A DNA stretch of 63,973 nt, counting the filler, from Actinomycetota bacterium (GTDB lineage: Bacteria > Actinomycetota > Actinomycetes > JAKEEW01), in assembly GCA_046725875.1 (NCBI GenBank). It is 5 parts of 5 records of this genome, joined end to end, with 100 filler letters (N's around TTAATTAATTAA, not from the genome) between each part and the next. Parts side by side here need not be neighbours in the genome. Positions count along the whole stretch, not along the records: positions 8,662 to 29,039 come from JBKOZJ010000137.1; 4 more parts are not named here. One strand, given 5' to 3'. The notes under the pieces were generated by a model. That model worked only from the letters and a program-made list of their open reading frames with translations, did not search any database and had not been told where the DNA came from. A program made the position numbers and the translations under genes. Shown piece after piece: positions 1 through 63,973 of the stretch. Each line of letters begins with the position of its first letter. Position 1 is the first letter of the stretch.

Positions 1-171
1 GTGTCCCGGGCCCAGCTCATGCGTGAGGTCTGGGGTGCGCCGTGGCCAAGCTCGACAAAGACCCTGGACATGCACATGACCTGGCTGCGCCGTAAGCTCG
101 GCGATGATCCGGTCCACTCGCACTACATCACAACCGTCCGCGGTGTCGGCTTCAGATTCGAGCCGGAGTAG
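1..171 (+). CDS. OmpR/PhoB-family response regulator, C-terminal winged helix (5' partial)
   Basis: Frame +1 reads VSRAQLMREVWG..TKTLDMHMTWLRRKLGDD..YITTVRGVGFRFEPE*; lies directly upstream of a kinase. Confidence 0.9.
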   Translation: MSRAQLMREVWGAPWPSSTKTLDMHMTWLRRKLGDDPVHSHYITTVRGVGFRFEPE

Positions 172-174
172 CCG

Positions 175-1593
175 ATGCGTCGCCGACTAGTGATCTCAAC
201 CCTCGCGGTGGCGGTCTTCGTCGTCACGGTCTTTGCACTGCCTCTCGGTTTCCTCGAGGCGAATTGGATCCGGCAGCGAGCCGAAGACAACCTCCGCTCC
301 GAGGCTCAGCGGATTCTCGCCGCGGTAGAGTCCCAGCCGGTCGCCGACGTGAACCAAGCGTTCGTGCAGACGCTCGTGCCCAAGGACGCATACGTGGTCG
401 TCGAAGGTAGGAACATCAGGAACCGGGTGGCCGTCGACATGCTGGGCAGCCCCGGACGCCGGGAACCGCGGCCGGTCGGGCTGAGCCGCCAGATCCCGGT
501 GGGCGATGTGGTCAACCAGGCCGACACGTTTGTCTACACCCTCGACCACGCCCTGACCGGCTTCTCCGTGACCGTGATGCGGCCGCGCGATCCGGTCGAG
601 AGTGACGTGCGGCGCTCTTGGGTGCTGATCGGAGCTGGAGCGGTCCTTGCCGTCGCTGCCGCGGCCGGGCTGGCGTGGCTGGTGGCACGCCGGCTCACCC
701 GCCCGCTGACCGAGCTCGCCGAATCCGCTGAGCTGCTCGGTGCCGGTGACCTGCGCCGCCAGCATCGCCGCTACGGCCTGCCGGAGCTGGATCGCGTCGC
801 CAGCGTCCTGGATGACAGTGCGGTGCGGATCTCGCGGATGCTAGCGGCCGAGCGACAGTTCGCGGCCAACGCGTCGCACCAGCTCAGAACCCCGCTAACC
901 GCGCTGTCCATGCGGGTGGAGGAGATGGCACAGGCCGCGGACCTCGAAATGGTACGTGAGGAGGCAGGCGTCGCGCTGACCCAAATCGAGCGGTTGACCG
1001 GGGTGGTGAGCGACCTGCTGGAGGACGGTCGCCGGCGCGATGACACCTCCGCCGTGCGGCTGCCGGTCGACTCGGCGATCGCGCAGCAGGTGGAGGAATG
1101 GCGCGTCTCCTTCGCCCACGCCGAACGCGAGCTTGTCGTAACGGGCAGGCCTGGATTGGTCGTATCGGCGACACCCGGCCGGCTCGCGCAGGCGCTTGCC
1201 GTCCTCCTGGAGAATGCCCTGATCCACGGCGCCGGAACGGTCACCGTCACCACCCGGGCGGTCGGTCGGAAGGTCATCGTTGAGGTGGCCGACGAAGGCA
1301 AGGGAATCCCAGAGTCGATCGCTCCACGGCTCTTCGAGCGGGCCGTGAGCGGTGGCCGCAGCACTGGCCTCGGGCTGTCACTTGCTCGCCAGCTCGTCGA
1401 GGCGGATGGTGGCCGGCTCGAGGTCACGCAGTACACCCCGCCGGTCTTCGCGCTATTCCTGCCCAGGGTCTACGACGACCTGAACGGCAAGCCACCTGCT
1501 CGTGACGCCACATCCGCGCGCCCGGCGAAGCCGCGCGCGGCGACGTTCACGCCTCGGCCGCCAGTGCGGAAGCGGCCGGTTAGTCCAGGCTGA
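175..1593 (+). CDS. HAMP-domain sensor histidine kinase
   Basis: Two TM segments, HAMP, H-box ASHQLRTPLT, N-box ENALIHG, G-boxes DEGKGI and TGLGLSL. Confidence 0.95.
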   Translation: MRRRLVISTLAVAVFVVTVFALPLGFLEANWIRQRAEDNLRSEAQRILAAVESQPVADVNQAFVQTLVPKDAYVVVEGRNIRNRVAVDMLGSPGRREPRPVGLSRQIPVGDVVNQADTFVYTLDHALTGFSVTVMRPRDPVESDVRRSWVLIGAGAVLAVAAAAGLAWLVARRLTRPLTELAESAELLGAGDLRRQHRRYGLPELDRVASVLDDSAVRISRMLAAERQFAANASHQLRTPLTALSMRVEEMAQAADLEMVREEAGVALTQIERLTGVVSDLLEDGRRRDDTSAVRLPVDSAIAQQVEEWRVSFAHAERELVVTGRPGLVVSATPGRLAQALAVLLENALIHGAGTVTVTTRAVGRKVIVEVADEGKGIPESIAPRLFERAVSGGRSTGLGLSLARQLVEADGGRLEVTQYTPPVFALFLPRVYDDLNGKPPARDATSARPAKPRAATFTPRPPVRKRPVSPG

Positions 1594-2164
1594 TTCGGTC
1601 CAGCTTCGTGACCGAGGGCTGGCCGGGGATGCGTGCCGGCTGATCCGCGGGCAGGTTCGGCGCACGAGCGGCCCCGCTCGCTGTCCCGGGCATATCGACC
1701 GCACGGAACACCCACTTCCGGTAGGACCAGAACCGGAAGAGCGTGCCGAGGCCGGTGCCGATGATATTTCCGGCAACGTTGTCGGCCAGCAGGGAGGTGA
1801 ACCCGAGGACGTAGTGGCTGATTGCCAGGCAGCCGACGGCGATCAGCAGGCCCACGAAGTTGAGGAAGAAGAAGAGTGCCAGGCCGCGCGCGAGGCCGGG
1901 ATCTGACCGGTGGCGGAAGGTCCAGAAACGGTTGCCAAAGAAGGCGAAGAGGGTGGCGAATGCGACCGACAGGCCCTTGGCGGTCAGGGGCCGGTCGTCG
2001 AGTGCCTCGGTTTGGCGCAGCAGGTTGTTCACGCCGGCGTCGATGAGATAGGCGGCGGTGCCGACCACGCCGAACTTCATAAGTTCGCGGATGAGGTGGT
2101 CCAGCCCGTAGTACGGCGCGAGCAGGAGGCGCCATACCTTGCTCGCCGACGCGACAACAGCCAC
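1580..2164 (-). CDS. GtrA-family membrane protein
   Basis: KFGVVG..NRFWTF..FRFWSYRKWVF motifs; GTG start chosen after a TACGCT -10-like box. Confidence 0.85.
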   Translation of the reverse strand: MAVVASASKVWRLLLAPYYGLDHLIRELMKFGVVGTAAYLIDAGVNNLLRQTEALDDRPLTAKGLSVAFATLFAFFGNRFWTFRHRSDPGLARGLALFFFLNFVGLLIAVGCLAISHYVLGFTSLLADNVAGNIIGTGLGTLFRFWSYRKWVFRAVDMPGTASGAARAPNLPADQPARIPGQPSVTKLDRISLD

Positions 2165-2436
2165 CGGAGCAGCGTACGGCACGCCACGAAGTCCATGCTC
2201 GCCAATGGACCCCACCCGGTTGGCTGATCGCCGTAGGTCCGCGGCGATCCCGCGTCTCGGTCTGGAGCCGTAGGCGTGCCTTGAAGCTGGTCGTCGCATA
2301 TTTAGTCCTCGCTGGATGGGTCGCCGCTCACATTGGCAGGCGTCCAGTGGGCATGCCTCTAGGCGGACGTCCCACGTCCGGTGTTACAGTCGTACGCTGG
2401 AAGCGCAGAGAAGTGTCACAAAAGCGGGGAGATTCG

Positions 2437-3573
2437 GTGCTCGACTATCGGCTCGACGACGAGCACGAGACTTTGCGGAAGACGGTTGCGGAGTTCGCCC
2501 ACGAGGTCGTAGCGCCGGTCATCGGCGACTACTGCGAGCGGACCGAGTTCCCGTACCCGATCATCCGGCAAATGGGGGAGATGGGCCTGTTTGGGCTGCC
2601 ATTCCCCGAGGAGTACGGGGGGATGGGCGGAGACTACTTCGCTCTCTGCCTAGCAATCGAGGAGCTGGCCAGGGTCGACTCGTCGGTCGCGATCACTCTT
2701 GAGGCGGCGGTGTCCCTCGGCGCGATGCCGATCTTCCGCTACGGCACCGAGGAGCAGAAGCGGACCTGGCTGCCACGGCTGTGCACCGGCGAAATGCTCG
2801 CTGCCTTCGGGCTGACCGAGCCGAGCAGCGGCTCCGACGCGGGCGCGCTGCGGACGACCGCCAGGCTTGACGGCGACGAGTGGGTCATCAACGGCACCAA
2901 GGCCTTCATCACGAACTCCGGTACAGAGATCACGGGCCTGGTCACGGTCGCTGCCATGACGGGCGAGCGGGAGACGGCGACGATCATCGTTCCGGCCGGC
3001 ACGCCCGGGTTCACCGTCTCGAAGAAGTACTCAAAGGTCGGCTGGAGTGCATCGGACACCCGCGAGCTGTCCTTTTCCGATTGCCGGGTCCCGCGCGAGA
3101 ACCTGCTCGGTGCGGCCGGCCGGGGCTACGCACAGTTCCTGAGCACGCTGGACGAGGGCCGGATCGCCATTGCGGCGCTCGCGACCGGCCTCGCCCAAGG
3201 CTGTGTCGACGAGTCGGTCTCGTATGCCAAGCAGCGGCCCGCCTTCGGCCATCCGATCGGTGACTTCCAGGCGATCCAGTTCAAGATCGCCGACATGGAG
3301 ATGCGCGCCCACACCTCGCGGCTCGCCTGGTATCGAGCGGCGGAGCTGCTGCAACGCGGCGCGCCGTATAAGCGCGCGGCGGCCATCGCCAAGCTCTACG
3401 GATCCGAGTCGGCCGTGGCAAATGCCCGTGAGGCCACGCAGGTCCACGGCGGGTACGGCTTCATGAATGAGTTCCCGGTGGCCCGGATGTGGCGGGACGC
3501 CAAGGTCCTCGAGATCGGGGAGGGGACGTCCGAGGTCCAGCGCATCCTCATCGCCCGCGACCTCGGCCTCTAG
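2437..3573 (+). CDS. Acyl-CoA dehydrogenase
   Basis: FGLTEPSSGSD, NGTKAFITN, QVHGGYG and EIGEGTSEVQR motifs. Confidence 0.95.
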   Translation: MLDYRLDDEHETLRKTVAEFAHEVVAPVIGDYCERTEFPYPIIRQMGEMGLFGLPFPEEYGGMGGDYFALCLAIEELARVDSSVAITLEAAVSLGAMPIFRYGTEEQKRTWLPRLCTGEMLAAFGLTEPSSGSDAGALRTTARLDGDEWVINGTKAFITNSGTEITGLVTVAAMTGERETATIIVPAGTPGFTVSKKYSKVGWSASDTRELSFSDCRVPRENLLGAAGRGYAQFLSTLDEGRIAIAALATGLAQGCVDESVSYAKQRPAFGHPIGDFQAIQFKIADMEMRAHTSRLAWYRAAELLQRGAPYKRAAAIAKLYGSESAVANAREATQVHGGYGFMNEFPVARMWRDAKVLEIGEGTSEVQRILIARDLGL

Positions 3574-3756
3574 GCTTGCATCCCACGAAGTTTGATCGCT
3601 TTGCTCCAAAGTTCGCGGGAGCCGCGCCCCGATGGCTGAGGGTGCTGCCCAGACCTGCCGTGGGCAGTCGTCGATGATGCTTTCGGCGCGGGGGACCCCA
3701 GCGAGCGGCTAGGCGTGTCACAACCGGATGCGTCTCGGGTGGATATGGTCTGGGCT

Positions 3757-4917
3757 GTGGGTTTCCCGGTGGTCGGCGTCGTCGGAGGCGGCCAGCTCGC
3801 CCGGATGATGCAGGTGGCGGCGATCCCGCTCGGTGTCCGGCTTAAGCTGCTCGCCGACCGCCCCGATGACTCAGCAGCACAAGTAATCCCAGCGGTCACT
3901 GTCGGCGACTACCGCGATCTGGACGCGCTCGTGGCGTTCGCCACCGGCTGCGATGTCGTGACCTTCGACCACGAGCATGTACCGACCGACCACGTCAGGG
4001 CGCTGGCAAGCCGGGGCATCGCAGTACATCCCAGCGCCGACGCGCTCGTCTACGCCCAGGACAAGATCGAGATGCGGCGCCGGCTGAGCGCCGCGGGGCT
4101 GCCCTCCCCAGCCTGGCGTTCGGTCCACACTGCCGACGATGTCGTGGCGCTCGGCGACGAGGTCGGTTGGCCGGTCGTGATCAAAGCGCCGCGCGGCGGC
4201 TACGACGGGAAGGGTGTTTGGGTGGTCCGGTCCGCCGAGGAGGCGGCAGGGGTCGCGGACAACTATGCGACGGGGGAGGCTCCACTGCTCGCCGAGGAGC
4301 ATGTTGACTTCGAGCGAGAACTCGCGGTCCTGGTCGCCCGGTCTCCCTATGGGCAGGCCGCCGCCTACGCGGTCGTACAGACGGTCCAGGCGGACGGCGT
4401 CTGCCGTGATGTGATCGCACCAGCACCCGGCCTGCGGTCGGCTCCGGCGGAGCTCGCCCAGGAGGTTGGGCTGAAGATTGCTGGGGAGCTCGATGTTACC
4501 GGCGTCCTCGCGGTCGAGATGTTCCAGATCGCCGACAGCGTCGTCGTGAACGAGCTCGCGATGCGGCCGCACAACTCCGGCCACTGGACCATCGATGGGG
4601 CGGTGACGGGTCAGTTCGAGCAGCATCTGCGAGCAATCCTCAACCTGCCGCTTGGTTCACCCGCTGCGCGAGCGCCGTACACGGTCATGGCGAACGTGCT
4701 TGGGCGGCTGGACGACCGTGGCCGGCCGGTCGACCCGTACCCCAGATTCGTCCATTGCCAGGCGCGCGACCCCGGTCTACGCATCCATATGTACGGCAAG
4801 GAGGTTCGCGCCGGTCGCAAGATCGGACACGTCACGGTGTGCGGCGACGATCTCGACGAGCTGCGTGAACGGTCGACGCACGCCGCGGCCTACCTATCTG
4901 GGGCGATCGATGGCTGA
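3757..4917 (+). CDS. purK: N5-CAIR synthase
   Basis: [40 protein letters not shown]; upstream of purE; start approximate. Confidence 0.95.
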
Positions 4918-5413
4918 AGCCTCGAATGCTTTGGTCGGCGTCGTGATGGGCTCCGACTCCGACTGGCCGGTGATGCAGGCAGCCACGGCCGCGCTCGACG
5001 AGTTCGATGTCCCGCATGAGGCTCGGGTTATCTCCGCTCACCGCATGCCCAAGGAGATGATCGAGTACGGCGAGACGGCCGCGGCGCGCGGCCTGCACGT
5101 GATCATCGCGGGGGCCGGAGGTGCGGCGCACCTCCCAGGAATGCTCGCCGCGGTCACACCGCTGCCGGTCATCGGTGTCCCGGTGCCGTTGCAGCAGCTC
5201 GGCGGCCTCGACTCACTGCTGTCGATCGTCCAGATGCCGGCCGGTGTGCCGGTTGCGACGGTGGCGATCGGGAACGGGCGGAACGCTGGGCTCCTTGCGG
5301 TCCGCATTCTCGCGGCCGCGGACGGCCGTCTACGCGCCCGGGTTGCCGCCTTCCAGCAGGCGCTCAACGCCGCGGCAAAGCAGAAGGGCGACCGGCTCAG
5401 GACAGGTCCGTAA
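4910..5413 (+). CDS. purE: N5-CAIR mutase
   Basis: [27 protein letters not shown] motifs. Confidence 0.97.
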
Positions 5414-5459
5414 TCGGCCGGCACGGGCCCGCGCCGCAGTTGCCGGAGCGCGGGCGGTA

Positions 5460-6779
5460 TTAGGGGCGGCCGAGCGCCCGATAGGCCCATCCGGCGGCAC
5501 GCCAAGCGGCCGGATCTAGCACGTTTCGGCCGTCGACGATGTGCCGACGGGACACGACCTCCCCGAGCGCCACCGGGTCGAGGTCGCGAAACTCACGCCA
5601 CTCCGTGAGGTGCAGGACAAGATCAGCAGCATGGCACGCCTCCATCGTTGAGTCCGCGTAGGAGAGGCCGGGGAAGGCCTTGCGCGCGTTGTCCATCGCC
5701 TTCGGGTCGTAGACAGTGACGTCCGCGCCCTGCAGCTGGATCTGGGCCGCCACGTTCAGGGCGGGCGAGTCGCGGATGTCATCGGAGTTCGGCTTGAAGG
5801 CCGCACCGAGTACGGCAACCCGCTGCCCGAGGAAGGACCCGCCGCACTGGTCTCGTGCCAAGTCCACCATGCGGGCCCGCCGACGCATGTTGATCGCGTC
5901 GACCTCGCGAAGGAATGTGAGCGCCTGGTCGGCCCCGAGCTCCCCGGCGCGAGCCATGAACGCCCGAATATCCTTCGGCAGGCACCCGCCGCCGAATCCG
6001 AGCCCGGCCCTGAGGAAGCGGCCGCCGATTCGATCGTCGTAGGACAGCGCGTTCGCGAGCTGGGTGACGTCGGCCCCAGCCGACTCGCATACCTCGGCCA
6101 TGGCGTTGATGAAGGAGATCTTGGTCGCAAGGAAAGCGTTGGCGGATGCCTTCACCAGCTCGGCAGTTGCGAAATCGGTCGCTAGGAACGGCACCCCCGC
6201 CTCGAGAAGCGGTGCATAGACGGCGCGCAGCGTGGCCTCGGCCCGGTCGGAGGCCACGCCCGCCACAATGCGGTCCGGCCGGAGGGTGTCCTCGACTGCG
6301 AAGCCCTCCCGGAGGAATTCCGGGTTCCATGCCAGCTCGGCCGCCTTTCCCGCTGGAGCGAGCATGGCCAGCCGGCTGGCGAGGCGGGCGGCGGTCCCCA
6401 CCGGCACGGTGGACTTTCCGACGACCAGGCATTCCCGCCGAAGGAGCGGCGCCAACCCCTCCACGACCCCGTCGACGTAGCGCAGGTCGGCGGCGTACTC
6501 GCCCTTCCGCTGCGGGGTTCCGACACAGAGGAAGTGGACCTCGCCGAAGTCCGCGACCTCCTCGTAGGACTCCGTGAAGCGCAGCCGGCCGGTGGCGAGA
6601 TGCTTCGTGACCATCTCGGCCAGTCCCGGCTCGAAGAACGGGATCTCACCGCGGCTGAGCGCCGCCACCTTTTCCGCGTCGATGTCCATGCCGAGGACCT
6701 CGAAGCCAAGCTCGGCCATACAAGCTGCGTGCGTCGCCCCCAGGTAGCCCGTGCCGAGCACGGTGATGCGGTAAGCCAC
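5460..6779 (-). CDS. ugd: UDP-glucose/GDP-mannose dehydrogenase family protein
   Basis: GTGYLG, PEFLREG, GFGGGCLPKD, FKPNSDDIRDSP. Confidence 0.93.
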   Translation of the reverse strand: MAYRITVLGTGYLGATHAACMAELGFEVLGMDIDAEKVAALSRGEIPFFEPGLAEMVTKHLATGRLRFTESYEEVADFGEVHFLCVGTPQRKGEYAADLRYVDGVVEGLAPLLRRECLVVGKSTVPVGTAARLASRLAMLAPAGKAAELAWNPEFLREGFAVEDTLRPDRIVAGVASDRAEATLRAVYAPLLEAGVPFLATDFATAELVKASANAFLATKISFINAMAEVCESAGADVTQLANALSYDDRIGGRFLRAGLGFGGGCLPKDIRAFMARAGELGADQALTFLREVDAINMRRRARMVDLARDQCGGSFLGQRVAVLGAAFKPNSDDIRDSPALNVAAQIQLQGADVTVYDPKAMDNARKAFPGLSYADSTMEACHAADLVLHLTEWREFRDLDPVALGEVVSRRHIVDGRNVLDPAAWRAAGWAYRALGRP

Positions 6780-6974
6780 GCGATCTCCAAGTCAGTAACG
6801 AATAGTGCGCGATGCGTCACCGAACGGATAGCCCGCTCGACCAGGAGGCCTCTGATTTACTCGCCCTCGGCGCGGCGCCTCGTCACCCTCCTTGTGAGGC
6901 GGCATCGTACCGTCCGGCCGTGCGCGTGACACGTTGCCGCGTCATCGACGGTCATCCGTCATAGCATCGAGGCC

Positions 6975-8171
6975 GTGACCGACTTCCCGTTCTTTGCCCT
7001 TTCCGACGAGCATGCGATGCTCAGGGACACGGTACGGGAGATCGCGGACGACAAGATCGCGCCACACGCCGCGCAGGTGGATGCCGAGTCCGCTTTCCCG
7101 CAGGCTGCTTACGACACTCTGCGGGCAGCCGACCTGCACGCTCCCCACATCCCCGAGGAGTACGGCGGGGCAGGCGCCGACGCCCTAGCCACCTGCATCG
7201 TGATCGAAGAGGTCGCCCGGGCGTGCGCGTCAACCTCTCTCATCCCGGCGGTGAACAAGCTCGGGACGATGCCGCTCCTGCTGGTGGGGTCGGCAGAGAT
7301 TAAGCAGCGATACCTTCCACCCGTGGCCGCCGGCGAGGCGATGTTCTCGTACGCCCTGTCCGAGCCGGAGGCCGGGAGCGACGCAGCATCGATGCGCAGC
7401 AGGGCAACTCCGGACGGCGACGGCTGGGTCCTCGACGGGGTGAAGCGCTGGATCACAAACGCAGGGGAGTCGCAGTTCTATACGGTCCTCGCCGTCACCG
7501 ATCCGGATGCGGAAGCGGGCGGCATCTCCGCCTTTGTCGTGGAGAAGGACGATCCCGGGGTGTCGTTCGGCTCGCCCGAGAAGAAGCTCGGGATCAAGGG
7601 CTCGCCGACCAGGGAGGTCTATCTCGACAATGTGCGCCTGCCGAGTGACCGCATGATCGGTGAGCCGGGCACCGGCTTCAAGACCGCGCTGCGCACACTC
7701 GACCACACCCGGGTGACGATTGCCGCCCAGGCCGTAGGCATCGCGCAGGGCGGACTCGACGTGGCTTTGGGGTACGTCAAGGAGCGCAAGCAGTTCGGCC
7801 GCGCGATCGCCGACTTTCAGAGCGTGCAGTTCATGCTCGCCGACATGGGCATGAAGCTGGAGGCGGCCCGTCAGCTCACTTACGTAGCCGCGGCCAAGTC
7901 CGAGCGGGTAGCGAACCCGCCGCCGCGGCCAACCGCGTCCGTTGAGCCCACCGGAGACCTCACCTTCTTCGGTGCCGCGGCAAAGTGCTTCGCGTCCGAC
8001 GTCGCTATGGAGATCACCACTGACGCCGTACAGCTTCTCGGTGGCTATGGCTACGTCAAGGACTATCCGGTCGAGCGCATGATGCGAGATGCGAAGATCA
8101 CCCAGATCTACGAGGGAACGAACCAGATCCAGCGCCTGGTCATGGCCCGCCAGCTCCTCGGCGCCCTTTGA
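6975..8171 (+). CDS. Acyl-CoA dehydrogenase
   Basis: YALSEPEAGSD, QLLGGYG, QIYEGTNQIQR. Confidence 0.95.
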   Translation: MTDFPFFALSDEHAMLRDTVREIADDKIAPHAAQVDAESAFPQAAYDTLRAADLHAPHIPEEYGGAGADALATCIVIEEVARACASTSLIPAVNKLGTMPLLLVGSAEIKQRYLPPVAAGEAMFSYALSEPEAGSDAASMRSRATPDGDGWVLDGVKRWITNAGESQFYTVLAVTDPDAEAGGISAFVVEKDDPGVSFGSPEKKLGIKGSPTREVYLDNVRLPSDRMIGEPGTGFKTALRTLDHTRVTIAAQAVGIAQGGLDVALGYVKERKQFGRAIADFQSVQFMLADMGMKLEAARQLTYVAAAKSERVANPPPRPTASVEPTGDLTFFGAAAKCFASDVAMEITTDAVQLLGGYGYVKDYPVERMMRDAKITQIYEGTNQIQRLVMARQLLGAL

Positions 8172-8561
8172 TCTCCTCGCTCGACGGCGCTGCTTTTTGA
8201 TGCCCCTTCACTCCCCGCCGGCCATTCCGTCCAGCAGGTTGAACGACGTGAGCGTCTCGCCGGCAGCCGAGATGGACCTCGCCACGCGGTCCGTCCAGAG
8301 CCGACTCATCGCGATGGCAATGAGCTTGTCCACGGTCAAGGGTAGATCGTCGCGGGCGGCCGGGAAGGTCTTCCCGTTGCCCGACGTGTAGTCCGGGATC
8401 GCGCTCGTTTCAGAGACGGCCGCCGACCCACTCATCCGTTCTGACGCCTTGCTCCCTTGCCGACGTCACACATTGGGCCATTGCGCGAGCCGCGATCGAG
8501 CGATGGCATCTCTGCAGCGCTGAAGCAGTTTTCTTGATCAAGCTGTGGCAGTGCTGCATCA

Positions 8562-8661
8562 NNNNNNNNNNNNNNNNNNNNNNNNNNNNNNNNNNNNNNN
8601 NNNNNTTAATTAATTAANNNNNNNNNNNNNNNNNNNNNNNNNNNNNNNNNNNNNNNNNNNN
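8562..8661. other. Artificial contig linker
   Basis: 100-nt N run containing TTAATTAATTAA (stops in all six frames). Confidence 0.98.
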
Positions 8662-8878
8662 TCGCCTGCCCGGGAGCGATCGAGCGCCGTTGCGTCGTCC
8701 GTCGCGGGCTCCTCCCGCTCGGGCGGCCGCCGCTAAGGATGTACGGGCCGGCAGCGGTCGCGGTTCCAGTCAGGAGATTTCTGGCGAAACCATACCGGCG
8801 CGACGCGCTGTCGGCATGCGGCGTGGAGCGGGCGCGGGTTGCCGTGTACGACCCGCGATCGAGCGCTCAATTCGAAAG

Positions 8879-9133
8879 CGACCTGTCAGAACCCCATGCA
8901 GATCGGCAACCTGTCAGTCATCAAGGTCGTTATGACGCCCTCGCCATCTGACAACTCCACTCGATTGGTGTCGTGATCAGGACTGGTCAGACACCCGGGC
9001 CGTTCTGGTGCGGCCAGCGTCTGACGGGTGCGCTTCGTGGCTGGCTTAGCACGTGATTGTCAGACGACTAGGTCGCCATGACGACCTGGCTGGCGGACAA
9101 CTTGGCGATCTTGCCTGGATCTCTGGCAGATCG
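8879..9133. repeat. ~255-bp imperfect palindrome (long hairpin)
   Basis: Nested inverted arms: cgacctgtcaga/tctggcagatcg, aggtcgttatg/catgacgacct, tctgacaa/ttgtcaga, gtcagac/gtctgac, ggccg/cggcc. Confidence 0.65.
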
Positions 9134-9198
9134 ACCGATCGGTCCCCGAATTCTGCTTTGGGCGGCCACCGGACCGGCTGCTAGCATCGACGCGCTAC

Positions 9199-9271
9199 GC
9201 GCCGCTAGCTCAACTGGCAGAGCAGCGGACTCTTAATCCGCGGGTTCAGGGTTCGAGTCCCTGGCGGCGTA
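9199..9271 (+). tRNA. tRNA-Lys(CTT)
   Basis: Cloverleaf GCGCCGCTAGCTCAACTGGCAGAGCAGCGGACTCTTAATCCGCGGGTTCAGGGTTCGAGTCCCTGGCGGCGTA; anticodon CTT; CCA not encoded. Confidence 0.96.
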
Positions 9272-9316
9272 CCCTCCGACCAGCTAGTCCCTTGATCGTC
9301 ACCCCCTACGGGGAGC
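9240..9316 (+). repeat. att-like direct repeat, copy 1
   Basis: gcgggttcagggttcgagtccctggcggcgtaccctccgaccagctagtcccttgatcgtcaccccctacggggagc. Confidence 0.92.
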
Positions 9317-9590
9317 TTGGGTGTGCGCGAGGTGTGCCCCTTAGTCGCGGTCCAGTCCTCGGCGGTCTCGGTGGCGGGCTCTGGTGTGCCCCGGTGTGCC
9401 CTGGGGACGAGCGCGGAGGCTGCCTCCGCGGCGGCCTTCCCGACGCCCTCGAGAGATGTGAGTACGTGTCCGCGGTGATTGCGATCGAGCCGTGCCCGAG
9501 GATCTTGGACACCACGGCGATGTCGGTCCCGGCAGCGAGCAGCAGGGAGGCGCGGCCGTGGCGGAGATCATGCAGCCGGACTCGCCGCAC
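9306..9590 (-). pseudogene. Tyrosine integrase C-terminal remnant
   Basis: RLHDLRHGRASLLLAAGTDIAVVSKILGHGSIAITADTYSHL (HxxR, LGH, catalytic Tyr); N-terminal part absent. Confidence 0.88.
9320..9401 (+). repeat. GGTGTGCCC repeats, putative integrase arm-type sites
   Basis: Copies at 9320 (1 mismatch), 9331, 9383 and 9393, forming two tandem pairs 10-11 bp apart. Confidence 0.55.
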
Positions 9591-9599
9591 CCCGGCGGC

Positions 9600-9893
9600 G
9601 TCGCCGAAGCGACGATCACTACATTCGGTGGCGCGGCGTGGTGGGCGCTCACGACAGTGACCACGGTCGGGTAAGGAGACGGCTACCCGGTCACCGCCGA
9701 AGGACGGGTTGTCGGCGGGGTCCTGATGGTCGTAGGCATCGCAGCGATGGGCGCAGTCACCGCCGCGATCGCGTTACGCCTCATCAACCCGCATGGCGCC
9801 AGCGCGGACGAACGCGTCCGTGAACTCGAGGCGGAGGTCGCCCGACTGTCAGCTCAGCTCGAGACGGCGCATGCTGCGGCATCGCATCACTGA
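9600..9893 (+). pseudogene. KcsA-like potassium channel remnant
   Basis: TFGGAAWWALTTVTTVG*GDGYPVTAEGRVVGGVLMVVG; TAA at 9672-9674 replaces the Y of TVGYG; 5' truncated. Confidence 0.85.
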
Positions 9894-10086
9894 CGCCGCA
9901 GCACCCATCCCGGCATGCTAGCCCGCAGATACGCGCACGCGGCTCAAGTGCCCTGAAACCCTGCGATAACCTGCGGAGTCACGCTCCGCCTCGGAACCCT
10001 TCGTCAGATTGAGGAACCCACCTGCGGGTAGACGATCCGCGGCCCAGGGGCACAAGGGTGTCCCTCAATCAGTGAAGGGGCATCTG

Positions 10087-10380
10087 ATGGACATCATCGG
10101 TGTCATCATCGCAGGCATCATCATCGGCCTGCTTGGCAAGTGGGTCGCACCTGGCGACCGGGACAACATTCCGATATGGCTCACCGTGCTATGTGGGGTT
10201 GGCGGTGTGATCGTCGGCTACTACATCGCGGCGGGACTTGGCGTGGAGGCCACCGAGGGCATCGACTGGATCCGGTGGATCATCAGCATCCTCGTTGCGG
10301 CGGTCTTCGTCATGATCGCAGCCGCCATAACAGGCCAGCGCCGCGGAAAGCTGACCGGGCGGCGCGGGAAGGCGCTCTAA
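10087..10380 (+). CDS. GlsB/YeaQ/YmgE-family (transglycosylase-associated) stress membrane protein
   Basis: IIAGIIIGLLGKWVAPGDRDNIPIWLTVLCGVGG; RBS gaagggg. Confidence 0.85.
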   Translation: MDIIGVIIAGIIIGLLGKWVAPGDRDNIPIWLTVLCGVGGVIVGYYIAAGLGVEATEGIDWIRWIISILVAAVFVMIAAAITGQRRGKLTGRRGKAL

Positions 10381-10439
10381 GAAGATCGGCGGCACCGCAG
10401 CGGCGAGGCGTCCAGGACGAGAAGGGTACAGCGGGACCC

Positions 10440-10533
10440 ATACGGACTCGCCCGAGTTCGACCAGGCCACCTACACCGATCCGGCGTACCGCGAACGGGT
10501 CGGCAAGTACCACAGGACACATACGGCTACTGA
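10440..10533 (+). pseudogene. Possible C-terminal remnant of a PRC-barrel protein
   Basis: DSPEFDQATYTDPAYRERVGKY resembles actinobacterial PRC-barrel C-termini (by eye). Confidence 0.35.
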
Positions 10534-10986
10534 GGGAGGATTCTCTCCACCACCGTGCCTGGACTGGACCTGGGCCTCGCCGCAACGGGGGGATTGACGA
10601 GGCCCAGGCGACGGAGAAGGTAGCAGCGCATGACTGATCCGTTGCGATTCGTGCTCGATCCGGCCGGTCCGTTAGCGGAATCCGTCGCACCCCTCTGACC
10701 AAGCTCGAGTAGCAGGTGAGCAGCCGTACGGACATCAAACGGTCTACCTCGCTTTTCTAAGATTCTGTACGCTAATGCCAGAGGAGGCCGTGTGTGGGTC
10801 TGTGCCGCAGGGGGTCGCCGCACGCGGATGTGACACAAAGCGCGCAGGGTGGGTGAGGGCCCGGCGCTCCCGGTCTCTCTTACGAGGGCTGCGTGGAGTC
10901 GCCATGTCTGCCGGCGCAATCCTCCCCTCGACGAGCCGCTGGTCGTGATGTTCCCCTGGACTCATGGCACCACTTCGGAGGCGATC

Positions 10987-11338
10987 ATGACCACCGATGG
11001 TGTCGTCCTCCACCAAGACGCCGTTTGCCGGATTGAAACAAGCAGGCGCCCGCTCGGCCTCCGGCTTTACGGCAGCCTCGATGTCGACGCTCGACCGATC
11101 TTGGACCGGGAGCTGGAAAACGCCCTCCGCGACGGACACGATCTCTACGTCGACCTTTCCCACCTCGAATTCATCGAGATCGGCCTGCATGCGCACGCTC
11201 CTGGATGTCGCGGCCTACCTCGAACTCGACGACTGTCGACTTGTCCTGCTCGGTGCCAACCCAACGGTGCACCGGATCATCGGGATTTGTCAGGAGCCGG
11301 GGCGGCGCAGTGTGGATGTCTTCCCGTGTCCGACCTAA
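10987..11338 (+). pseudogene. STAS-domain (anti-anti-sigma) protein, frameshifted
   Basis: LRLYGSLD..LYVDLSHLEFIEIG continues in another frame as MRTLL..RLVLLGANPTVHRII; shift near 11185. Confidence 0.7.
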
Positions 11339-11444
11339 TGGCAATGGGACGAACGCGGGCCTTCCTCGGGACCTTTGGTGGTAGCTGGGTCCAGCCATGC
11401 GCTCCACAGTCGGGCTAACTCCGATGGTTAGTCATCATTAGGCC

Positions 11445-11496
11445 GCGGCCCCAGCCCTCCGCCGATCCCCCTCAACCGGGGTGCGGCTGGGGCCGC
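11445..11496. terminator. Strong GC hairpin
   Basis: 12-bp stem gcggccccagcc/ggctggggccgc enclosing a C-rich segment. Confidence 0.55.
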
Positions 11497-12332
11497 TTCC
11501 TATCTCGTCGCCGCTTGGGGAGTTCGCGGCTACGAGGCCACTAGGTATTCGCCCACGGCGAGGTGAGCGTTACAGGCGGGAACCCCTTCAGGTGCTTGGC
11601 TACAGAAGATCCCTGCGCCTGGGGGAGCTTCCGCCCGCGGGACCTTCTCATCGGCGACGATGCCGACCGGCCCGCTATACCCCGGCTCGGAGGGGTCAAC
11701 CGCGGCTGCCTGGCTGATCGGGTGGTCGTGCTATCTCCATGTGATCGTCGAGCGGCGCATCACTGCGAGATTGCTGCGGGATGCTCCGACCTGCTGGCGC
11801 ACGACGCTGGGCTGCTGCTCGGTGCGCGGGAGCCGACGGAAGCGCACGACTGCCGCAGGTGGTCACACAGGCCGCGTTGTTGATCGCTGCGGGGGCGGGC
11901 ATCGAGAGGCTCCCCGACGCGGTGCGCCTCGGAATAAAGCGAGCAGCGTTGACGGGCTAGGCGCGGCCGCGGGCCTACCGCATCGTCGCGTGGTGGGCCG
12001 CGAGCGCCGCCGCCTTCGCCTGCCGGTGGTCCGCTGCGGTGAGCCGCACCCGCTCCACAACGGGTGTGGGCGTGTCCGGGTGGGCCGTCCCCGTTCGGGG
12101 AGGTTCCCGCTGCGGGCTCGCCGGAGGAGAGCCTCGCCCCGTCGTGCATGGAGACGTGATGGTTGCACAGCAGGCATAGGTTCCCGTCGTCCGCTGTGGC
12201 CGGTACTCGACACATGAGCAGTCCGCGCACTTGAATTCTGGCGGCGGCTCGAGGTTGTCGGGCATGGGGCCGCCGAGCTCGAGCGGGTCGCCCAGTTCAC
12301 CCAGCACCGTCGCCAGCCAGTCTGCGGTCTCG

Positions 12333-12409
12333 GCGGGTTCAGGGTTCGAGTCCCTGACGGCGTACCCTCCGACCAGCTAGTCCCTTGATCGTCGCCCCCT
12401 ACGGGGAGC
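12333..12409 (+). repeat. att-like direct repeat, copy 2
   Basis: Matches 9240-9316 except G>A at the acceptor-stem position and one A>G downstream. Confidence 0.92.
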
Positions 12410-12424
12410 CATTGGTGTGGCCGG

Positions 12425-12530
12425 GTCAGCTCCTTCTGCTTGACCAAGCGGAGTCAAGGCGTCTACGAACTCGGCTACTGGGCGGCCAAGGAGCAGCGCG
12501 CCTATGGGTACTCCACAGAGGCCGGCCCGC
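12425..12530 (+). pseudogene. RimJ/RimL-type GNAT fragment
   Basis: SFCLTKRSQGVYELGYWAAKEQRAYGYSTEA (ELGYW motif). Confidence 0.55.
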
Positions 12531-12686
12531 CGGCGGCGAGGATATCGGTACCGTGCCGTCGACTCGCATGATGAATAGCTGCTTCGGTGCGGTTGTCCAC
12601 GAGCGTCGACCACCGCGGGATGATTCATTCCGTGAATCGGTTGGCTACAAGGCACGGTGGGCTGGTTCGAGCCGTGCCCTGCACCG

Positions 12687-13439
12687 TCAAAGGTCCTTAT
12701 AGCTGTAGGTGCCGCCGTGCTCTACGTCGCCGACGACGAGCCGGCTGACGATTTTCGATGCGACGACAGCCGGTGAAACCAGCCGTCCCGCACGATGGAA
12801 CTCCTTGAAGAGCTCGACACTTGGCAACACGTGCGAAGGCTGCGAGCGGGCGAACAGCTGCATGCCGGTATCTATAACACCCGGACGAACTGTGATCGCG
12901 CGGAAGTTCGGTGCCGGTTGGTCGGCGGCCAGCGTCCGGGTCAGCATCTCCATGCCGGCCTTGGCCACGCTGTACACCGCTTCGCCGGGCAGCGCCGTCT
13001 GCGCTGCGCCAGAAGAGACGTTGATGATCCGCCGTGGCATTTGCGCAGCGGCGAAGACGCGGCAGAACAAGTTGGCCAGCGCCACCGGAGCCGCCAGGTT
13101 CACGGACAGCGCGGAGGCGATCTCGCTTGCCGCAAGCCGCCCCAATGTGCCAACCGCTTCGACGGTCGCCGCGTTGTTCACCAGGCACACCGACGCCGGC
13201 TGGCGCTCCTTCAAAGCCTCGAACGCCGGCGCCAGCACGGCATCGATGCGCGCGGTGTCGACCAAATCGAACCGCACGAACAGGTAGCGCTCTCCCCCGA
13301 GTGCCGGGCTGCTCGCTCGGCCGATACCCACGACCGTGAAGCCGCGGTCGAGGAGCTCGCCCGCGAGGGCGCCCCCAAGGCCCCGAGACACGCCCGTGAC
13401 AATGGCGGCCTGCTCCCCAGGACCGCCCGCACGAGTCAC
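12687..13439 (-). CDS. SDR oxidoreductase (benzil/sepiapterin reductase-like)
   Basis: TGVSRGLG, NNAA, SSGAA, YSVAK, PGVIDT. Confidence 0.92.
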   Translation of the reverse strand: MTRAGGPGEQAAIVTGVSRGLGGALAGELLDRGFTVVGIGRASSPALGGERYLFVRFDLVDTARIDAVLAPAFEALKERQPASVCLVNNAATVEAVGTLGRLAASEIASALSVNLAAPVALANLFCRVFAAAQMPRRIINVSSGAAQTALPGEAVYSVAKAGMEMLTRTLAADQPAPNFRAITVRPGVIDTGMQLFARSQPSHVLPSVELFKEFHRAGRLVSPAVVASKIVSRLVVGDVEHGGTYSYKDL

Positions 13440-13862
13440 AGTCCAGACGTTAACAAGCCGATGAATTGGGCGCCGACATTCGCCACCTCGCAGCAGAACG
13501 GCGAACTGCGTCCGGACCAAGCCGTTCCGTCGGCGATCACGAGCACGATGCTTGGGATGTCCGTAACGTCGTCTCGGCGGACAAAGATACAGCTACGCTG
13601 ATACCTCTTTGACTTGGGCGTTCTCGCTGTCGTGAGGGCGCCCGGTTGCTTTGGTGGGGGCGGTGGTGGGAGCGTCCCGTACAAGATCGTCCACTGACAC
13701 GGACCTAGGTGCGCCGTGCCGACGCAGCGGCGACGGCGGCACCACGCAGCGCTGCGTTCCGCTGCCAAACCCCTCCGTGCTTCCCGGCTGGTTCTTCAAG
13801 ATGTTCGTCTACTGGGCTGCTACTTCATCCTGCTCGGGTGTGAATCTGCTCTGTGGCTGAGG

Positions 13863-14402
13863 TCATGAAGTCGGTGCCCAAAAGCGCAGCTTGTCGCCGC
13901 GCTGATCTTCCAGGAACGCCGCCATTGCGCTCGATCACTTTCCGGGAGCCGACGTTATCGGCATCGCAGGTGAGAGCGCAGGGTTGATGTTCAGTTGAAG
14001 CGCAACGGGCAGGGCGGCCCGCAACATCGCGGTTGCTTGCCCCTGCCGCCGCGCCGATGGTCGGACGTCATAGCCAATGAGACCACCGACCTCTCGCAAA
14101 GGCGGCGTGAGCCGGTGCCGGATCGCGATCCGCCCCAAATAGTCTGTGCCGTCTACCCACCACAACGTCGTCGAGGGAACGTAGCCCTCAGGGCGCGGCG
14201 AGTTCTCCAGCGCCTGGGCGCGCAGCCACCGCACGTACTCTTCGAAGCCCTCGCCGGTCGCCCAGCTCGAGCCGTATCCACGTATCTCGCCGCCGAGCAT
14301 GGTGTCGTCATCGGCGCCGCCACGGCCCTCACTCTGGAACTCCGCCATCGCGGCAAGAAACGACAGGCGGACGCGGCCGGTAGGCGGACTGAGGTCGGGC
14401 AT
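13863..14402 (-). pseudogene. GNAT acetyltransferase with two compensating frameshifts
   Basis: GGLIGYDVRPSARRQG, then TCDADNVGSRKVIERNGGV in a shifted frame, then LEDQRGDKLRFWAPTS* back in the original frame; in-frame stop at 13935. Confidence 0.75.
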
Positions 14403-14592
14403 GACCACATTCCTATGAGAGCCGCCATGCTGATCGCATCCCCATTTCGGTCCCGCTCACCGGGACGGGTCAGCGGTTAGCAGGCCGATCGTGACCGTGA
14501 TCGCCAAGCCGATGCTGCCGGTGAGGAGAAGGTCACGTTGCCCACGACCGCGGCCGTCGCGGCCCGTCGTCCTCTTGCCAACCTATGGCAAA

Positions 14593-14620
14593 GTAGATAG
14601 TCTTCGCAGAGACTATCTAC
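14593..14620. promoter_or_regulatory. Putative MarR operator
   Basis: Perfect 11-bp inverted repeat gtagatagtct-N6-agactatctac upstream of the SRPBCC-marR operon. Confidence 0.6.
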
Positions 14621-14650
14621 GCGCAGTCTTTCTCTGAGGAGGCCGCTGCC

Positions 14651-15067
14651 ATGTGGGCGACCGAGCACGCTATCGAGACGACGGCCACGCCGCAGGCCAT
14701 CTGGCGAACCTGGTCCGACGTCGAGCGGTGGCCCGATTGGAACGCCGACCTGGAACGGGCCCAGCTGTCCGGCCCGTTCGCGGCCGGCAGCACGATCACG
14801 ATGTACCAACGCAGTGGGGACACGATCGAGCTGCGGATCGCAGCGGCCTCAGAGTCGGAAGGATTCGTAGACCAGGCTGATCTCGGCGACGTGGTGGTGC
14901 GGACCATTCATCGCCTCGAGCCCCTGGAGAACGGTCGGCTCCGAGTCACCTATCGGATGGAGATCACCGGACTGCAGGCCGACACCCTCGGACCACAGAT
15001 CGGCCCGGAGATCACCGCCGATTTTCCGGGGGTGCTGGCGGCCCTCGTCGAGCGAGCGGAACGCTGA
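14651..15067 (+). CDS. SRPBCC (polyketide cyclase-like) protein
   Basis: TATPQAIWRTWSDVERWPDWN; RBS gaggagg. Confidence 0.88.
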   Translation: MWATEHAIETTATPQAIWRTWSDVERWPDWNADLERAQLSGPFAAGSTITMYQRSGDTIELRIAAASESEGFVDQADLGDVVVRTIHRLEPLENGRLRVTYRMEITGLQADTLGPQIGPEITADFPGVLAALVERAER

Positions 15068-15513
15068 TGCCGCTCCACCCGGTCGAGAGCGCCGGATTCT
15101 TGCTGTGGCACGCCACTTTGCGGTGGCAGCGCGAAATCGCCTTGGCTCTTGCTCCGCTCGGCCTCACCCATGTTCAATTCGTGCTCCTCGCCTGCACCTG
15201 GTGGCTGAACCAGCAGGATCAGCACCCCTCGCAGGTCGCGCTGTCGGAGTTCGCCGGCACCGACGTCAAGATGACCTCGCAAGTGGTCCGCAGCCTGGAA
15301 CGCAAGGGCCTTCTAGAACGGGAGGTCGACGCATCGGACACCCGGGCCCGGCGGCTCCGACCCACCCGCCGCGGGGCGCGGCTCGCCCCACGCGCGATCG
15401 CCATCGTCCGAGAGGTCGACGCGGCGTTCTTCGGCGACATCCAGCCGGCGGCAGCTTTGAGCTTCCTCCGCAAGCTTGCACGGTTCCCTGAGACGCAGGC
15501 GGTAGTCAGTTGA
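15067..15513 (+). CDS. MarR-family regulator
   Basis: GFLLWHATLRWQR..LTHVQF..DTRARRL; TGATG overlap with the upstream gene. Confidence 0.92.
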   Translation: MPLHPVESAGFLLWHATLRWQREIALALAPLGLTHVQFVLLACTWWLNQQDQHPSQVALSEFAGTDVKMTSQVVRSLERKGLLEREVDASDTRARRLRPTRRGARLAPRAIAIVREVDAAFFGDIQPAAALSFLRKLARFPETQAVVS

Positions 15514-15686
15514 AAACGTGAATGATGCCGGCAATCCTCGTGTCTGTCGGGCCCTGTGGCGACGGGACTCCAGTCGATCAAGTTGCCCGACCCCCGGGCT
15601 ACTTCTTCGCGGATTACCGATCCAACATCTGTCCGCGCAGTCCTGCCAGCCTCGTTGCCGGAGCCAGGTGGATAGACTCGCCCGCC

Positions 15687-16145
15687 GTGGAGGTCCGCGA
15701 GTTCGAGGCCGTCGTGGGGGGCGGGGGAGGCCGACTCCCGCTCGTCGAGCTACCGTTCGACGTCAAGCAGGTGTATGGAACGGCCCGGCCCAAGGTCAAG
15801 GCCACGGTCAATCAGGTGACCGTCCGAACCACAGTCTCCGTGTACGGCGGGCGGTCCTATGTTGGATTCCGCAAAGAAATCCAGGAGGCCGCCGGCATCC
15901 GGATCGGGGACCGCATCCGGGTTCGAATCGAGCCTGACGTAGAGCCGCGCGAGATCGATGTGCCCGATGACCTGGCCCGGGCCCTCGGGGCGGATCGGGT
16001 AGCGAGCCAAGCGTTCGAGGGGCTCTCGTACACCCATCGCAAGGAATACGTCCAGTGGGTCGTCGAAGCCAAGAAGCCCGAAACCCGTCGGCGCCGGGTG
16101 GAGAGGACGATCGAAATGCTCCGGGCCGGCACAAAGCACCCCTGA
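15687..16145 (+). CDS. DUF1905 + OmdA (YdeI/OmpD-associated) protein
   Basis: VPDDLARAL..FEGLSYTHRKEYVQWVVEAKKPETRRRR. Confidence 0.85.
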   Translation: MEVREFEAVVGGGGGRLPLVELPFDVKQVYGTARPKVKATVNQVTVRTTVSVYGGRSYVGFRKEIQEAAGIRIGDRIRVRIEPDVEPREIDVPDDLARALGADRVASQAFEGLSYTHRKEYVQWVVEAKKPETRRRRVERTIEMLRAGTKHP

Positions 16146-16666
16146 GCGTGATCGCGAATCAAGCAACATCTGTCTATCTGTTGCGCCCGGGCCGATCGTG
16201 GCGCCCGCGACGCGCGGCCCGTGGCGACCACGAGTCGGTGTGCTAGGCCCGGATGCCATCCACAACTACCAGCCCGGTGGCAGGGCGGCGTAGATTTCGG
16301 TGGCTTTGGGATGTGCGTTATCTGCCATTGCTTCCAGGACGAGGACTCGTGTGTCGACCAAGGCGACGCCGCCCTGGGTCAGGCGACTGACTGTCGCCGT
16401 CCGGCCCGGCGACTCGATCCACATCACGACCGAGGGGACCTGCGTGAAGCGCCCGCAGCATCGAGAACGACGTACGCGTCGTAGCCTTCGGCGGTCCAAG
16501 CCAGGGCAGGTAGCTGAGCACAAACAGCAAGGCCGGTGCCTGCAATGATCACTTTGCTGCGCCCGGTGCGCGTCATGGTTGCCGGCCGCGACCTTTGGAG
16601 ACCCTCTGGTCAGTTCGGTAGAACCTCCACCATCAGCCTCACCACCGGCACTCAAGCCGGCACACT

Positions 16667-17935
16667 CTAGCCGGGCCACTCCACAAGGAACCGTCGAAAC
16701 GTCGCTGGCGAAAACGTCGCCGACGGGTTGCCGTGTTCGTTTCTCATGTCACGGCGGGGACCTGAGTGGCCAAAACCGCTGAGGCGTAGCAGCGCTGGGG
16801 TGAGGACGAACAGGCCGACCGCGAGGGCCGCGACTGCGACCATGGCTCCGCGCAAGCCGGCAGCATCAGCCCACAGTCCGACGTAGACCGGACCAACGAG
16901 GAACCCGAGGTAGGACACGGTCGTGACGACCGACGTCGCGCGCCCCCGGTGGGACTCATCGACGTTTCGCGAAACGACGCCGACGAGCGTCGGAAACAGC
17001 ACTGCGGTCCCGGCAGCGGCCGCCGCAAGACCGAGCCCGGCGATGAACAGCGTGGGTGCGGCGGCGATGATGGCCGCGCCGGCCGCGGCGGCCGACGCGC
17101 CAGCGAGGAGAACGGTCCGAGCGTGGGTGGCCTTGAGGCCACCGATCGAGAACCGCGTGATCGCGACCGTGCCTGCGAACACAGCGGGTGCGACAGCGCT
17201 CAGGCCCACACCTGAATGAAGCTCGTCGTGGACGAAAACCGCGCTCCAACTCTGGTGCGCATTCTCGCTGGCGAATGCGAGCGCGCCCAGCACCCCGATG
17301 AGTAGGAACGGGACGATCCTCCACCGACTAAACGATGCTGGATCCGCTGCCCTGATGCGATCGTGCCCCGGAGCGATGACGCGGGCAGGCAGCGTCTTGA
17401 ACATGGCGGCGCCGGCCAGCAGGGAGAGAACGGATACGGCGATGAACGGGACCGCAAGCGGCAGCGACGACACCAGCCCGGTGGCAAGACTCGCGAGGAC
17501 CACCAGACCGGAAAAGAACCCGTGGGCGCGGGTGATGACGGGCTGGCCTGCGATCTCCTCGGCTCGTCCGGCGACCGCGTTCTCGGCCACGTCAGCCGCG
17601 CCGCTGATAGCACCGACCAAGGCCAGCCCGACGCACAGGCTCGCCAGGCTCACCGCGGTCAGCGCCAACCCAGCACCGACCGCACCGAGGGCGCCGATGA
17701 CCAGAGCCGCGACCCTCAGCCCCCATCGATCGAGAGCTCTGCCCACCAGCAGCATCGCGGGAAGAGCACCGGCGCCTACGAACAGCAGCGCGAAGCCGAG
17801 CTGACCGTCACTGATGCCGGCCTGGTGCTGAACCCGCGGGACGGAGGCGCCCCATACCCCCCAGAACGAGCCGAAGGCAGCAAATGCCACGAAGGCCGAA
17901 GCGATCATGTGGCGCGGGGAGCTGGTAGCCGTCAT
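16667..17935 (-). CDS. MFS transporter
   Basis: About 12 hydrophobic segments; divergent from a LacI regulator. Confidence 0.9.
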   Translation of the reverse strand: MTATSSPRHMIASAFVAFAAFGSFWGVWGASVPRVQHQAGISDGQLGFALLFVGAGALPAMLLVGRALDRWGLRVAALVIGALGAVGAGLALTAVSLASLCVGLALVGAISGAADVAENAVAGRAEEIAGQPVITRAHGFFSGLVVLASLATGLVSSLPLAVPFIAVSVLSLLAGAAMFKTLPARVIAPGHDRIRAADPASFSRWRIVPFLLIGVLGALAFASENAHQSWSAVFVHDELHSGVGLSAVAPAVFAGTVAITRFSIGGLKATHARTVLLAGASAAAAGAAIIAAAPTLFIAGLGLAAAAAGTAVLFPTLVGVVSRNVDESHRGRATSVVTTVSYLGFLVGPVYVGLWADAAGLRGAMVAVAALAVGLFVLTPALLRLSGFGHSGPRRDMRNEHGNPSATFSPATFRRFLVEWPG

Positions 17936-17936
17936 T

Positions 17937-17952
17937 TGTGTAACGATACACA
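17937..17952. promoter_or_regulatory. LacI-family operator
   Basis: Near-palindrome TGTGTAACGATACACA with central CG between the divergent MFS and lacI starts. Confidence 0.7.
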
Positions 17953-17971
17953 CTTCGCTAGGCTGGACGCC

Positions 17972-19021
17972 ATGGAAGCGTCCGTCGGCTCGAAGCGCGT
18001 GACCCTCGCGCAGGTGGCCGAGGTGGCTGGTGTGTCGGTCATGACGGCCTCCTACACCTACAACCGGCCGGACCGCGTATCAGACCGGGCCCGATCGAAG
18101 GTGCTTGCCGCGGCGGCTCAGCTTGGGTACGTCGGACCTGACCCAAGTGCCCGGTCGCTGCGTCGCGGCAGCACCTGCACGCTCGGTGTCGTGATGGGTG
18201 AGCACCTGAGTTACGCATTCGAAGATCCGCAGGCCGTGTCCTTCCTGGCTGGGATCGCTGATGTCTGCGCTGATCGTGGTTATGGCATGACGATCTTGCC
18301 GATCACGGGCGCTGACGATGACGTCCCGCGGATCACCGCCGCCGCCGTCGACGGGTTCATCGTCTGGACCACATCCGACGATGATCCGATCTTGGCAGCC
18401 GTCCATGCGATGAAGCGTCCCGCGGTGGTCCACGGCGGGCCGGCAGTCCGCGGGTTGGGACTGGTGAGCATCGACAACCGCGCAGCGGCACACGCAGTGG
18501 GCGCCATCGCGTTCGCGGGCGCAAAACGTCCGGCGGTCGTGAGCCAACCGCTTTCCCGAGATCGGGTCAGCACGATCACCGGTGGCGCGGACATCACGAA
18601 TGTCTTGTTTCCGGTGACGCGCGAGCGGCTGCAGGGCTACCGGCAAGCAGCTGAGGACACCGCCATCCCGTGGCGCGACGTGCTCATCGCGGTATGCGCC
18701 CGCAACGACGCGGCCGAGGCCGAGCGAATCGCGGCAACCCTCCTAGCCTCCAGCGAGCCGCCAGATGCGATCGCCGCGATGAGCGACCAACAAGCGGCCG
18801 GGGTAGTCCACGCCGCCCGCGCCGCCGGTCGCGTCATCCCTGACGATGTGGCGGTAACCGGGTGGGATGACGCGGCGGTGGCCGCACAGCTCGGGCTGAC
18901 CACGGTCGCGCAATCGCTCCGCGACCAGGGCGCGGCATGCGCGCGTGCCGCGCTGGGGCAGCAACCGAACTCTCAGACCGCATCGTGGTCCATCGTTCGC
19001 AGGGGCAGCACACGCGCATGA
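17972..19021 (+). CDS. LacI-family regulator
   Basis: VTLAQVAEVAGVSVMTAS HTH; IPDDVAVTGWDD..LTTV. Confidence 0.93.
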   Translation: MEASVGSKRVTLAQVAEVAGVSVMTASYTYNRPDRVSDRARSKVLAAAAQLGYVGPDPSARSLRRGSTCTLGVVMGEHLSYAFEDPQAVSFLAGIADVCADRGYGMTILPITGADDDVPRITAAAVDGFIVWTTSDDDPILAAVHAMKRPAVVHGGPAVRGLGLVSIDNRAAAHAVGAIAFAGAKRPAVVSQPLSRDRVSTITGGADITNVLFPVTRERLQGYRQAAEDTAIPWRDVLIAVCARNDAAEAERIAATLLASSEPPDAIAAMSDQQAAGVVHAARAAGRVIPDDVAVTGWDDAAVAAQLGLTTVAQSLRDQGAACARAALGQQPNSQTASWSIVRRGSTRA

Positions 19022-19040
19022 CGGCGTTCGAAACGGAGGA

Positions 19041-20030
19041 TCAGGAACCAGCAGCCGGGACGATGCGCTGGTGGGCGTTCGCCTGGAACGCCGGGCGCAT
19101 GCCGACAGACTCGTACAGGCGGAGCGCGCCAGTCTCGTTCTGCGTGTCGACACCCAGCCCCGCCGACGTGCAGCCGCGGGCGGCGTAGGTGGCGAACGCG
19201 TGCTCAAGCAGGAACCGGGCGATCCCCCGTCCGCGGTAGGCCGACAGAACCCCGAGATTGCGGACCCAGCCCGCGTCCTCCTCCTTGAACGCCCCGGTCG
19301 ACTGGCAGATCCCAACCGGGACACCGTCGACATCAGCGAAGAACCACTCTGCGAAGTTGGGGTCCTGCGCGGCCTCGATCCGGCCCCGGAAGGCCGCGAG
19401 GGTCATCTCCGCCGAGCCCCAATGCTCGGAGAACGAGTCGACAAGGATGCGGTGCCAGTCGAACCAGTCCTGCTCCGAGGCCGGGTCGAAGACCCTTACG
19501 GTCACGCCCGCGGGCGCCGCCGGGAACGGCCGTGGGCCGTCGAGCTCGATTCGCATCCGGCTGAACCGGCGGTTCACCGTGAAGCCCTGGTCAAGGAGGA
19601 CAGCCGCCCAGGCATCGTCGCCCGCGATGGCGTACGCGGTGGCAAGCACCTCGCTCAGCCCGCGTTCGACGGCGCGCTCGGCGACCCGCGCCACGATCGC
19701 GTTGACCAGCGCGGGTCGCACACCGGTGTCGATCCCCGGGGTGCTGTAGACGTCGAAGTTGTCCTCGCCGCCGCCATAATTGCTCGCGATGAATGCCCAC
19801 GCGCACACGATGCCGGAGCCATCACGAACGACCCAGGTGTCGCGCTCAGGGTCTGTGTGGATCCCGTTGTAGGCGTCGACGACATCGCTACTGGCGAAGT
19901 CCGGGTACCCCAGTGTGGCGACGTCGTTGGCCTGGGCAACCGCCAGGATGGCCGCGGTGTCGTCCAGGGACTGCCGGCCGACCGTGTAGCCGGCCGGCAT
20001 GCCCGGGACGTCGGAGATGTGCGATACCAC
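19041..20030 (-). CDS. Tandem GNAT acetyltransferase (MshD-like architecture)
   Basis: LGVLSAYRGRGIA, LGVDTQNETGALRLYESVGM. Confidence 0.85.
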   Translation of the reverse strand: MVSHISDVPGMPAGYTVGRQSLDDTAAILAVAQANDVATLGYPDFASSDVVDAYNGIHTDPERDTWVVRDGSGIVCAWAFIASNYGGGEDNFDVYSTPGIDTGVRPALVNAIVARVAERAVERGLSEVLATAYAIAGDDAWAAVLLDQGFTVNRRFSRMRIELDGPRPFPAAPAGVTVRVFDPASEQDWFDWHRILVDSFSEHWGSAEMTLAAFRGRIEAAQDPNFAEWFFADVDGVPVGICQSTGAFKEEDAGWVRNLGVLSAYRGRGIARFLLEHAFATYAARGCTSAGLGVDTQNETGALRLYESVGMRPAFQANAHQRIVPAAGS

Positions 20031-20313
20031 GACTGCGCAGCCTGCCCAAGGCTCGGCTCGAATACCAACCGAATAATCACCCTAGCCCCGGTCTTTCAGT
20101 GGGCCCGAAGGCGGCATCGTTGATCTTGTTGTGATCGTGGGGCGGGTGATGACGCCGGCCGTGTCCGTCGGGCAGGGTGGTGAGGCCCTCGGCGGTTCGC
20201 CTGCTGTGGCTGCCGAGGCGATCGGCACAGAACGGCCGGGCTCCTCGCTCCACAGGCTGTTGGCAGTCTCGGGACGGACGCGATGGAGGTCGGTGACGGT
20301 AGAGGAGAGATCA

Positions 20314-21141
20314 GTGAGAGTGGCGACCTGGAACGTGAACTCGGTCGTGGCCCGCGTCACCCGCCTTAACGAGTGGCTCGACCTGGCGAAGCCGGATGTC
20401 CTATGTCTGCAGGAGACGAAGTCCCCGGATGACATATTTCCCGCCAGCGGCGCCATCGAGCGTGGCTATGAGGTCGCCGCACACGGTTCGGGGCGATGGA
20501 ACGGCGTGGCGATCCTGTCTCGCATCGGGCTGGAGCATGTTATGCGCGGGTTCGATGGCCAACCTGGTTACGTCGAGACCGCCAAGCTGGATGACCTGAT
20601 GCTGGTTGATCTGCCGTCGCCTCCGATCGTCGAGCCGAGGGCGATGGCCGCCACCTGCGGGCCGCTTCGCGTCTGGTCTGTGTACGTGCCCAACGGGCGG
20701 ACCGTCGGGAGCGCGCATTACGCGTACAAGCTGGACTGGCTTTCCGCATTGCGAGACGCCGTGGCAGGAGAGGTGGCGGCCGGCGGCCCGTTCATCATGG
20801 CCGGGGACTTCAATATCGCACCAACTGACGCCGACGTGTGGGATCCCGCCGCCTTCGCCAGTGCGACCCACGTAACCGAGCCCGAGCGCGAGCGGCTAGC
20901 CGAACTTCGTAACCTTGGCCTCAAGGATGTCGTACCGCGCGCGCTGAAGTACGGCACCCCGTACACGTACTGGGATTACCGAGCCGGGATGTTCCACAAC
21001 AATCAAGGAATGCGGATCGACCTTGTGTACGCGAACGGCGTCGCGGCGTCGGCTGTGACCGACGCGTACGTGGATCGCGATGCACGGAAGGGAAAGGCCC
21101 CGTCCGACCACGCGCCAGTGGTTGTCGACCTAGACTTCTAG
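20314..21141 (+). CDS. xth: Exodeoxyribonuclease III
   Basis: ATWNVNS, LCLQETK, YVPNG, GDFN, RIDL, SDHAP. Confidence 0.95.
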   Translation: MRVATWNVNSVVARVTRLNEWLDLAKPDVLCLQETKSPDDIFPASGAIERGYEVAAHGSGRWNGVAILSRIGLEHVMRGFDGQPGYVETAKLDDLMLVDLPSPPIVEPRAMAATCGPLRVWSVYVPNGRTVGSAHYAYKLDWLSALRDAVAGEVAAGGPFIMAGDFNIAPTDADVWDPAAFASATHVTEPERERLAELRNLGLKDVVPRALKYGTPYTYWDYRAGMFHNNQGMRIDLVYANGVAASAVTDAYVDRDARKGKAPSDHAPVVVDLDF

Positions 21142-21214
21142 TAGCAACCGGACTTAATCATCTGTGATGGAGAAGTCCCGTCATTCTGCTCATTGGCGGC
21201 ACCAGCGATGCCAG

Positions 21215-21244
21215 GCCGCGAAACGACGCGACCTGCTTCGCGGC
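21215..21244. terminator. Hairpin between convergent xth and the small Cys-rich gene
   Basis: gccgcgaaac..gcttcgcggc inverted repeat. Confidence 0.45.
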
Positions 21245-21273
21245 GCCCGTCGTCTAGGTCACTCGTCGAGAAG

Positions 21274-21501
21274 TCAGCCCCGCTCGTCGTCGTGGTGGTG
21301 CGGGTGGCCGTGGTCGTTCGGACCCTCACGGGATCCGTCAGCCGGCTGTCAACAGCCCGGCTGCCCGTAGTTCCCACAGCAGCTCGATCGCGTGCGTACC
21401 TTCCGCCAGTTGTTGGCCAGCGCGAGACGGACCTTCGTGGGGAACGACGCGTCGTAGGCCGCAAAGTTGGTGAAGAACGGCCCACCAATCAACCGTGCCA
21501 T
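21274..21501 (-). CDS. Small Cys-rich protein (50 aa); candidate 75-aa selenoprotein by readthrough of UGA at 21349-21351
   Basis: RBS gaggag; MARLIGGPFFTNFAAYDASFPTKVRLALANNWRKVRTRSSCCGNYGQPGC-UGA-QPADGSREGPNDHGHPHHHDDERG*; SECIS-like hairpin follows the UGA. Confidence 0.6.
21319..21337 (-). promoter_or_regulatory. Putative bacterial SECIS element
   Basis: CGGAUCCC-GUGA-GGGUCCG starts after an 11-nt spacer from the UGA; it can fold with a bulged U; loop G and U fall at positions 23-24 counting U of UGA as 1. Confidence 0.5.
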
Positions 21502-21613
21502 GATGATCGTGCTCCTCATCCGTCCCGTAGGCGCCCGCAAAGGCACCCACCCTACGCTTCGCGCCGGTCCGGCCTTGGCAATCGCTTGGTTGGACCGGCC
21601 CTTCGGCCCTACC

Positions 21614-21815
21614 TGATCACGCCTCGATGAACTGCTAGTCGCGCTAGATCCGACCGTCCGGGGCGAGTACGAGAAACTCAAGGCCGCAGCCAGCTGGGTT
21701 GCCGCGCGTCGGCACCATATCCCAGCTGAACTTGACCACGTCTCCCAACCGCGCGACGTTGTCGCGTCGCCTGAACGTGAACTCCCCGGGCGCGACGAAC
21801 TCCTCATTCCTACCC
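21614..21815 (-). pseudogene. SnoaL-like protein C-terminal remnant
   Basis: EEFVAPGEFTFRRRDNVARLGDVVKFSWDMVP..GLEFLVLAPDGRI*RD*QFIEA*, with two internal TAG stops. Confidence 0.6.
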
Positions 21816-21873
21816 TCGGACCCCGCAAGCACCGTGCGGCTACACCAACCGGCACAGCGGACGAAGCAGCCCG

Positions 21874-22314
21874 CTATGACAGCTCCGCCCTGGTACCTCG
21901 AACCGTGATATGCGCGACCGCGGTGTTGTTGTCCTTGCGCGCCTCGTCGATCTGGGAGAAGGCATCGGCGATCACAGTGATCGTGTACGAACCTGGTCCG
22001 TCAGGCAGGTCCCACAGTGCGGTCACCTCGATTGCTTCGCCCGGCGGCACCTCGGGGGTGTGGACGACTCGCATTTCCTGGTCGACGGCAGCGCCTCGCA
22101 CCCAGAACCGTGTGGTCGTCTCGCCCGCGACAACAGCTCCCATGTTCTCGACGATGGCGATCACCTCGACCACATGCGGGACGAGGCCGACAGCCTCTTC
22201 CGCGGGGCGGTCGACGGCGTCCCGCGTCTTGATCAACCCCACAACGAGGTCCGGCTTCCCGGCCATGCCCACGGTCGTCTCCACGGCTTCCTGCGCCATC
22301 GATCGTAGAACCAT
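21874..22314 (-). CDS. CARDB (Ig-like) domain protein
   Basis: KPDLVV..VENMG..PGEAIEV..GSYTITVIADAFSQIDEARKDNN; real start may be the internal MAGKPDL. Confidence 0.75.
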   Translation of the reverse strand: MVLRSMAQEAVETTVGMAGKPDLVVGLIKTRDAVDRPAEEAVGLVPHVVEVIAIVENMGAVVAGETTTRFWVRGAAVDQEMRVVHTPEVPPGEAIEVTALWDLPDGPGSYTITVIADAFSQIDEARKDNNTAVAHITVRGTRAELS

Positions 22315-22548
22315 CGCTGGCCGACGCGGCCCTCAGCGGCACGGTCGGGCCGGTCAGGGAGGGCCGTCCGGGCGCGGGCCTTGTCTTCACCCTGCCCAAG
22401 GGTGACGTTGGCGACCGCGACCACGCCACGATCAATCAGTAGGACGCGGCGACGGGCGGGCAGGAGCCCATGCTGGTTGCTGATGGAGCCTTCCGGCGCC
22501 TGGTAGGACGCTGTCTGAAAGAATCTTGAAGAAATGTCGCCAAACCCC

Positions 22549-22579
22549 TTGCGCTGTTCGCCTATGGGCGACTAAAAAT
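22549..22579 (+). promoter_or_regulatory. Housekeeping-sigma-like promoter
   Basis: TTGCGC-18 nt-TAAAAAT in an AT-rich patch. Confidence 0.45.
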
Positions 22580-22585
22580 CTCTCC

Positions 22586-22785
22586 ACGTCACCAGTGACG
22601 GCAGCTCGGTCCGAAGGGGCGACCTTCGGCATCGCGAACACCGAGTGGTCAGAGGTTCGCGGTTGGCCCGCCAAGCCGGTGATCGGCTCCGCGGAGCCGC
22701 GGAGGTCGAGTGATCGACCGATGTGGCGACGACGCGGAGCAAGGGAGCCCCTCCATCTCATACATGGAGGGGCTCCCCCTTCTCT
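22586..22785 (+). ncRNA. Candidate structured ncRNA (~200 nt)
   Basis: No credible ORF; consecutive hairpins, some GNRA-capped; promoter upstream; 14-bp terminator stem. Confidence 0.6.
22743..22785 (+). terminator. Intrinsic terminator
   Basis: Perfect 14-bp stem gggagcccctccat/atggaggggctccc followed by ccttctct. Confidence 0.8.
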
Positions 22786-22866
22786 GGGCAAGCGCCGCTT
22801 GTGGCGCAGGTTAAGCCGCCTGCACACGGTCGGTCGCCTGGTCAGCGTTGGGTCCTGGTCGTCCTA

Positions 22867-23211
22867 CTACCGGTCGGGCGTTGAACCGGACGGGCCGGTC
22901 AGCTCAAACCGGGCGCGCTGATCGGCCGGAACAAGGCCGGCGTACTCGGGGTGGCGCTGAATGTACCCGCGGATGAACGGGCAGAAAGGCAGCACGGACG
23001 CACCCTGGGCGCGAGCCGAATCAAGGGCGCCACGCGCCAGGATGGAGCCAAGCCCGCGGCCCTCGAACCTGGAGTCGATCTCCGTGTGCGTGAAGGAAAC
23101 CCTTCCGTCCGTTCGGACGTACCTTGCGAACCCGGCCGCCGTCCCGTTGACGAGGACTTCGAAGCGGTTGGACGTCGGGTTGTCCACTACTGTCGCCTCG
23201 GTCTGATCCAT
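22867..23211 (-). CDS. Small GNAT (YjdJ-like) acetyltransferase
   Basis: FTHTEID..FEGRGLGS..LPFCPFIRGYI. Confidence 0.9.
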   Translation of the reverse strand: MDQTEATVVDNPTSNRFEVLVNGTAAGFARYVRTDGRVSFTHTEIDSRFEGRGLGSILARGALDSARAQGASVLPFCPFIRGYIQRHPEYAGLVPADQRARFELTGPSGSTPDR

Positions 23212-23428
23212 CCTTGGCTCAGCTCCTCGCTCCGGCTTCCACTTGGCGCAACCATCCACGATTCCACGAGGCAATCCCGAGTCGTCAACGTCAGCGGGCA
23301 TTGTCTTTGGCCGCTGACCGGGATCCGCTGCTAGGTGCTAGCGCCCGCTGGCACGGCAGGCAGCCCGGCACCCCACCGGTCCTGTCGGTCATCCCGGCTT
23401 GCCCGCTCGGAGTTGGCGCTGACCGGTG

Positions 23429-24943
23429 TCACAAGGTTGCGCGCATTGCGTGGTACTCCGACAGGATTCGCCGCCACGCGCCGTGCACATGCTCCGTCGT
23501 GGTGGATGGAGCCCCTATCGCTACCCGCAGCACAAGTCGCCCGTTGACCCGGGTGTGGCTGAGGTAGAGCGCACCGGAGTCGTTGAGTCGCTGCATCAGG
23601 GCGTCGGTCGCGCCATCGGCGAGGTCGTCCGGAAGGTCAGGCCACAGTGGCCGGAAGCAGATCAGGCCAAAGGGGTGATGTTCAAGTAGCGCGAACTCGT
23701 CGTCCGTACGCACCAAGGCAGCGAATTCATCGGCGAGTGCCAAACCGGTACGGATGTGCGCTTGAAGGCCCGCCGTGCCGTACCAGCGCAGCACCAACCA
23801 CAGCTTCAGCGCACGGAACCGTCTGCCGAGCGGAATCTGCCAATCTCGATAATCGATCACCCTGCCCGCTTCGGTAGCGACATTGCGCAGGTACTCAGGA
23901 TCGACGGAGAGTGCTCTGACCAATGGGACACGGTCCGCGACCCATAGCACTGAGCAATCGAAGTTGGTCAGCAGCCACTTGTGCGGGTCGGTGACGTAGG
24001 AGTCTGCGTAGTCGGCGACCCCGTCGTTGATCCAGCGGAGCTCTTCGCAGACGGCGGCCACCCCGGCGTAAGCGGCGTCGACGTGGAGCCAGACACCGCG
24101 GTCACGGCAGACCTCCCCGATCATCCGTACCGGATCAATCGCGGTCGTCGACGTGGTGCCGATCGTCGCACAGACCATGGTCGGCGTCGCTCCGTCGGCG
24201 ATGTCCCGGGCGATCATGGCGTCGAGCAGGTCCACCCGCATGGAGAGCGTTTCTGGTTCAACCTCCACGACGCGCATGTCGGCCGGGCGGAGTCCCGCTA
24301 TCTTGGCCGCCTTCTCTATCGACGAGTGGGTCTGCGCTGTCACGTACACGGTGTTCCTGCGGCCTCGGTCGCATCGCTGCAGCGCGGCGAGGAGCGCGAC
24401 CAGCGTCGCGCTGGATGCGGAGTCCTCAATGACACCGCCGCCCCGAGCGTCGGTCCGCCAGTGCTCCGGTAGCCCGAGCGCCTCAGCGAGCCAGTCCACC
24501 ACGACGGTTTCGAGTTCGGTGCACGCGGGGCTCGTCGCCCACAGCATCCCCTGCACGCCAAGGCCGGATGAAAGGAGGTCGCCTAGGATGGCCGGCCCGC
24601 TGGCATTGGCGGGGAAGTAAGCCAAGAAGCTCGGATGCTGCCAGTGGGTCACGCCGGGGAGAATGATTCGATCGAGGTCGGACAGCACCTCCTCGAATGG
24701 CTCACCGTCCTGCGGAGGATGCCCCGGCAGCGCTGCTCGTACATCGCCCGGTCGAAGCTGTGAACGCACCGGGTGGGCCTCGATGCTGGTGATGTAGTCG
24801 GCGACCCAGTCGATCACCCGTTTGCCGTACTCGCGGAACTCCTCTGGAGACATGTGTCTGGTCGGGGGCTCGGCGGGCCGTGTCGCCGGTACCGTTGCTT
24901 TGCCTGTCGCGGGCCAGGGGCCAGGCCCGAGGTTGTTCGACAT
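23429..24943 (-). CDS. Aromatic-L-amino-acid (DOPA/tryptophan) decarboxylase, group II PLP
   Basis: THWQHPSFLAYFP, SPACTELE, HVDAAYAG, PHKWLLTNFDCS, DWQIPLGRRFRALK. Confidence 0.92.
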   Translation of the reverse strand: MSNNLGPGPWPATGKATVPATRPAEPPTRHMSPEEFREYGKRVIDWVADYITSIEAHPVRSQLRPGDVRAALPGHPPQDGEPFEEVLSDLDRIILPGVTHWQHPSFLAYFPANASGPAILGDLLSSGLGVQGMLWATSPACTELETVVVDWLAEALGLPEHWRTDARGGGVIEDSASSATLVALLAALQRCDRGRRNTVYVTAQTHSSIEKAAKIAGLRPADMRVVEVEPETLSMRVDLLDAMIARDIADGATPTMVCATIGTTSTTAIDPVRMIGEVCRDRGVWLHVDAAYAGVAAVCEELRWINDGVADYADSYVTDPHKWLLTNFDCSVLWVADRVPLVRALSVDPEYLRNVATEAGRVIDYRDWQIPLGRRFRALKLWLVLRWYGTAGLQAHIRTGLALADEFAALVRTDDEFALLEHHPFGLICFRPLWPDLPDDLADGATDALMQRLNDSGALYLSHTRVNGRLVLRVAIGAPSTTTEHVHGAWRRILSEYHAMRATL

Positions 24944-25040
24944 TGATGGGCTCCTCTGTAGCGGCGCTAGCGATGTCCTAACCGGAGCGCGTCATCGTCC
25001 CGGCAGGAGTCCTGCCGCATCTGGTCCCGCGGTGAACCGA

Positions 25041-25136
25041 ATGAAAGGGCCAGGGGGACCGGGGGGCGCGTCAGGCGTCGAGTACGGGCTGCTCATCGCC
25101 GCGATCGCAGCCGTACGCATTGTGGACGATTGCTGA
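25041..25136 (+). pseudogene. Flp (type IVb) pilin remnant
   Basis: GASGVEYGLLIAAIAAV prepilin motif; truncated afterwards. Confidence 0.55.
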
Positions 25137-25396
25137 ACAAGATCACTACCGGGCGACCCATACGGACGGAGCATGAGCGTGCAGCAACTCGCCGACCTGA
25201 TCCGAGGGCTGGAGTGCGAACCATCGGAGGAGCCGCGGAAGTGACCGAGCCGGATCGGTCAGTGACGCGCACCTTCGCCTGCGCGACGGCTCGACGGTGC
25301 CTGATCGCTACCGCTGCCGCCGATTGGAAACCGTCCGACAGCTTGAAAGGGATGCTGACTGTTCCGGAATCGGCCGTCGATCCCGCGGACGCCGAC

Positions 25397-26374
25397 CTAC
25401 GTACGGCCAGGAGGCGCCGGCCCGGAGACCAACTGCCGACCGAGCTCGGTGAGGCTATGGCGGACTGCCCGGCCGTCACGACGGGTTTCCACGAGTCCGG
25501 CTCCTCGCAGAGCGGTGGCGTGCATCGACGCGGAGCCGGCGCTAAGGCCAAGCGCAGCCGCCAGGCTCGTTGTGGTGTGCTCGCTGATCAATGCGCAGAG
25601 AATCCGTGCCCGGGTTGCGCCGAGAAGGCCGGCCAGGCGCACCTCGTGCTCGCCCCGGTTCGCGTGGAGGTGCCAGTCGGGGGGCGGTATCGGATAAACC
25701 AGACCAGGCTGTTGCTCCCAATGGAAGGCGAAACCCGGGCGCGTCCAGGCGGCCGAGGGGCACAGAGACAGTCCTCGCCCGCCCAGGTCCACATCGGCTT
25801 CGACGGGGAAGGCAACCTCAAGGATGCCGTCGCGCCAGTGGATGAGCGGATGCAACGTGGCGAGCACGTCTTCGATACCTCTGATCGCCAATTGCCAGGC
25901 CCGTCGGTGGACCTCAGCCGCAGCCGCTTCGTAAAGCGCTGGCACCATCGGGCCTAGCACGTGCCAGTAGTAGCTGCGGATCGCCTGCCCGAGATCGCTG
26001 AGCGAATCACAGTCGCCAACGGCAAGCTGACGCACCCAGCCCGCCCGAGCTGGCAACGGGTGCGCCTGCGCCACCTCGGTACGGATCTGCGAGAGCGGCG
26101 CGGACTGGACGGCGTCCAACGTGGTGTCGAAGGAGCCATTCTCCGCCTCGGGAATGAGAAAGCCGGGCAGGCTGCCGTGGCTCGGAACAAGCTCCAGCAA
26201 CGGAGCCGCCTGCTGTGGAACAAGTGACCGAGTGCGCCGCCAACACCTCCGCACCCAACTTGTCGGCTGCTGCAGCGCCTGCACACTCCCGGCCAGCTCA
26301 CAGAACGATGTAGGAAACGCGAACCGTGTCCGCGCGAGATCGCCAACACTGAACCGAAGCCGAAGCATGTGCAT
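25397..26374 (-). CDS. ArsR-like regulator with C-terminal HTH (DUF5937-type)
   Basis: LRFSVGDLARTRFA..LLGATRARIL..TTTSLAAALGLSAGSASMHATALRGAGLV. Confidence 0.85.
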   Translation of the reverse strand: MHMLRLRFSVGDLARTRFAFPTSFCELAGSVQALQQPTSWVRRCWRRTRSLVPQQAAPLLELVPSHGSLPGFLIPEAENGSFDTTLDAVQSAPLSQIRTEVAQAHPLPARAGWVRQLAVGDCDSLSDLGQAIRSYYWHVLGPMVPALYEAAAAEVHRRAWQLAIRGIEDVLATLHPLIHWRDGILEVAFPVEADVDLGGRGLSLCPSAAWTRPGFAFHWEQQPGLVYPIPPPDWHLHANRGEHEVRLAGLLGATRARILCALISEHTTTSLAAALGLSAGSASMHATALRGAGLVETRRDGRAVRHSLTELGRQLVSGPAPPGRT

Positions 26375-26470
26375 CGATCCTTACCGGCTGCAGCGGTGGC
26401 CGAGCCAGCCATCACCGGACACCTACCAAGCCCGACTTCGATCGTCGAATCCGTTGCCGACCCTGTCAAT

Positions 26471-26492
26471 CGTTTCAGCGGTGCCTGAAACG
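26471..26492. promoter_or_regulatory. Putative operator of the adjacent regulator
   Basis: cgtttcag-N6-ctgaaacg perfect inverted repeat. Confidence 0.5.
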
Positions 26493-26744
26493 CTTGCGCA
26501 GCTGCCAAGAAACGTATGGAAGCACGGTCATAGCTGCGTCAAACCAATGACAAGAAGAGTGGGAACCGGCCACGCGAAGATCAGCAGTCGCTCTGGCAGC
26601 GGGCGGCTCCATTGTGGCCCACCGAGTCTCCGGTCGAGACAACCGTGCCGGCGAGCATCCGTTGGCGCCGTCGACCACCGCTGCTTAGCGGATCTTGTGA
26701 TCGCAGCGTGTATCCCCTGGTGCTAGCCGCAGGCAGGGCGGCGG

Positions 26745-27257
26745 CTAGCGTGCGGCTCTGACGGTCTGTGGAGCGGGCCGACCCAGCGCGAGGGTCAAAG
26801 CACCTGCCGTGATCGCAAGCGCGGCGGCCCCCGCAAGCCATCCGGCGCCGTCCAGGTCCAAGCCCGCGACCTCGTCGATGGAAAAGCGTCCGGGTCCGGT
26901 GCCGACGATGGCGAGTGCAACTGTGGCATTCGTCGTGACGTACTCCCAACCGCCGTTGAAGATCCAGGGCCCCTTGCCCGCATGATCGGTTCGGGCCGCA
27001 ACCAACATCGTCCCGGCGATCGCAGCCCCGGCCAGCGGTGTAAGCGCTCCGCTTGCGAGCAGCACGCCGCCAACGGTCTCCGTCATCCCGGCCACGATTG
27101 CCCAGAGCCGGCCCGGCCGGAAGCCAAAGCCTTCGAGGTACTGGGCTGTGCCGGTGAGGCCGAAGCCCGCGCCGAACCAGCCGGCGAGCTTGCCCAGCCC
27201 GTGCGCGGCAACCAGGCCACCGACCACCAGCCTGATGATCAAGAGTGCGAGATCCAT
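26745..27257 (-). CDS. DoxX-family membrane protein
   Basis: HGLGKLAGWFG..GGWEY..GPGRFSID; RBS gaaggag. Confidence 0.9.
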   Translation of the reverse strand: MDLALLIIRLVVGGLVAAHGLGKLAGWFGAGFGLTGTAQYLEGFGFRPGRLWAIVAGMTETVGGVLLASGALTPLAGAAIAGTMLVAARTDHAGKGPWIFNGGWEYVTTNATVALAIVGTGPGRFSIDEVAGLDLDGAGWLAGAAALAITAGALTLALGRPAPQTVRAAR

Positions 27258-27274
27258 CGCTGTCTCCTTCGCAT

Positions 27275-27294
27275 TTGCGTGCGTGTGCACGCAA
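27275..27294. promoter_or_regulatory. Putative MarR operator
   Basis: ttgcgtgc-N4-gcacgcaa between divergent doxX and marR; weaker second box near 27308-27326. Confidence 0.6.
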
Positions 27295-27344
27295 CGTAAG
27301 GAGAACAATGTGAGCACGCACGCAATTCCCGCTAGCCTGCGACC

Positions 27345-27851
27345 GTGTCAAGCATTTCGCGCCAGCCCAATGACAAGCCCGTTGATGCCGCCGCGTGGGC
27401 TGCCCTGCTGCGTGTCCACGCGCTCCTCGTTCCGCTGTTCGATCGGCAGCTCCGCGACGCCGCGGACCTGCCGTTGCCCTGGTACGACGTCCTCCTCGAG
27501 CTGCACGCCGCACCTGATCGACAGCTCCGAATGAGTGACCTAGGCGAGCGTGTTGTGCTGAGCCGGAGCCGGGTCAGCAGGGTTGTCGACGAGCTCGTAG
27601 CCTCCGGTCTCGTCCGCCGCGAGGCCAACCCCGACGACCAGCGATCGGCTCTGGCCACGTTGACAAATACCGGGGAGCGAAAGTTTCGCAAGGCGGCACC
27701 CATCTATCGCGCCGCGATCGCCCGCCACTTCACCGACCACCTGGACGGTGACAGCGAAGTCGTCGCCCGTGCCCTCGAGCGGGTCCTCGCCGCCGAGTCG
27801 TCTCGCCCACTGATCTCGATTCGTCCGGCTCCGGACAGAAGCGGTCCCTAG
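27345..27851 (+). CDS. MarR-family regulator
   Basis: WYDVLLEL..LRMSDLGERVVLSRSRVSR..DDQR. Confidence 0.92.
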   Translation: MSSISRQPNDKPVDAAAWAALLRVHALLVPLFDRQLRDAADLPLPWYDVLLELHAAPDRQLRMSDLGERVVLSRSRVSRVVDELVASGLVRREANPDDQRSALATLTNTGERKFRKAAPIYRAAIARHFTDHLDGDSEVVARALERVLAAESSRPLISIRPAPDRSGP

Positions 27852-27889
27852 CGACCGCCGTCTCCGTCCGGTTGTGACTGGCGTTCGGG

Positions 27890-28276
27890 TCAACTGCTCC
27901 CTGGTTCGAGCCCGTACTCAGCCAGCAGGCGCGAAACTGTGGGAAGAGCGCTAAGGGGGTTGCTATCCAGCTCGAACGCGATCGACACATGGCCTTCATT
28001 TGTCGGGATAACTAGCTGATGAAAGTTGCCATATCCGACGACGAGAAACCGCAGACCACCGCAATCGATCTCACCGCGTTGGCGGGCGAGGGTAAGGAGT
28101 GTTGGGTTGACCAGCAGCTCCTCGTAGCGGTCGGACTCGCTCGACGAGGCGGCGGAGAGTCCCGGGCGCTCGCGCATCACGACTTCGTGACCGCGGCCTA
28201 GGGCGACATAGCGGATCGCCGACGAGAGCTGGAAGAGCGCCTGTGTCAGGTCCTCATACACGATCGATCCCTGCAT
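27890..28276 (-). CDS. Hypothetical protein (possible profilin/roadblock-like fold)
   Basis: Protein-like 128-aa ORF, co-oriented and tightly spaced with its neighbours. Confidence 0.7.
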   Translation of the reverse strand: MQGSIVYEDLTQALFQLSSAIRYVALGRGHEVVMRERPGLSAASSSESDRYEELLVNPTLLTLARQRGEIDCGGLRFLVVGYGNFHQLVIPTNEGHVSIAFELDSNPLSALPTVSRLLAEYGLEPGSS

Positions 28277-28282
28277 CTCGCC

Positions 28283-28690
28283 TCAGGTGCCCCAACGACC
28301 GTCCGACTTGGCGGCCTCAATCTCGGCCAAGCCAGATGGACGCATGCGCCCTTCTGCGATCAGCCGCTCCCCGAGCACCTTGTTTCGGGCCGACCAATTG
28401 GATCTCGGCTTCCTCGGCTGATAACGCAGCAGATAATGGTCATCGTCCAGGCCCTGCGTCCTCGAGTCGACCCAACCAAAACACATCGCCGCCTCAAGGG
28501 CTTGGTCGAACGTAATCGACGGGATTCCCCTACCCTTCTTGGCGAGCTTGAGCCATATGCCGCGCCGATCACCATGGTGAGCCTCCAACCAGGCTTCAAA
28601 GGCTCGCCCGTTCTCGAAGAAGAGAACCGGCCAGCCATCCGCTGGATGCCGCTCGACCTCCTCCGGCGCCACGCTTTCGCAGTTTGCCAC
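28283..28690 (-). CDS. YdeI-family protein, N-terminal domain only
   Basis: FEAWLEAHH..ALEAAMCFGWVDS..PRKPRSNWSARN..AKSDGRW. Confidence 0.85.
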   Translation of the reverse strand: MANCESVAPEEVERHPADGWPVLFFENGRAFEAWLEAHHGDRRGIWLKLAKKGRGIPSITFDQALEAAMCFGWVDSRTQGLDDDHYLLRYQPRKPRSNWSARNKVLGERLIAEGRMRPSGLAEIEAAKSDGRWGT

Positions 28691-28712
28691 CGTCCCGCCG
28701 CCGGCGGTCTCA

Positions 28713-28943
28713 CTAGCTTGGAACGACGTGGATGTACGGATGCCGCGGCTTGATCTGCTCGTTTACATAGCGCCCTTTGCTTTCGGACCGATGAAGCTCC
28801 TCGACCTCGGCTGGATCGACGTCTAGATACCGGTAGACCCCGGTCGACGCGAACTCCACCTCGAGTACGCGCCTCTGCGGGTCATAGCCGATAGACGCCA
28901 CCGCCGATGAGGACACCCGGGACCGCTTCATCTCAAAGGTCAT
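28713..28943 (-). CDS. KTSC-domain protein
   Basis: VSSSAVASIGYDP..LEVEF..YRYLDV..SKGRYVNEQIK. Confidence 0.9.
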   Translation of the reverse strand: MTFEMKRSRVSSSAVASIGYDPQRRVLEVEFASTGVYRYLDVDPAEVEELHRSESKGRYVNEQIKPRHPYIHVVPS

Positions 28944-29039
28944 GCCCGCTGTGCTCGACCCGACCCGTCAAGGTGGCCCAGCCGTGTGACTTCTTCCCCT
29001 CGATCGCGAGGAACGTCCTGACCTAGGACGGGTAGGTGG

Positions 29040-29139
29040 NNNNNNNNNNNNNNNNNNNNNNNNNNNNNNNNNNNNNNNNNNNNTTAATTAATTAANNNNN
29101 NNNNNNNNNNNNNNNNNNNNNNNNNNNNNNNNNNNNNNN
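29040..29139. other. Artificial contig linker
   Basis: N run with TTAATTAATTAA. Confidence 0.98.
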
Positions 29140-29523
29140 ATCGAACCCGGCGAGGACGGCACGAGCTACCAGGATCAGACCGGCGACTATGGCGGCAGCG
29201 ACGGTGAGCAGTCCCCGGATGCCGGGTCGTCGAGCGATCCGGCGGGCGACGATCCGACTGCTACACCGACCAGCGATCCGTCCAGTGCGCCGACCGGCGA
29301 CGATGGCCTATCGCCGACGCCCACGCCAGCCGGCTCCCCGACCGCTGCCGTCTCCCCACCACCAACGCCCCAGCCGACGGCCTCGGCAAGCATGTCAGCG
29401 GACGCCGTCGCGGCACCCGATCCACCTACTCCGGCCACCGACCCGGGCAGCGGGGGGTTAGCGCATCGACCTCAGTTGGGCGACGATGAAGCTAACTCAT
29501 CCCAGGAGGGAACCGAGCCCTAG
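29140..29523 (+). CDS. Pro/Ser/Thr/Asp-rich C-terminus of a 5'-truncated protein
   Basis: Open frame IEPGEDGTSYQDQTG..PTPTPAGSPT..GTEP*. Confidence 0.6.
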   Translation: MEPGEDGTSYQDQTGDYGGSDGEQSPDAGSSSDPAGDDPTATPTSDPSSAPTGDDGLSPTPTPAGSPTAAVSPPPTPQPTASASMSADAVAAPDPPTPATDPGSGGLAHRPQLGDDEANSSQEGTEP

Positions 29524-29597
29524 CTGCGACACTGGTCGTAGCCAGGGACGGCCTGCAGATAGCGTCCTGGGTGGCGTCGATGAGTGCCCGGGGGTGA

Positions 29598-31091
<1,494 letters not shown>

Positions 31092-31143
31092 CCTCACGAG
31101 CGGCCGGTACCACGGGTCGCGATGCTGTGAGGAGGTCCGCGGC

Positions 31144-32262
31144 GTGGCTGAGGTAGAGATTGGGCGGGGGAAGCGCGGCCGGGAAGCGTACGCCTTCGAC
31201 GACGTGGCGGTGGTCCCGTCCCGGCGTACCCGTGACCCAGAGGAGGTGTCGATCGCCTGGCAGATCGACGCGTATCGCTTCGAGCTGCCCCTGATGGTGC
31301 CGCCCATGGACTCGGTGGTCTCGCCTGCCTCGGCGGTCGCGATCGGCCGACTCGGTGGGCTCGGCGTACTCAACCTCGAGGGCCTGTGGACCCGCTACAC
31401 AGATCCGGAGCCGCTCCTGGACGAGATCGCCTGGCTCGACGACCAAGATGTGATCGGCCGGATGCAGCAGATCTATGCGGAGCCCATCAAGGAAGAGCTG
31501 ATCGCTGCGCGGATCGGCGAGATCCGCGACGCGGGACTCACCGTCGCCGCGGCGCTTTCGCCGCAGCGCACCGCGCAGCTTTGGAAGCCGGTTGTCGACG
31601 CGGGCGTCGATATCTTTGTGATTCGCGGCACGACCGTGTCCGCCGAGCATGTATCGGGCCGGGCGGAGCCGCTCAACCTCAAACAGTTCATCTACGAGCT
31701 CGACGTCCCAGTCATCGTCGGTGGCTGTGTGACCTACCAGGCCGCGTTGCACCTGATGCGCACCGGCGCGGCCGGTGTGCTCGTCGGCTTTGGCGGCGGA
31801 TCTGCGCACACGACGCGGGACGTCCTCGGCGTCGCGGTGCCAATGGCGACCGCGGTCGCCGATGTCGCCGCAGCCCGGCGCGACTATCTCGACGAGTCCG
31901 GTGGGCGTTATGTCCATGTCATCGCCGACGGCGGCATGACCATGAGTGGGCATATCACCAAGGCGATCGCCTGCGGCGCGGACGCCGTAATGATTGGATC
32001 GCCCCTCGCGCGAGCGAGCGAGGCGCCGGGCCGCGGCTGGCACTGGGGATCCGAGGCGCACCATCCCGAACTGCCCCGCGGGATGCGGATGCATGTGGGG
32101 ACCGTCGGGACGCTCCAGCAGATCCTACTCGGGCCTTCGACAGTGCCGGATGGGTCGATGAACTTGTTCGGGGCGCTTCGCCGGGCGATGGCCACGACAG
32201 GCTACTCCGACCTCAAGGAGTTCCAGCGCGTCGAAATGATGGTGCTTTCCCAGTCACACTGA
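31144..32262 (+). CDS. guaB3: GuaB3-family IMPDH-related protein
   Basis: EVEIGRGK..PSRRTRDP..YVHVIADGG; follows guaB. Confidence 0.93.
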   Translation: MAEVEIGRGKRGREAYAFDDVAVVPSRRTRDPEEVSIAWQIDAYRFELPLMVPPMDSVVSPASAVAIGRLGGLGVLNLEGLWTRYTDPEPLLDEIAWLDDQDVIGRMQQIYAEPIKEELIAARIGEIRDAGLTVAAALSPQRTAQLWKPVVDAGVDIFVIRGTTVSAEHVSGRAEPLNLKQFIYELDVPVIVGGCVTYQAALHLMRTGAAGVLVGFGGGSAHTTRDVLGVAVPMATAVADVAAARRDYLDESGGRYVHVIADGGMTMSGHITKAIACGADAVMIGSPLARASEAPGRGWHWGSEAHHPELPRGMRMHVGTVGTLQQILLGPSTVPDGSMNLFGALRRAMATTGYSDLKEFQRVEMMVLSQSH

Positions 32263-32404
32263 CCGTCTCAGCTCTACGCCACCTTGCGCCGCTCCACGGC
32301 CCGGACCGGGATTCAGATTGGAGAAATCCGGCGGCGCAGGCCCACTACTTGGCATAAAGCGGGGCATGGGGCGTGGAGTGGCGCTGGTGGGTGGTGTTGA
32401 GAAC

Positions 32405-33004
32405 TCAGACCGTCTCGGTACGGGTGGCGTCCTCCTCCGCCAGAATGCGGTAGAGCCGCCGCCGGGTGTCGGCGAGCACGGTCTTCGCCTCTTCGGTCTG
32501 AGCGGGCGTGGCCACATGGGCGAGCTGGCCGACCGCCATCCCCACCTGGCGCATCAGGTGGAAGAGCTGGACCGTGTCCTCGTTGATGGCGTTCGTCAAG
32601 GCCTGCCAGGGCGCGGCGAGCTCATCGGCATGCTCCTCGGCGTACGCGCGGCCTGCATCGGTCAGCCGATACTGCCTGCGTGCGCCGCCGCCCTCAACGG
32701 TCTCCACGAGACCTTCGTCTTCGAGCTGCTGGAGTGTCGGGTAAACCGAGCCTGGGCTGGGCCGCCACATACCCTCGCTGCGCTGAGCGAGCTCCTGGAT
32801 GAGCTGATAGCCGTTGCGCGGCTCCTCCGCGAGCAGCGACAGGATCGCGGCTCGGACGTCACCCCGCCGGACCCGCGGTCGGCCGCCAAACGGCGGGCGA
32901 CCACCCAGCGGGAAGCCGAACTCTGCGAACATCTCAAGGCCGCGCCGGCCGAAGGGCGAATGCTGGCGCCCCCAGCCGCCGCGGCTCCTTCCTCGTCCGT
33001 GCAT
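32405..33004 (-). CDS. PadR-family regulator
   Basis: RRGDVRAAIL..WRPSPGSVYPTL..RRRLYRILAE. Confidence 0.93.
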   Translation of the reverse strand: MHGRGRSRGGWGRQHSPFGRRGLEMFAEFGFPLGGRPPFGGRPRVRRGDVRAAILSLLAEEPRNGYQLIQELAQRSEGMWRPSPGSVYPTLQQLEDEGLVETVEGGGARRQYRLTDAGRAYAEEHADELAAPWQALTNAINEDTVQLFHLMRQVGMAVGQLAHVATPAQTEEAKTVLADTRRRLYRILAEEDATRTETV

Positions 33005-33051
33005 GAGTCGATCTCCTTCTCGTAGTGATTCGATCGTTCACGATGTGCTAA

Positions 33052-33061
33052 CGATATATCG
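33052..33061. promoter_or_regulatory. Palindrome upstream of padR, possible operator
   Basis: CGATATATCG. Confidence 0.45.
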
Positions 33062-33206
33062 GAGACGACTCAGATGCAACTGCTTCAATCGACTGATCTT
33101 TGATCATTAAGAGGTCGGGAGTGCATCGCCCGCCAGGAGGGCCGGGTGCGCCGCTCTGATGCGGGAGCATTGAGGAGGGGCAGTCGATCGACCTGCGAGG
33201 GAACGC

Positions 33207-34919
33207 GTGACCGCTCGGCTCGGGCCCGTGCAGCGCGAGGCCGCGCTGTCTGCCATGTCGGATGGCCACGAACTCGACGTGCTGGTGCTCGGCGGCGGCG
33301 TGGTGGGGGCCGGGACGGCAGTGGACGCCGTAACCCGGGGCCTCGATACCGCCTTGGTGGAGGCGCGGGACTGGGCGTCCGGCACCTCGTCACGGTCGAG
33401 CAAACTGATCCACGGCGGGCTGCGCTATCTCGAGATGCTCGACTTCGGGCTGGTTCGCGAGGCACTGCGGGAACGATCGTTGCTGCTCAGGGAGCTCGCA
33501 CCACATCTGGTTCGCCCAGTGCCGTTCCTCTTCCCGCTGACCCACTACGGCTGGGAGCGGACCTATGTCGGCGCCGGCGTCGCGCTGTACGACGCCTTTG
33601 GACACGCGACCGGACGCTCCAGCGGCTTGCCGTACCACCGCCAGCTCACCAGGCGGCAGGCGCTGCGGCTGGTTCCCTCGTTGCGCCGGGACGCCCTCAC
33701 CGGCGCCGTCCAGTACTGGGACGCCAAGGTTGACGACGCGCGGCTGACCGTCACGCTCGTGCGTACTGCGGCGGCCTACGGTGCGCTGGTCGCCAACCGC
33801 GCCCGCGCCGTCGGCTTCCTCCGCGAGGGTGAGCGGGTGATCGGGGCGCGAGTGCACGACCTGGAGAGCGGCACCGTGTTCGACGTGCGGGCGAGGCAGG
33901 TCGTGAATGCGACAGGCGTCTGGACCGACGAGACGCAGGCGATGCTCGGTGCCCGCGGGCGAATCCACATCCGTGCATCGAAGGGCGTCCATCTCGTCGT
34001 GCCTAAGGACCGCATCCACTCGGCCACGGGCCTCCTCATGCGTACTGAGCGGTCTGTGCTCTTCGTCATCCCGTGGGGCCGGCATTGGGTTGTCGGAACG
34101 ACCGACACCGACTGGAACCTCGACAAGGCGCACCCGGCGGCGAGCCGCCGGGATATCGACTACCTGCTCGACCGGGTCAACGCAGTCTTGACCACCCCGC
34201 TGACCGGCGCCGATGTCGAAGGCGTGTACGCCGGCCTGCGGCCCCTGCTACGGGGCGAGACCGACGAGGCAACATCGAAGCTCTCAAGGGAGCACGTGGT
34301 CGCACATGCGGTGCCCGGCCTGGTGGTTGTTGCCGGTGGGAAACTGACCACCTACCGGGTGATGGCAAAGGACGCGGTCGACGCGGTTGCGCATGGACTC
34401 AGCCGCAAGGTGCCGCCGAGTTGCACGGAAGAGATCCCGCTGGTCGGCGCCGACGGCTTCCAGGCAATGTGGAACAACCGGCACCGCATCGCCGCGAGAT
34501 CGGGCCTGCATGTTGCCCGGATCGAGTATTTGCTACGCCGTTACGGCTCGCTGCTGCCCGAGGTGCTTGGGCTCGTCGCCGCCGACCCCACGCTGGCCGA
34601 GCCGGTCACCTTCGCCGAGGACTACTTGCGGACCGAGATCGTCTACGGCGCGACGCACGAAGGGGTACGCCACCTCGACGACGTACTTACCCGCAGAACG
34701 CACATCTCGATCGAAACCTTCGACCGTGGCGAGCGGTGTGCCGACGAGGCAGCCAGGCTGATTGCGCCCGTGCTTGGCTGGACGCCCCAGCAGATCGAGC
34801 GAGAGCTCAGCCACTACGCCATGCGGGTGGCTGCCGAACGCGAGTCGCAGCGCATGCCGGACGACCGCACCGCGGACTCGGCGCGATTGGGAGCACCCGA
34901 GATCGTTCCGGTCGAGTAG
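33207..34919 (+). CDS. glpD: FAD glycerol-3-phosphate dehydrogenase
   Basis: GTSSRSSKLIHGGLRYL, AGLRPL, GGKLTTYR. Confidence 0.95.
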   Translation: MTARLGPVQREAALSAMSDGHELDVLVLGGGVVGAGTAVDAVTRGLDTALVEARDWASGTSSRSSKLIHGGLRYLEMLDFGLVREALRERSLLLRELAPHLVRPVPFLFPLTHYGWERTYVGAGVALYDAFGHATGRSSGLPYHRQLTRRQALRLVPSLRRDALTGAVQYWDAKVDDARLTVTLVRTAAAYGALVANRARAVGFLREGERVIGARVHDLESGTVFDVRARQVVNATGVWTDETQAMLGARGRIHIRASKGVHLVVPKDRIHSATGLLMRTERSVLFVIPWGRHWVVGTTDTDWNLDKAHPAASRRDIDYLLDRVNAVLTTPLTGADVEGVYAGLRPLLRGETDEATSKLSREHVVAHAVPGLVVVAGGKLTTYRVMAKDAVDAVAHGLSRKVPPSCTEEIPLVGADGFQAMWNNRHRIAARSGLHVARIEYLLRRYGSLLPEVLGLVAADPTLAEPVTFAEDYLRTEIVYGATHEGVRHLDDVLTRRTHISIETFDRGERCADEAARLIAPVLGWTPQQIERELSHYAMRVAAERESQRMPDDRTADSARLGAPEIVPVE

Positions 34920-35074
34920 ACGGCCGCCGACCTCGGCTCAAGTTGCGGGCACGAGCGATGAAGTGCGTCTTACTCCAACCTGACACGCATGAGCGGCATC
35001 CCGACTCGGGCCTATCGGCTGAGGGTCTCCCCCCTTGCGGACAAAGCGGGCGCACGAGGTGTGTATTTCCTGAT

Positions 35075-35091
35075 CAACTCTGTCAGAGTTG
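35075..35091. promoter_or_regulatory. Palindrome upstream of the AI-2E/glpK genes
   Basis: caactctg-t-cagagttg. Confidence 0.35.
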
Positions 35092-35130
35092 TCCGAGGCG
35101 CAGAGTCCAGCGTCCTAGGGAGGTGGGGCA

Positions 35131-36378
35131 GTGGAGCCGGAGAGCCGGCCGGACGAGGTCGATCACGGTCCCGATGCGCCGAGCCAGGGCGGGGAGCCTC
35201 GCGAGCAAGTCCCGGCTGGACAGGCGAGCGGACGAGTGCGGACCGAGCAGCGTCCGAGCACGAGCGGGCGAGACGGTCATTTTCAGGAGCTGCACAGGCG
35301 GGGCGTTCCCTGGACGCTGCGAGCCGCCAGCGAATGGTCATGGCGTTATTTGGTCATCGCCGGCGCCGTCATACTGACCCTCTACCTCCTGGTCCGGCTG
35401 CGGCTGATCATCTTTCCGATCATCGTGGCGCTGTTCGTCACGGCGCTCCTCGGGCCGGCGGTCGATCGGGTCCAGGCGCGGGGAATGCGGCGCGGCCCGG
35501 CAACCGCGATCGTCTTTGTCGGCGGGATCATCCTCCTCGCGAGTGTCGGTCTTCTGATCGGCTGGGCGTTCGCCGACGGCTTCAGCGAGATGGCCGACAA
35601 CGTGCAGGAGGGCATCGACGACGCCAAGGAGTGGCTCGCCGGACCGCCGTTCCGGCTCACCGACCAGGACATCCAGCAGTTCGGCGACAACCTCCGGCAG
35701 ACGATCAGTCAGAACCGGGAACGCATCTTCTCCGGCGCCCTCGGGACCGTCAGCGTGGCTTTCGAGGTGCTTACCGGCGTTGTCCTGACGCTGTTCATCA
35801 CGTTCTTCTTCCTGTACGACGGCCGCCGCATCTGGCGCTGGGTCGCATCGCTGTTCCCGCGGCATTCGATCCCATACGTGCTCGAGTCCGGGCAGCGGGC
35901 ATGGACGACGCTCGTGGGCTACGTGCGTGGCACGCTTCTCATCGCACTTGTTGACGGCACCTTCATCGCGCTCGTCCTGGCCGTCTTGCGGGTCCCGCTG
36001 GCGATCCCTCTGGGGGCGTTCGTGTTCTTCGGCGCGTTCGTCCCGCTCGTCGGCGCGACCGTCACCGGCGCGGTCGCCGTACTCGTCGCACTGGTCACCA
36101 AGGGCTGGGTCACGGCCCTGCTTGTCCTCGCTGGGATCATCGCGGTCCAGCAGCTCGAGGGGCACATCCTGCAGCCGTTCGTACTCGGCCGGTTCGTTCG
36201 GGTGCACCCGCTCGCAGTCGTCCTCGCCATCACGGCGGGCGCCGTCCTGGGCGGCATCGGCGGCGCCGTGATCGCCGTACCGATCGTCGCGATCGCCAAC
36301 GCGATCGGGAAGTACTTCGTCGAGCTCGCCCGGGAGGCTGCTGCGCCCGCCGAGGACGAGCAGCGTTCCGAGGCCTAG
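35131..36378 (+). CDS. AI-2E family transporter
   Basis: [29 protein letters not shown]. Confidence 0.92.
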
Positions 36379-36386
36379 GGAAGTTA

Positions 36387-37898
36387 GTGGGAGACTTCGT
36401 CGGCGCGATCGACCAGGGTACGACGAGTACCCGCTTCATGGTGTTCGATCGTCGCGGCCGGGAGGTTGCCCGGCACCAAGTCGAGCACGCGCAGATCCTC
36501 CCGCAGGCCGGATGGGTCGAGCATGACCCGGTCGAGATCTGGGAATGCACGCACGCCGCAATCACGATCGCGCTGGACCGCGCCAGTCTCACCGCGGGCG
36601 ACCTCGCCGCGGTCGGCGTGACGAACCAGCGCGAGACCGTCGTCGTATGGGACCGCTACACGGGACGCCCCTACTCGAACGCGATCGTATGGCAGGACAC
36701 CAGGACCGCCGCGATCGTCGCGGAGCTCGAGGCAGACGGTCGGGGCGACGTCGTCCGGCACAAGACCGGATTGGTGCCGGCAACCTACTTCTCCGGCGGC
36801 AAGCTCGCCTGGCTCCTCCGCCGCCAGCCCGAGCTGCGGCGGGCCGCCGACCGAGGGGATGCGCTCGCTGGCACGGTCGACTCGTGGCTCCTGTGGAACC
36901 TGACCGGCGGGGCGAGCGGCGGCATCCACGCCACCGATGTGACCAACGCGAGCCGGACCATGCTCATGGGCCTGGCCAGCCTCGACTGGGACGAGGAGCT
37001 TCTGTCGTTCTTCGATGCGCCGCGGGCGATGCTGCCCGCGATCGTGCCTTCGGCACAGGTGTACGGGACCACGGCTGCGGACGGTCCATTCCGTGCCGAA
37101 GTGATCGTGGCCGCCGCCCTCGGGGACCAGCAGGCGGCAACCGTCGGCCAGGTGTGCTTCGCCCCCGGCGAGGCGAAGAACACCTACGGCACCGGCAACT
37201 TCCTGCTCCTCAACACGGGTACCGAGATCGTCCGCTCCAGTCATGGCCTACTCACGACCGTTTGCTATCGCTTCGGGGACGAGCCCGCGGTCTATGCACT
37301 GGAAGGCTCGATCGCGGTCACCGGCGCGGCCGTGCAGTGGTTGCGGGACCAGATCGGTGTTATCTCGACCGCCGCCGACATCGAAGAACTCGCCGGATCG
37401 GTGGCCGACTCCGACGGCGCCTATTTCGTGCCCGCATTCTCCGGGCTCTTCGCGCCCTACTGGCGGCCGGACGCTCGGGGCGCGATCGTCGGTCTGACCC
37501 GCTACCACACCGCGGCTCACATCGCGCGCGCGACGCTCGAGGCGATCTGCTACCAGACCCGTGACGTCGTCGCGGCGATGGAGCAGGACAGCGGCACCAA
37601 GCTCGACGTCCTTCGGGTTGACGGTGGGGTGACCGCGAACGCACTCTGCATGCAGCTGCAGGCCGACATCCTCGGCGTTCCCGTCATCCGGCCGAGGGTG
37701 GCGGAGACGACCGCGCTTGGCGCCTGCTACGCCGCGGGTCTCGCGGTCGGCTTCTGGTCCTCAATCGACGAACTGCGGGAGCAGTGGGCGGAGGACCGCC
37801 GGTGGATGCCCGGCTGGGACGCGACCCGGCGGGAACGCGGCTACCGCGGCTGGCTCAAAGCCGTCGACCGGACCCTCGGCTGGGTCCACGAACCCTAG
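36387..37898 (+). CDS. glpK: Glycerol kinase
   Basis: [37 protein letters not shown]. Confidence 0.97.
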
Positions 37899-38022
37899 GC
37901 AGGCGCAGGCACCGGCGGGGGCTAGCGTCGGTGACCTTCCAGTCGGGCGACTGTGGAGACCGTGGCCACCCCGGTGAGAGGGTAGGGAGCAGGAGCAGCG
38001 ACTCGGGCCGTAGGAGGCGGGC

Positions 38023-39408
38023 ATGACTGAGCGAAGAGAGGTCATCGTCGTCGGGATGGGCCCGGGTGGCGAGGACGCGGCCGGCCAGCTTGCCGAGGCA
38101 GGGTTGGACGTCCTGGGCATCGAAGCGAAGTTGCTCGGCGGCGAATGCCCCTACTGGGCCTGTGTGCCGACCAAGATGATGATCCGCGCGGCGAACCTAC
38201 TCGCCGATGGCCGGCGGATCCCTGGGATGGCGGGGACGTCGACGGTGACACCCGACTGGGCGCCAGTCGCCCGGCGGATTAGGGACGAAGCGACCGACAC
38301 CTGGGACGACCAGGTCGCCGTGGACCGGTTCGTCAAGAAGGGCGGTCACTTCCTGCGCGGCCGCGCGCGCGTGGTCGGGCCACGTTCCGTCGAGGTCGAC
38401 GGGACTGTGTACGAGGCCACGCGGGCCCTGGTCATCAATACGGGGACAGATCCGTCGGTACCGCCCATCGACGGTCTCGCCGGAACGCCGTACTGGACAA
38501 ACCGCCAAGCGGTCGAGACCGAGAGCGTCTCGGAGACGCTCGCGATCCTCGGCGGTGGGTCGGTCGGTGTCGAGTTTGGTCAAGTCTTCGCCCGCTTCGG
38601 CGCACGCGTCACCATTATCGAGTCGACCGATCGGCTGCTCTCGATGGAGGAGCCGGAGTCGAGCGACGTTGCGGCCGAGTCCCTTGCCCGCGACGGAGTC
38701 ACAATCCATCTGAACCGGGCAGCTCGCGAGGTCTCGTTCGACCCGAACGGCGGCTTCGTCGTCACGCTCGACGGCCACGGACGAGCAGAATCGGCAAGCC
38801 CAGAGCGGGTGCAGGCCGAGCGGCTGCTCGTGGCGACGGGGCGCCACACGAACCTGCCCGCGCTTGGTGTCTCCGCGCTCGGCGTGGCAGAGGATGCGCG
38901 GTTCCTGCCAATCGACGACCACTGCCGGGTCGGCGACGGTGTTTGGGCGATCGGCGACGTCACTGGAAAGGGCGAGTTCACTCATGTGTCGATGTACCAG
39001 GCCGCCATCGTCGTGCGTGACATCCTTGGTCAGCCCGGCCCGCCGGCCGACTACCGGGCCCTGCCCCGGGTCACGTTCACTGATCCGGAGATCGGTGCTG
39101 TCGGCATGACCGAGGCTCAAGCCCAAGAGCACGGTCTACCCGTGCAGGTTGGCGTCACGCAGGTCCCGTCGACGGCGCGTGGCTGGATCCATAAGGTGGG
39201 GAACGAGGGCTTCATCAAGCTCATCGCGGACGCGAACCGCGGCATCCTTGTCGGCGCGACCTCAGTAGGCCCGGTGGGCGGTGAGGTGCTGAGCGCGCTC
39301 GCCGTCGCAATCCATGGTGAGGTGCCGGTCGAGCGACTACGGCACATGATCTATGCCTATCCGACCTTCCATCGCGGCATCGAAGACGCCCTGCGCGCGC
39401 TGACCTAG
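38023..39408 (+). CDS. Pyridine nucleotide-disulfide oxidoreductase (Lpd/MerA-like)
   Basis: GGECPYWACVPTK redox motif; YAYPTF C-terminus; no MerA C-terminal CC. Confidence 0.9.
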   Translation: MTERREVIVVGMGPGGEDAAGQLAEAGLDVLGIEAKLLGGECPYWACVPTKMMIRAANLLADGRRIPGMAGTSTVTPDWAPVARRIRDEATDTWDDQVAVDRFVKKGGHFLRGRARVVGPRSVEVDGTVYEATRALVINTGTDPSVPPIDGLAGTPYWTNRQAVETESVSETLAILGGGSVGVEFGQVFARFGARVTIIESTDRLLSMEEPESSDVAAESLARDGVTIHLNRAAREVSFDPNGGFVVTLDGHGRAESASPERVQAERLLVATGRHTNLPALGVSALGVAEDARFLPIDDHCRVGDGVWAIGDVTGKGEFTHVSMYQAAIVVRDILGQPGPPADYRALPRVTFTDPEIGAVGMTEAQAQEHGLPVQVGVTQVPSTARGWIHKVGNEGFIKLIADANRGILVGATSVGPVGGEVLSALAVAIHGEVPVERLRHMIYAYPTFHRGIEDALRALT

Positions 39409-39417
39409 CCAAGTCCA

Positions 39418-40263
39418 ATGTCTCCGCCGCTTCGGTCGGCATCACGGCGCTCCTCAGGGAGACCTGTCGCACGCAAGCCTGGGTGTCCAAGTCAGGGCAC
39501 ACCGGCTGATCGTTTCGGAGAACCGCCCACCGAACCGGACCTGGCCCTGGTCGCGAGCGCCCCGGTCGATGCTCCACCCCGGAGGTCAGCCATCGCGGCC
39601 TTGCTGCTTGCCGTGTCGCTGGCTGCGTTCGGCGCTCTCGCGGGTTTGTCGGTCAGGCTCGTCACAGTCGACGAGGAGACCGATGCACTTCGCGAGCTGC
39701 GGGCAGAGTCCCCACCTGCTTTCGTGTCCACGATGCGGACGGTGAGTGCGGTAGGCGGCGGGACCGGTGTGACCGCGGTCGCGATCGCCGTTGCCGTTTG
39801 GCTGCTGCTTCGGCGGATGCCTGCGATGGCGGCCGTGTTCGCTGTCATGATGGTCGGCCCATCCCTCAACGGCTTGCTTAAAGTCCTCTTCGATCGGGAA
39901 CGGCCCGATCTTTGGGCCGGGCCGACACCGTTCTCCGGCTTGGCGTTTCCTAGCGGCCACGCCATGAGCTCTGCGACCTTGGTCGCCGCGCTCGTCGCTC
40001 TCACCTGGCCCAGCCGCTGGCGATGGCCGGTCCTCCTCGTCGGCGGCGCCGGGGCATTTATCGTCGGCCTGTCCCGGCTCGTGCTCGGCGCTCACTACCC
40101 CACCGACGTCCTCGGCGGCTGGGCGTTCGCGGTCGCCTGGGTCAGCGGGGTCTATCTTGCCGCCGGATCTGTTCGTGACCCGCGTTCGCGGCTGGGCGAC
40201 CGGTCGGCTTCGAATGCCTCTTCATCCTCGGCTCCGAGAGGGTTACTTGCGAGTATTCCGTGA
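39418..40263 (+). CDS. PAP2-family phosphatase
   Basis: KxxxxRxRP, FPSGH, SRxxLGxHYPTD; start uncertain. Confidence 0.88.
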   Translation: MSPPLRSASRRSSGRPVARKPGCPSQGTPADRFGEPPTEPDLALVASAPVDAPPRRSAIAALLLAVSLAAFGALAGLSVRLVTVDEETDALRELRAESPPAFVSTMRTVSAVGGGTGVTAVAIAVAVWLLLRRMPAMAAVFAVMMVGPSLNGLLKVLFDRERPDLWAGPTPFSGLAFPSGHAMSSATLVAALVALTWPSRWRWPVLLVGGAGAFIVGLSRLVLGAHYPTDVLGGWAFAVAWVSGVYLAAGSVRDPRSRLGDRSASNASSSSAPRGLLASIP

Positions 40264-40291
40264 CGCTGGGCCGGAAACGTACTCTTCGGGC

Positions 40292-41893
40292 ATGGCCGCG
40301 CAAACGAGCATGGGGACCGTGCCAGACCGGCCGCCGTCGGTCACCGACGAGCGCGTCCGGAGGCTGATCGGCCGCATCACCGCCGGGGCGGCCGGACAGC
40401 CAACGAAGATGGCCACCACATATGCGCCCTACACGGCGGAACTAATCGCCGAAGTCCCACAATCGAGCGTCGAGGATGTTGCGGCCGCGTTCGCCCGGGC
40501 CCGCGCCGCCCAGCGGGAGTGGGCGAAGCGGCCGGTCGCCGACCGCGCTCGGGTGGTCCTCAGGTTCCACGACCTGCTCCTGAAGCGCCAGGACGAGGTC
40601 ATGGATCTGGTCCAGTGGGAGACCGGCAAGGCCCGCAAGGACGCCTTTGCCGAGGTGATGGGCCCGCTCGTGGTTGCCCGGCACTACGGGAGGCGGGCCG
40701 GTAGGCTGCTCGGGCCCCGCCGCGCGCTCGGTCTCTTCCCCGGCCTGACCAAGGCGTGGGAGCTACGCCATCCCAAGGGCGTGGTGAGCATCATCTCGCC
40801 CTGGAATTACCCGTTCGAGCTCACCGCGTCGGACGCGATCCCGGCATTTCTCGCCGGTAACGGCGTGGTCTCCAAGCCAGACACGCAGACGGTCCTCACC
40901 GCGCTGTGGGCCCAGGAGCTGATGGAGCAGGCGGGCCTGCCGCCGCCGCTGTGGCAGATCGTGGCCGGCGACGGCCCGGTCATCGGTCCCGCCGTCGTGG
41001 AGCATGCCGACTACGTGAGCTTCACCGGGTCCACCCGGACCGGCCGGGAGATCGCCACCCGCGCCGCGGCGGCCCTCATTGGTGCATCGCTGGAGCTGGG
41101 CGGGAAGAACGCCATGATCGTCCTTCCGGACGTTGACCTCGACCGGACCGTGGCCGGCGCCGTCGATGCGTCCTTCTCCAACACGGGCCAGCTGTGCGTC
41201 GGGATGGAGCGTCTCTACGTCCACGAGCGGCTGTACGACACATTCACGCAGCGGTTCGCCGCGGCGGCGAACCGATTGCGGCTCGGCGCCACGTACGACT
41301 TCACCGTCGACATGGGCTCGCTCACCTCGGCGAACCAGCTGGAGAAGGTCAAGCAGCACGTTCAGGACGCGAAGGCCAAGGGCGCTACGGTGCTCGCCGG
41401 AGGTAGCCCGCGCCCCGACCTCGGCCCGTACTTCTACGAGCCCACGATTCTTGCCAACGTCGGCCCACACATGACCGTCTGCACCGAGGAGACCTTCGGG
41501 CCGGTGGTATCCGTGTACAAGTACCGCGACGTCAACGAGGTCATTGAGCGGGCGAACAACACGCCCTACGGTCTCAACGCGAGCGTCTGGACGCGCGACC
41601 CGAGACTTGGCCGGCGCGTCGCCGCCCGGCTGCACGCCGGCACGGTCGGAGTGAACGACGGCTTCGTGGCGAGCTACGGGACGATCGGCGCCCCAATGGG
41701 TGGGATGAAGGACAGCGGCATCGGCCGCCGGCATGGACGAGACGGCTTGCTGCGTTTCACCGAGCCGCAAACGGTCGCCGTCCAGCGCCTCGTGGTCGGC
41801 GCCGAGCCGCCGTCGCGGCGTATCTCGTACGACCGCTGGCGCCGGCTGGTGAGCCTTGGTCTAGGTGCGCTGAAGCGCATGCGGGTCCCGTGA
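40292..41893 (+). CDS. Succinate-semialdehyde dehydrogenase-like ALDH
   Basis: SPWNYP, FTGST, LELGGKN, GQLC, EETFGP. Confidence 0.92.
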   Translation: MAAQTSMGTVPDRPPSVTDERVRRLIGRITAGAAGQPTKMATTYAPYTAELIAEVPQSSVEDVAAAFARARAAQREWAKRPVADRARVVLRFHDLLLKRQDEVMDLVQWETGKARKDAFAEVMGPLVVARHYGRRAGRLLGPRRALGLFPGLTKAWELRHPKGVVSIISPWNYPFELTASDAIPAFLAGNGVVSKPDTQTVLTALWAQELMEQAGLPPPLWQIVAGDGPVIGPAVVEHADYVSFTGSTRTGREIATRAAAALIGASLELGGKNAMIVLPDVDLDRTVAGAVDASFSNTGQLCVGMERLYVHERLYDTFTQRFAAAANRLRLGATYDFTVDMGSLTSANQLEKVKQHVQDAKAKGATVLAGGSPRPDLGPYFYEPTILANVGPHMTVCTEETFGPVVSVYKYRDVNEVIERANNTPYGLNASVWTRDPRLGRRVAARLHAGTVGVNDGFVASYGTIGAPMGGMKDSGIGRRHGRDGLLRFTEPQTVAVQRLVVGAEPPSRRISYDRWRRLVSLGLGALKRMRVP

Positions 41894-43608
41894 CCGATCA
41901 TTTCGATGTCCTGATCGTCGGGTCCGGGTTCGGTGGCTCGGTCGCCGCACTGCGCCTGATGGAGAAGGGCTACCGGGTCGCGGTGATCGAGGCCGGCCGG
42001 CGTCTCGACGAGTCGACCTTCCCGCGGACGTCGTGGAATCTGCGTCGTTTCCTGTGGGCGCCGCGGCTCGGGTGCCGCGGCATTCAGCGCATCCACCTGC
42101 TGCGCAACATCGTGATCCTCGCCGGGGCCGGCGTGGGTGGGGGCTCTTTGGTGTACGCGAACACGCTCTACGAGCCGCTGCCCGACTTCTACGACCACCG
42201 GCAATGGCGGGACATCACCGACTGGCGCGCGGAGCTGGCGCCGTTCTACGACCAGGCGAAGCGAATGCTGGGCGTAGTGGAGAACCCGACCGTGACGCCG
42301 TCCGACGAACTGATGCGGTCGGTGGCCGGGGACATGGGCGTCGGAGCGACCTTTCGCCTCGCCCCGGTCGGCGTCTACTTCGACGAGCCGGGCCGTGCGA
42401 CCGATGACCCGTACTTCGGAGGGGCCGGGCCGCGGCGTGCCGGCTGCCTGCAGTGCGGGGCATGCATGACCGGATGCCGCCACAACGCCAAAAACATACT
42501 CACGAAGAACTACCTCTACCTCGCCGAGCGAGCGGGGGCTGTCGTAATCCCGGACACGACCGTCACTGCGGTCCGGCCGATCGATCCCAAGGCAGCGTTG
42601 CCCGCGCGCGACACCTCCACGGCTCGCTTCGCTGTCGACATGGAGCGCACCGGTGCATGGGTGCGGCGGGGCCGCCGGACCTTGACGGCCGACCACGTCG
42701 TGCTGGCCGCGGGGACTTATGGCACGCAGCGGCTGCTGCATCGTATGCGCGACCGCGGCCTGCTTCCCGAGCTGTCCCCGCGGCTGGGCGCCTTCTCCCG
42801 GACGAACTCCGAATCGATCGTGGGGGCGAAGGCGCGCCGCCGGGACGTTGACTACACCCGCGGCGTCGCCATCACCTCCTCGTTCTATCCCGATCCCCGC
42901 ACGCATATCGAGCCCGTGCGCTACGGCCGCGGTTCCAACGCCATGGGTCTGCTGCAGACCGTGCTCGTCGATGCGGGTGGCCGGGCGCCGCGCTGGGTGT
43001 CGTTTGTCCGGGAGGTTGCCGGGCATCCGCTGAGCTCGCTGCGTGCCCTGTCGGTACGGCATTGGTCGGAGCGCACGGTCATCGCCGTCGTCATGCAGTC
43101 ACTGGACAACTCGATCACGGTCGACTCGAAACGCACCTGGCTCCGCCGGTGGAAGCTCACCTCGCGGCAGGGGGAGGGGGAGCCGAACCCGTCGTGGATA
43201 CCGGCGGCGAGCGAGGTGGCGCGGCGGGCCGCCGAGAAGATCGACGGCTGGCCGGGCGGCTCCTGGGGCGACCTGCTCAACATCCCGCTGACCGCGCACT
43301 TCATCGGCGGATGTGTGATCGGCGCCGACCGCGAGCGGGGCGTGATCGACCCCTATCACCGCGTGTACGGCCACGCGGGACTGCATGTGGTGGACGGGTC
43401 GGCCGTGTCGGCCAACCTGGGGGCCAACCCGTCGCTGACGATCACAGCTCAGGCCGAGCGGGCCATGGCCTTCTGGCCGAACCGAGACGAGGAGGATCCA
43501 AGGCCGCCCCTTGGGTCTCCGTACAAGAAGATCCACTACGTGCCGCCGGCACACCCGGCGGTCCCGGCACACGCCCCCGCGGCGCTCCGCCTCCCCCGCT
43601 TGGAGTAG
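41890..43608 (+). CDS. choD: Cholesterol oxidase-like GMC oxidoreductase
   Basis: GSGFGGSV, GGGSLVYAN, CMTGCRHNAKN, NPSLTITAQAERA. Confidence 0.88.
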   Translation: MTDHFDVLIVGSGFGGSVAALRLMEKGYRVAVIEAGRRLDESTFPRTSWNLRRFLWAPRLGCRGIQRIHLLRNIVILAGAGVGGGSLVYANTLYEPLPDFYDHRQWRDITDWRAELAPFYDQAKRMLGVVENPTVTPSDELMRSVAGDMGVGATFRLAPVGVYFDEPGRATDDPYFGGAGPRRAGCLQCGACMTGCRHNAKNILTKNYLYLAERAGAVVIPDTTVTAVRPIDPKAALPARDTSTARFAVDMERTGAWVRRGRRTLTADHVVLAAGTYGTQRLLHRMRDRGLLPELSPRLGAFSRTNSESIVGAKARRRDVDYTRGVAITSSFYPDPRTHIEPVRYGRGSNAMGLLQTVLVDAGGRAPRWVSFVREVAGHPLSSLRALSVRHWSERTVIAVVMQSLDNSITVDSKRTWLRRWKLTSRQGEGEPNPSWIPAASEVARRAAEKIDGWPGGSWGDLLNIPLTAHFIGGCVIGADRERGVIDPYHRVYGHAGLHVVDGSAVSANLGANPSLTITAQAERAMAFWPNRDEEDPRPPLGSPYKKIHYVPPAHPAVPAHAPAALRLPRLE

Positions 43609-43717
43609 AAGGACCGCTTGCTCCAACAAGATTTGAGGTAGCGCACCTGCTACCCCCTTCCTGGGACACTGGTTGCATCGCCGGCCCGGTCGGCGGGACC
43701 CGGCGGGAGGGAGATCG

Positions 43718-45304
43718 GTGGACCCGGCGCAGTCAGCTCAGCCCGGCTACGACCTCGTACTGGTCGTCGACTATGGGGCGCAGTATGCGCAGCTCATCGC
43801 GCGGCGGGTCCGCGAGGCGAAGGTCTATAGCGAGATCGTCCCGCATACGACGCCAGTCCAAGAGCTCGTAGCTCGCCGTCCCCGCGCGATCATCCTGTCC
43901 GGAGGACCGGCGAGTGTGTACGCCGAAGGAGCGCCCCAGGTCGATCCGAAGCTCTTCGCGCAGAACATCCCAGTCCTCGGTATCTGCTACGGATTCCAGG
44001 CGATGGCACAGACACTTGGTGGCGAGGTCGAGCGGACCGGGCAGTCGGAGTTCGGCGCCACCCAGTTGCGGCTCGAGGAGCGCGGCGTCATGCTCGCGGG
44101 GCAGCCGGACCAGCAGCGGGTGTGGATGAGCCATGGCGACGCGGTCAGTCGCGCGCCGGCCGGCTTCACCGTGCTGGCCACGAGCGTGGGTTCCCCGGTC
44201 GCGGCCTTCGAGGATCCGCGGCGGCGGCTCGCCGGCGTGCAGTATCACCCGGAGGTCTTGCATACCGAGCACGGCCAAGAGGTTCTGGAGCGGTTCCTCT
44301 ACGACGTGGCCGGCTGCCGGCCGACCTGGACGATGGTGAACATCGTGGAGGAGTCGATCGACGCCATCCGAGCTCAGGTCGGCGGCAAGCGGGTGATCTG
44401 TGGCCTTTCCGGCGGGGTCGACTCCGCGGTCGCGGCCGCCCTCGTACACCGGGCCGTCGGCGACCAACTGACCTGCGTCTTCGTAGATCATGGCTTGCTC
44501 AGGAGGGGCGAGGCCGAGCAGGTCGAACGGGACTACCCCCGGGCCACGGGTGTGCGGTTGAGGGTGGTGGACGCGACCGACCGGTTCCTGGAGGCGCTGG
44601 TGGGCGTGACCGACCCCGAGGTGAAGCGGAAGGTCATCGGGCGGGAGTTCATCCAGGCGTTCGAGCAGGCCGCCCGCGAGGTGGTCGCCGAGGCTGGGAC
44701 GCACGGCGAGTCCGTCGACTTCCTCGTCCAGGGCACGCTCTACCCCGACGTCGTCGAGTCGGGTGGGGGCGCGGGGGCCGCGACCATCAAATCCCACCAC
44801 AACGTCGGCGGACTCCCCGACGACCTGCACTTCCGGCTCGTGGAGCCCTTGCGCCGCCTGTTCAAGGACGAGGTGCGCCGGGTCGGCGCCGAACTCGGCC
44901 TGCCAGCGGAAATCGTCTGGCGGCAGCCGTTCCCCGGGCCGGGGCTCGCGATCCGGGTGGTCGGCGAGGTTACTAGGGGTCGGCTTCGGGTGCTGCGCGC
45001 AGCCGACGCGATCGTCCGGGATGAACTCTCCCGGGCCGGGCTCGACCGGGAGATCTGGCAGTGCCCGGTTGTACTCCTGGCCGACGTCCGGTCGGTCGGA
45101 GTGCAAGGCGACGAGCGCACCTACGGCCACCCGATCGTCCTGCGACCGGTCACCTCAGAGGACGCGATGACGGCGGACTGGGCGCGCCTGCCGTACGACC
45201 TGCTGGCGCGCATGTCAACGCGCATCACAAACGAGGTACGCGAGGTCAACCGGGTCGTCCTCGACATTACGAGCAAGCCCCCCGGCACCATCGAGTGGGA
45301 GTGA
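43718..45304 (+). CDS. guaA: GMP synthase (glutamine-hydrolysing)
   Basis: [29 protein letters not shown]. Confidence 0.98.
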
Positions 45305-45389
45305 GAGCCTCTCCGCTGGCCGATCAGGCGGCGCCGCCGTCGCCGACAGGGCCGGTTGCGTACCTACCAGGGGAGTCCGTGCACAGTCG

Positions 45390-45815
45390 TCAACCGCGAG
45401 TCTCGTTCGGCGCCGTGTCGATCGAATCCTCGGGCTCGGTCGGCCCGGTTGAGGTGGCGGCCGAGTTCGCATCGGGTCCCTCGGGGGGAGCGGCGTGGCC
45501 AGGTTGGGCGTGCGTAACAGCGCTGCTCGCGGTTTCCTGCGAGTCCATTCCTGGGCGCTCGGGTTGAGCTGGGCCGAGGTGGCTGCTTACGGCCGTTTCA
45601 TCGCCCGCCTCTCCGGGACCTTGCCTGCGCTGGCGCGCCATGTTCAACAGCGTGGCGAGCAGGCCGCCGAGGCCGAGCGCGATGAGCACGCCCGGCAGGA
45701 TCCATCGGGCCTGAACGTCGCTGTCGGTGAGCGCGCCGCTGAGATAGGCGGCACCGACGACGACGAACACGACCCCGGCGAGGAGTGCGACGGGGTCGGC
45801 ACTATGACGACGCAC
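45390..45815 (-). CDS. Small membrane protein
   Basis: RHSADPVALLAG followed by two TM helices; overlaps the end of the PspC gene. Confidence 0.75.
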   Translation of the reverse strand: MRRHSADPVALLAGVVFVVVGAAYLSGALTDSDVQARWILPGVLIALGLGGLLATLLNMARQRRQGPGEAGDETAVSSHLGPAQPERPGMDSQETASSAVTHAQPGHAAPPEGPDANSAATSTGPTEPEDSIDTAPNETRG

Positions 45816-47457
45816 GGCTGGCCTCCTCGAACTGTACGTTCCCGGCGCCGACCTCGAGGTTGAGCTGCACGTTGCCGCGGCTTGTCCCGACCGGCTCGTG
45901 GACTACATCCTCGCCGTTGACCCGGAGTCCGCTCGACCCGACAGTCTCGATGTTCCCGGCGGACACATCGGCGGTCGCGTCGAGCCTGATGTCAGAGGGG
46001 TAGATCACCACGATCTGGCCGGCGCCGATGCTGACTTCCAGGGTGCCGCTCCCAGCTGGCTGACGATAGCTCGTCAGGTCGATCACGATCTTTCCGGCGG
46101 TGAGCCTGACCGGGTCGCGGGCAAGGTCGGCGGCCGACACGGGTTCGATGTGCCGCTCGCCGAACCCGCCCGACAGCGGCACGTCCACGGCCGACACGAT
46201 GACTAGGGCAGCGACCGCCGCGATGCCTAGAGCGATTACCGATCGGGCCCGGCCGTACCACACCGTCACCAGGAGCCCGAGACCCAGCACGATCAAGATG
46301 ATCGCCGTAATTCCCCGCGCACCAAGGTCGATAACACCGGCGATGTCAAGGGCCCCGACCGCCCCGCCGACCACTAGCGCCGCGCTTACGATCAGCCAAG
46401 GCATCGGTGATCCGGGCCGTTGCGGCTTGGCTGGTTCGGGCCGAGGACGCCACCCGGTCGTTGCGGCAGGCCCAGCCGGTACACCCGGTTCGGGTACGGC
46501 CGCATTGGTGGGTTCGTAAGTCGCCGCGGGCGGGCCCTCGTGGGCGACCGGAGTGGGCCCCGCTCCTTGGCTTGACGGCACGGACCAACCGGTCTGTTCC
46601 GCCGACTGCGACGCCGGTTCCGGCGGAGCTGTCCACGATGCCTGCTCACCACCCGTCGTCGACGCTCGCCCGTGGGCAGGTGCGGCCGCCACAGTTCCGA
46701 TGTCGCCAGGGCTGTTTGTCGGCGGCACGGTCCACCACCGGCCGACCTGGTGCGGCGGCCGCGTTCGCGAGCGCAGCAGGACGAAGGCGATGCCAGCACA
46801 CACCAGGAGCCAGAAGACGACGTCCCATTCATTCGCCGCGATCGCGATGAAGATCAGCAGGCCGACCACGGTTGCGGCGATCGCCCATAGGGCGCCGGCC
46901 GAGGTGTGGCCCTCCCGGAAGAGTTGCTGCGCCTCGGACCGGTCCTGGCCCTCGTCCGGTATGAACAGCCAAGCCACCCCGTAGAGAAGCAGTCCGAAGC
47001 CGCCGAAGAGGGTGAAGACGGCGAAGAGCACCCGGAAGATGATCGGGTCTGTATTCGTATACGCACCCAGCCCGCCACAGACCCCGGCGAGCTTCCGGTC
47101 GGTTCGGCTTCGGCGCAGGACACGCCCCCGTGTCCCGGGCGGCGTGGACCATCCACTGACCGCACCGCGCGCGCCCGCCTCAGTACCCTCGGCCGGCCCG
47201 TCGCCGGGTGTGGCTTGCCCGCCGCCAGGCCCACCAAAGGACCCGCCCGTGGGGCCGCCGGCTGCGGCATCGCCAACGGATGCTCGCTCGCCGGCGGGTT
47301 GCTGGCCGGGACCAGCCGCGGCCGGGCCGTTAGCGGCTGCCTGGGCGTCGGCGAGATCGCCGGACGCTACCGACCCGCCCCCCGTGGCCTCGCCACGGGC
47401 CCCCTCGGGTGGCCCGGCGGCAGGCTCGTGGTTGTCGGGAGATCTGCTCTCGCTCAT
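45802..47457 (-). CDS. PspC-domain membrane protein with a LiaF-like C-terminus
   Basis: RRSRTDRKLAGVCGGLG..DPIIFR; C-terminal beta-rich region. Confidence 0.88.
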   Translation of the reverse strand: MSESRSPDNHEPAAGPPEGARGEATGGGSVASGDLADAQAAANGPAAAGPGQQPAGERASVGDAAAGGPTGGSFGGPGGGQATPGDGPAEGTEAGARGAVSGWSTPPGTRGRVLRRSRTDRKLAGVCGGLGAYTNTDPIIFRVLFAVFTLFGGFGLLLYGVAWLFIPDEGQDRSEAQQLFREGHTSAGALWAIAATVVGLLIFIAIAANEWDVVFWLLVCAGIAFVLLRSRTRPPHQVGRWWTVPPTNSPGDIGTVAAAPAHGRASTTGGEQASWTAPPEPASQSAEQTGWSVPSSQGAGPTPVAHEGPPAATYEPTNAAVPEPGVPAGPAATTGWRPRPEPAKPQRPGSPMPWLIVSAALVVGGAVGALDIAGVIDLGARGITAIILIVLGLGLLVTVWYGRARSVIALGIAAVAALVIVSAVDVPLSGGFGERHIEPVSAADLARDPVRLTAGKIVIDLTSYRQPAGSGTLEVSIGAGQIVVIYPSDIRLDATADVSAGNIETVGSSGLRVNGEDVVHEPVGTSRGNVQLNLEVGAGNVQFEEASRASS

Positions 47458-47633
47458 GGCCTCATGCTCCGCCGCGGGTGGTCCAGTGGGCATCGGGCAG
47501 ACCCCTGACATCCACCCTGACCAGCACAGGCGCGCCACGGGGTCGTCACCCGCCCCGGGCACCCCCATCAAATCGGGGGCAGCCTAGGTGGTCACCTGAT
47601 GCCGCCCGGCCGTACTCGTGTGACGATCGAACC

Positions 47634-48911
47634 ATGAACGCAATGCCGCAGCCATCCAGCGTGCCGACTCGCCGGCTCTATCGCGCAAGTAGCCGGCGCC
47701 TCATCGGCGGGGTGGCGCGCGGCCTCTCGGACCACCTCGGCGTGGAAGTGCTGTGGATCAGAATCGGGTTCCTGCTGCTCATCCCGGCCGGTGGAGCCGG
47801 CTTGGTGCTATACGCGGTCTTCTGGGCGGTCACCCCCCTGGCTGTGGACGAGGCTCCGGCACAGCGACCGCCCAGCCGTTCTCTCATCGACGCCGAGTCT
47901 GGCCAGGCCGTCGTGTTCGCGGCGGCCCTCGCCGTCGGCGCACTGCTCCTGCTCGAGGCGCTCGGAATCATCAACATCAGCTTCCAGCTAGTGCTTGCCC
48001 TAGCGCTGACGGCCGCCGGGACCGCCGTGCTTTGGCGACAGCTGGACGAAGCCCAGCGAGCCCGCTGGCTGGGGGGTGGCCGCCGGTGGGTGCGGATCGT
48101 CCGCACCATTGCCGGGGTCACGCTCCTGGCGGTTGGCGTGGTCACCTTCCTGGCCGTCCGCGGTGACTTGTCGGCAGCGCGTGAAGGGCTTGGCGCCATG
48201 CTTATCGTGATCGCCGGGCTGGCCGTGGTTACCTGGCCCGTCTGGGTGCGCCTCGTCCGGGAGCTTTCCGATGAGCGCCGCGAACGTATCCGGTCGCAGG
48301 AACGTGCCGAGATAGCCGCGCATCTGCATGACTCCGTACTCCACACCCTCACGCTCATCCAGCGGCATGTCGAAGACCCAAAGCAGGTGGCCAAGCTGGC
48401 CCGGGCCCAGGAGCGAGCACTGCGGACGTGGCTGTACGGCCAGTCTGAGAACACCGGCATGTTCCAGGCGGCCGTGGAGCGAACCGCCGCCGACGTCGAG
48501 GAGTCACACGGGACTCCGATCGACGTCGTGGTTGTCGGTGATCGGCCGCTCGACGAGCGCCTCGCCGCTCAGCTCGCGGCGGCCAGAGAGGCTATGGTGA
48601 ACGCCGCGAAGTACGGCGGCGCGCCGATCTCGGTCTATGCCGAAGTGGAGGCGGACGCGGTGGCCCTGTTCGTGAAGGACCGCGGGCCCGGCTTCGTCCC
48701 CGACGACCTGCCGGCGGACCGGCTGGGGATCAGGCACTCCATCGTCGGCCGCATGCAGCGGCACGGCGGTCATGCTGAGGTGAAGAGCGAGCCCGGGCAG
48801 GGCACCGAGGTAAGGCTGATCCTACCGACCGGACGAGTGACGGACGTGGGCGAGCCGGCTCCCGACCAACCGGGTCCGGAAGAAGCTCAGGCCGTAAGGA
48901 GTGAATCGTGA
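47634..48911 (+). CDS. PspC-domain sensor histidine kinase
   Basis: LYRASSRRLIGGVARGL; AHLHDSVLHTL; DRGPGF. Confidence 0.92.
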   Translation: MNAMPQPSSVPTRRLYRASSRRLIGGVARGLSDHLGVEVLWIRIGFLLLIPAGGAGLVLYAVFWAVTPLAVDEAPAQRPPSRSLIDAESGQAVVFAAALAVGALLLLEALGIINISFQLVLALALTAAGTAVLWRQLDEAQRARWLGGGRRWVRIVRTIAGVTLLAVGVVTFLAVRGDLSAAREGLGAMLIVIAGLAVVTWPVWVRLVRELSDERRERIRSQERAEIAAHLHDSVLHTLTLIQRHVEDPKQVAKLARAQERALRTWLYGQSENTGMFQAAVERTAADVEESHGTPIDVVVVGDRPLDERLAAQLAAAREAMVNAAKYGGAPISVYAEVEADAVALFVKDRGPGFVPDDLPADRLGIRHSIVGRMQRHGGHAEVKSEPGQGTEVRLILPTGRVTDVGEPAPDQPGPEEAQAVRSES

Positions 48912-49543
48912 CTGGCCTGCGGGTGGTACTCGTTGACGACCACCGAATGTTTCGTACGGGGGTGCGAGCCGAGCTCGGCGCTGCGGTGAACGTCGTCGGG
49001 GAGGCCGAGGACGTCGACTCGGCCGTCGCCGTGATCGCGGCCACCAAGCCGGATGTGGTGTTGCTCGACGTTCACCTTCCCGGTGGGGGTGGCCGGACCG
49101 TCCTCGAGCGGTGCTCCAACCTGCCGGACGTGAAGTTCCTCGCCCTGTCCGTATCCGACGCAGCGGAGGACGTGATCGGCGTCATCCGCGGCGGTGCGCG
49201 CGGTTATGTCACGAAGACGATCACTGGCCCGGAGCTGGTGAACGCGATCCGCCGGGTCGCCGACGGGGACGCCGTTTTCTCGCCGCGGTTGGCTGGCTTT
49301 GTCCTCGATGCGTTCGCCGCCACCGACGTGCCACCGATCGACGAGGAGCTTGACCGCTTGACTCAGCGGGAGCGCGAAGTCATGCGGCTAATCGCCCGCG
49401 GCTACACCTACCGAGAAGTCGCCAAGGAACTCTTCATCTCGGTGAAGACAGTGGAGACGCACGTCTCGGCAGTCTTGCGCAAGCTGCAGCTCTCCAACCG
49501 GCATGAGCTCACACGATGGGCGGCCGCCCGCCGCCTTGTCTAG
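48908..49543 (+). CDS. NarL/LuxR response regulator
   Basis: VDDH..LLDVHLP..LTQREREV..ISVKTVETH. Confidence 0.95.
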   Translation: MTGLRVVLVDDHRMFRTGVRAELGAAVNVVGEAEDVDSAVAVIAATKPDVVLLDVHLPGGGGRTVLERCSNLPDVKFLALSVSDAAEDVIGVIRGGARGYVTKTITGPELVNAIRRVADGDAVFSPRLAGFVLDAFAATDVPPIDEELDRLTQREREVMRLIARGYTYREVAKELFISVKTVETHVSAVLRKLQLSNRHELTRWAAARRLV

Positions 49544-49652
49544 CGTTCCTTGGTTCTTCGAATTCTGATGTGGATCTTCGGTTCTGGGCGTCCAACCCGG
49601 CCGACTTGCGAAGCAAGACGGGGGTGGGCGATGTTGCGCCGGCTGCTGCCGT

Positions 49653-49794
49653 AACAGTGGACCTTGAGCTCGAAGATGATCAGCGGATTCGAAGATAAGT
49701 GGACTGTCACATCGACTGAGAAGCCAAATTCGTCAAGGTGACGGTCCTCTGATCTTCGAATCCGGTCTGATTTTCCAGGCCATGGTCCACCGTT
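49653..49794. repeat. ~140-bp imperfect palindrome
   Basis: aacagtggacc/ggtccaccgtt, cggattcgaagat/atcttcgaatccg, ggactgtcac/gtgacggtcc. Confidence 0.7.
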
Positions 49795-49978
49795 CCTGCC
49801 CTGTGCTGGAGGAGCGGCCCGGCGGGGCCGAACCCCGGGAGTCCGTCGATCGCCCGGCTGCGTTTCTCGGTCGCCCACGTAGCGCTGCTACTTTGGGCTC
49901 CCTGCGGCCTTGCCGGATCAACGCCTGGATCGCCGCTCGCGACGGGCGAGGCTGTTCACCAGCGTCCTAGGAAATTCC

Positions 49979-50558
49979 TCAGGCTGTCGAGAGGACCGTG
50001 AAGGCTTCGGCGAGGCGATCTGCGGCGAAGCCGCCATCGAGGGCGTTCTGGCCGAGCCGTTCTCTTAGCCATACGTCGAGATCGTCCATGTGGGCCGTCT
50101 GGCTCAGATGCGCCCGGAGCGCCGCGATCTTTCGATCGAACGTGTCGGTCACGTCGACATAGTGGTTGGGGGCCGGGTGGGACATGATCCACACCTCGGC
50201 GACCTCCCAGGGTTCCAGCCCTTCGTCGTTCAGCAACTCGGGGAACGCGAAGGGGTTGCGCGCGTCGGGATACACCGCCCGCAGCGTTGCCTCACCGGCC
50301 GTCAGGTGATCCGGGTGGGAGGCGTGGATCCGTTCCCAGTAACGTTCCGGCGATTGGGTCAGCATTCGCTGCGGGCGAACCTGCCGGATCACCCGGCTGA
50401 TGGCGCGGCGCAGGTCGAGGGTTAGCTCGAGCCGGCCATCGGGGTAGCCGAGGAATCGCACGTCCTCGACGCCGACCACCTTGGCCGCGTTCCGCTGCTC
50501 CTCTCGGCGGAGGATCGGCATCTCCGCGCGCGGGACGGACCGGTCGAAACCGCCCGCG
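49979..50558 (-). CDS. PIG-L family deacetylase (5' partial)
   Basis: RREEQRNAA..FLGYPDG..SHPDH. Confidence 0.9.
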
Positions 50559-50658
50559 NNNNNNNNNNNNNNNNNNNNNNNNNNNNNNNNNNNNNNNNNN
50601 NNTTAATTAATTAANNNNNNNNNNNNNNNNNNNNNNNNNNNNNNNNNNNNNNNNNNNN
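50559..50658. other. Artificial contig linker
   Basis: N run with TTAATTAATTAA. Confidence 0.98.
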
Positions 50659-50659
50659 C

Positions 50660-50797
50660 CCGGGCTGGCCGCTGCGCGAAGAGTGGGCAGACCCGCGGCG
50701 GCGCGAGCACATCCTGTTCGCAGCACGGTCAGTCGAAACCCAGCCCTCACTCATCGGCTTCAGTGATCACCTCATCGCTGCCGCAACCAAACCATAG
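50660..50797 (+). CDS. Probable class I SAM methyltransferase C-terminus (5' partial)
   Basis: PGWPLREEWADPRRREHILFAARSVETQPSLIGFSDHLIAAATKP*. Confidence 0.55.
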   Translation, partial: PGWPLREEWADPRRREHILFAARSVETQPSLIGFSDHLIAAATKP

Positions 50798-50982
50798 GAA
50801 ACCCCGCCCAGAATGCCGATCGGCATTTCCGGTCGATCAGGCGGGGGTCACACGCCACACTGGCTGCGTGAAGGCCCCCGAACCGAACCCCGCAGTGCGT
50901 GACCGCTTCCAGGCAGCCGTCGATAAGATCCGAGGGCGCCGCCTAGCTCGGCTGCGCCGCGGCCCCAGCGAAGGTCCCTGGG

Positions 50983-51501
50983 TCAGGACCAAACCTCTAG
51001 CGGTTGTTCGATCTGCTCGCCAGCGAGGAAGGCCGGGAGCAGGGTGGGGAGTCGACCGGGGTAGAAGCGCTCGCTGCTCCCCACGATCTCAGTGATCGGC
51101 CACCACCGGAATCCGAAGTAGTCCTCGTTCTCGAAGTCGACCCGTTGCGACCCGTCGACCGCGGGACCCAGTCCGGCTAGCCGAATCATCACCACCTGCT
51201 CGTGCTGCAGGCGGCGCTGCCCCCGATACCGGTAGGTCGCATCCCGCCGCCACCTCGGCAAACCCACCTGCCCTGGGGCGGCGGCGATGCCGGCCTCTTC
51301 GCGGAGCTCCCGGATCGCTGCGTCTAGGTAGGTCTCGCGGTCCTCGATGCCGCCGCCCGGCAGCTCCCACCACATGCCAAGCTCGGGGTATGTCGGGTCC
51401 TGGGTATGGAACAACAGCACTCGGGCCTGAGCATCGAGCACGACCAGACGGACGACGTCACGCTCCACGACAGGCAGATCAGCAGGTAGCTCAACCATCA
51501 C
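50983..51501 (-). CDS. NUDIX hydrolase
   Basis: PGGGIEDRETYLDAAIRELREEAG Nudix box. Confidence 0.92.
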   Translation of the reverse strand: MMVELPADLPVVERDVVRLVVLDAQARVLLFHTQDPTYPELGMWWELPGGGIEDRETYLDAAIRELREEAGIAAAPGQVGLPRWRRDATYRYRGQRRLQHEQVVMIRLAGLGPAVDGSQRVDFENEDYFGFRWWPITEIVGSSERFYPGRLPTLLPAFLAGEQIEQPLEVWS

Positions 51502-51584
51502 CCCACCTCCTCACCGTGACAAGCCCTAGCGCGCCCGCACCGATACTCCGCGCGGTTAGCATTCGAATCGTCGTAAGACCGCCT

Positions 51585-51599
51585 CATATCAAGCATGAG
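51585..51599 (+). repeat. Intergenic motif CATATCAAGCATGAG, copy 1
   Basis: Identical 15-mer at 56622-56636. Confidence 0.6.
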
Positions 51600-51714
51600 A
51601 GTATGTCGCGTTCTGGCGACCGGGCGTGAGCAGAGAGACGGCTGGGACATTCAGACATCCGGTGGCGAACGTCTCCTACGCATTCTCGCGCTGGTCTACG
51701 GCAGACTCGGGGCT

Positions 51715-52458
51715 GTGCTGAGTTTGCGAGCCGTCACGGCAGGCGACTGGCCGGTGTGGCGGGATCTTCGCCTCGCCGCCCTCGCCGAGGCGCCCCGCGC
51801 GTTCAAGTCTCGGCTCGAAGACTGGCAGCTAGGCGGGGAGGAGCGGTGGCGCTCTCGCCTTGAGTTGCCGGACACGTTCAACATCGTCGCATTGCTGGAC
51901 GGTGGAGCCGTTGGCATGGCGAGCGGCATTCCTCGTCACGACGGGGTCTGCGAGCTGAGGTCCATATGGGTGAGTCCGCAGGCTCGAGGCCGCGGCGTGG
52001 GAGACCAGCTGATTGCGGCAGTCGAAACGTGGGCCCGGCAGTCGGGCGCATGGACGCTGAAACTCGCCGTCATCTCAGGCAACGAACCCGCCATCGCGCT
52101 CTACCGCCGCAACGGCTTCGTCATGACCGCGGAGCTTGGCGGCCTGTCGCCCGACGGTGCGACCAGGGAGCGGGTGATGGTGAAAACGCTTCGCTTATCG
52201 CAGTGCGCCAGACAGGCGTGTAGAGGAAGGCATTGCCCAGAGCACGCCGTCATCGAGACGATCGGCCGCAGATCCGGATGTGCGTGGTCAGTTGGCGGGG
52301 AGCTGCTCGGGTGCCAGCGGTTCAAGCACACAGAATTCGTTGCCTTCCGGATCGGCCATCACCACCCAGGTGACGTCGGCGCCCTGTCCAACGTCGACGC
52401 GGCGCGCGCCAAGTCCTTCAAGCCGAGCCACCTCAGCAGCTTGATCTTGCGGTCGTAG
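51715..52458 (+). CDS. GNAT acetyltransferase (natural stop near 52195 probably lost)
   Basis: WVSPQARGRGVG..NEPAIALYRRNGF; the tail runs antisense into the VOC gene. Confidence 0.8.
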   Translation: MLSLRAVTAGDWPVWRDLRLAALAEAPRAFKSRLEDWQLGGEERWRSRLELPDTFNIVALLDGGAVGMASGIPRHDGVCELRSIWVSPQARGRGVGDQLIAAVETWARQSGAWTLKLAVISGNEPAIALYRRNGFVMTAELGGLSPDGATRERVMVKTLRLSQCARQACRGRHCPEHAVIETIGRRSGCAWSVGGELLGCQRFKHTEFVAFRIGHHHPGDVGALSNVDAARAKSFKPSHLSSLILRS

Positions 52459-52677
52459 GTCGAGGTGCAGGCGATTCTTGCCCGCCTTGCTTTCTGGGAC
52501 GCGGTTGAATACGAGGTCAGGCACGACTCCGTCGTCGCGCGTACCGGACGGCGGCTCGAGTACCACCTCGTCGGCGCGCTCGTACGTGCGGCGCCACCCC
52601 AGAGCGGACTGCCAGAAGCTCGCTAGCCGCGCCGGATCGGTTGTGTCAATGCATAGGCATTGGATGCGAAGGTCCAC
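52288..52677 (-). CDS. VOC/glyoxalase-family protein
   Basis: LASFWQSALGW..KNRLHLDL..WVVMADPEGNEFC. Confidence 0.92.
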   Translation of the reverse strand: MDLRIQCLCIDTTDPARLASFWQSALGWRRTYERADEVVLEPPSGTRDDGVVPDLVFNRVPESKAGKNRLHLDLRPQDQAAEVARLEGLGARRVDVGQGADVTWVVMADPEGNEFCVLEPLAPEQLPAN

Positions 52678-52945
52678 GCCTCCACCCTGTCCGCGGAGTA
52701 GGCACCGGTCTAATGGATTTCGCGGCAGTGCCGCGCAGGCGTGCCGCATCAGCGGAATCACCCGCCCGTCGCGCCTCCGCCTCGACAAGCACCTCGGCGG
52801 CGTGGACTGTCCCGCCCTGGTAGTGCCAGTGCACGGGCGCTCGGCGATGGCTGATGCGGTATCCCTTGCCGCCACGTGACTTGCCTATCCGGCCGGGGCG
52901 GGCATTAGGATTCCGCGAGGCAGCGTTCTCGAAGGCAGGGAGAGC

Positions 52946-53845
52946 ATGATGCGCCGGATCGGCTGGGCCGCGGCGGCCCTTATCTCCGTAGCGGTGGTTT
53001 TGACCGCCTCGCAGGCGGGTGCGATCAATTCGTACAACGCCACCCCGGCGCCTGAGCGAACGGAGACGGGCGCGCTGCTGGTCTTGTGGGACAAGGACGG
53101 GGACGGCACGGCGGAGAACTTCGACTGGCACTGCAGCGGCGCGATGGTTGATTCGGACACGTTCCTGACCGCGGCCCACTGCGTAACTGATTGGTCGGCG
53201 GACCCGGCCGACGACCGCTACTTCGCCTCGCTCGAACAAGACGTCCAGACGCTGATCGACACGGCGCCGTACGACTTCGAAACGCAGGGTCCGCAGCTGG
53301 CCGCGTGGTTCGTGGCAAACCACTACGCGGTCGAAGGAACGGCCGCGCACGACCCGGCCTTCGGCCACGACCAAGCCGACTCCCACGACATCGGCGTGGT
53401 CGACTTCGCCGGATGGGCGAGGACACCGGCCGATGTGTGGAGCTTCACCCCGGCGACGCTGCCGACCGCGGGGCAGCTCAGCGCGCTCGGCCGCCGGGCG
53501 TTGGAGGCCCTGGACTGGATCGTGGTTGGCTACGGCACCCAGGAGGCGGTCCGCGGGCCGGGCGGCCAGACGCATCCAGGCGGCGGTGTCCGGATGAAGG
53601 CACCCGAGGACTTCATCACGCTGACCAAGGCCTGGGTGTGGCTGTCGATGATCGAGCCGCAGGGCAACGGCGGCGCCTGCTACGGCGACTCCGGCGGGCC
53701 GAACTTCGTCGGGATCGGCGGCAAACTGGTGCTGGCCGCGACGACGATCACCGGCGACGTCCCGTGCTACGCCACCAACGTCGCATACCGGACAGACACC
53801 GCCTCGGCGCGGAACTTCCTCAAGGCCTACGTCGCGCTGCCGTGA
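52946..53845 (+). CDS. Secreted S1 (chymotrypsin-fold) serine protease
   Basis: Signal peptide; TAAHC, DIGV and GDSGGP triad motifs. Confidence 0.9.
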   Translation: MMRRIGWAAAALISVAVVLTASQAGAINSYNATPAPERTETGALLVLWDKDGDGTAENFDWHCSGAMVDSDTFLTAAHCVTDWSADPADDRYFASLEQDVQTLIDTAPYDFETQGPQLAAWFVANHYAVEGTAAHDPAFGHDQADSHDIGVVDFAGWARTPADVWSFTPATLPTAGQLSALGRRALEALDWIVVGYGTQEAVRGPGGQTHPGGGVRMKAPEDFITLTKAWVWLSMIEPQGNGGACYGDSGGPNFVGIGGKLVLAATTITGDVPCYATNVAYRTDTASARNFLKAYVALP

Positions 53846-53951
53846 TGCCGCCTTGCCTGTCGGCTCGAAGAGTGGCAGGCGTGGCAGATGAGGATTGCTG
53901 ATCGGCAAAGTCCAACTGACCCAATCGGTGTCCTCGCCTACAGTCGCAAGC

Positions 53952-54491
53952 ATGGCGGATGCCGTCGTCATCCCTGGCCGAATGTACGGTCCAGCGGCTC
54001 CATTGCCCATGTACACCGGGGACGTGGCCGAACGCCGCGGTGCTGCCGTGCACCGGCACTCATGGTCGGCGGAGCCGCCTGACCACACGCAACGGGAGGT
54101 CGAAGATTGGGTCTGCGGCCAGGTGGCACCACTGCTGGATCAGCTGGATGGCACGCCGCTGCTGATCGGCAAGTCGCTGGGTACTAACGCTGCGCGCCTG
54201 GCCGCACAACGTTCTCTGCCGGCGGTCTGGCTCACGCCCGTTTTGCGGTTCATGCCCTGGGTGGTCGAGGCACTCGCGACGGCGAGAGCACCATTCCTCC
54301 TCGTCGGCGGCAGTGCCGATCATGGCTGGGATGCTGACCTGGCTCATCGGCTGACGCCGCATGTGCTCTCGGTCGACAATGCCGATCATGGGATGTACGT
54401 GCCGGGCCCACTGCGCGACTCGGTCGAGGTACTTGCTCTCGTGGTCGATGCCGTAGAGACGTTCCTCGATAACGTGGGATGGCCGAGATGA
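53952..54491 (+). CDS. Alpha/beta hydrolase
   Basis: GKSLG nucleophile elbow; GSAD; DH. Confidence 0.85.
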   Translation: MADAVVIPGRMYGPAAPLPMYTGDVAERRGAAVHRHSWSAEPPDHTQREVEDWVCGQVAPLLDQLDGTPLLIGKSLGTNAARLAAQRSLPAVWLTPVLRFMPWVVEALATARAPFLLVGGSADHGWDADLAHRLTPHVLSVDNADHGMYVPGPLRDSVEVLALVVDAVETFLDNVGWPR

Positions 54492-56563
54492 CAATGACGG
54501 AGCTCCCCCTGGTGCGGACTCCGCGGATTGCTGTGACAAGCACCTATCACGGGGTCGAGATCAGCGAGGACTACCGATGGCTGGAGGACGCCTCCTCGGA
54601 GGAGACCACCGCCTGGACGAACGCCCAGCAGCGCCGGACGCGCGCCTACTTCGCGGGGATCCCGTGGCGGGATGCTCTGCGGGCCCGGGTCGAACAGCTG
54701 CTGAAGTCCGAGAGGACGGCATACAAGCGGGTCCTGTCTGGTGGACGCACCTTCTTCGCGCTGAAGGTGCAGACGCCGCGACAGCAGCCGTTCCTGGTGG
54801 TGCTGGCCGACCTTGACGACCCCGCGACCGAGCGTGTCGTCGTGGATCCGAATGACATCGACCCGTCGGGCGAGACCACCATTGACTTCTTCGTCCCGTC
54901 CCCGGACGGCAAGCAGGTCGCGGTCTCGCTGTCGGAGCACGGCACCGAGGACGGCTCGCTGTACGTATATGACGTCGAGAGCGGGAAGCTTGTCGCCGAT
55001 CCGATCCCGCATGTGAACCTGATGGGTGGCTCGGTGGCTTGGCGTCACGACGGCTCAGGTTTCTGGTACACCCGCTGCGCCGACCCCGCAGGCTTCCGAC
55101 AACAGGTGTGGTTCCGGGAGCTCGGTGGCACACCGGACCGCGTTGATCTGGCTGGCGGCTTCGCCGACGAGCGGATCGCGGAGAACTATCTGTCCGCCTC
55201 GCCCGACGGCCGCTGGGTGATGGACCGGGTGCAGAAGGGTGATGGTGGTGAGTGGCAGGTCTTCCTGCGCAGCCAAGATGCCGACGGCGTGTGGTGGCAG
55301 GTAGCGGACATCCCCGACAAGTGTGTGCATGCCGTGCTCGGCACGGACGCGCTGTATCTGCTTTCCCGCCGGGACGCGCCGCACGGCAAGGTGCTGCGCC
55401 TGCCGGTAACCGGTGGTGCCACAGTCGCCAGCGCCGACGAGATCGTGCCGGCAGGTGACATGGTCATCGAGGACCTGGCGGTGACCCGCGACACCGTCTG
55501 GGTAGTGGACATCGACGGCGGGCCGCAGCAGGTGCGCGCCTTCGACGGCACGGGCAGGCCACTGCCCCCGGTGGAGATCCCGCCGATGAGCTCGGTGTCG
55601 TCGTACAGCGCGCGTCTCTCGACGCTGGGACCGGACCGGATCGCCTGGTCGTGCGAGTCCTTCACCGAGCCGGCGACCTGGTGGGTAGCGGCCGACGGCC
55701 AAGCACCCCGACCAACCGCGTTGCGGACGACTATCTCCGTCGACCTGTCCGGGTACGAGGTGACCCGCGAGTTCGCCAGGTCCACGGACGGTACGCGTGT
55801 CCCCCTCAACGTGATCGCCGCGCCTGGCACACCACGGGACGGCACCGTGCCGGCCCTGCTGACCGCGTACGGCGGCTACGGCATCTCGCTGGTGCCGCGG
55901 TTCGATCCCGAGCTGCTGCTATGGCTCGAGCAGGGCGGGGTCTACGTGGTGGCCAACATCCGCGGCGGCGGCGAGTACGGCGAAGAGTGGCACCACGCCG
56001 GTCGACTCGCCACCAAGCAGAACTGCTTCGACGACTTCATCGCCTGCGCGGACCATCTTCAGCGCAGCGGGATCACCAGCCACGACCGGCTGGCGATCAT
56101 GGGCGGTTCCAACGGAGGGCTGCTGATGGGTGCCGTGCTCACCCAGCGGCCGGACATCGCCCGTGCGGTGGTGGCAGCGGTGCCGGTGATGGACTCGTTG
56201 CGAGCCGAAACCACCATCAACGGGAGGTTCAACACGCCCGAGTACGGCACCGTGGAGGATCCGGAGTTGTTCTCGGTGCTGCTCGCCTACTCGCCCTACC
56301 ACAACGTAGAGGACCGGACGGCCTACCCAGCCGTCTTGCTGACCGCCGGCGAAAACGACACCCGGGTCGATGCCTGGCATGCCAAGAAGATGACGGCTCG
56401 ACTCCAGGAGGCGACCTCATCGGACCGGCCGGTGCTACTGAAGTTGGAGTCCACAGGCCACCTGGCCGGATCGCTCGACCAGTCCATCGATACGACAACA
56501 GATTGGCACGCCTTCCTCTTCGACCAGCTAGGTCTCGGCTACCGTCCCGTCGCCGCTGGGTAA
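54488..56563 (+). CDS. Prolyl oligopeptidase (S9A)
   Basis: EDYRWLED, YGGY, RGGGEYG, GGSNGG, DTRV, GH. Confidence 0.95.
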   Translation: MTMTELPLVRTPRIAVTSTYHGVEISEDYRWLEDASSEETTAWTNAQQRRTRAYFAGIPWRDALRARVEQLLKSERTAYKRVLSGGRTFFALKVQTPRQQPFLVVLADLDDPATERVVVDPNDIDPSGETTIDFFVPSPDGKQVAVSLSEHGTEDGSLYVYDVESGKLVADPIPHVNLMGGSVAWRHDGSGFWYTRCADPAGFRQQVWFRELGGTPDRVDLAGGFADERIAENYLSASPDGRWVMDRVQKGDGGEWQVFLRSQDADGVWWQVADIPDKCVHAVLGTDALYLLSRRDAPHGKVLRLPVTGGATVASADEIVPAGDMVIEDLAVTRDTVWVVDIDGGPQQVRAFDGTGRPLPPVEIPPMSSVSSYSARLSTLGPDRIAWSCESFTEPATWWVAADGQAPRPTALRTTISVDLSGYEVTREFARSTDGTRVPLNVIAAPGTPRDGTVPALLTAYGGYGISLVPRFDPELLLWLEQGGVYVVANIRGGGEYGEEWHHAGRLATKQNCFDDFIACADHLQRSGITSHDRLAIMGGSNGGLLMGAVLTQRPDIARAVVAAVPVMDSLRAETTINGRFNTPEYGTVEDPELFSVLLAYSPYHNVEDRTAYPAVLLTAGENDTRVDAWHAKKMTARLQEATSSDRPVLLKLESTGHLAGSLDQSIDTTTDWHAFLFDQLGLGYRPVAAG

Positions 56564-56602
56564 TCGGTTCGGCAGCCAAGCCACCATCTGCAAGCGGCAT
56601 CC

Positions 56603-56640
56603 GCATATCGAGCGACATCGGCATATCAAGCATGAGCGGC
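56603..56640 (+). repeat. Intergenic motif, copy 2 (tandem GCATATCRAGC)
   Basis: gcatatcgagcgacatcggcatatcaagcatgagcggc. Confidence 0.6.
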
Positions 56641-56872
56641 TGTTGATGCATGCCGGCATGACACCATGCGAAACGTAAGGAAGCAGAAGCGGATGCTTCT
56701 CGGTTCATCCTCCGACACCTCGACACGATTGCACGACGCTACGTGGCCGAGCAGTACCAGGATGCCGATTCAATTCAGGCCCGAGCACACAGAGCTCGTA
56801 CTGGATGATCAACTCATCGGACCATTTCGTGCCACGGAAATCCGCTGGCGAGCCGGGGACCCGAGGACCACC

Positions 56873-57442
56873 ATGGCCAGGGTGAGCGACCAACCCCAAC
56901 GGTGGAGTCAGGCAGCCGTCTACCCAGACATGTGGGTCGACCCCGATGAGGATCCCCGCGACAGCGCCGGGGTCAGGCCGGAAGGCGAGCTCGCGACGCT
57001 GCAGGACTACCTGACGAACTACAGACTGACCCTGCTCATGAAATGCGAGGGTCTCAACGCGGAACAGCTGGCCCGTCGGTCGGTGCCACCGTCGACCATG
57101 TCGCTGCTCGGCCTGCTGCGGCACCTTGCCGAGGTAGAGCGGGACTGGCGCGGCTGGATCGTGCCTGGCGCCCCCCCACCGAGGCTGTACGGCGCGGGCG
57201 ACGCCGACTTCGACGGAGCGGTCGCCGAACAGCCGGTGGTCGACGCCGCATACGCCGACTTGGCCCGTGAGCAGGCAGCCACGGATGGCGCGCTGGCCGA
57301 GCATACCGATCTGAGCGTGCGTCTGGGGAAGGACGCCATCGCGGTTCGGGACCTGCTGGTGCACCGGATCGAGGAGTATGCGCGACACTGCGGTCACGCG
57401 GACCTGTTGCGGGAGTGCATCGACGGTCGCGTGGGCCAGTGA
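56873..57442 (+). CDS. DinB/DUF664-family protein
   Basis: SLLGLLRHLAEVE..HRIEEYARHCGHADLLRE. Confidence 0.92.
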   Translation: MARVSDQPQRWSQAAVYPDMWVDPDEDPRDSAGVRPEGELATLQDYLTNYRLTLLMKCEGLNAEQLARRSVPPSTMSLLGLLRHLAEVERDWRGWIVPGAPPPRLYGAGDADFDGAVAEQPVVDAAYADLAREQAATDGALAEHTDLSVRLGKDAIAVRDLLVHRIEEYARHCGHADLLRECIDGRVGQ

Positions 57443-57490
57443 GGCGTTGAGTACGACGACCCGTGGCCACAGCCCGTGCCATGCCGGGGC

Positions 57491-57970
57491 TTAGCCGGCG
57501 GCTGCGGCGCGCTCCAGCTCGGCGACCTCGATTTTGCCCATCTTGAGCATCGCCTCCATCGCCCGGCGGGCCCGCTCCGGGTCGGGGTCGTTGAGAAGCT
57601 CGCCCAGCCGGCGCGGGACGATCTGCCACGACAACCCGAAGCGGTCCTTAAGCCAGCCACACGGCCCGGGCTGGCCGCCGCCCGCCGTCAGCGCCTGCCA
57701 CAGCCGGTCGACCTCGGCCTGGTGGTCGCAGTCAATGACGAACGACACCGACTCGTTGAACCTGAATTCCGGGCCGCCGTTGAGGCCCTGGAACTGCTGG
57801 CCAGCGAGCGTGAAGTCGACCGTGAGGACCATGCCCGCCGGCCCGGACGGCGTGTCGGCCGGCGAGCGCCAGACGTTGTCGACGTGGCTGTCCGGCAGCA
57901 GCGTCACGTAGAAGTTGGCCGCCTCCTCGGCGGTGCCGTCGAACCACAGACAGGGAAAGACCTTGCCCAT
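57491..57970 (-). CDS. VOC protein (PhnB/3-dmu-9 3-mt family)
   Basis: PCLWFDG..LNGGP..CGWLKDRFGLSWQIVP. Confidence 0.93.
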   Translation of the reverse strand: MGKVFPCLWFDGTAEEAANFYVTLLPDSHVDNVWRSPADTPSGPAGMVLTVDFTLAGQQFQGLNGGPEFRFNESVSFVIDCDHQAEVDRLWQALTAGGGQPGPCGWLKDRFGLSWQIVPRRLGELLNDPDPERARRAMEAMLKMGKIEVAELERAAAAG

Positions 57971-58287
57971 CTCGTCCTCCTTCGGCCGTACCTTCACAAC
58001 ATGGTGTGGTGCGAGCTCATGCGCCCGTCCCACCGGGTTAGACCGAGCCACGGCCAGATACTCATCGATCCACCGGCCAGCGGAGCCTCGCGGGCTGACG
58101 ATCCCTACGCGCCGAATGCGTGTGCGTGGCCAAATCCTCGATTCGGCACGTTGGTGCGTCACCACCACGGTAGAACAGTGCGTGGATCCATCGGCATTAG
58201 TCCACGGCTGCCGCGTCGACGTCCGTACTTGTTGTGTCGCAGAGGTGGCGGACGTTCGTGTCGGTGGGCTCGGGGGAGGATGTGACC

Positions 58288-59001
58288 ATGACCGTGACAG
58301 CTCGTTTGGACCTTGCCATCTTCGACGCTGCAGACATCAACCAGGTCGGTTTCTTCTATGCCGAGCTCACTGGCTGGGACGTTATCCGTCAGGACGCGGA
58401 CCGGTTCGGCGTCCGGGCTCCGGACGGTCAGGAGATCGAATTCCAGTACGCGCCCGACCACGTCGCTCCGCAGTGGCCCGGGCAGGAGCACGCGCAGCAG
58501 TTCCACCTCGACCTCCAGACCGATGATCCCCAGGCCGAGGCCGAGCGGGCGGTCGGCCTCGGTGCTACCCGGCTGGCCGACGGCCCCACCTGGATCACCC
58601 TGGCCGACCCGGCCGGCCATCCGTTCGATCTCTGCCAGGCGGACGGCGTCGGCTCAGTGATGCGGCTGTTCGCGGTGACGATCGACGCCCCTGATGCATC
58701 AGCCCTGGCCCGCTTCTACGCCGACCTCACCGGCATGGACGTCACCTACGACGGCCCCGAGGGCGCACTCATTTCCGCCGACGATAAGAACGTCATGTTC
58801 CAGCAGGTCAGCGACTACAACCCGCCTCGCTGGCCAGATCCGGCCTACCCACAGCAGGCCCACCTCGACCTCCTCGTCGACGACCTCGATACCGGCGAGG
58901 CGCGGGCACTGGAGCTGGGCGCCCGCCGCCTGAACGCCGGCGGTGAACGCTTCCGAGTCTTCGCCGACCCGGCCGGCCACCCGTTCTGCCTCATCCGGTA
59001 G
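58288..59001 (+). CDS. Two-domain VOC/glyoxalase protein
   Basis: Duplicated QQxHLDL..ADPAGHPF modules. Confidence 0.92.
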   Translation: MTVTARLDLAIFDAADINQVGFFYAELTGWDVIRQDADRFGVRAPDGQEIEFQYAPDHVAPQWPGQEHAQQFHLDLQTDDPQAEAERAVGLGATRLADGPTWITLADPAGHPFDLCQADGVGSVMRLFAVTIDAPDASALARFYADLTGMDVTYDGPEGALISADDKNVMFQQVSDYNPPRWPDPAYPQQAHLDLLVDDLDTGEARALELGARRLNAGGERFRVFADPAGHPFCLIR

Positions 59002-59134
59002 CGAACGCGGGACCGGTCATCGTCCGTATTTGCTTTTGCAGCGCTCGACACGCGGCATATCAGCCGGCCCGCCAGGAAACCAGATGAATGGAGGAAGCGT
59101 CGAAGGGATGGTCGAGCGTCGGGGACCGTTCAGT

Positions 59135-59188
59135 ATGAAGTCGTGTGCGGCACTCGGGGCAGTAGCCCTGTCATCCCTGCTGGCTGCG
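59135..59188 (+). CDS. Probable signal peptide of an exported or lipoprotein (3' partial)
   Basis: MKSCAALGAVALSSLLAA runs into the gap. Confidence 0.35.
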
Positions 59189-59288
59189 NNNNNNNNNNNN
59201 NNNNNNNNNNNNNNNNNNNNNNNNNNNNNNNNTTAATTAATTAANNNNNNNNNNNNNNNNNNNNNNNNNNNNNNNNNNNNNNNNNNNN
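59189..59288. other. Artificial contig linker
   Basis: N run with TTAATTAATTAA. Confidence 0.98.
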
Positions 59289-60227
59289 GGGGCGGCGGCC
59301 GTGGCCCGGGTCTGCGCCGGCTACCGCTGCTCCGGTGAGGGTGGCGAGCATCTCGCGCACGTTCGACAGTTGCGCGTTGATGCTGTCCCTGCGGTGGGTC
59401 AGCGTCGCCAGTTCTCGCTCGGCCTCGCGGCTTGCCCGCTCGGCGTTCGTCCGCGCCTCGGCCACGGTGTCCTTAGCCTGCCGCTGCGCAGTGTCGAGTA
59501 GCTGCCGAGAGCGGCGCTCAGCCTCGTCGCGGAGCTTCTGCGCTTCCAGCCGGAGCTGGTCGGCCTGCTCACTGCTCTGCGTGAGGTGGCGCTCAGCCGC
59601 CTCTTGCCGGGTGGCCAGGTCGTGGTCGGCGTGATCGCGGCGCCTGGCCAGGCTCATCTCGAACTCGGCGATCGCCCGCAGCGTCCTGGCGCGGGCAGCC
59701 TCCCGCACGCCCTCAGCCTCGTCCCGGGTGGTGCCTGCTTCTGTGGCCGCCTCGGAGCGCACCCGCGAGGCCTCCGTGCGGGCCTGGTCGAGCAGCCCTG
59801 CGGCCTCCTGCTGGATCTGCTCACGACGGGCGCGACCGTCCTGTTCAGCCCGCGCACGCACCTGCGCGGCCGCTGTCTCCGCCGCCTTGCGGATGTTCTC
59901 AGCGTGACCAAGCGCCTCGGCCCGCAGCTCCGTTGCCTCCTCCTCCGCCAAGCGCAGTATCTTCTCGAGCCGGGCTCCGAGTCCCGCATAGCTGGGCTCG
60001 GCCCCGCCGCGCTGCTTTTGCGCGTTCTGGAGCTCCACGTGCAGCTCCTCGACGCTCCGTTCGAGTCCGCCGATTCGCTGGGCAGCGGCCCCCTGTTCCG
60101 CGGTGGTACGGGCGAGGTGCTCGTCAACTTGCTTGCGCTCGTAACCGCGTAAGACGATGTCGAAGCCTGATCCACGGTGGCGGGGAGACGTGGTCTCTGG
60201 TGCGCGAACGCCAGTCACGGTGGACAT
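59289..60227 (-). CDS. filP: FilP/AbpS-like coiled-coil protein with a DivIVA-type N-terminus (3' end at gap)
   Basis: FDIVLRGYERKQVD; PSYAGLGARLEKILRLAEEEA; RRDSINAQLSNVREMLATL. Confidence 0.8.
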
Positions 60228-60339
60228 GGTTCCAGAGCCCGGGCTCGTGTGCGACGCAAACGGCAACAGTTGCGTCGGGCCGGCATTGGCGCCACCAGCT
60301 CGGCGCGCGGGTGGTCGGCGTCGACCAGCCGATGACGCG

Positions 60340-60640
60340 ATGGGAGTACGCGTCGATGAGTACCAGCTCCAGCCGCCGCGCAACCCAGGAGCCGCCAAGG
60401 TCGAGAACGACCCGACAATGCAGCGCCGCGACGCCGATGCGGTGGCAGCAGCCTCGACCGGGCTCCGGAGCCGGGATGCTTCGACCTGTTTGCGGTCAGC
60501 ATCGACGAAATTGTGTTCGTCCGCTACGACGACGCCACTGGGGATCAGCAGGTGGCCACATGGCCGCCGGCCGCGAATTCATCCGCCGAGGCATCTCCGC
60601 GACCAGCCTCGGACAGCCAGAGTCCGCACCGAGATCATCG
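60340..60640 (+). pseudogene. Frameshifted remnant, possibly PPOX-family
   Basis: Pieces FDLFAVSIDEIVFVRYDDATGDQQVATWP and AGREFIRRGISATSLG in different frames. Confidence 0.35.
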
Positions 60641-60883
60641 GGCCCGACTAAAGCACGGAACCTCACACAGCCGTAGCCCGGGCCGCCCGCTACCGCCCGC
60701 TGCTGCAGAACGCTCCCCGCGGCCCGATGGCTAGCCGACACGTGTGCCAAGCGGGCCATCGCCGGATCGACCAGGCTTACCGCAGGCGTGCCGGCAAGCG
60801 GCTGGAATTCGCTGGGCTTGATGGGGCTTTGCCCATCGGACGGTACTGGCGGGCGGCTGACGAAGTGCGGCCCTCCCGTTTGC

Positions 60884-61009
60884 TCAGTGGCCGGTTGGCG
60901 GGATTTGCGACAACTTCCTGGCTTTCTTGATCTTCTTCGCGACTCGCTTCTCTTTCAAGGTCTTACCTTGCTTCTTTGCGTTGGCCTTCTGGGGCGACTT
61001 GTCGGACAT
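60884..61009 (-). CDS. 41-aa Lys-rich small protein
   Basis: RBS gaagga; MSDKSPQKANAKKQGKTLKEKRVAKKIKKARKLSQIPPTGH*. Confidence 0.7.
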   Translation of the reverse strand: MSDKSPQKANAKKQGKTLKEKRVAKKIKKARKLSQIPPTGH

Positions 61010-61729
61010 GGTGATCCTTCACTGACTGACGTCGAGACGGCACATGGAGCTGCAGGCCAGTGGTAGCTTCCGCGTCCTGCCAATCAAGATCTGTACGACG
61101 GAACAGGGGGTCAACGAATCGCGCGTAGCTGGTTTGACAAACGCGAGGCTAAGTTGACCGTCCTGAGCGAAGGGAGCGTGACCGCGGTCATCACGCCCCA
61201 CAGGTTAGCCGCCGCCGAGCCGACCCGGGCTGGTCAGCCGTTCCAGTGGCGGGGGCCACGCTGGCCGGAGTACGGCGCGAAGCTGCCAGTCATTTGCCGC
61301 GCCGGCGTGTGGTGGGTCCCCGACCCGGTCAGCGGGTCACACCGGGCGACGGTCGATATCACCCGGTCCTTGTGAGTCCGCGCGCAGGGACCCCGCTGTT
61401 CGCAGCCTGGGTGTCTATCCGCGAGGCGGGCCTAGCCGGTCCTGAGGCATGGAGGCCTCAGGCGGAGCCGACGCCTCGCCGCCGATTTGGGTGTCGGGCG
61501 TGGGCGCTGCCTCAATGGGGTCCGAGGAGTCCGGCTGAGCGCTCGGGGTCCAGGAAACGAATGGCCGCTGGTCGATGGAGTTGCTCCGCTTGCGGTGCAA
61601 GATGGACACGACATCCCCTTTGGTGTGCCGGCGTGGCGGCAGCCTCAGTGGATGTCGACGCTTCCCGGATGCCCTTACCCTACGCCCATCTACGCCCGAA
61701 AAACAGCGTTCTCGGAGGTACGTCCCGCA

Positions 61730-62160
61730 TTCCGTTCTATACCGGTGCCCGCATCGCCGAGACCGTTCGACTCGACACGCGCGACCTTGGCATCTCAAGG
61801 CAGCATGGCGTCCTACGCATCCGCAGCAACGGCGAGCGGATCCGTGACGTCCCCATCCACACAAAACTGCGGGATGACATCCACCTGTGGCTCGAAGACC
61901 GCCCGAACTGGCCAGGCGCCGATATTAACCCAGCCCTGTTTCTCAACCGCCGTGGCGGACGGCTGTCCGTACGTGGTGCCCGCGACGTCATCGCCGGTAT
62001 CACCGACGCCGCCGGACTCGCCGCCGATGCCACTGCCCACGTCCTGCTGCACACCTTCGCCGCCAACCTGGTAGGCGGCGGCACTGATCTCGTCGTCGTC
62101 GCCGACCTGCTCGGCCACGCCCGCCTCGAAACCACCCGCGGCTACGCCACGCCCACCCCC
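61730..62160 (+). pseudogene. XerC/D-like tyrosine recombinase remnant
   Basis: YTGARIAE, LFLNRRGGRLS, HVLLHTFA (HxxR Arg lost), LLGHARLETTRGY; no recognisable N-terminal domain. Confidence 0.8.
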
Positions 62161-62358
62161 AAAGACCCCGTCGGGCCCTCGACCTGCTTCCGTCCGCTGC
62201 TGACCAAGACCGCCACTGAGGGTCCCACGCAGCCGTGCCACACCGGCCAGCAGCTGCGGGGGACGCTCACGAGCGCGACGTGCACGATCATGGCCGGGTC
62301 GGGACCGAGGGCGGCGCCAGAGTCAGACCGCGGGCGCGGGTCAACGGAGGGAGTGCGA

Positions 62359-62535
62359 TCACGTCATACGGAGTGTCGGACTGCTCCTCGATCCGCAGCC
62401 AGGCCGCGGGGCGTACACGATCTTCTTGCCGTTGTCGCCCGATACCGTGAGCACTGCGTTGCCCGCGCCGATCTCGTAGCGCGAGGTTCCTTGGTAGTAC
62501 TCCTCGACGCCGGGGGTGTGCACCTTGAATTCCAT
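62359..62535 (-). CDS. Small hypothetical protein, probably frameshifted near its C-terminus
   Basis: MEFKVHTPGVEEYYQGTSRYEIGAGNAVLTVSGDNGKKIVYAP; another frame continues AWLRIEEQ. Confidence 0.5.
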   Translation of the reverse strand: MEFKVHTPGVEEYYQGTSRYEIGAGNAVLTVSGDNGKKIVYAPRPGCGSRSSPTLRMT

Positions 62536-62808
62536 GGTGTGACGTTAGCGTGAGGCAGCGAAGCTGCTTAAGGACGGAATCGTGGAATGCAGTCGTAGCT
62601 GAATCCTGAAGGAGCGAGGCCGGCGAAGTCCGCGCTGCCTGGGGGTATTTCCCGTTCCTCGTGTTCTCGCCACCCGATGCGGTCTGGGCGCGTCGGGTTA
62701 GCCGTGGGGTAAAGCCTGGGCTGAGCTACTGCGAAGCGACTGCCGTGCCGGTTAGGGTTCTTCCCAGCTCTCGAATGCGAGCCGGCGTGCAGTCGGTCGC
62801 GGACAAGA

Positions 62809-63279
62809 TCAGGGCGTGGCCGCTTCGCTGGCGGCCAGGATCTTGTCCGGGCCCGAGATGTTGCCGGAGTCCGTGGCAAGGCGGAACGCCCGGCTTGCGA
62901 CCTTCTGCGTGGACTGGGGTGGGATGACCAGCAAGGCGATCTCGTCGGCGCCGTACCCGACGATGACGGTGTGCGGAGCTCGATGACTGAACCAGATCAG
63001 TCGCACATCCCGATCGGGGAAGCGAATGCGACCCGGTGTGCCGTCCCACGCGCGGGCTCCGAGGGATAGACGGGTGGCAATGACACCTCGTGAGGCGAGG
63101 CCCGTGACGAGCACGGTCAGCTCGGCTGCAGGCTGGTCGGTCCTGGGCCACCAGGCTCCGGCAAGCCGACCGTTGTGGGGGGTTGGTGCCAGCTCAAGTC
63201 GTGGGAGCATTTTGGCCTCTTCTGGTTCGGTGCGTGTGCGCAGACCGGAGTGATCGGTAACAGATTGTTGCGAGGACAT
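62809..63279 (-). CDS. DUF5994-family protein
   Basis: PRLEL..GAWWPRT..LLVIPP; start uncertain (63279 or 63210). Confidence 0.8.
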   Translation of the reverse strand: MSSQQSVTDHSGLRTRTEPEEAKMLPRLELAPTPHNGRLAGAWWPRTDQPAAELTVLVTGLASRGVIATRLSLGARAWDGTPGRIRFPDRDVRLIWFSHRAPHTVIVGYGADEIALLVIPPQSTQKVASRAFRLATDSGNISGPDKILAASEAATP

Positions 63280-63451
63280 GGTGAAGTCCGGTCCATATCT
63301 CCTCAGCGGCGGCGTGCGCCGGCGGCCCGGGTGCCCGACCCGTCCCTGCATGGACAGCTCGCTCGGGAGGGCCTGCGCATGGTGGGTGTGCCCTCGTGTC
63401 GCCCCATGTGAGGTTGTGCTCACGGCTTCCTGCAAGTTCACATAGCGGAGT

Positions 63452-63763
63452 TCAGGGGGCGAGCTTGAGACCCGGAATACCGCGGCCGGTGGCCTCCCAC
63501 CGCGGGATCGGCGCCAGCCCGAAGACTACGATCCGCCCACCCTGCACGCGTGCTTGCGCGACGGCGCGCTCCAGTACCGCCTGCGCCTCAGATGACCACG
63601 ACAGCAGCTCAGTGAGATCCAACAGCAGGTCCGGCCGGGGGCAGGAACTGTATCGAGACAACGCATCCCGGAACTGACCGATGGTGCTCCAATCGATGAT
63701 CCCGTTAACGGCCAGCAGGGCCCTGCCCGATCCGACGACGCTACCTTCCAGATTCAGGCGCAC
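63452..63763 (-). CDS. STAS-domain protein
   Basis: LAVNGIIDWSTIGQFRDAL..LLLDLTEL..GGRIVVFG; RBS gagg. Confidence 0.7.
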   Translation of the reverse strand: MRLNLEGSVVGSGRALLAVNGIIDWSTIGQFRDALSRYSSCPRPDLLLDLTELLSWSSEAQAVLERAVAQARVQGGRIVVFGLAPIPRWEATGRGIPGLKLAP

Positions 63764-63973
63764 GGCCTACCTCAAGACTGCCGGCCTCCCAGGGCCGGCG
63801 CAGAAGCTGCACCAGACAGCTACAAGGATCCTAACACTCCCTGGACCTCGTCATCTGTCCCTGTGCCATCCGAGGCGGGCCGCACAAGCAGCGAAGACCT
63901 GCTAGGACCGGTTGCCCCACGTGGTCGGTCTGTGATCGAGCACGGGCGCCACTGGCGGGCGCGTATGAGATCC

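Follow-up and report, generated by a model that had tools for sequence, protein, structure and literature searches.

A small gene on the minus strand of the window (the whole stretch of 63,973 nucleotides analyzed here), at positions 21501–21274, very probably encodes a selenoprotein. Comparison with its relatives suggests that the 50-codon gene does not end at its TGA; most likely, this codon is read as selenocysteine (Sec, U), yielding a 75-residue protein rich in Cys/Sec and His. The original prediction of a 75-amino acid selenoprotein that annotation truncates at the UGA is thus supported: the genome possesses the Sec machinery, nearly all homologs have TGA and not TAA or TAG after their PGC motif, and both the hairpin and the coding character of the downstream frame are conserved.

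The gene and its in-frame TGA

The gene is located on contig C137 (12616–12840) of genome G000, the source of the window and an assembly that is 89% complete in 197 contigs. By direct reading, it starts with an ATG at position 21501, and its 50-codon part translates to MARLIGGPFFTNFAAYDASFPTKVRLALANNWRKVRTRSSCCGNYGQPGC, followed by TGA (Table 1). The ribosome-binding site has a counterpart, GAGGAGG, at the equivalent place in the closest relative, L024 (genome G003, of a different genus in the same family). Past the TGA the frame stays open for 24 further codons, 20 of which end in G or C, and the four exceptions (GCT, GGA, CGT, and GGT) lie in or beside a hairpin; residues 63–70 (21292–21315) form the His-rich portion of this extension. 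The hairpin begins after an 11-nt spacer from the UGA, and its loop G (21329) and loop U (21328) are nucleotides 23 and 24, numbered from the U of UGA. A bulged-U form is the fold of lowest energy, and an alternative pairing has 7 bp (CGGAUCC/GGGUCCG, with one U·G pair) and the loop CGUGA. In all of these respects, namely the coordinates of the gene with its ribosome-binding site and CCGNYGQPGC terminus, the codons of the open extension, and the spacing, loop, and possible bulged-U fold of the hairpin, the original prediction was accurate.

Table 1. Features of the small gene, in window coordinates.
Feature	Position	Strand	Basis or remark
Shine-Dalgarno-like GAGGAG	21512..21517 (written 21517-21512)	minus	10-nt spacer to ATG; read directly
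First 50 codons, conserved core, MARLIGG...CCGNYGQPGC	21352..21501	minus	two predicted helices, then C41, C42, and C50
In-frame TGA, proposed selenocysteine codon U51	21349..21351	minus	codon conservation among homologous copies
SECIS-like hairpin CGGAUCCC-GUGA-GGGUCCG	21319..21337	minus	fold, alignment, covariation
24-codon extension QPADGSREGPNDHGHPHHHDDERG	21277..21348	minus	comparison with L024 and family-wide substitution pattern
Second TGA, proposed true stop	21274..21276	minus	direct reading

Since the window has a G+C content of ~67%, neither the openness of the frame over 24 codons nor a short G+C-rich hairpin is remarkable by itself. The window hairpin alone folds no better than chance (z = -1.0; 31 of 200 shuffles of the 36-nt stretch fold as well), and the hairpin of the genome's own fdhA gene is likewise unremarkable in isolation (z = -0.87). 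As these single-sequence signals are weak, the case depends on comparison with relatives.

The small gene converges with an exonuclease-III-type gene (20131–21141, plus strand). Upstream is an ORF with a CARDB domain (21874–22314, minus strand), and further upstream are a GNAT acetyltransferase and a PLP-dependent decarboxylase. Window positions 29140–50558 belong to a contig other than C137, namely C139, and long-range context across the window is not to be taken as synteny. A longer ORF (21349..21855, 168 amino acids), with the frame open for 118 codons upstream, was rejected: its upstream part is Arg/Ser-rich and unconserved, and relatives begin at MAR. Fusions were also rejected at other loci, where long stop-to-stop frames ending at PGC look like junk. 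A scan for promoters and terminators found none at the locus. The terminator-like stem proposed to follow the second stop did not withstand analysis, the scan being negative and the fold having z = -0.5, and an Rfam search gave only a chance match to Termite-leu (E 0.41).

The UGA position, hairpin, and downstream frame among relatives

A first scan of species-representative genomes gave 199 loci, of which the best 80 were kept, and a second scan, seeded with Cys forms, gave at least 521, of which the best 80 were kept. In the pooled and de-duplicated copies (n = 159), the codon after CCGxxGxPGC is TGA in 151, TGT in six, TGC in one, TAA in one, and TAG in none, in agreement with the expectation that homologs would have TGA or Cys at this site. 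By locus set, the first has TGA after PGC in 88 of its 89 copies and TAA in one (L043), and among 83 true copies of the second there are 76 TGA, six TGT, and one TGC; an additional motif in L133 was spurious, occurring in a different frame.

It is extremely improbable that the TGA is an ordinary stop, which would make the product a 50-residue peptide only and the conserved downstream sequence a stabilizer, terminator, or other structured element of the 3' untranslated region. Gene callers do end the protein at the PGC cysteine in ~136 of the best 150 cluster representatives, TGA is common as a stop in these genomes, and the window hairpin alone is not significant. However, the stops that end the extended frame are mixed (40 TGA, 39 TAG, and 9 TAA in 88 copies), and TGA thus accounts for 45% of true stops as against 151 of 159 codons at the site in question; stop-codon usage therefore cannot explain the first TGA. 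Also contrary to an ordinary stop are the Cys codons at the same site, after which the frame continues. Cys occurs there in six of the best 150 cluster representatives and as TGT or TGC in seven genomic loci, and these Cys-form homologs read on into similar, His/acidic tails (e.g., ...PGCCISSGSHASGDAHPHDHQH). Judged from these codons, the UGA behaves as sense rather than stop, is conserved, and has Cys as its counterpart.

The lone TAA copy, L043 (3106–3190), is from a metagenome-assembled genome titled Pelotomaculum. Its hairpin persists, as does an open frame with His codons, and selA was found in its genome; the TAA could have arisen by recent mutation or through a mistake in assembly. In two variants from genome G199 (L201 and L202), the protein finishes as ...CCGHHGEPGGCE or ...PGYCE and is then followed by TAA, such that G or Y replaces the Cys before the Sec position and Cys occupies the Sec position itself; selA was not found in G199. 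At L161, TAG directly follows the TGA, which would make Sec the final residue, and at L156 a single Arg codon follows the TGA. The ends of L161 and L156 resemble those of known selenoproteins terminating in Cys-Sec-COOH.

Some database proteins have other residues at the site, namely W (P0007, P0190, P0205, and P0232), G (P0002 and P0182), R (P0212), and Q (P0228). These would be expected if a near-cognate tRNA brought about readthrough without selenocysteine, a very improbable account that we consider together with a mixture of 50- and 75-residue products set by selenium supply. The tail is dispensable in many members, and in known systems Sec insertion competes with termination, both of which suit such an account. 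Against readthrough, TGG and GGA were absent from the site in all 159 distinct genomic copies. For this reason, and because the 90% cluster of P0007 includes 50-residue members, the W and G forms are suspected to be miscalled, probably through gene calling with genetic code 4 or 25. The selenoprotein reading is itself compatible with a mixture of products.

The hairpin was evaluated in an alignment of 85 distinct 68-nt stretches (MAFFT, unfitted), from which RNAalifold derived a consensus hairpin of 6 bp. Compensatory double changes occur at all six pairs (e.g., CG 27, AU 26, and GC 17). Paired cells amount to 74.3%, as compared with 58.0% in shuffles and 30–46% in slid controls, and the covariation score is 0.474, as compared with 0.184 in shuffles and 0.08–0.18 in slid controls; for neither measure did any of 500 shuffles reach the observed value. 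The covariation called for as a check on the hairpin is therefore present.

A simple stem finder, run on the 151 TGA copies and counting perfect stems that begin 12–19 nt past the U of this codon, picked up a hairpin in 137, and the loop contains GU in 120 of the 151. Frequencies were far lower downstream of the true stop (a hairpin in 21 and a GU loop in 2 of 100 cases) and of Cys codons (0 of 7 for both), as well as in shuffled sequence (12.7% and 1.7%). This distribution, with no hairpin after Cys codons and few after true stops, is at odds with an ordinary stop, as is the lack of a T-run terminator. The loop G is at nucleotide 23 in 81 copies and at nucleotide 26, one codon on, in 25. Of the SECIS-like hairpin as predicted, the covarying stem and GU loop stood up, while the bulged U did not: the nearest relative has C in its place, and the stem is fully paired in most relatives. 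Where just one or two codons follow the TGA, the hairpin is kept and lies past the real stop, so that constraint at the level of RNA can be separated from that at the level of protein. The hairpin thus has the marks of an RNA element under selection.

The sequence of L024 runs ...CCGNPGQPGC-TGA-QPAEGPREGPDDHPHPHHHD-TAA, with its stop falling four codons before that of the window. Across 20 aligned codons, its extension and that of the window differ by six synonymous and four conservative changes. In the family as a whole, differences between similar pairs past the hairpin (beyond codon 12) number 37, 34, and 82 at codon positions 1, 2, and 3, as compared with 1788, 1376, and 2822 in the upstream coding sequence. 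His makes up 40% of residues beyond codon 12 family-wide; His codons number 293 in frame, and the two alternative frames have 14 and 22. Both the third-position bias and the in-frame His codons speak against an ordinary stop. From the L024 comparison and the family-wide codon-position bias, the frame downstream of the UGA behaves as coding sequence, and the conservation of downstream coding proposed as a check is borne out. The predicted His-rich tail behaves as conserved coding sequence, but as a His-rich element it extends to only about half of the family (at least three His in 45 of 88 copies). Tail length is highly variable, from 0 to 50 codons, and several members stop 0–2 residues after U.

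Selenocysteine machinery in carrier genomes

A search of genome G000 for selA, selB, selC, and selD, which had been recommended as a check, found all four. On contig C62, at 77412–80990 (~4 kb), are clustered selD (383 bits), tRNA-Sec (78.8 bits; anticodon tca by ARAGORN), selA (425 bits), and selB (258 bits). The fdhA gene of this genome has one in-frame UGA followed, after 12 nt, by GUUCCC-GGUCU-GGGAAC, a geometry like that of the small gene. This match in hairpin geometry is another point against readthrough without selenocysteine. Together, fdhA with its in-frame TGA, selD (minus strand), tRNA-Sec, selA, and selB lie within ~9 kb (G000:C62:72010-80990; L008, L009, L014, L116, and L117) as a compact selenium-utilization locus.

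Among TGA-form genomes, selA was found in 48 of 50 (curated cut-off exceeded in 44) and in 28 of 29, and among Cys-form genomes in 2 of 7 and, in the class sample, 0 of 3. The summary figure is 78 of 81 TGA-form genomes versus 2 of 10 Cys-form genomes, counts that are descriptive only, related genomes not being independent. By these counts, the TGA form tracks the Sec machinery, and the Cys forms occur mostly without selA, which again disfavors readthrough. Two TGA-form genomes negative for selA have other parts of the machinery (tRNA-Sec and selD in G061; selB and a TGA-containing selD in G099); in the TGA-form genome G113, selA was not found. The selD gene of G099 (G099:C104:34940-35869) has one in-frame TGA, corresponding to the selenoprotein form of SelD. 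The selA gene of G104 (C7:85516-86697; the genome of L075) is broken up among several frames, and the match contains two TGA codons; this may reflect frameshifts from long-read errors or decay.

A feature-independent sample of 151 genomes was drawn evenly from the class of L046 (Dehalococcoidia-type). The family was found in 37 and selA in 96 of these; because selA is so common there, co-occurrence is weakly discriminating. Among the 37 carriers, 31 have selA, and in these the form was scored by the count of TGA inside the match rather than codon by codon. The six carriers lacking selA comprise three of Cys type (G157 with TGT, G243 with TGC, and G199 with the PGGCE variant) and three with TGA, of which G163 and G217 have tRNA-Sec while G198 has neither selA nor tRNA-Sec. 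Of 61 genomes in another class sample, drawn around the genome of the window, 2 carry the family and 20 have selA above the cut-off.

Sec machinery was not found in G003 or G198, as an ordinary stop would allow. In G003 (95% complete, 250 contigs), selA was not found and the best selD match is below the cut-off. A match to RF01852 in this genome was rejected as tRNA-Sec, ARAGORN calling it tRNA-Ser, and the best match to the selB model, a 405-amino acid frame beside a 699-amino acid GTPase frame, appears to be tuf next to fusA. L024 of G003 nonetheless keeps the TGA, hairpin, and frame. An assembly gap would explain the missing Sec genes, or they could have been genuinely lost; because the machinery of G000 sits in one 4-kb cluster, a single absent contig would suffice.

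A probable new family, its resemblance to known selenoproteins, and its possible function

The database contains 140 homologs at E up to 0.01, almost all of which end precisely at ...PGC, and a profile search of 1.84 billion cluster representatives matched 498 at E up to 0.001. A match in G009 (E 1.2e-4) was spurious, as the CC...PGC motif is absent. The 159 distinct copies are chiefly from Actinomycetota and Chloroflexota. By record titles, carriers among the loci kept are Actinomycetota, Chloroflexota (Dehalococcoidia and Anaerolineae), Dormibacterota, some Desulfobacterota, and a few others.

Every database name encountered was "hypothetical protein." No Pfam model, including the CCG domain and SelP_N, exceeded its gathering score for the window protein or 84 members; sub-threshold matches among the 84 were to Shisa_N (5), ZrgA (3), SelP_N (1), and Tetraspanin (1). 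The window protein had no NCBIfam match at E up to 1, and a profile search of the PDB returned nothing at E up to 10. The strings CCGNYG, CCGNLG, GQPGCU, and related motifs did not occur in the literature searched, in which the family is undescribed; the family may nonetheless be listed, perhaps under another name, in the supplementary tables of BSepDB and deep-Sep. Table 1 of a 2026 review (PMC13188914) catalogs 119 families or subfamilies of prokaryotic selenoproteins together with their domain models. The criteria of Haft and Gwadz for new families are many examples, a universal TGA, similarity through U, and a SECIS hairpin (10.1101/2022.07.06.499078), and the sequence evidence assembled here is of that standard. 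We consider it highly probable that the gene is a genuine, formerly unannotated selenoprotein that represents a new family of a known kind.

If confirmed, the gene would add a widespread family to the roughly 119 known in prokaryotes (PMC13188914). It would also fix a systematic annotation error, by which the protein has been cut to ~50 residues and called hypothetical wherever named. As described in the deep-Sep paper, search methods can depend on abundant Cys homologs (PMC12013277); families dominated by Sec can escape such methods. GOS_A, from the 2008 ocean survey, has two Sec and 155 Cys sequences (PMC2398784). This Sec:Cys ratio, on which alone the two are compared, is unlike that of the present family.

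Nine residues are invariant in 84 sequences: N30, C41, C42, G43, G46, P48, G49, C50, and U51. An AlphaFold2 model, which is of low confidence (pLDDT 59.5), has helices at residues 7–15 and 20–37 and coil elsewhere. The product would accordingly consist of a short, basic, two-helix N-terminal part and an invariant Gly/Pro-rich turn. This turn would join two vicinal pairs, C41-C42 and C50-U51, with a tail rich in His and Asp coming next in this organism.

In E. coli fdhF, Sec insertion is SECIS-directed and involves a UGA and a hairpin with a bulged U and a loop G-U. By analogy, the UGA of the small gene would be decoded as selenocysteine. Its hairpin, which presents the apical-loop G-U 23–24 nt from the UGA, would recruit SelB-GTP with Sec-tRNA(Sec) to the ribosome, and decoding would be supplied by the selD, selC, selA, and selB of the genome, which already serve fdhA. 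The small gene is similar to E. coli fdhF and its own genome's fdhA in having an in-frame UGA, a hairpin 11–12 nt on with apical G-U at nucleotides 23–24, and selA, selB, selC, and selD present. It differs in that the product is a 75-residue peptide instead of a molybdoenzyme. In addition, the family does not conserve the fdhF bulged U, and the hairpin in some members lies wholly past the real stop.

Animal thioredoxin reductase has a C-terminal Gly-Cys-Sec-Gly arm and MerA a C-terminal Cys-Cys, both being large flavoenzymes. The present family likewise places adjacent Cys and Sec (or two Cys) on a flexible C-terminal stretch rich in Gly, which in some members ends 0–2 residues after U, but unlike those enzymes it is a stand-alone domain of ~50 residues with no flavin or NAD fold. 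His-rich stretches or tails are found in selenoprotein P and the metallochaperones HypB, UreE, and SlyD, which the family resembles in having Sec/Cys alongside a His-rich stretch. Weak matches of this kind among the 84 members (SelP_N, one at E 0.012; ZrgA, three; UreE, one) all fall below family thresholds and are explained by composition, and about half of the family lacks the tail.

Parallels also exist with CU-motif families, of which SaoC, SaoL, HgcA, MbdU, KCU-star, and the Csac_0668 family all have NCBIfam models (PMC13188914). SaoC (Cys-Cys-COOH), KCU-star/DUF466, SaoL, HgcA, and MbdU similarly have Cys-Sec at or near the C-terminus, and further shared features are database truncation at the UGA, the lack of a model before discovery, and suspected contact with heavy metals (PMC13188914; 10.1101/2022.07.06.499078). 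In contrast to these families, the present one lacks a signal peptide, shows neither a transporter nor an operon context that is conserved, carries an additional vicinal CC pair nine residues upstream, and has Sec forms that far outnumber Cys forms (151 to 7). None of the 84 members matched the models of SaoC (NF040734), KCU-star (NF033934), MbdU (NF045648), SaoL (NF040728), or HgcA (NF040863) at E up to 0.1, nor did any match the CC/Se motif family NF041239 at the same threshold. The model of the Csac_0668 family likewise hit none of them.

The best-supported guess as to function is a soft-metal site formed from the CC and CU pairs and aided in many members by the His/acidic tail. In such a site, one selenolate and three thiolates would coordinate a soft metal, and the His-rich tail would act as an auxiliary capture arm. 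That metal binding is the main function is a tentative proposal, which we hold at somewhat below even chances. Alternatively, a redox-active Cys-Sec selenenylsulfide on the flexible end may be the functional element, with C50-U51 cycling as a small redox shuttle. Both ideas derive from composition and from analogies to GCUG of thioredoxin reductase, CC of MerA, the tails of HypB and UreE, and selenoprotein P. The small size of the protein could make it a tractable model for a Cys2-Cys-Sec site.

It is conceivable, though unlikely, that the UGA also serves to gauge selenium. When selenium is present, the CC...CU protein with its metal-capturing tail would be made, and without it, the truncated CC...C peptide, in a near-obligate Sec family (151 TGA versus 7 Cys) that is common among aerobic Chloroflexota and Actinomycetota of soil and sea. 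Were this so, the family would link selenium status to the handling of a soft metal and would be a main reason, beside FdhA, for these lineages keeping the Sec machinery.

The genomic surroundings were surveyed through a Pfam scan of 137 flanking ORFs at 70 loci (of 311 ORFs picked), in which no metal, redox, or transport partner recurred. Clustering of the flanking ORFs gave lineage-specific neighbors and no recurrent partner, the neighbors that do repeat being clade-local: MmgE/PrpD (9), luciferase-like (5), and zinc ADH (5). Tandem paralog pairs occur in several Dehalococcoidia, with the two copies ~330 nt apart (L046, L054, L055, L056, L059, and L076) or, at L057, ~870 nt apart. Each copy of the Dehalococcoidia tandem pairs has the TGA, the hairpin, and a His-rich tail.

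Follow-up and report, generated by a model that had tools for sequence, protein, structure and literature searches.

A gene for a folded non-coding RNA in an Actinomycetota genome and the Actinomycetes RNA family to which it belongs

Results and Discussion

A compact transcription unit facing a GNAT gene

The window, as we call the whole stretch of DNA analysed here, counts 63,973 nucleotides and joins five parts of one Actinomycetota genome (GenBank assembly GCA_046725875.1). At 22586-22786 its + strand carries a genuine gene, hitherto without annotation, whose product is a folded non-coding RNA of ~190 nt (~190-200 nt with the ends predicted from promoter and terminator). A preliminary description of this DNA had proposed an orphan, stand-alone RNA with its own promoter and terminator, and all the strings that it named were found in place when the sequence was read. 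The putative promoter, of sigma-70/SigA-type layout (hexamers 16-18 nt apart), consists of a -35 element, TTGCGC (22549-22554, + strand), invariant across the three type-A orthologues, and, 18 nt further, a -10 element, TAAAAAT (22573-22579, + strand). An A/T-rich, UP-element-like patch, GAAAGAATCTTGAAGAAATG (22518-22537, + strand), lies just upstream and is kept in the orthologues, in which a TTGYGN/spacer/TAGAAA-like promoter is also present. The pair of elements described earlier reads as a putative promoter conserved in the family. A simple consensus scan returned 0 promoter-like sites at the locus, the -35 element matching TTGACA at 3 of 6 positions.

At the other end lies a candidate intrinsic (Rho-independent) terminator: a perfect 14-bp stem (22743-22756 with 22764-22777, + strand) closes on the 7-nt loop CUCAUAC (22757-22763) and is followed by a pyrimidine-rich tail, CCUUCUCUG (22778-22786, + strand), which reads as a weak U-tract. 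The stem is G+C-rich, and the tail (CCCCUUCUCU) has no run of U and too few U for the terminator scan, which did not call this hairpin; the only terminator-like site that it returned is at 22366. Of the perfect 14-bp terminator described earlier, the stem stood, the U-tract proved weak and the call was not reproduced by the scan. Other family members carry UAUUUUG-like tails.

Conservation with the orthologues begins near 22514 and ends near 22785: in two relatives, identity reaches 84% and 81% over 22509-22781, and the flanks are unalignable. Around the orthologue in genome G003, the window's neighbouring genes are all absent within 1.5 kb. The covariance model of the family, R1, matches 22585-22783 on the + strand with 99 bits and an E-value of 2.5e-27, the window copy being itself a seed row of the model. 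Weak evidence for transcription of the window copy comes from a single soil metatranscriptome, in which one near-identical 153-nt contig sits fully within the RNA (22599-22751), its strand and ends being unreadable and such libraries being liable to contain DNA; the comparison covered small shares of the sequencing runs. Plasmid and phage collections gave no match to the locus, and an origin from either was rejected on that ground.

On the + strand no gene follows the RNA gene, as had been described. The next gene is convergent, a GNAT gene at 22867-23301 (- strand), and the terminator hairpin lies 90 nt past its stop codon. A highly structured intergenic RNA could be a cis-acting leader or riboswitch, and a 131-codon open frame (22526-22921, + strand) spans the RNA locus, as a small protein gene might. 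We find both readings scarcely credible: there is no + strand gene for a leader to control and the downstream genes differ between loci, while the frame runs on through the terminator, matches no Pfam family and is not conserved, and the indels between orthologues do not come in threes.

A covarying fold: junction domain, rod and terminator hairpin

The family fold, derived from the averaged pair probabilities of 82 members, is ~190 nt long and consists of a Y-shaped 5' domain organized by a three-way junction (a P1-P2 stack, P3 and P4), a 3' rod (P5-P7) and the terminator hairpin; three of the hairpins are GNRA-capped. Mapped onto the window copy, P1 closes the 5' domain by pairing GUCACCAG (22588-22595, + strand) with CCGGUGAU (22676-22683, + strand), including 5' GUCACC with GGUGAU (22678-22683). 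C22677 is a T in soil variants and in G003, which turns an A22594.C22677 mismatch into an A-U pair. P3, family helix 3, is the hairpin CCGAAGG-GGCGA-CCUUCGG (22611-22629, + strand); in relatives, a 2-nt indel lies in its loop and A22614>G gives a G-U pair. P4, covering family helices 4-5, has the outer stem CGCGAAC/GUUCGCG (22633-22639 with 22656-22662, + strand) and a tip shortened to CC-GAGU-GG, the family form being CCGG-GNRA-CCGG. The 3' rod domain (22686-22740, + strand; family helices 6-8) is made of P5 (GCUCCGCG, 22686-22693, with CGCGGAGC, 22733-22740, + strand), inner stems and the capping hairpin P7, GGUCGA-GUGA-UCGACC (22704-22719, + strand). Over the rod, the minimum free energy (MFE) fold of the window copy and the family fold concur.

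P3, the P4 outer stem and P7 had all been recognised in the preliminary description; about half of the helices that it proposed are replaced by conserved long-range ones. Its closing helix, catcg with cgatg (22630-22634 with 22719-22723), is present as letters and is not a conserved pairing. Neither is cgtcacca (22587-22594) with tggcgacg (22724-22731), where 7 of 8 pairs can form: the 5' GUCACC pairs with 22678-22683 instead. Nor do ttggc/gccaa, gccg/cggc and ctccgcg/cgcggag, proposed as local hairpins, belong to the pairing scheme of the family.

The family fold is supported by covariation in both seed and non-seed sets, a check that the preliminary description had itself suggested. When 82 units were aligned by sequence only, 79.2% of the cells paired, against 34-48% when the partners were slid, and the covariation score was 0.309; slid partners gave at most 0.118, and none of 500 shuffles came up to the observed score, their maximum being 0.187. 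Of the 77 pairs, 69 change on both sides. In 58 matches from 55 loci outside the model, 83.6% of the cells paired (39-45% slid), the score was 0.345 (at most 0.083 slid) and 71 of the 77 pairs change on both sides. Helix by helix, 78-80% of the cells are paired in P1, with 7 of 8 pairs changing on both sides (one column pair is AU 36, GC 26 and GU 15), 86-93% in P3 (7 of 7 pairs covary), 74-81% in P5 (9 of 9) and 96-97% in P7. Abundant G-U pairs and the GNRA loops are compatible with the + strand only. The longest closed sense ORF has a median of 10 aa and none exists in 25 of the 82 units; of 1310 gap runs, 1164 have a length that three does not divide, and the window orthologues differ by 1- and 2-nt indels. 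Judged from these sequences, the family RNA is non-coding and no reading frame is conserved.

The window copy folds on the + strand with an MFE of -111.2 kcal/mol, against -88.1 +/- 4.5 in 200 dinucleotide shuffles (z -5.14), and beats 200 of 200, as the preliminary description would have it. The - strand likewise folds well (z -5.89), so folding energy alone cannot tell the strand. This symmetry would fit a locus without any RNA gene, in which chance stems arise in a G+C-rich spacer and the hairpin is a terminator of the convergent GNAT gene only; from its position the hairpin could stop transcription both ways, and hairpins with the same loop stand behind protein genes in two other genomes. 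We consider such a locus highly improbable, since the body covaries, the + strand promoter is conserved, the z of -5.1 stands and the same unit is found elsewhere without an adjoining GNAT gene.

A family of at least 120 loci

A 20-nt terminator pattern retrieved at least 120 loci, almost all from records with Actinomycetes in the title, and the window's genome itself holds two family copies; the RNA is thus not the orphan that it had been said to be. The promoter is common to 117 distinct units, 82 of which are 190-215 nt long. Across the family, units measure between 140 and 461 nt, and ~70-nt modules can form arrays; the number of hairpin modules (CCGG-GNRA-CCGG and CCGA-GCAA-UCGG) varies among paralogues, and tandem family genes are present in some genomes. 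In a sample of 20 relatives and 40 class genomes, R1 matches five of six other genomes of the same taxonomic family, with 2-3 copies each, and 11 of the 40 other genomes of the class, each from a different family. Copy number across the family is 2-4 per genome.

The neighbourhood is not conserved. A scan of the downstream frames at 34 loci showed unrelated genes, and the flanking frames covered revealed neither a conserved neighbour nor a partner gene. In many genomes promoter, body and terminator stay joined as a single unit although the surrounding genes differ, the fold covaries and no ORF is conserved, which strongly supports the earlier claim of a stand-alone RNA gene with no tie to a downstream gene. 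Taken together with the mode of action proposed below, we hold it somewhat probable that 22586-22786 (+ strand) is an independently transcribed, compact non-coding RNA gene, one of two paralogues and a member of this Actinomycetes RNA family.

The family is widespread in soil actinomycetes and apparently absent from existing catalogues: no published description was found among the titles and abstracts consulted on the loop motif, DnaA-box-linked non-coding RNAs, the Actinoplanes transcriptome and structured-RNA catalogues. Actinomycetes are the main antibiotic producers and make up a large part of soil life. To our knowledge, few stable structured RNAs are known in them beyond the universal ones, 6C and Ms1. 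Here a covariation-supported RNA of ~190 nt occurs in more than a quarter of the class families sampled, often in several copies. Since it is not in Rfam 15, annotation pipelines now miss it; R1 could annotate it at once.

Comparison with known RNAs

Searched with Rfam 15 (4227 models) at the gathering score, the whole window yields only a tRNA, at 9199-9271. At E <= 10, the interval 22300-23000 gives chance-level, hairpin-only matches (at most 19.8 bits, E at least 0.78), ARAGORN finds 0 genes in the same interval, and Rfam 15 finds nothing on the RNA at ten other family loci. The Rfam comparison proposed in the preliminary description thus returned no RNA family at the locus and, together with ARAGORN and the S. 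coelicolor Ms1 sequence, agrees with its failure to recognise a tRNA, SRP RNA, tmRNA, RNase P RNA, 6C or Ms1 here. RNase P, SRP RNA and tmRNA were located at other loci of this genome (C128, 256.7 bits; C57, 62.7 bits; C136, 140.1 bits), as was a true 6C copy (RF01066; L144:1018-1093, 53.3 bits); these identities and that of a tRNA were rejected for the RNA, as no model matches at its locus.

Other structured RNAs offer partial likenesses. Modular protein-sponging RNAs, namely the CsrB/RsmZ type and bacterial Y RNAs, are built of repeated hairpin modules. The family is like them in repeating modules whose loop or closing motif stays constant, but it lacks the GGA loops of CsrB/RsmZ and, unlike Y RNAs, has no rsr/Ro gene among the flanking frames scanned; ten family loci gave no Rfam match of either type. 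With raiA, HEARO, OLE and ROOL it has in common a covarying fold, GNRA tetraloops and a biochemical function still undefined, and raiA occurs in Actinobacteria too. Those RNAs are however catalogued in Rfam, whereas no Rfam 15 model matches the window copy or any of ten further family loci.

6S RNA (RF00013) was not detected in the window's genome, which is 89% complete, and a functional stand-in is therefore conceivable. A trans-acting RNA of ~190 nt working as a folded protein ligand would resemble 6S; there is no model match, however, and the family lacks the long rod and central bubble. According to PMC9130861, Ms1 (MTS2823 / scr3559) is a stand-alone, abundant and highly structured sRNA, widespread in Actinomycetes, whose homologues are too divergent for sequence searches. 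The RNA described here falls into the same class of 200-300 nt, has its own predicted promoter and terminator and is likewise hard to find by sequence, so that a divergent Ms1/6S-type RNA binding RNA polymerase, a local version of Ms1, may be imagined. The stand-alone, highly structured form, ~200 nt in length, and the strong promoter, in Actinomycetes, speak for it, as does the undetected 6S.

We nevertheless judge this kinship very improbable. None of the Rfam 15 models matches the window copy or the ten other loci compared. The experimentally mapped S. coelicolor Ms1 has a different terminator and no common motif, and the CUCAUAC loop motif is absent from the supplement of PMC9130861. The synteny with HAD-IB hydrolase and oxidoreductase genes belongs to Ms1 and not to this family, whose flanking genes vary: no HAD gene appeared in the downstream frames of 34 loci nor among the few upstream gene ends read, and the HAD (PF12710) matches of this genome fall on contigs C99, C187, C12, C85 and further ones, none of them C137 or C177. 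Beside a HAD gene, at the canonical Ms1 position, this genome has a free stretch of ~370 nt. The family is moreover multi-copy (2-4 per genome), sometimes in tandem, with putative DnaA boxes upstream, and where Ms1 and 6S form one long rod with a central bubble it forms a three-way-junction domain, a separate rod and a terminator. With sequence, synteny and fold all differing, the identity with Ms1 was rejected.

The family promoter and its putative DnaA boxes

The family promoter comprises an A/T-rich patch, TTGYGN, a spacer of 17-18 nt and TAGAAA. The patch reappears in family members as AAAGAATCTTGAAAT, and A+T content 8-32 nt upstream of the -35 element is 59%, against 40% further upstream (88 units). 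CTTG[CT]G is found in 116 of 117 units (CTTGTG in 59, CTTGCG in 57), the -10 element is TAGAAA in 71, TAGAAC in 26, TAAAAA in 6 and another sequence in 14, and the hexamers are 17 or 18 nt apart in all 117; the occurrence of TTGYGN, a 17/18-nt spacer and a TAGAAA-like element in 117 of 117 has to be read with the fact that the units were chosen by that pattern. The promoter is as tightly conserved as that of a stable RNA.

Further upstream, DnaA-type boxes number 1.81 per segment in the forward orientation and 0.14 in the reverse one. At least one is present in 99 of 117 units; there are up to five, in one orientation and at fixed spacing, and the nearest lies 38-41 nt before the -35 element in 73 of 106 units. 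The second copy of the window's genome has five putative boxes upstream, and the same box type precedes dnaA in that genome. Going by their sequence, these upstream boxes would bind DnaA. An origin-proximal location of the RNA was rejected: dnaA is on a different contig in the window's genome, and in two long contigs the RNA gene is ~0.7 Mb and ~3.3 Mb from dnaA (contig coordinates).

DnaA-box clusters outside oriC and DnaA-regulated promoters are known from E. coli datA, the B. subtilis clusters and the sda promoter. The family is like these in its putative same-orientation array away from the origin, set in its case at a constant distance ahead of a promoter; it differs in that the product is a structured RNA without known link to replication. 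CcnA of Caulobacter is reportedly an origin-linked non-coding RNA, and we know of few bacterial examples of a replication initiator linked to an RNA. Most copies of the family stand behind an ordered, putative DnaA-box array far from the origin, which makes a link between initiator and RNA testable.

Divergence of the window copy

Unlike these clusters, the window copy has no boxes: none of the TGTGGATAA / TGTGGACAA type is present in 22315-22548. Of the 77 consensus pairs, 60 are standard in this copy and 17 unformed, P2 being largely lost, and its consensus-guided fold reaches -93.2 kcal/mol, well above the MFE. In place of the family fold, the MFE structure uses there a helix between gctcggt (22604-22610) and accgagt (22640-22646), which the preliminary description had given as an alternative or pseudoknot pairing; the sole variant letter seen in this helix, 22644 A>T in the RNA-library comparison, breaks it. 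The window subtype may fold differently or may be decaying. It was found in three genomes of two genera only. In metagenome contigs, a first pattern found no more of its members; a second found six loci, which were rejected as members, having only a 22-mer in common and thus being chance matches.

A decaying or neofunctionalised paralogue, which would have shed its putative DnaA boxes together with some of the 5' domain and might have ceased to function as the main copies do, would account for the missing boxes, the unformed pairs and the narrow distribution. We think it improbable that this describes the window copy. Its 81-84% identity spans exactly the unit from promoter to terminator between fully diverged flanks, the changes in relatives keep or improve pairing in P1, P3 and P7, and one RNA library contains a contig almost identical to it.

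The CUCAUAC loop and a possible function

CUCAUAC is identical in 11 of 11 model matches, from 10 genomes, and the closing pairs change with compensation; the large set was gathered with the terminator pattern, which exaggerates how constant the hairpin looks there. A loop that does not vary while the terminator stem beneath it covaries, combined with modular growth (140-461 nt, tandem genes), is unusual, and loop and growth together suggest a specific molecular partner. We propose that the RNA would work in trans as a folded particle and would most likely bind or sequester a protein, as 6S, Ms1, Y or CsrB-type RNAs do; contact would be made through the CUCAUAC loop and the GNRA-capped modules. 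Synthesis from the main copies would be coupled to the replication initiator DnaA, and the window copy would be a DnaA-independent paralogue on the same core promoter. The function that we infer is that of an RNA acting in trans, probably by binding a protein, with a link to DnaA in the main copies.

The loop could alternatively be a seed that pairs with mRNAs and governs their translation or stability. Gram-positive base-pairing sRNAs typically use conserved loops of such kind, and CUCAUAC, or another exposed loop, might so act: its complement, GUAUGAG, contains AUG, and the loop stays identical over a stem of which variants are seen. We regard a base-pairing sRNA as rather unlikely. In the window's genome the complement occurs at scattered coding-sequence sites only, none at the dnaA start; seven nucleotides are too short for a specific prediction, and a covarying 190-nt fold with three GNRA caps exceeds the needs of a seed carrier. 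A further, speculative reading, to which we give little credence, would be a replication-coupled riboregulator: the DnaA array would set the RNA level, and the loop, patterned like a tRNA anticodon loop for Met and the start codon (pyrimidine, U, CAU, purine, N), would engage AUG starts on the ribosome or a protein that reads a CAU anticodon. A constitutive pool would come from box-less paralogues, the window copy among them, and the state of replication initiation would be linked to translation initiation.

Apart from the protein-binding role that we favour for the RNA, the distribution of the loop itself may be noted. In the window's genome, long hairpins with a CUCAUAC loop (14 and 16 bp) occur at the two family loci only, and two short stems (6 and 9 bp) carry it elsewhere; in two other genomes, hairpins with this loop come after protein genes.

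A gene-free stretch that holds a conserved unit

The RNA unit (window 22586-22786, + strand; within G000:C137:13879-14129, on contig C137 of the window's genome) lies in a gene-free stretch of 552 nt (22315-22866). The neighbours of this stretch, both on the - strand, are a CARDB-domain gene (21874-22314) and a GNAT acetyltransferase gene (Acetyltransf_CG; 22867-23301), the latter facing it with its 3' end. Two 131-codon frames cross this stretch, both lacking a Pfam match. The window itself joins contigs of a metagenome-assembled genome that comprises 197 contigs, totals 3.76 Mb and is 89% complete; the window's sole Rfam gathering-score match is a tRNA gene (9199-9271, +; RF00005, 64.9 bits). 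A pyridoxal-dependent decarboxylase gene (23429-24943, -) lies directly upstream of the GNAT gene; together (22867-24943) they could be a small gene pair that makes and acetylates an amine.

A preliminary description had proposed a promoter, a series of hairpins, closing helices and a terminator at 22549-22785, and re-reading of the sequence showed every string and coordinate to be correct. The stems were also more stable than chance would give: 22580-22785 (+) folded at -111.2 kcal/mol, whereas 200 shuffles that keep the dinucleotide content averaged -88.1 +/- 4.5 (z -5.14). The - strand folded equally well (z -5.89), thus energy does not decide the strand. A consensus scan of 22000-23400 called no promoter and did not call the hairpin as a terminator.

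Searching the DNA of 40 relatives revealed two orthologues, in genomes from the same family as the window's, that are 84% and 81% identical over 22509-22781. In the three-way alignment, conservation extends from an A/T-rich patch near 22514 to just past the hairpin, near 22785, with indels of 1, 2 and 3 nt in the conserved part; the flanks are unalignable on both sides. None of the window's neighbour genes was found within 1.5 kb of the orthologue in one of these genomes (G003). Weaker matches, in the window's own genome and five relatives, were restricted to the hairpin and to the promoter and 5' end (first 100 nt); these are therefore paralogues with a different middle.

A family of promoter-to-terminator units

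The RNA had been described as an orphan, which proved wrong: homologous units occur at at least 120 loci, and the window's genome carries a second copy. These loci match a 20-nt hairpin pattern, scanned for in prokaryotes with one genome per species, and nearly all of their records are titled Actinomycetes. Among the listed loci are metagenome-assembled genomes of Streptosporangiaceae, Frankiales, Jatrophihabitantaceae, Geodermatophilaceae, Micromonosporaceae, Pseudonocardiales, Propionibacteriales and Mycobacteriales, as well as of Actinophytocola and Leifsonia, and an Actinoplanes isolate. Nothing similar to the unit was found in plasmid and phage collections.

All loci examined contained 135 hairpins with a CTCATAC loop and a stem of at least 8 bp, and 117 distinct units among them have the promoter pattern upstream: a -35 hexamer (CTTGTG in 59, CTTGCG in 57, ATTGCG in 1) separated by 17 or 18 nt from a -10 hexamer (TAGAAA in 71, TAGAAC in 26, TAAAAA in 6, others in 14). 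Unit length ranges from 140 to 461 nt; 82 units measure 190-215 nt, with a mean pairwise identity of 56%, and the window copy is of this modal size. The genes downstream are unrelated across 34 scanned loci (PIG-L, DHDPS, tyrosinase, transposase and others).

R1, a covariance model built from family units (194 positions, 77 pairs), found matches in five of the six other genomes of the same family (2-3 copies each) and in 11 of 40 other genomes of the class, each from a different family. The best scores in this sample were 152, 132 and 74 bits, the remaining ones 44-65 bits, and its two genomes above 8 Mb gave no match.

Tandem arrangements were also seen. The complete genome G011 has three tandem full-length units (L014/L160; G011:C1:1889400-1892000, -), each with a DnaA-box array, a promoter and a terminator, and a fourth hairpin with a CUCAUAC loop directly behind a protein-coding gene. 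At L045, L056, L060 and L100, two family genes stand about 400 nt apart; the upstream one has a variant stem of GCAU/AUGC type, and DnaA boxes are missing from the downstream one. Six metagenome contigs (L168-L173) have the exact 22-mer GGTGATYGGCTCCGCRGAGCCG in common with the RNA; since nothing beyond it is shared, we consider them chance matches.

Family fold and covariation

When base-pair probabilities of 82 single sequences were averaged on a sequence-only MAFFT alignment, a single consistent architecture was predicted. In this model, helix P1 joins the 5' end to a strand that follows some 90 nt later, P2 continues the P1 stack beyond an internal loop rich in A (GGAAAC), and the GNRA-capped hairpins P3 and P4 form a three-way junction with P2. 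A separate 3' rod, P5-P6, would be capped by P7 (CCGA-GCAA-UCGG) and followed by the terminator hairpin. An array of ~70-nt modules in genome G022 (L009:1450-2030, -), each with a CCCGAGCGAUCGGG hairpin and the final hairpin loop reading CUCAUGC, looks like an expanded relative of the rod domain.

Paired cells and covariation scores were well above slid and shuffled controls, both in the 82 units and in a non-seed set of 58 R1 matches at E < 1e-10 (55 loci outside the seed), whose alignment was fitted to R1 and is thus biased in favour of the structure. Standard pairs filled 79.2% of the cells in the 82 units and 83.6% in the non-seed set, compared to 34-48% and 39-45% when partners were slid by 1-3 columns. 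The covariation scores, 0.309 and 0.345, fell to at most 0.118 and 0.083 on sliding and to 0.187 and 0.139 on shuffling, the observed value being reached in 0 of 500 shuffles in both sets; 69 and 71 of the 77 pairs, respectively, changed on both sides. G-U pairs are frequent (one pair, for example, is GC in 39 and GU in 32), and these pairs, like the GNRA loops, are compatible with the + strand alone. The longest closed sense ORF has a median of 10 aa (none in 25 of the 82 units) and 1164 of 1310 gap runs in these units are not multiples of three, so no reading frame is conserved.

R1 aligned the window copy, itself a seed row, end to end (22585-22783, 99 bits), with 60 of the 77 consensus pairs standard. 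P1 (22588-22595 with 22676-22683), P3 (22611-22629), the outer stem of P4 (22633-22639 with 22656-22662), P5 (22686-22693 with 22733-22740), P7 (22704-22719) and the terminator (22743-22777) are all kept; most of P2 is missing and P4 has a shorter tip. Guided by the consensus, the copy folds at -93.2 kcal/mol, a lower stability than that of the minimum-energy fold (-111.2). Variants in soil contigs and in the orthologues agree with the family fold: 22677 C>T converts the P1 mismatch A22594.C22677 to A-U, in P3, 22614 A>G leaves a G-U pair, as 22717 A>G leaves a U-G pair in P7, and 22712 G>A retains the GNRA loop.

The proposed hairpins ccgaagg/ccttcgg, cgcgaac/gttcgcg and ggtcga-GUGA-tcgacc and the terminator are conserved helices of the family. 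Long-range P1 and P5 take the place of gccg/cggc, ctccgcg/cgcggag, catcg/cgatg and cgtcacca/tggcgacg, while ttggc/gccaa is without counterpart in the family fold. The suggested alternative pairing gctcggt/accgagt is used in the minimum-energy fold of the window copy; it crosses P4 and is broken by variant 22644 A>T.

Terminator loop and upstream DnaA boxes

Long hairpins with a CTCATAC loop (14 and 16 bp) occur in the window's genome at the two family loci only. The loop reads CUCAUAC in 11 of 11 R1 matches from ten genomes of several families; the larger pattern-derived set cannot serve for this comparison because the pattern fixes the loop. The two pairs below the loop are AU, UA, GC or CG, with compensation; further members have other stem variants and a single locus has CUCAUGC. 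We remark, not as tested evidence, that the loop has the outline of a CAU anticodon loop.

Most units are preceded by 2 to 5 or more putative DnaA boxes in the same orientation (TGTGGATAA, GGTGGACAA, GGGGATAAC, CTGTGGACA). Over the 117 units, matches per upstream segment were 1.81 forward versus 0.14 reverse, and 99 units had at least one DnaA-type box. In 73 of 106 units, 38-41 nt separate the nearest box from the -35 that follows; in 15 more the distance is 50-52 nt. The window copy, its two orthologues and, in tandem pairs, the downstream genes are among the 18 box-less units; some others of the 18 were covered by a short flank only. The second copy (L003:1080-1230/L152; C177:38609-38972), which measures about 330 nt and carries an additional 5' domain, scores 99.1 bits with R1 from outside the seed and has five DnaA-type boxes upstream. 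The same box type (TGTGGACAA) precedes dnaA of the window's genome, at L143:795-806 and 964-985. The box arrays of the RNA genes suggest that the replication initiator switches the main copies. With the core promoter retained and the boxes absent, the window copy is a constitutive paralogue or else one that is drifting. An origin-adjacent RNA gene was rejected, as dnaA is on another contig in the window's genome; in two long contigs the distance between RNA gene and dnaA is ~0.7 Mb and ~3.3 Mb (contig coordinates).

Identity, expression and mode of action

The preliminary description did not recognise the RNA as a tRNA, SRP, tmRNA, RNase P, 6C, Ms1 or common riboswitch. Rfam 15 gave no gathering-score match at the locus, matches at E <= 10 were confined to the bare hairpin, and ARAGORN found nothing. 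RNase P RNA, SRP RNA and tmRNA were each located elsewhere in the window's genome, as was a 6C RNA (L144:1018-1093, -, contig C99; RF01066, 53.3 bits); 6S RNA was not found in this 89% complete genome. Ms1 has been described as syntenic with a HAD-IB gene (PMC9130861). This synteny is absent at the family loci scanned, the mapped S. coelicolor Ms1 has nothing in common with the family RNA and the fold is different; because all three differ, we exclude Ms1 as the family within the limits of that source. Rfam 15 and literature searches found no description of the RNA family.

Five sequencing runs contained small shares of the locus stretch. A soil RNA library yielded one 153-nt contig wholly inside the RNA (22599-22751; one other letter, two indels), a weak hint of a transcript; contigs from DNA runs cover only 22521-22780. 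The conserved unit is present in other soil organisms.

The gene at this locus is conserved and autonomous, and it encodes a compact RNA; we regard the family as new, the kind of element as known and the promoter context as unusual. The RNA would act in trans. That it serves a protein as folded ligand or scaffold has, in our estimate, slightly less than an even chance; the three-way junction, three GNRA caps, A-rich internal loop, variable module number and one invariant loop fit this reading. Seed pairing through the loop seems unlikely, and an Ms1-like partnership with RNA polymerase, as a way of working and not as family membership, is possible.

The best HAD-IB hydrolase gene of the genome (L144:1375-2286) has the 6C RNA immediately upstream. 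The ~370 nt after this gene (L144:2287-2654), with no listed ORF of at least 110 aa, may hold the genome's Ms1, because Ms1 has that position in other Actinobacteria.
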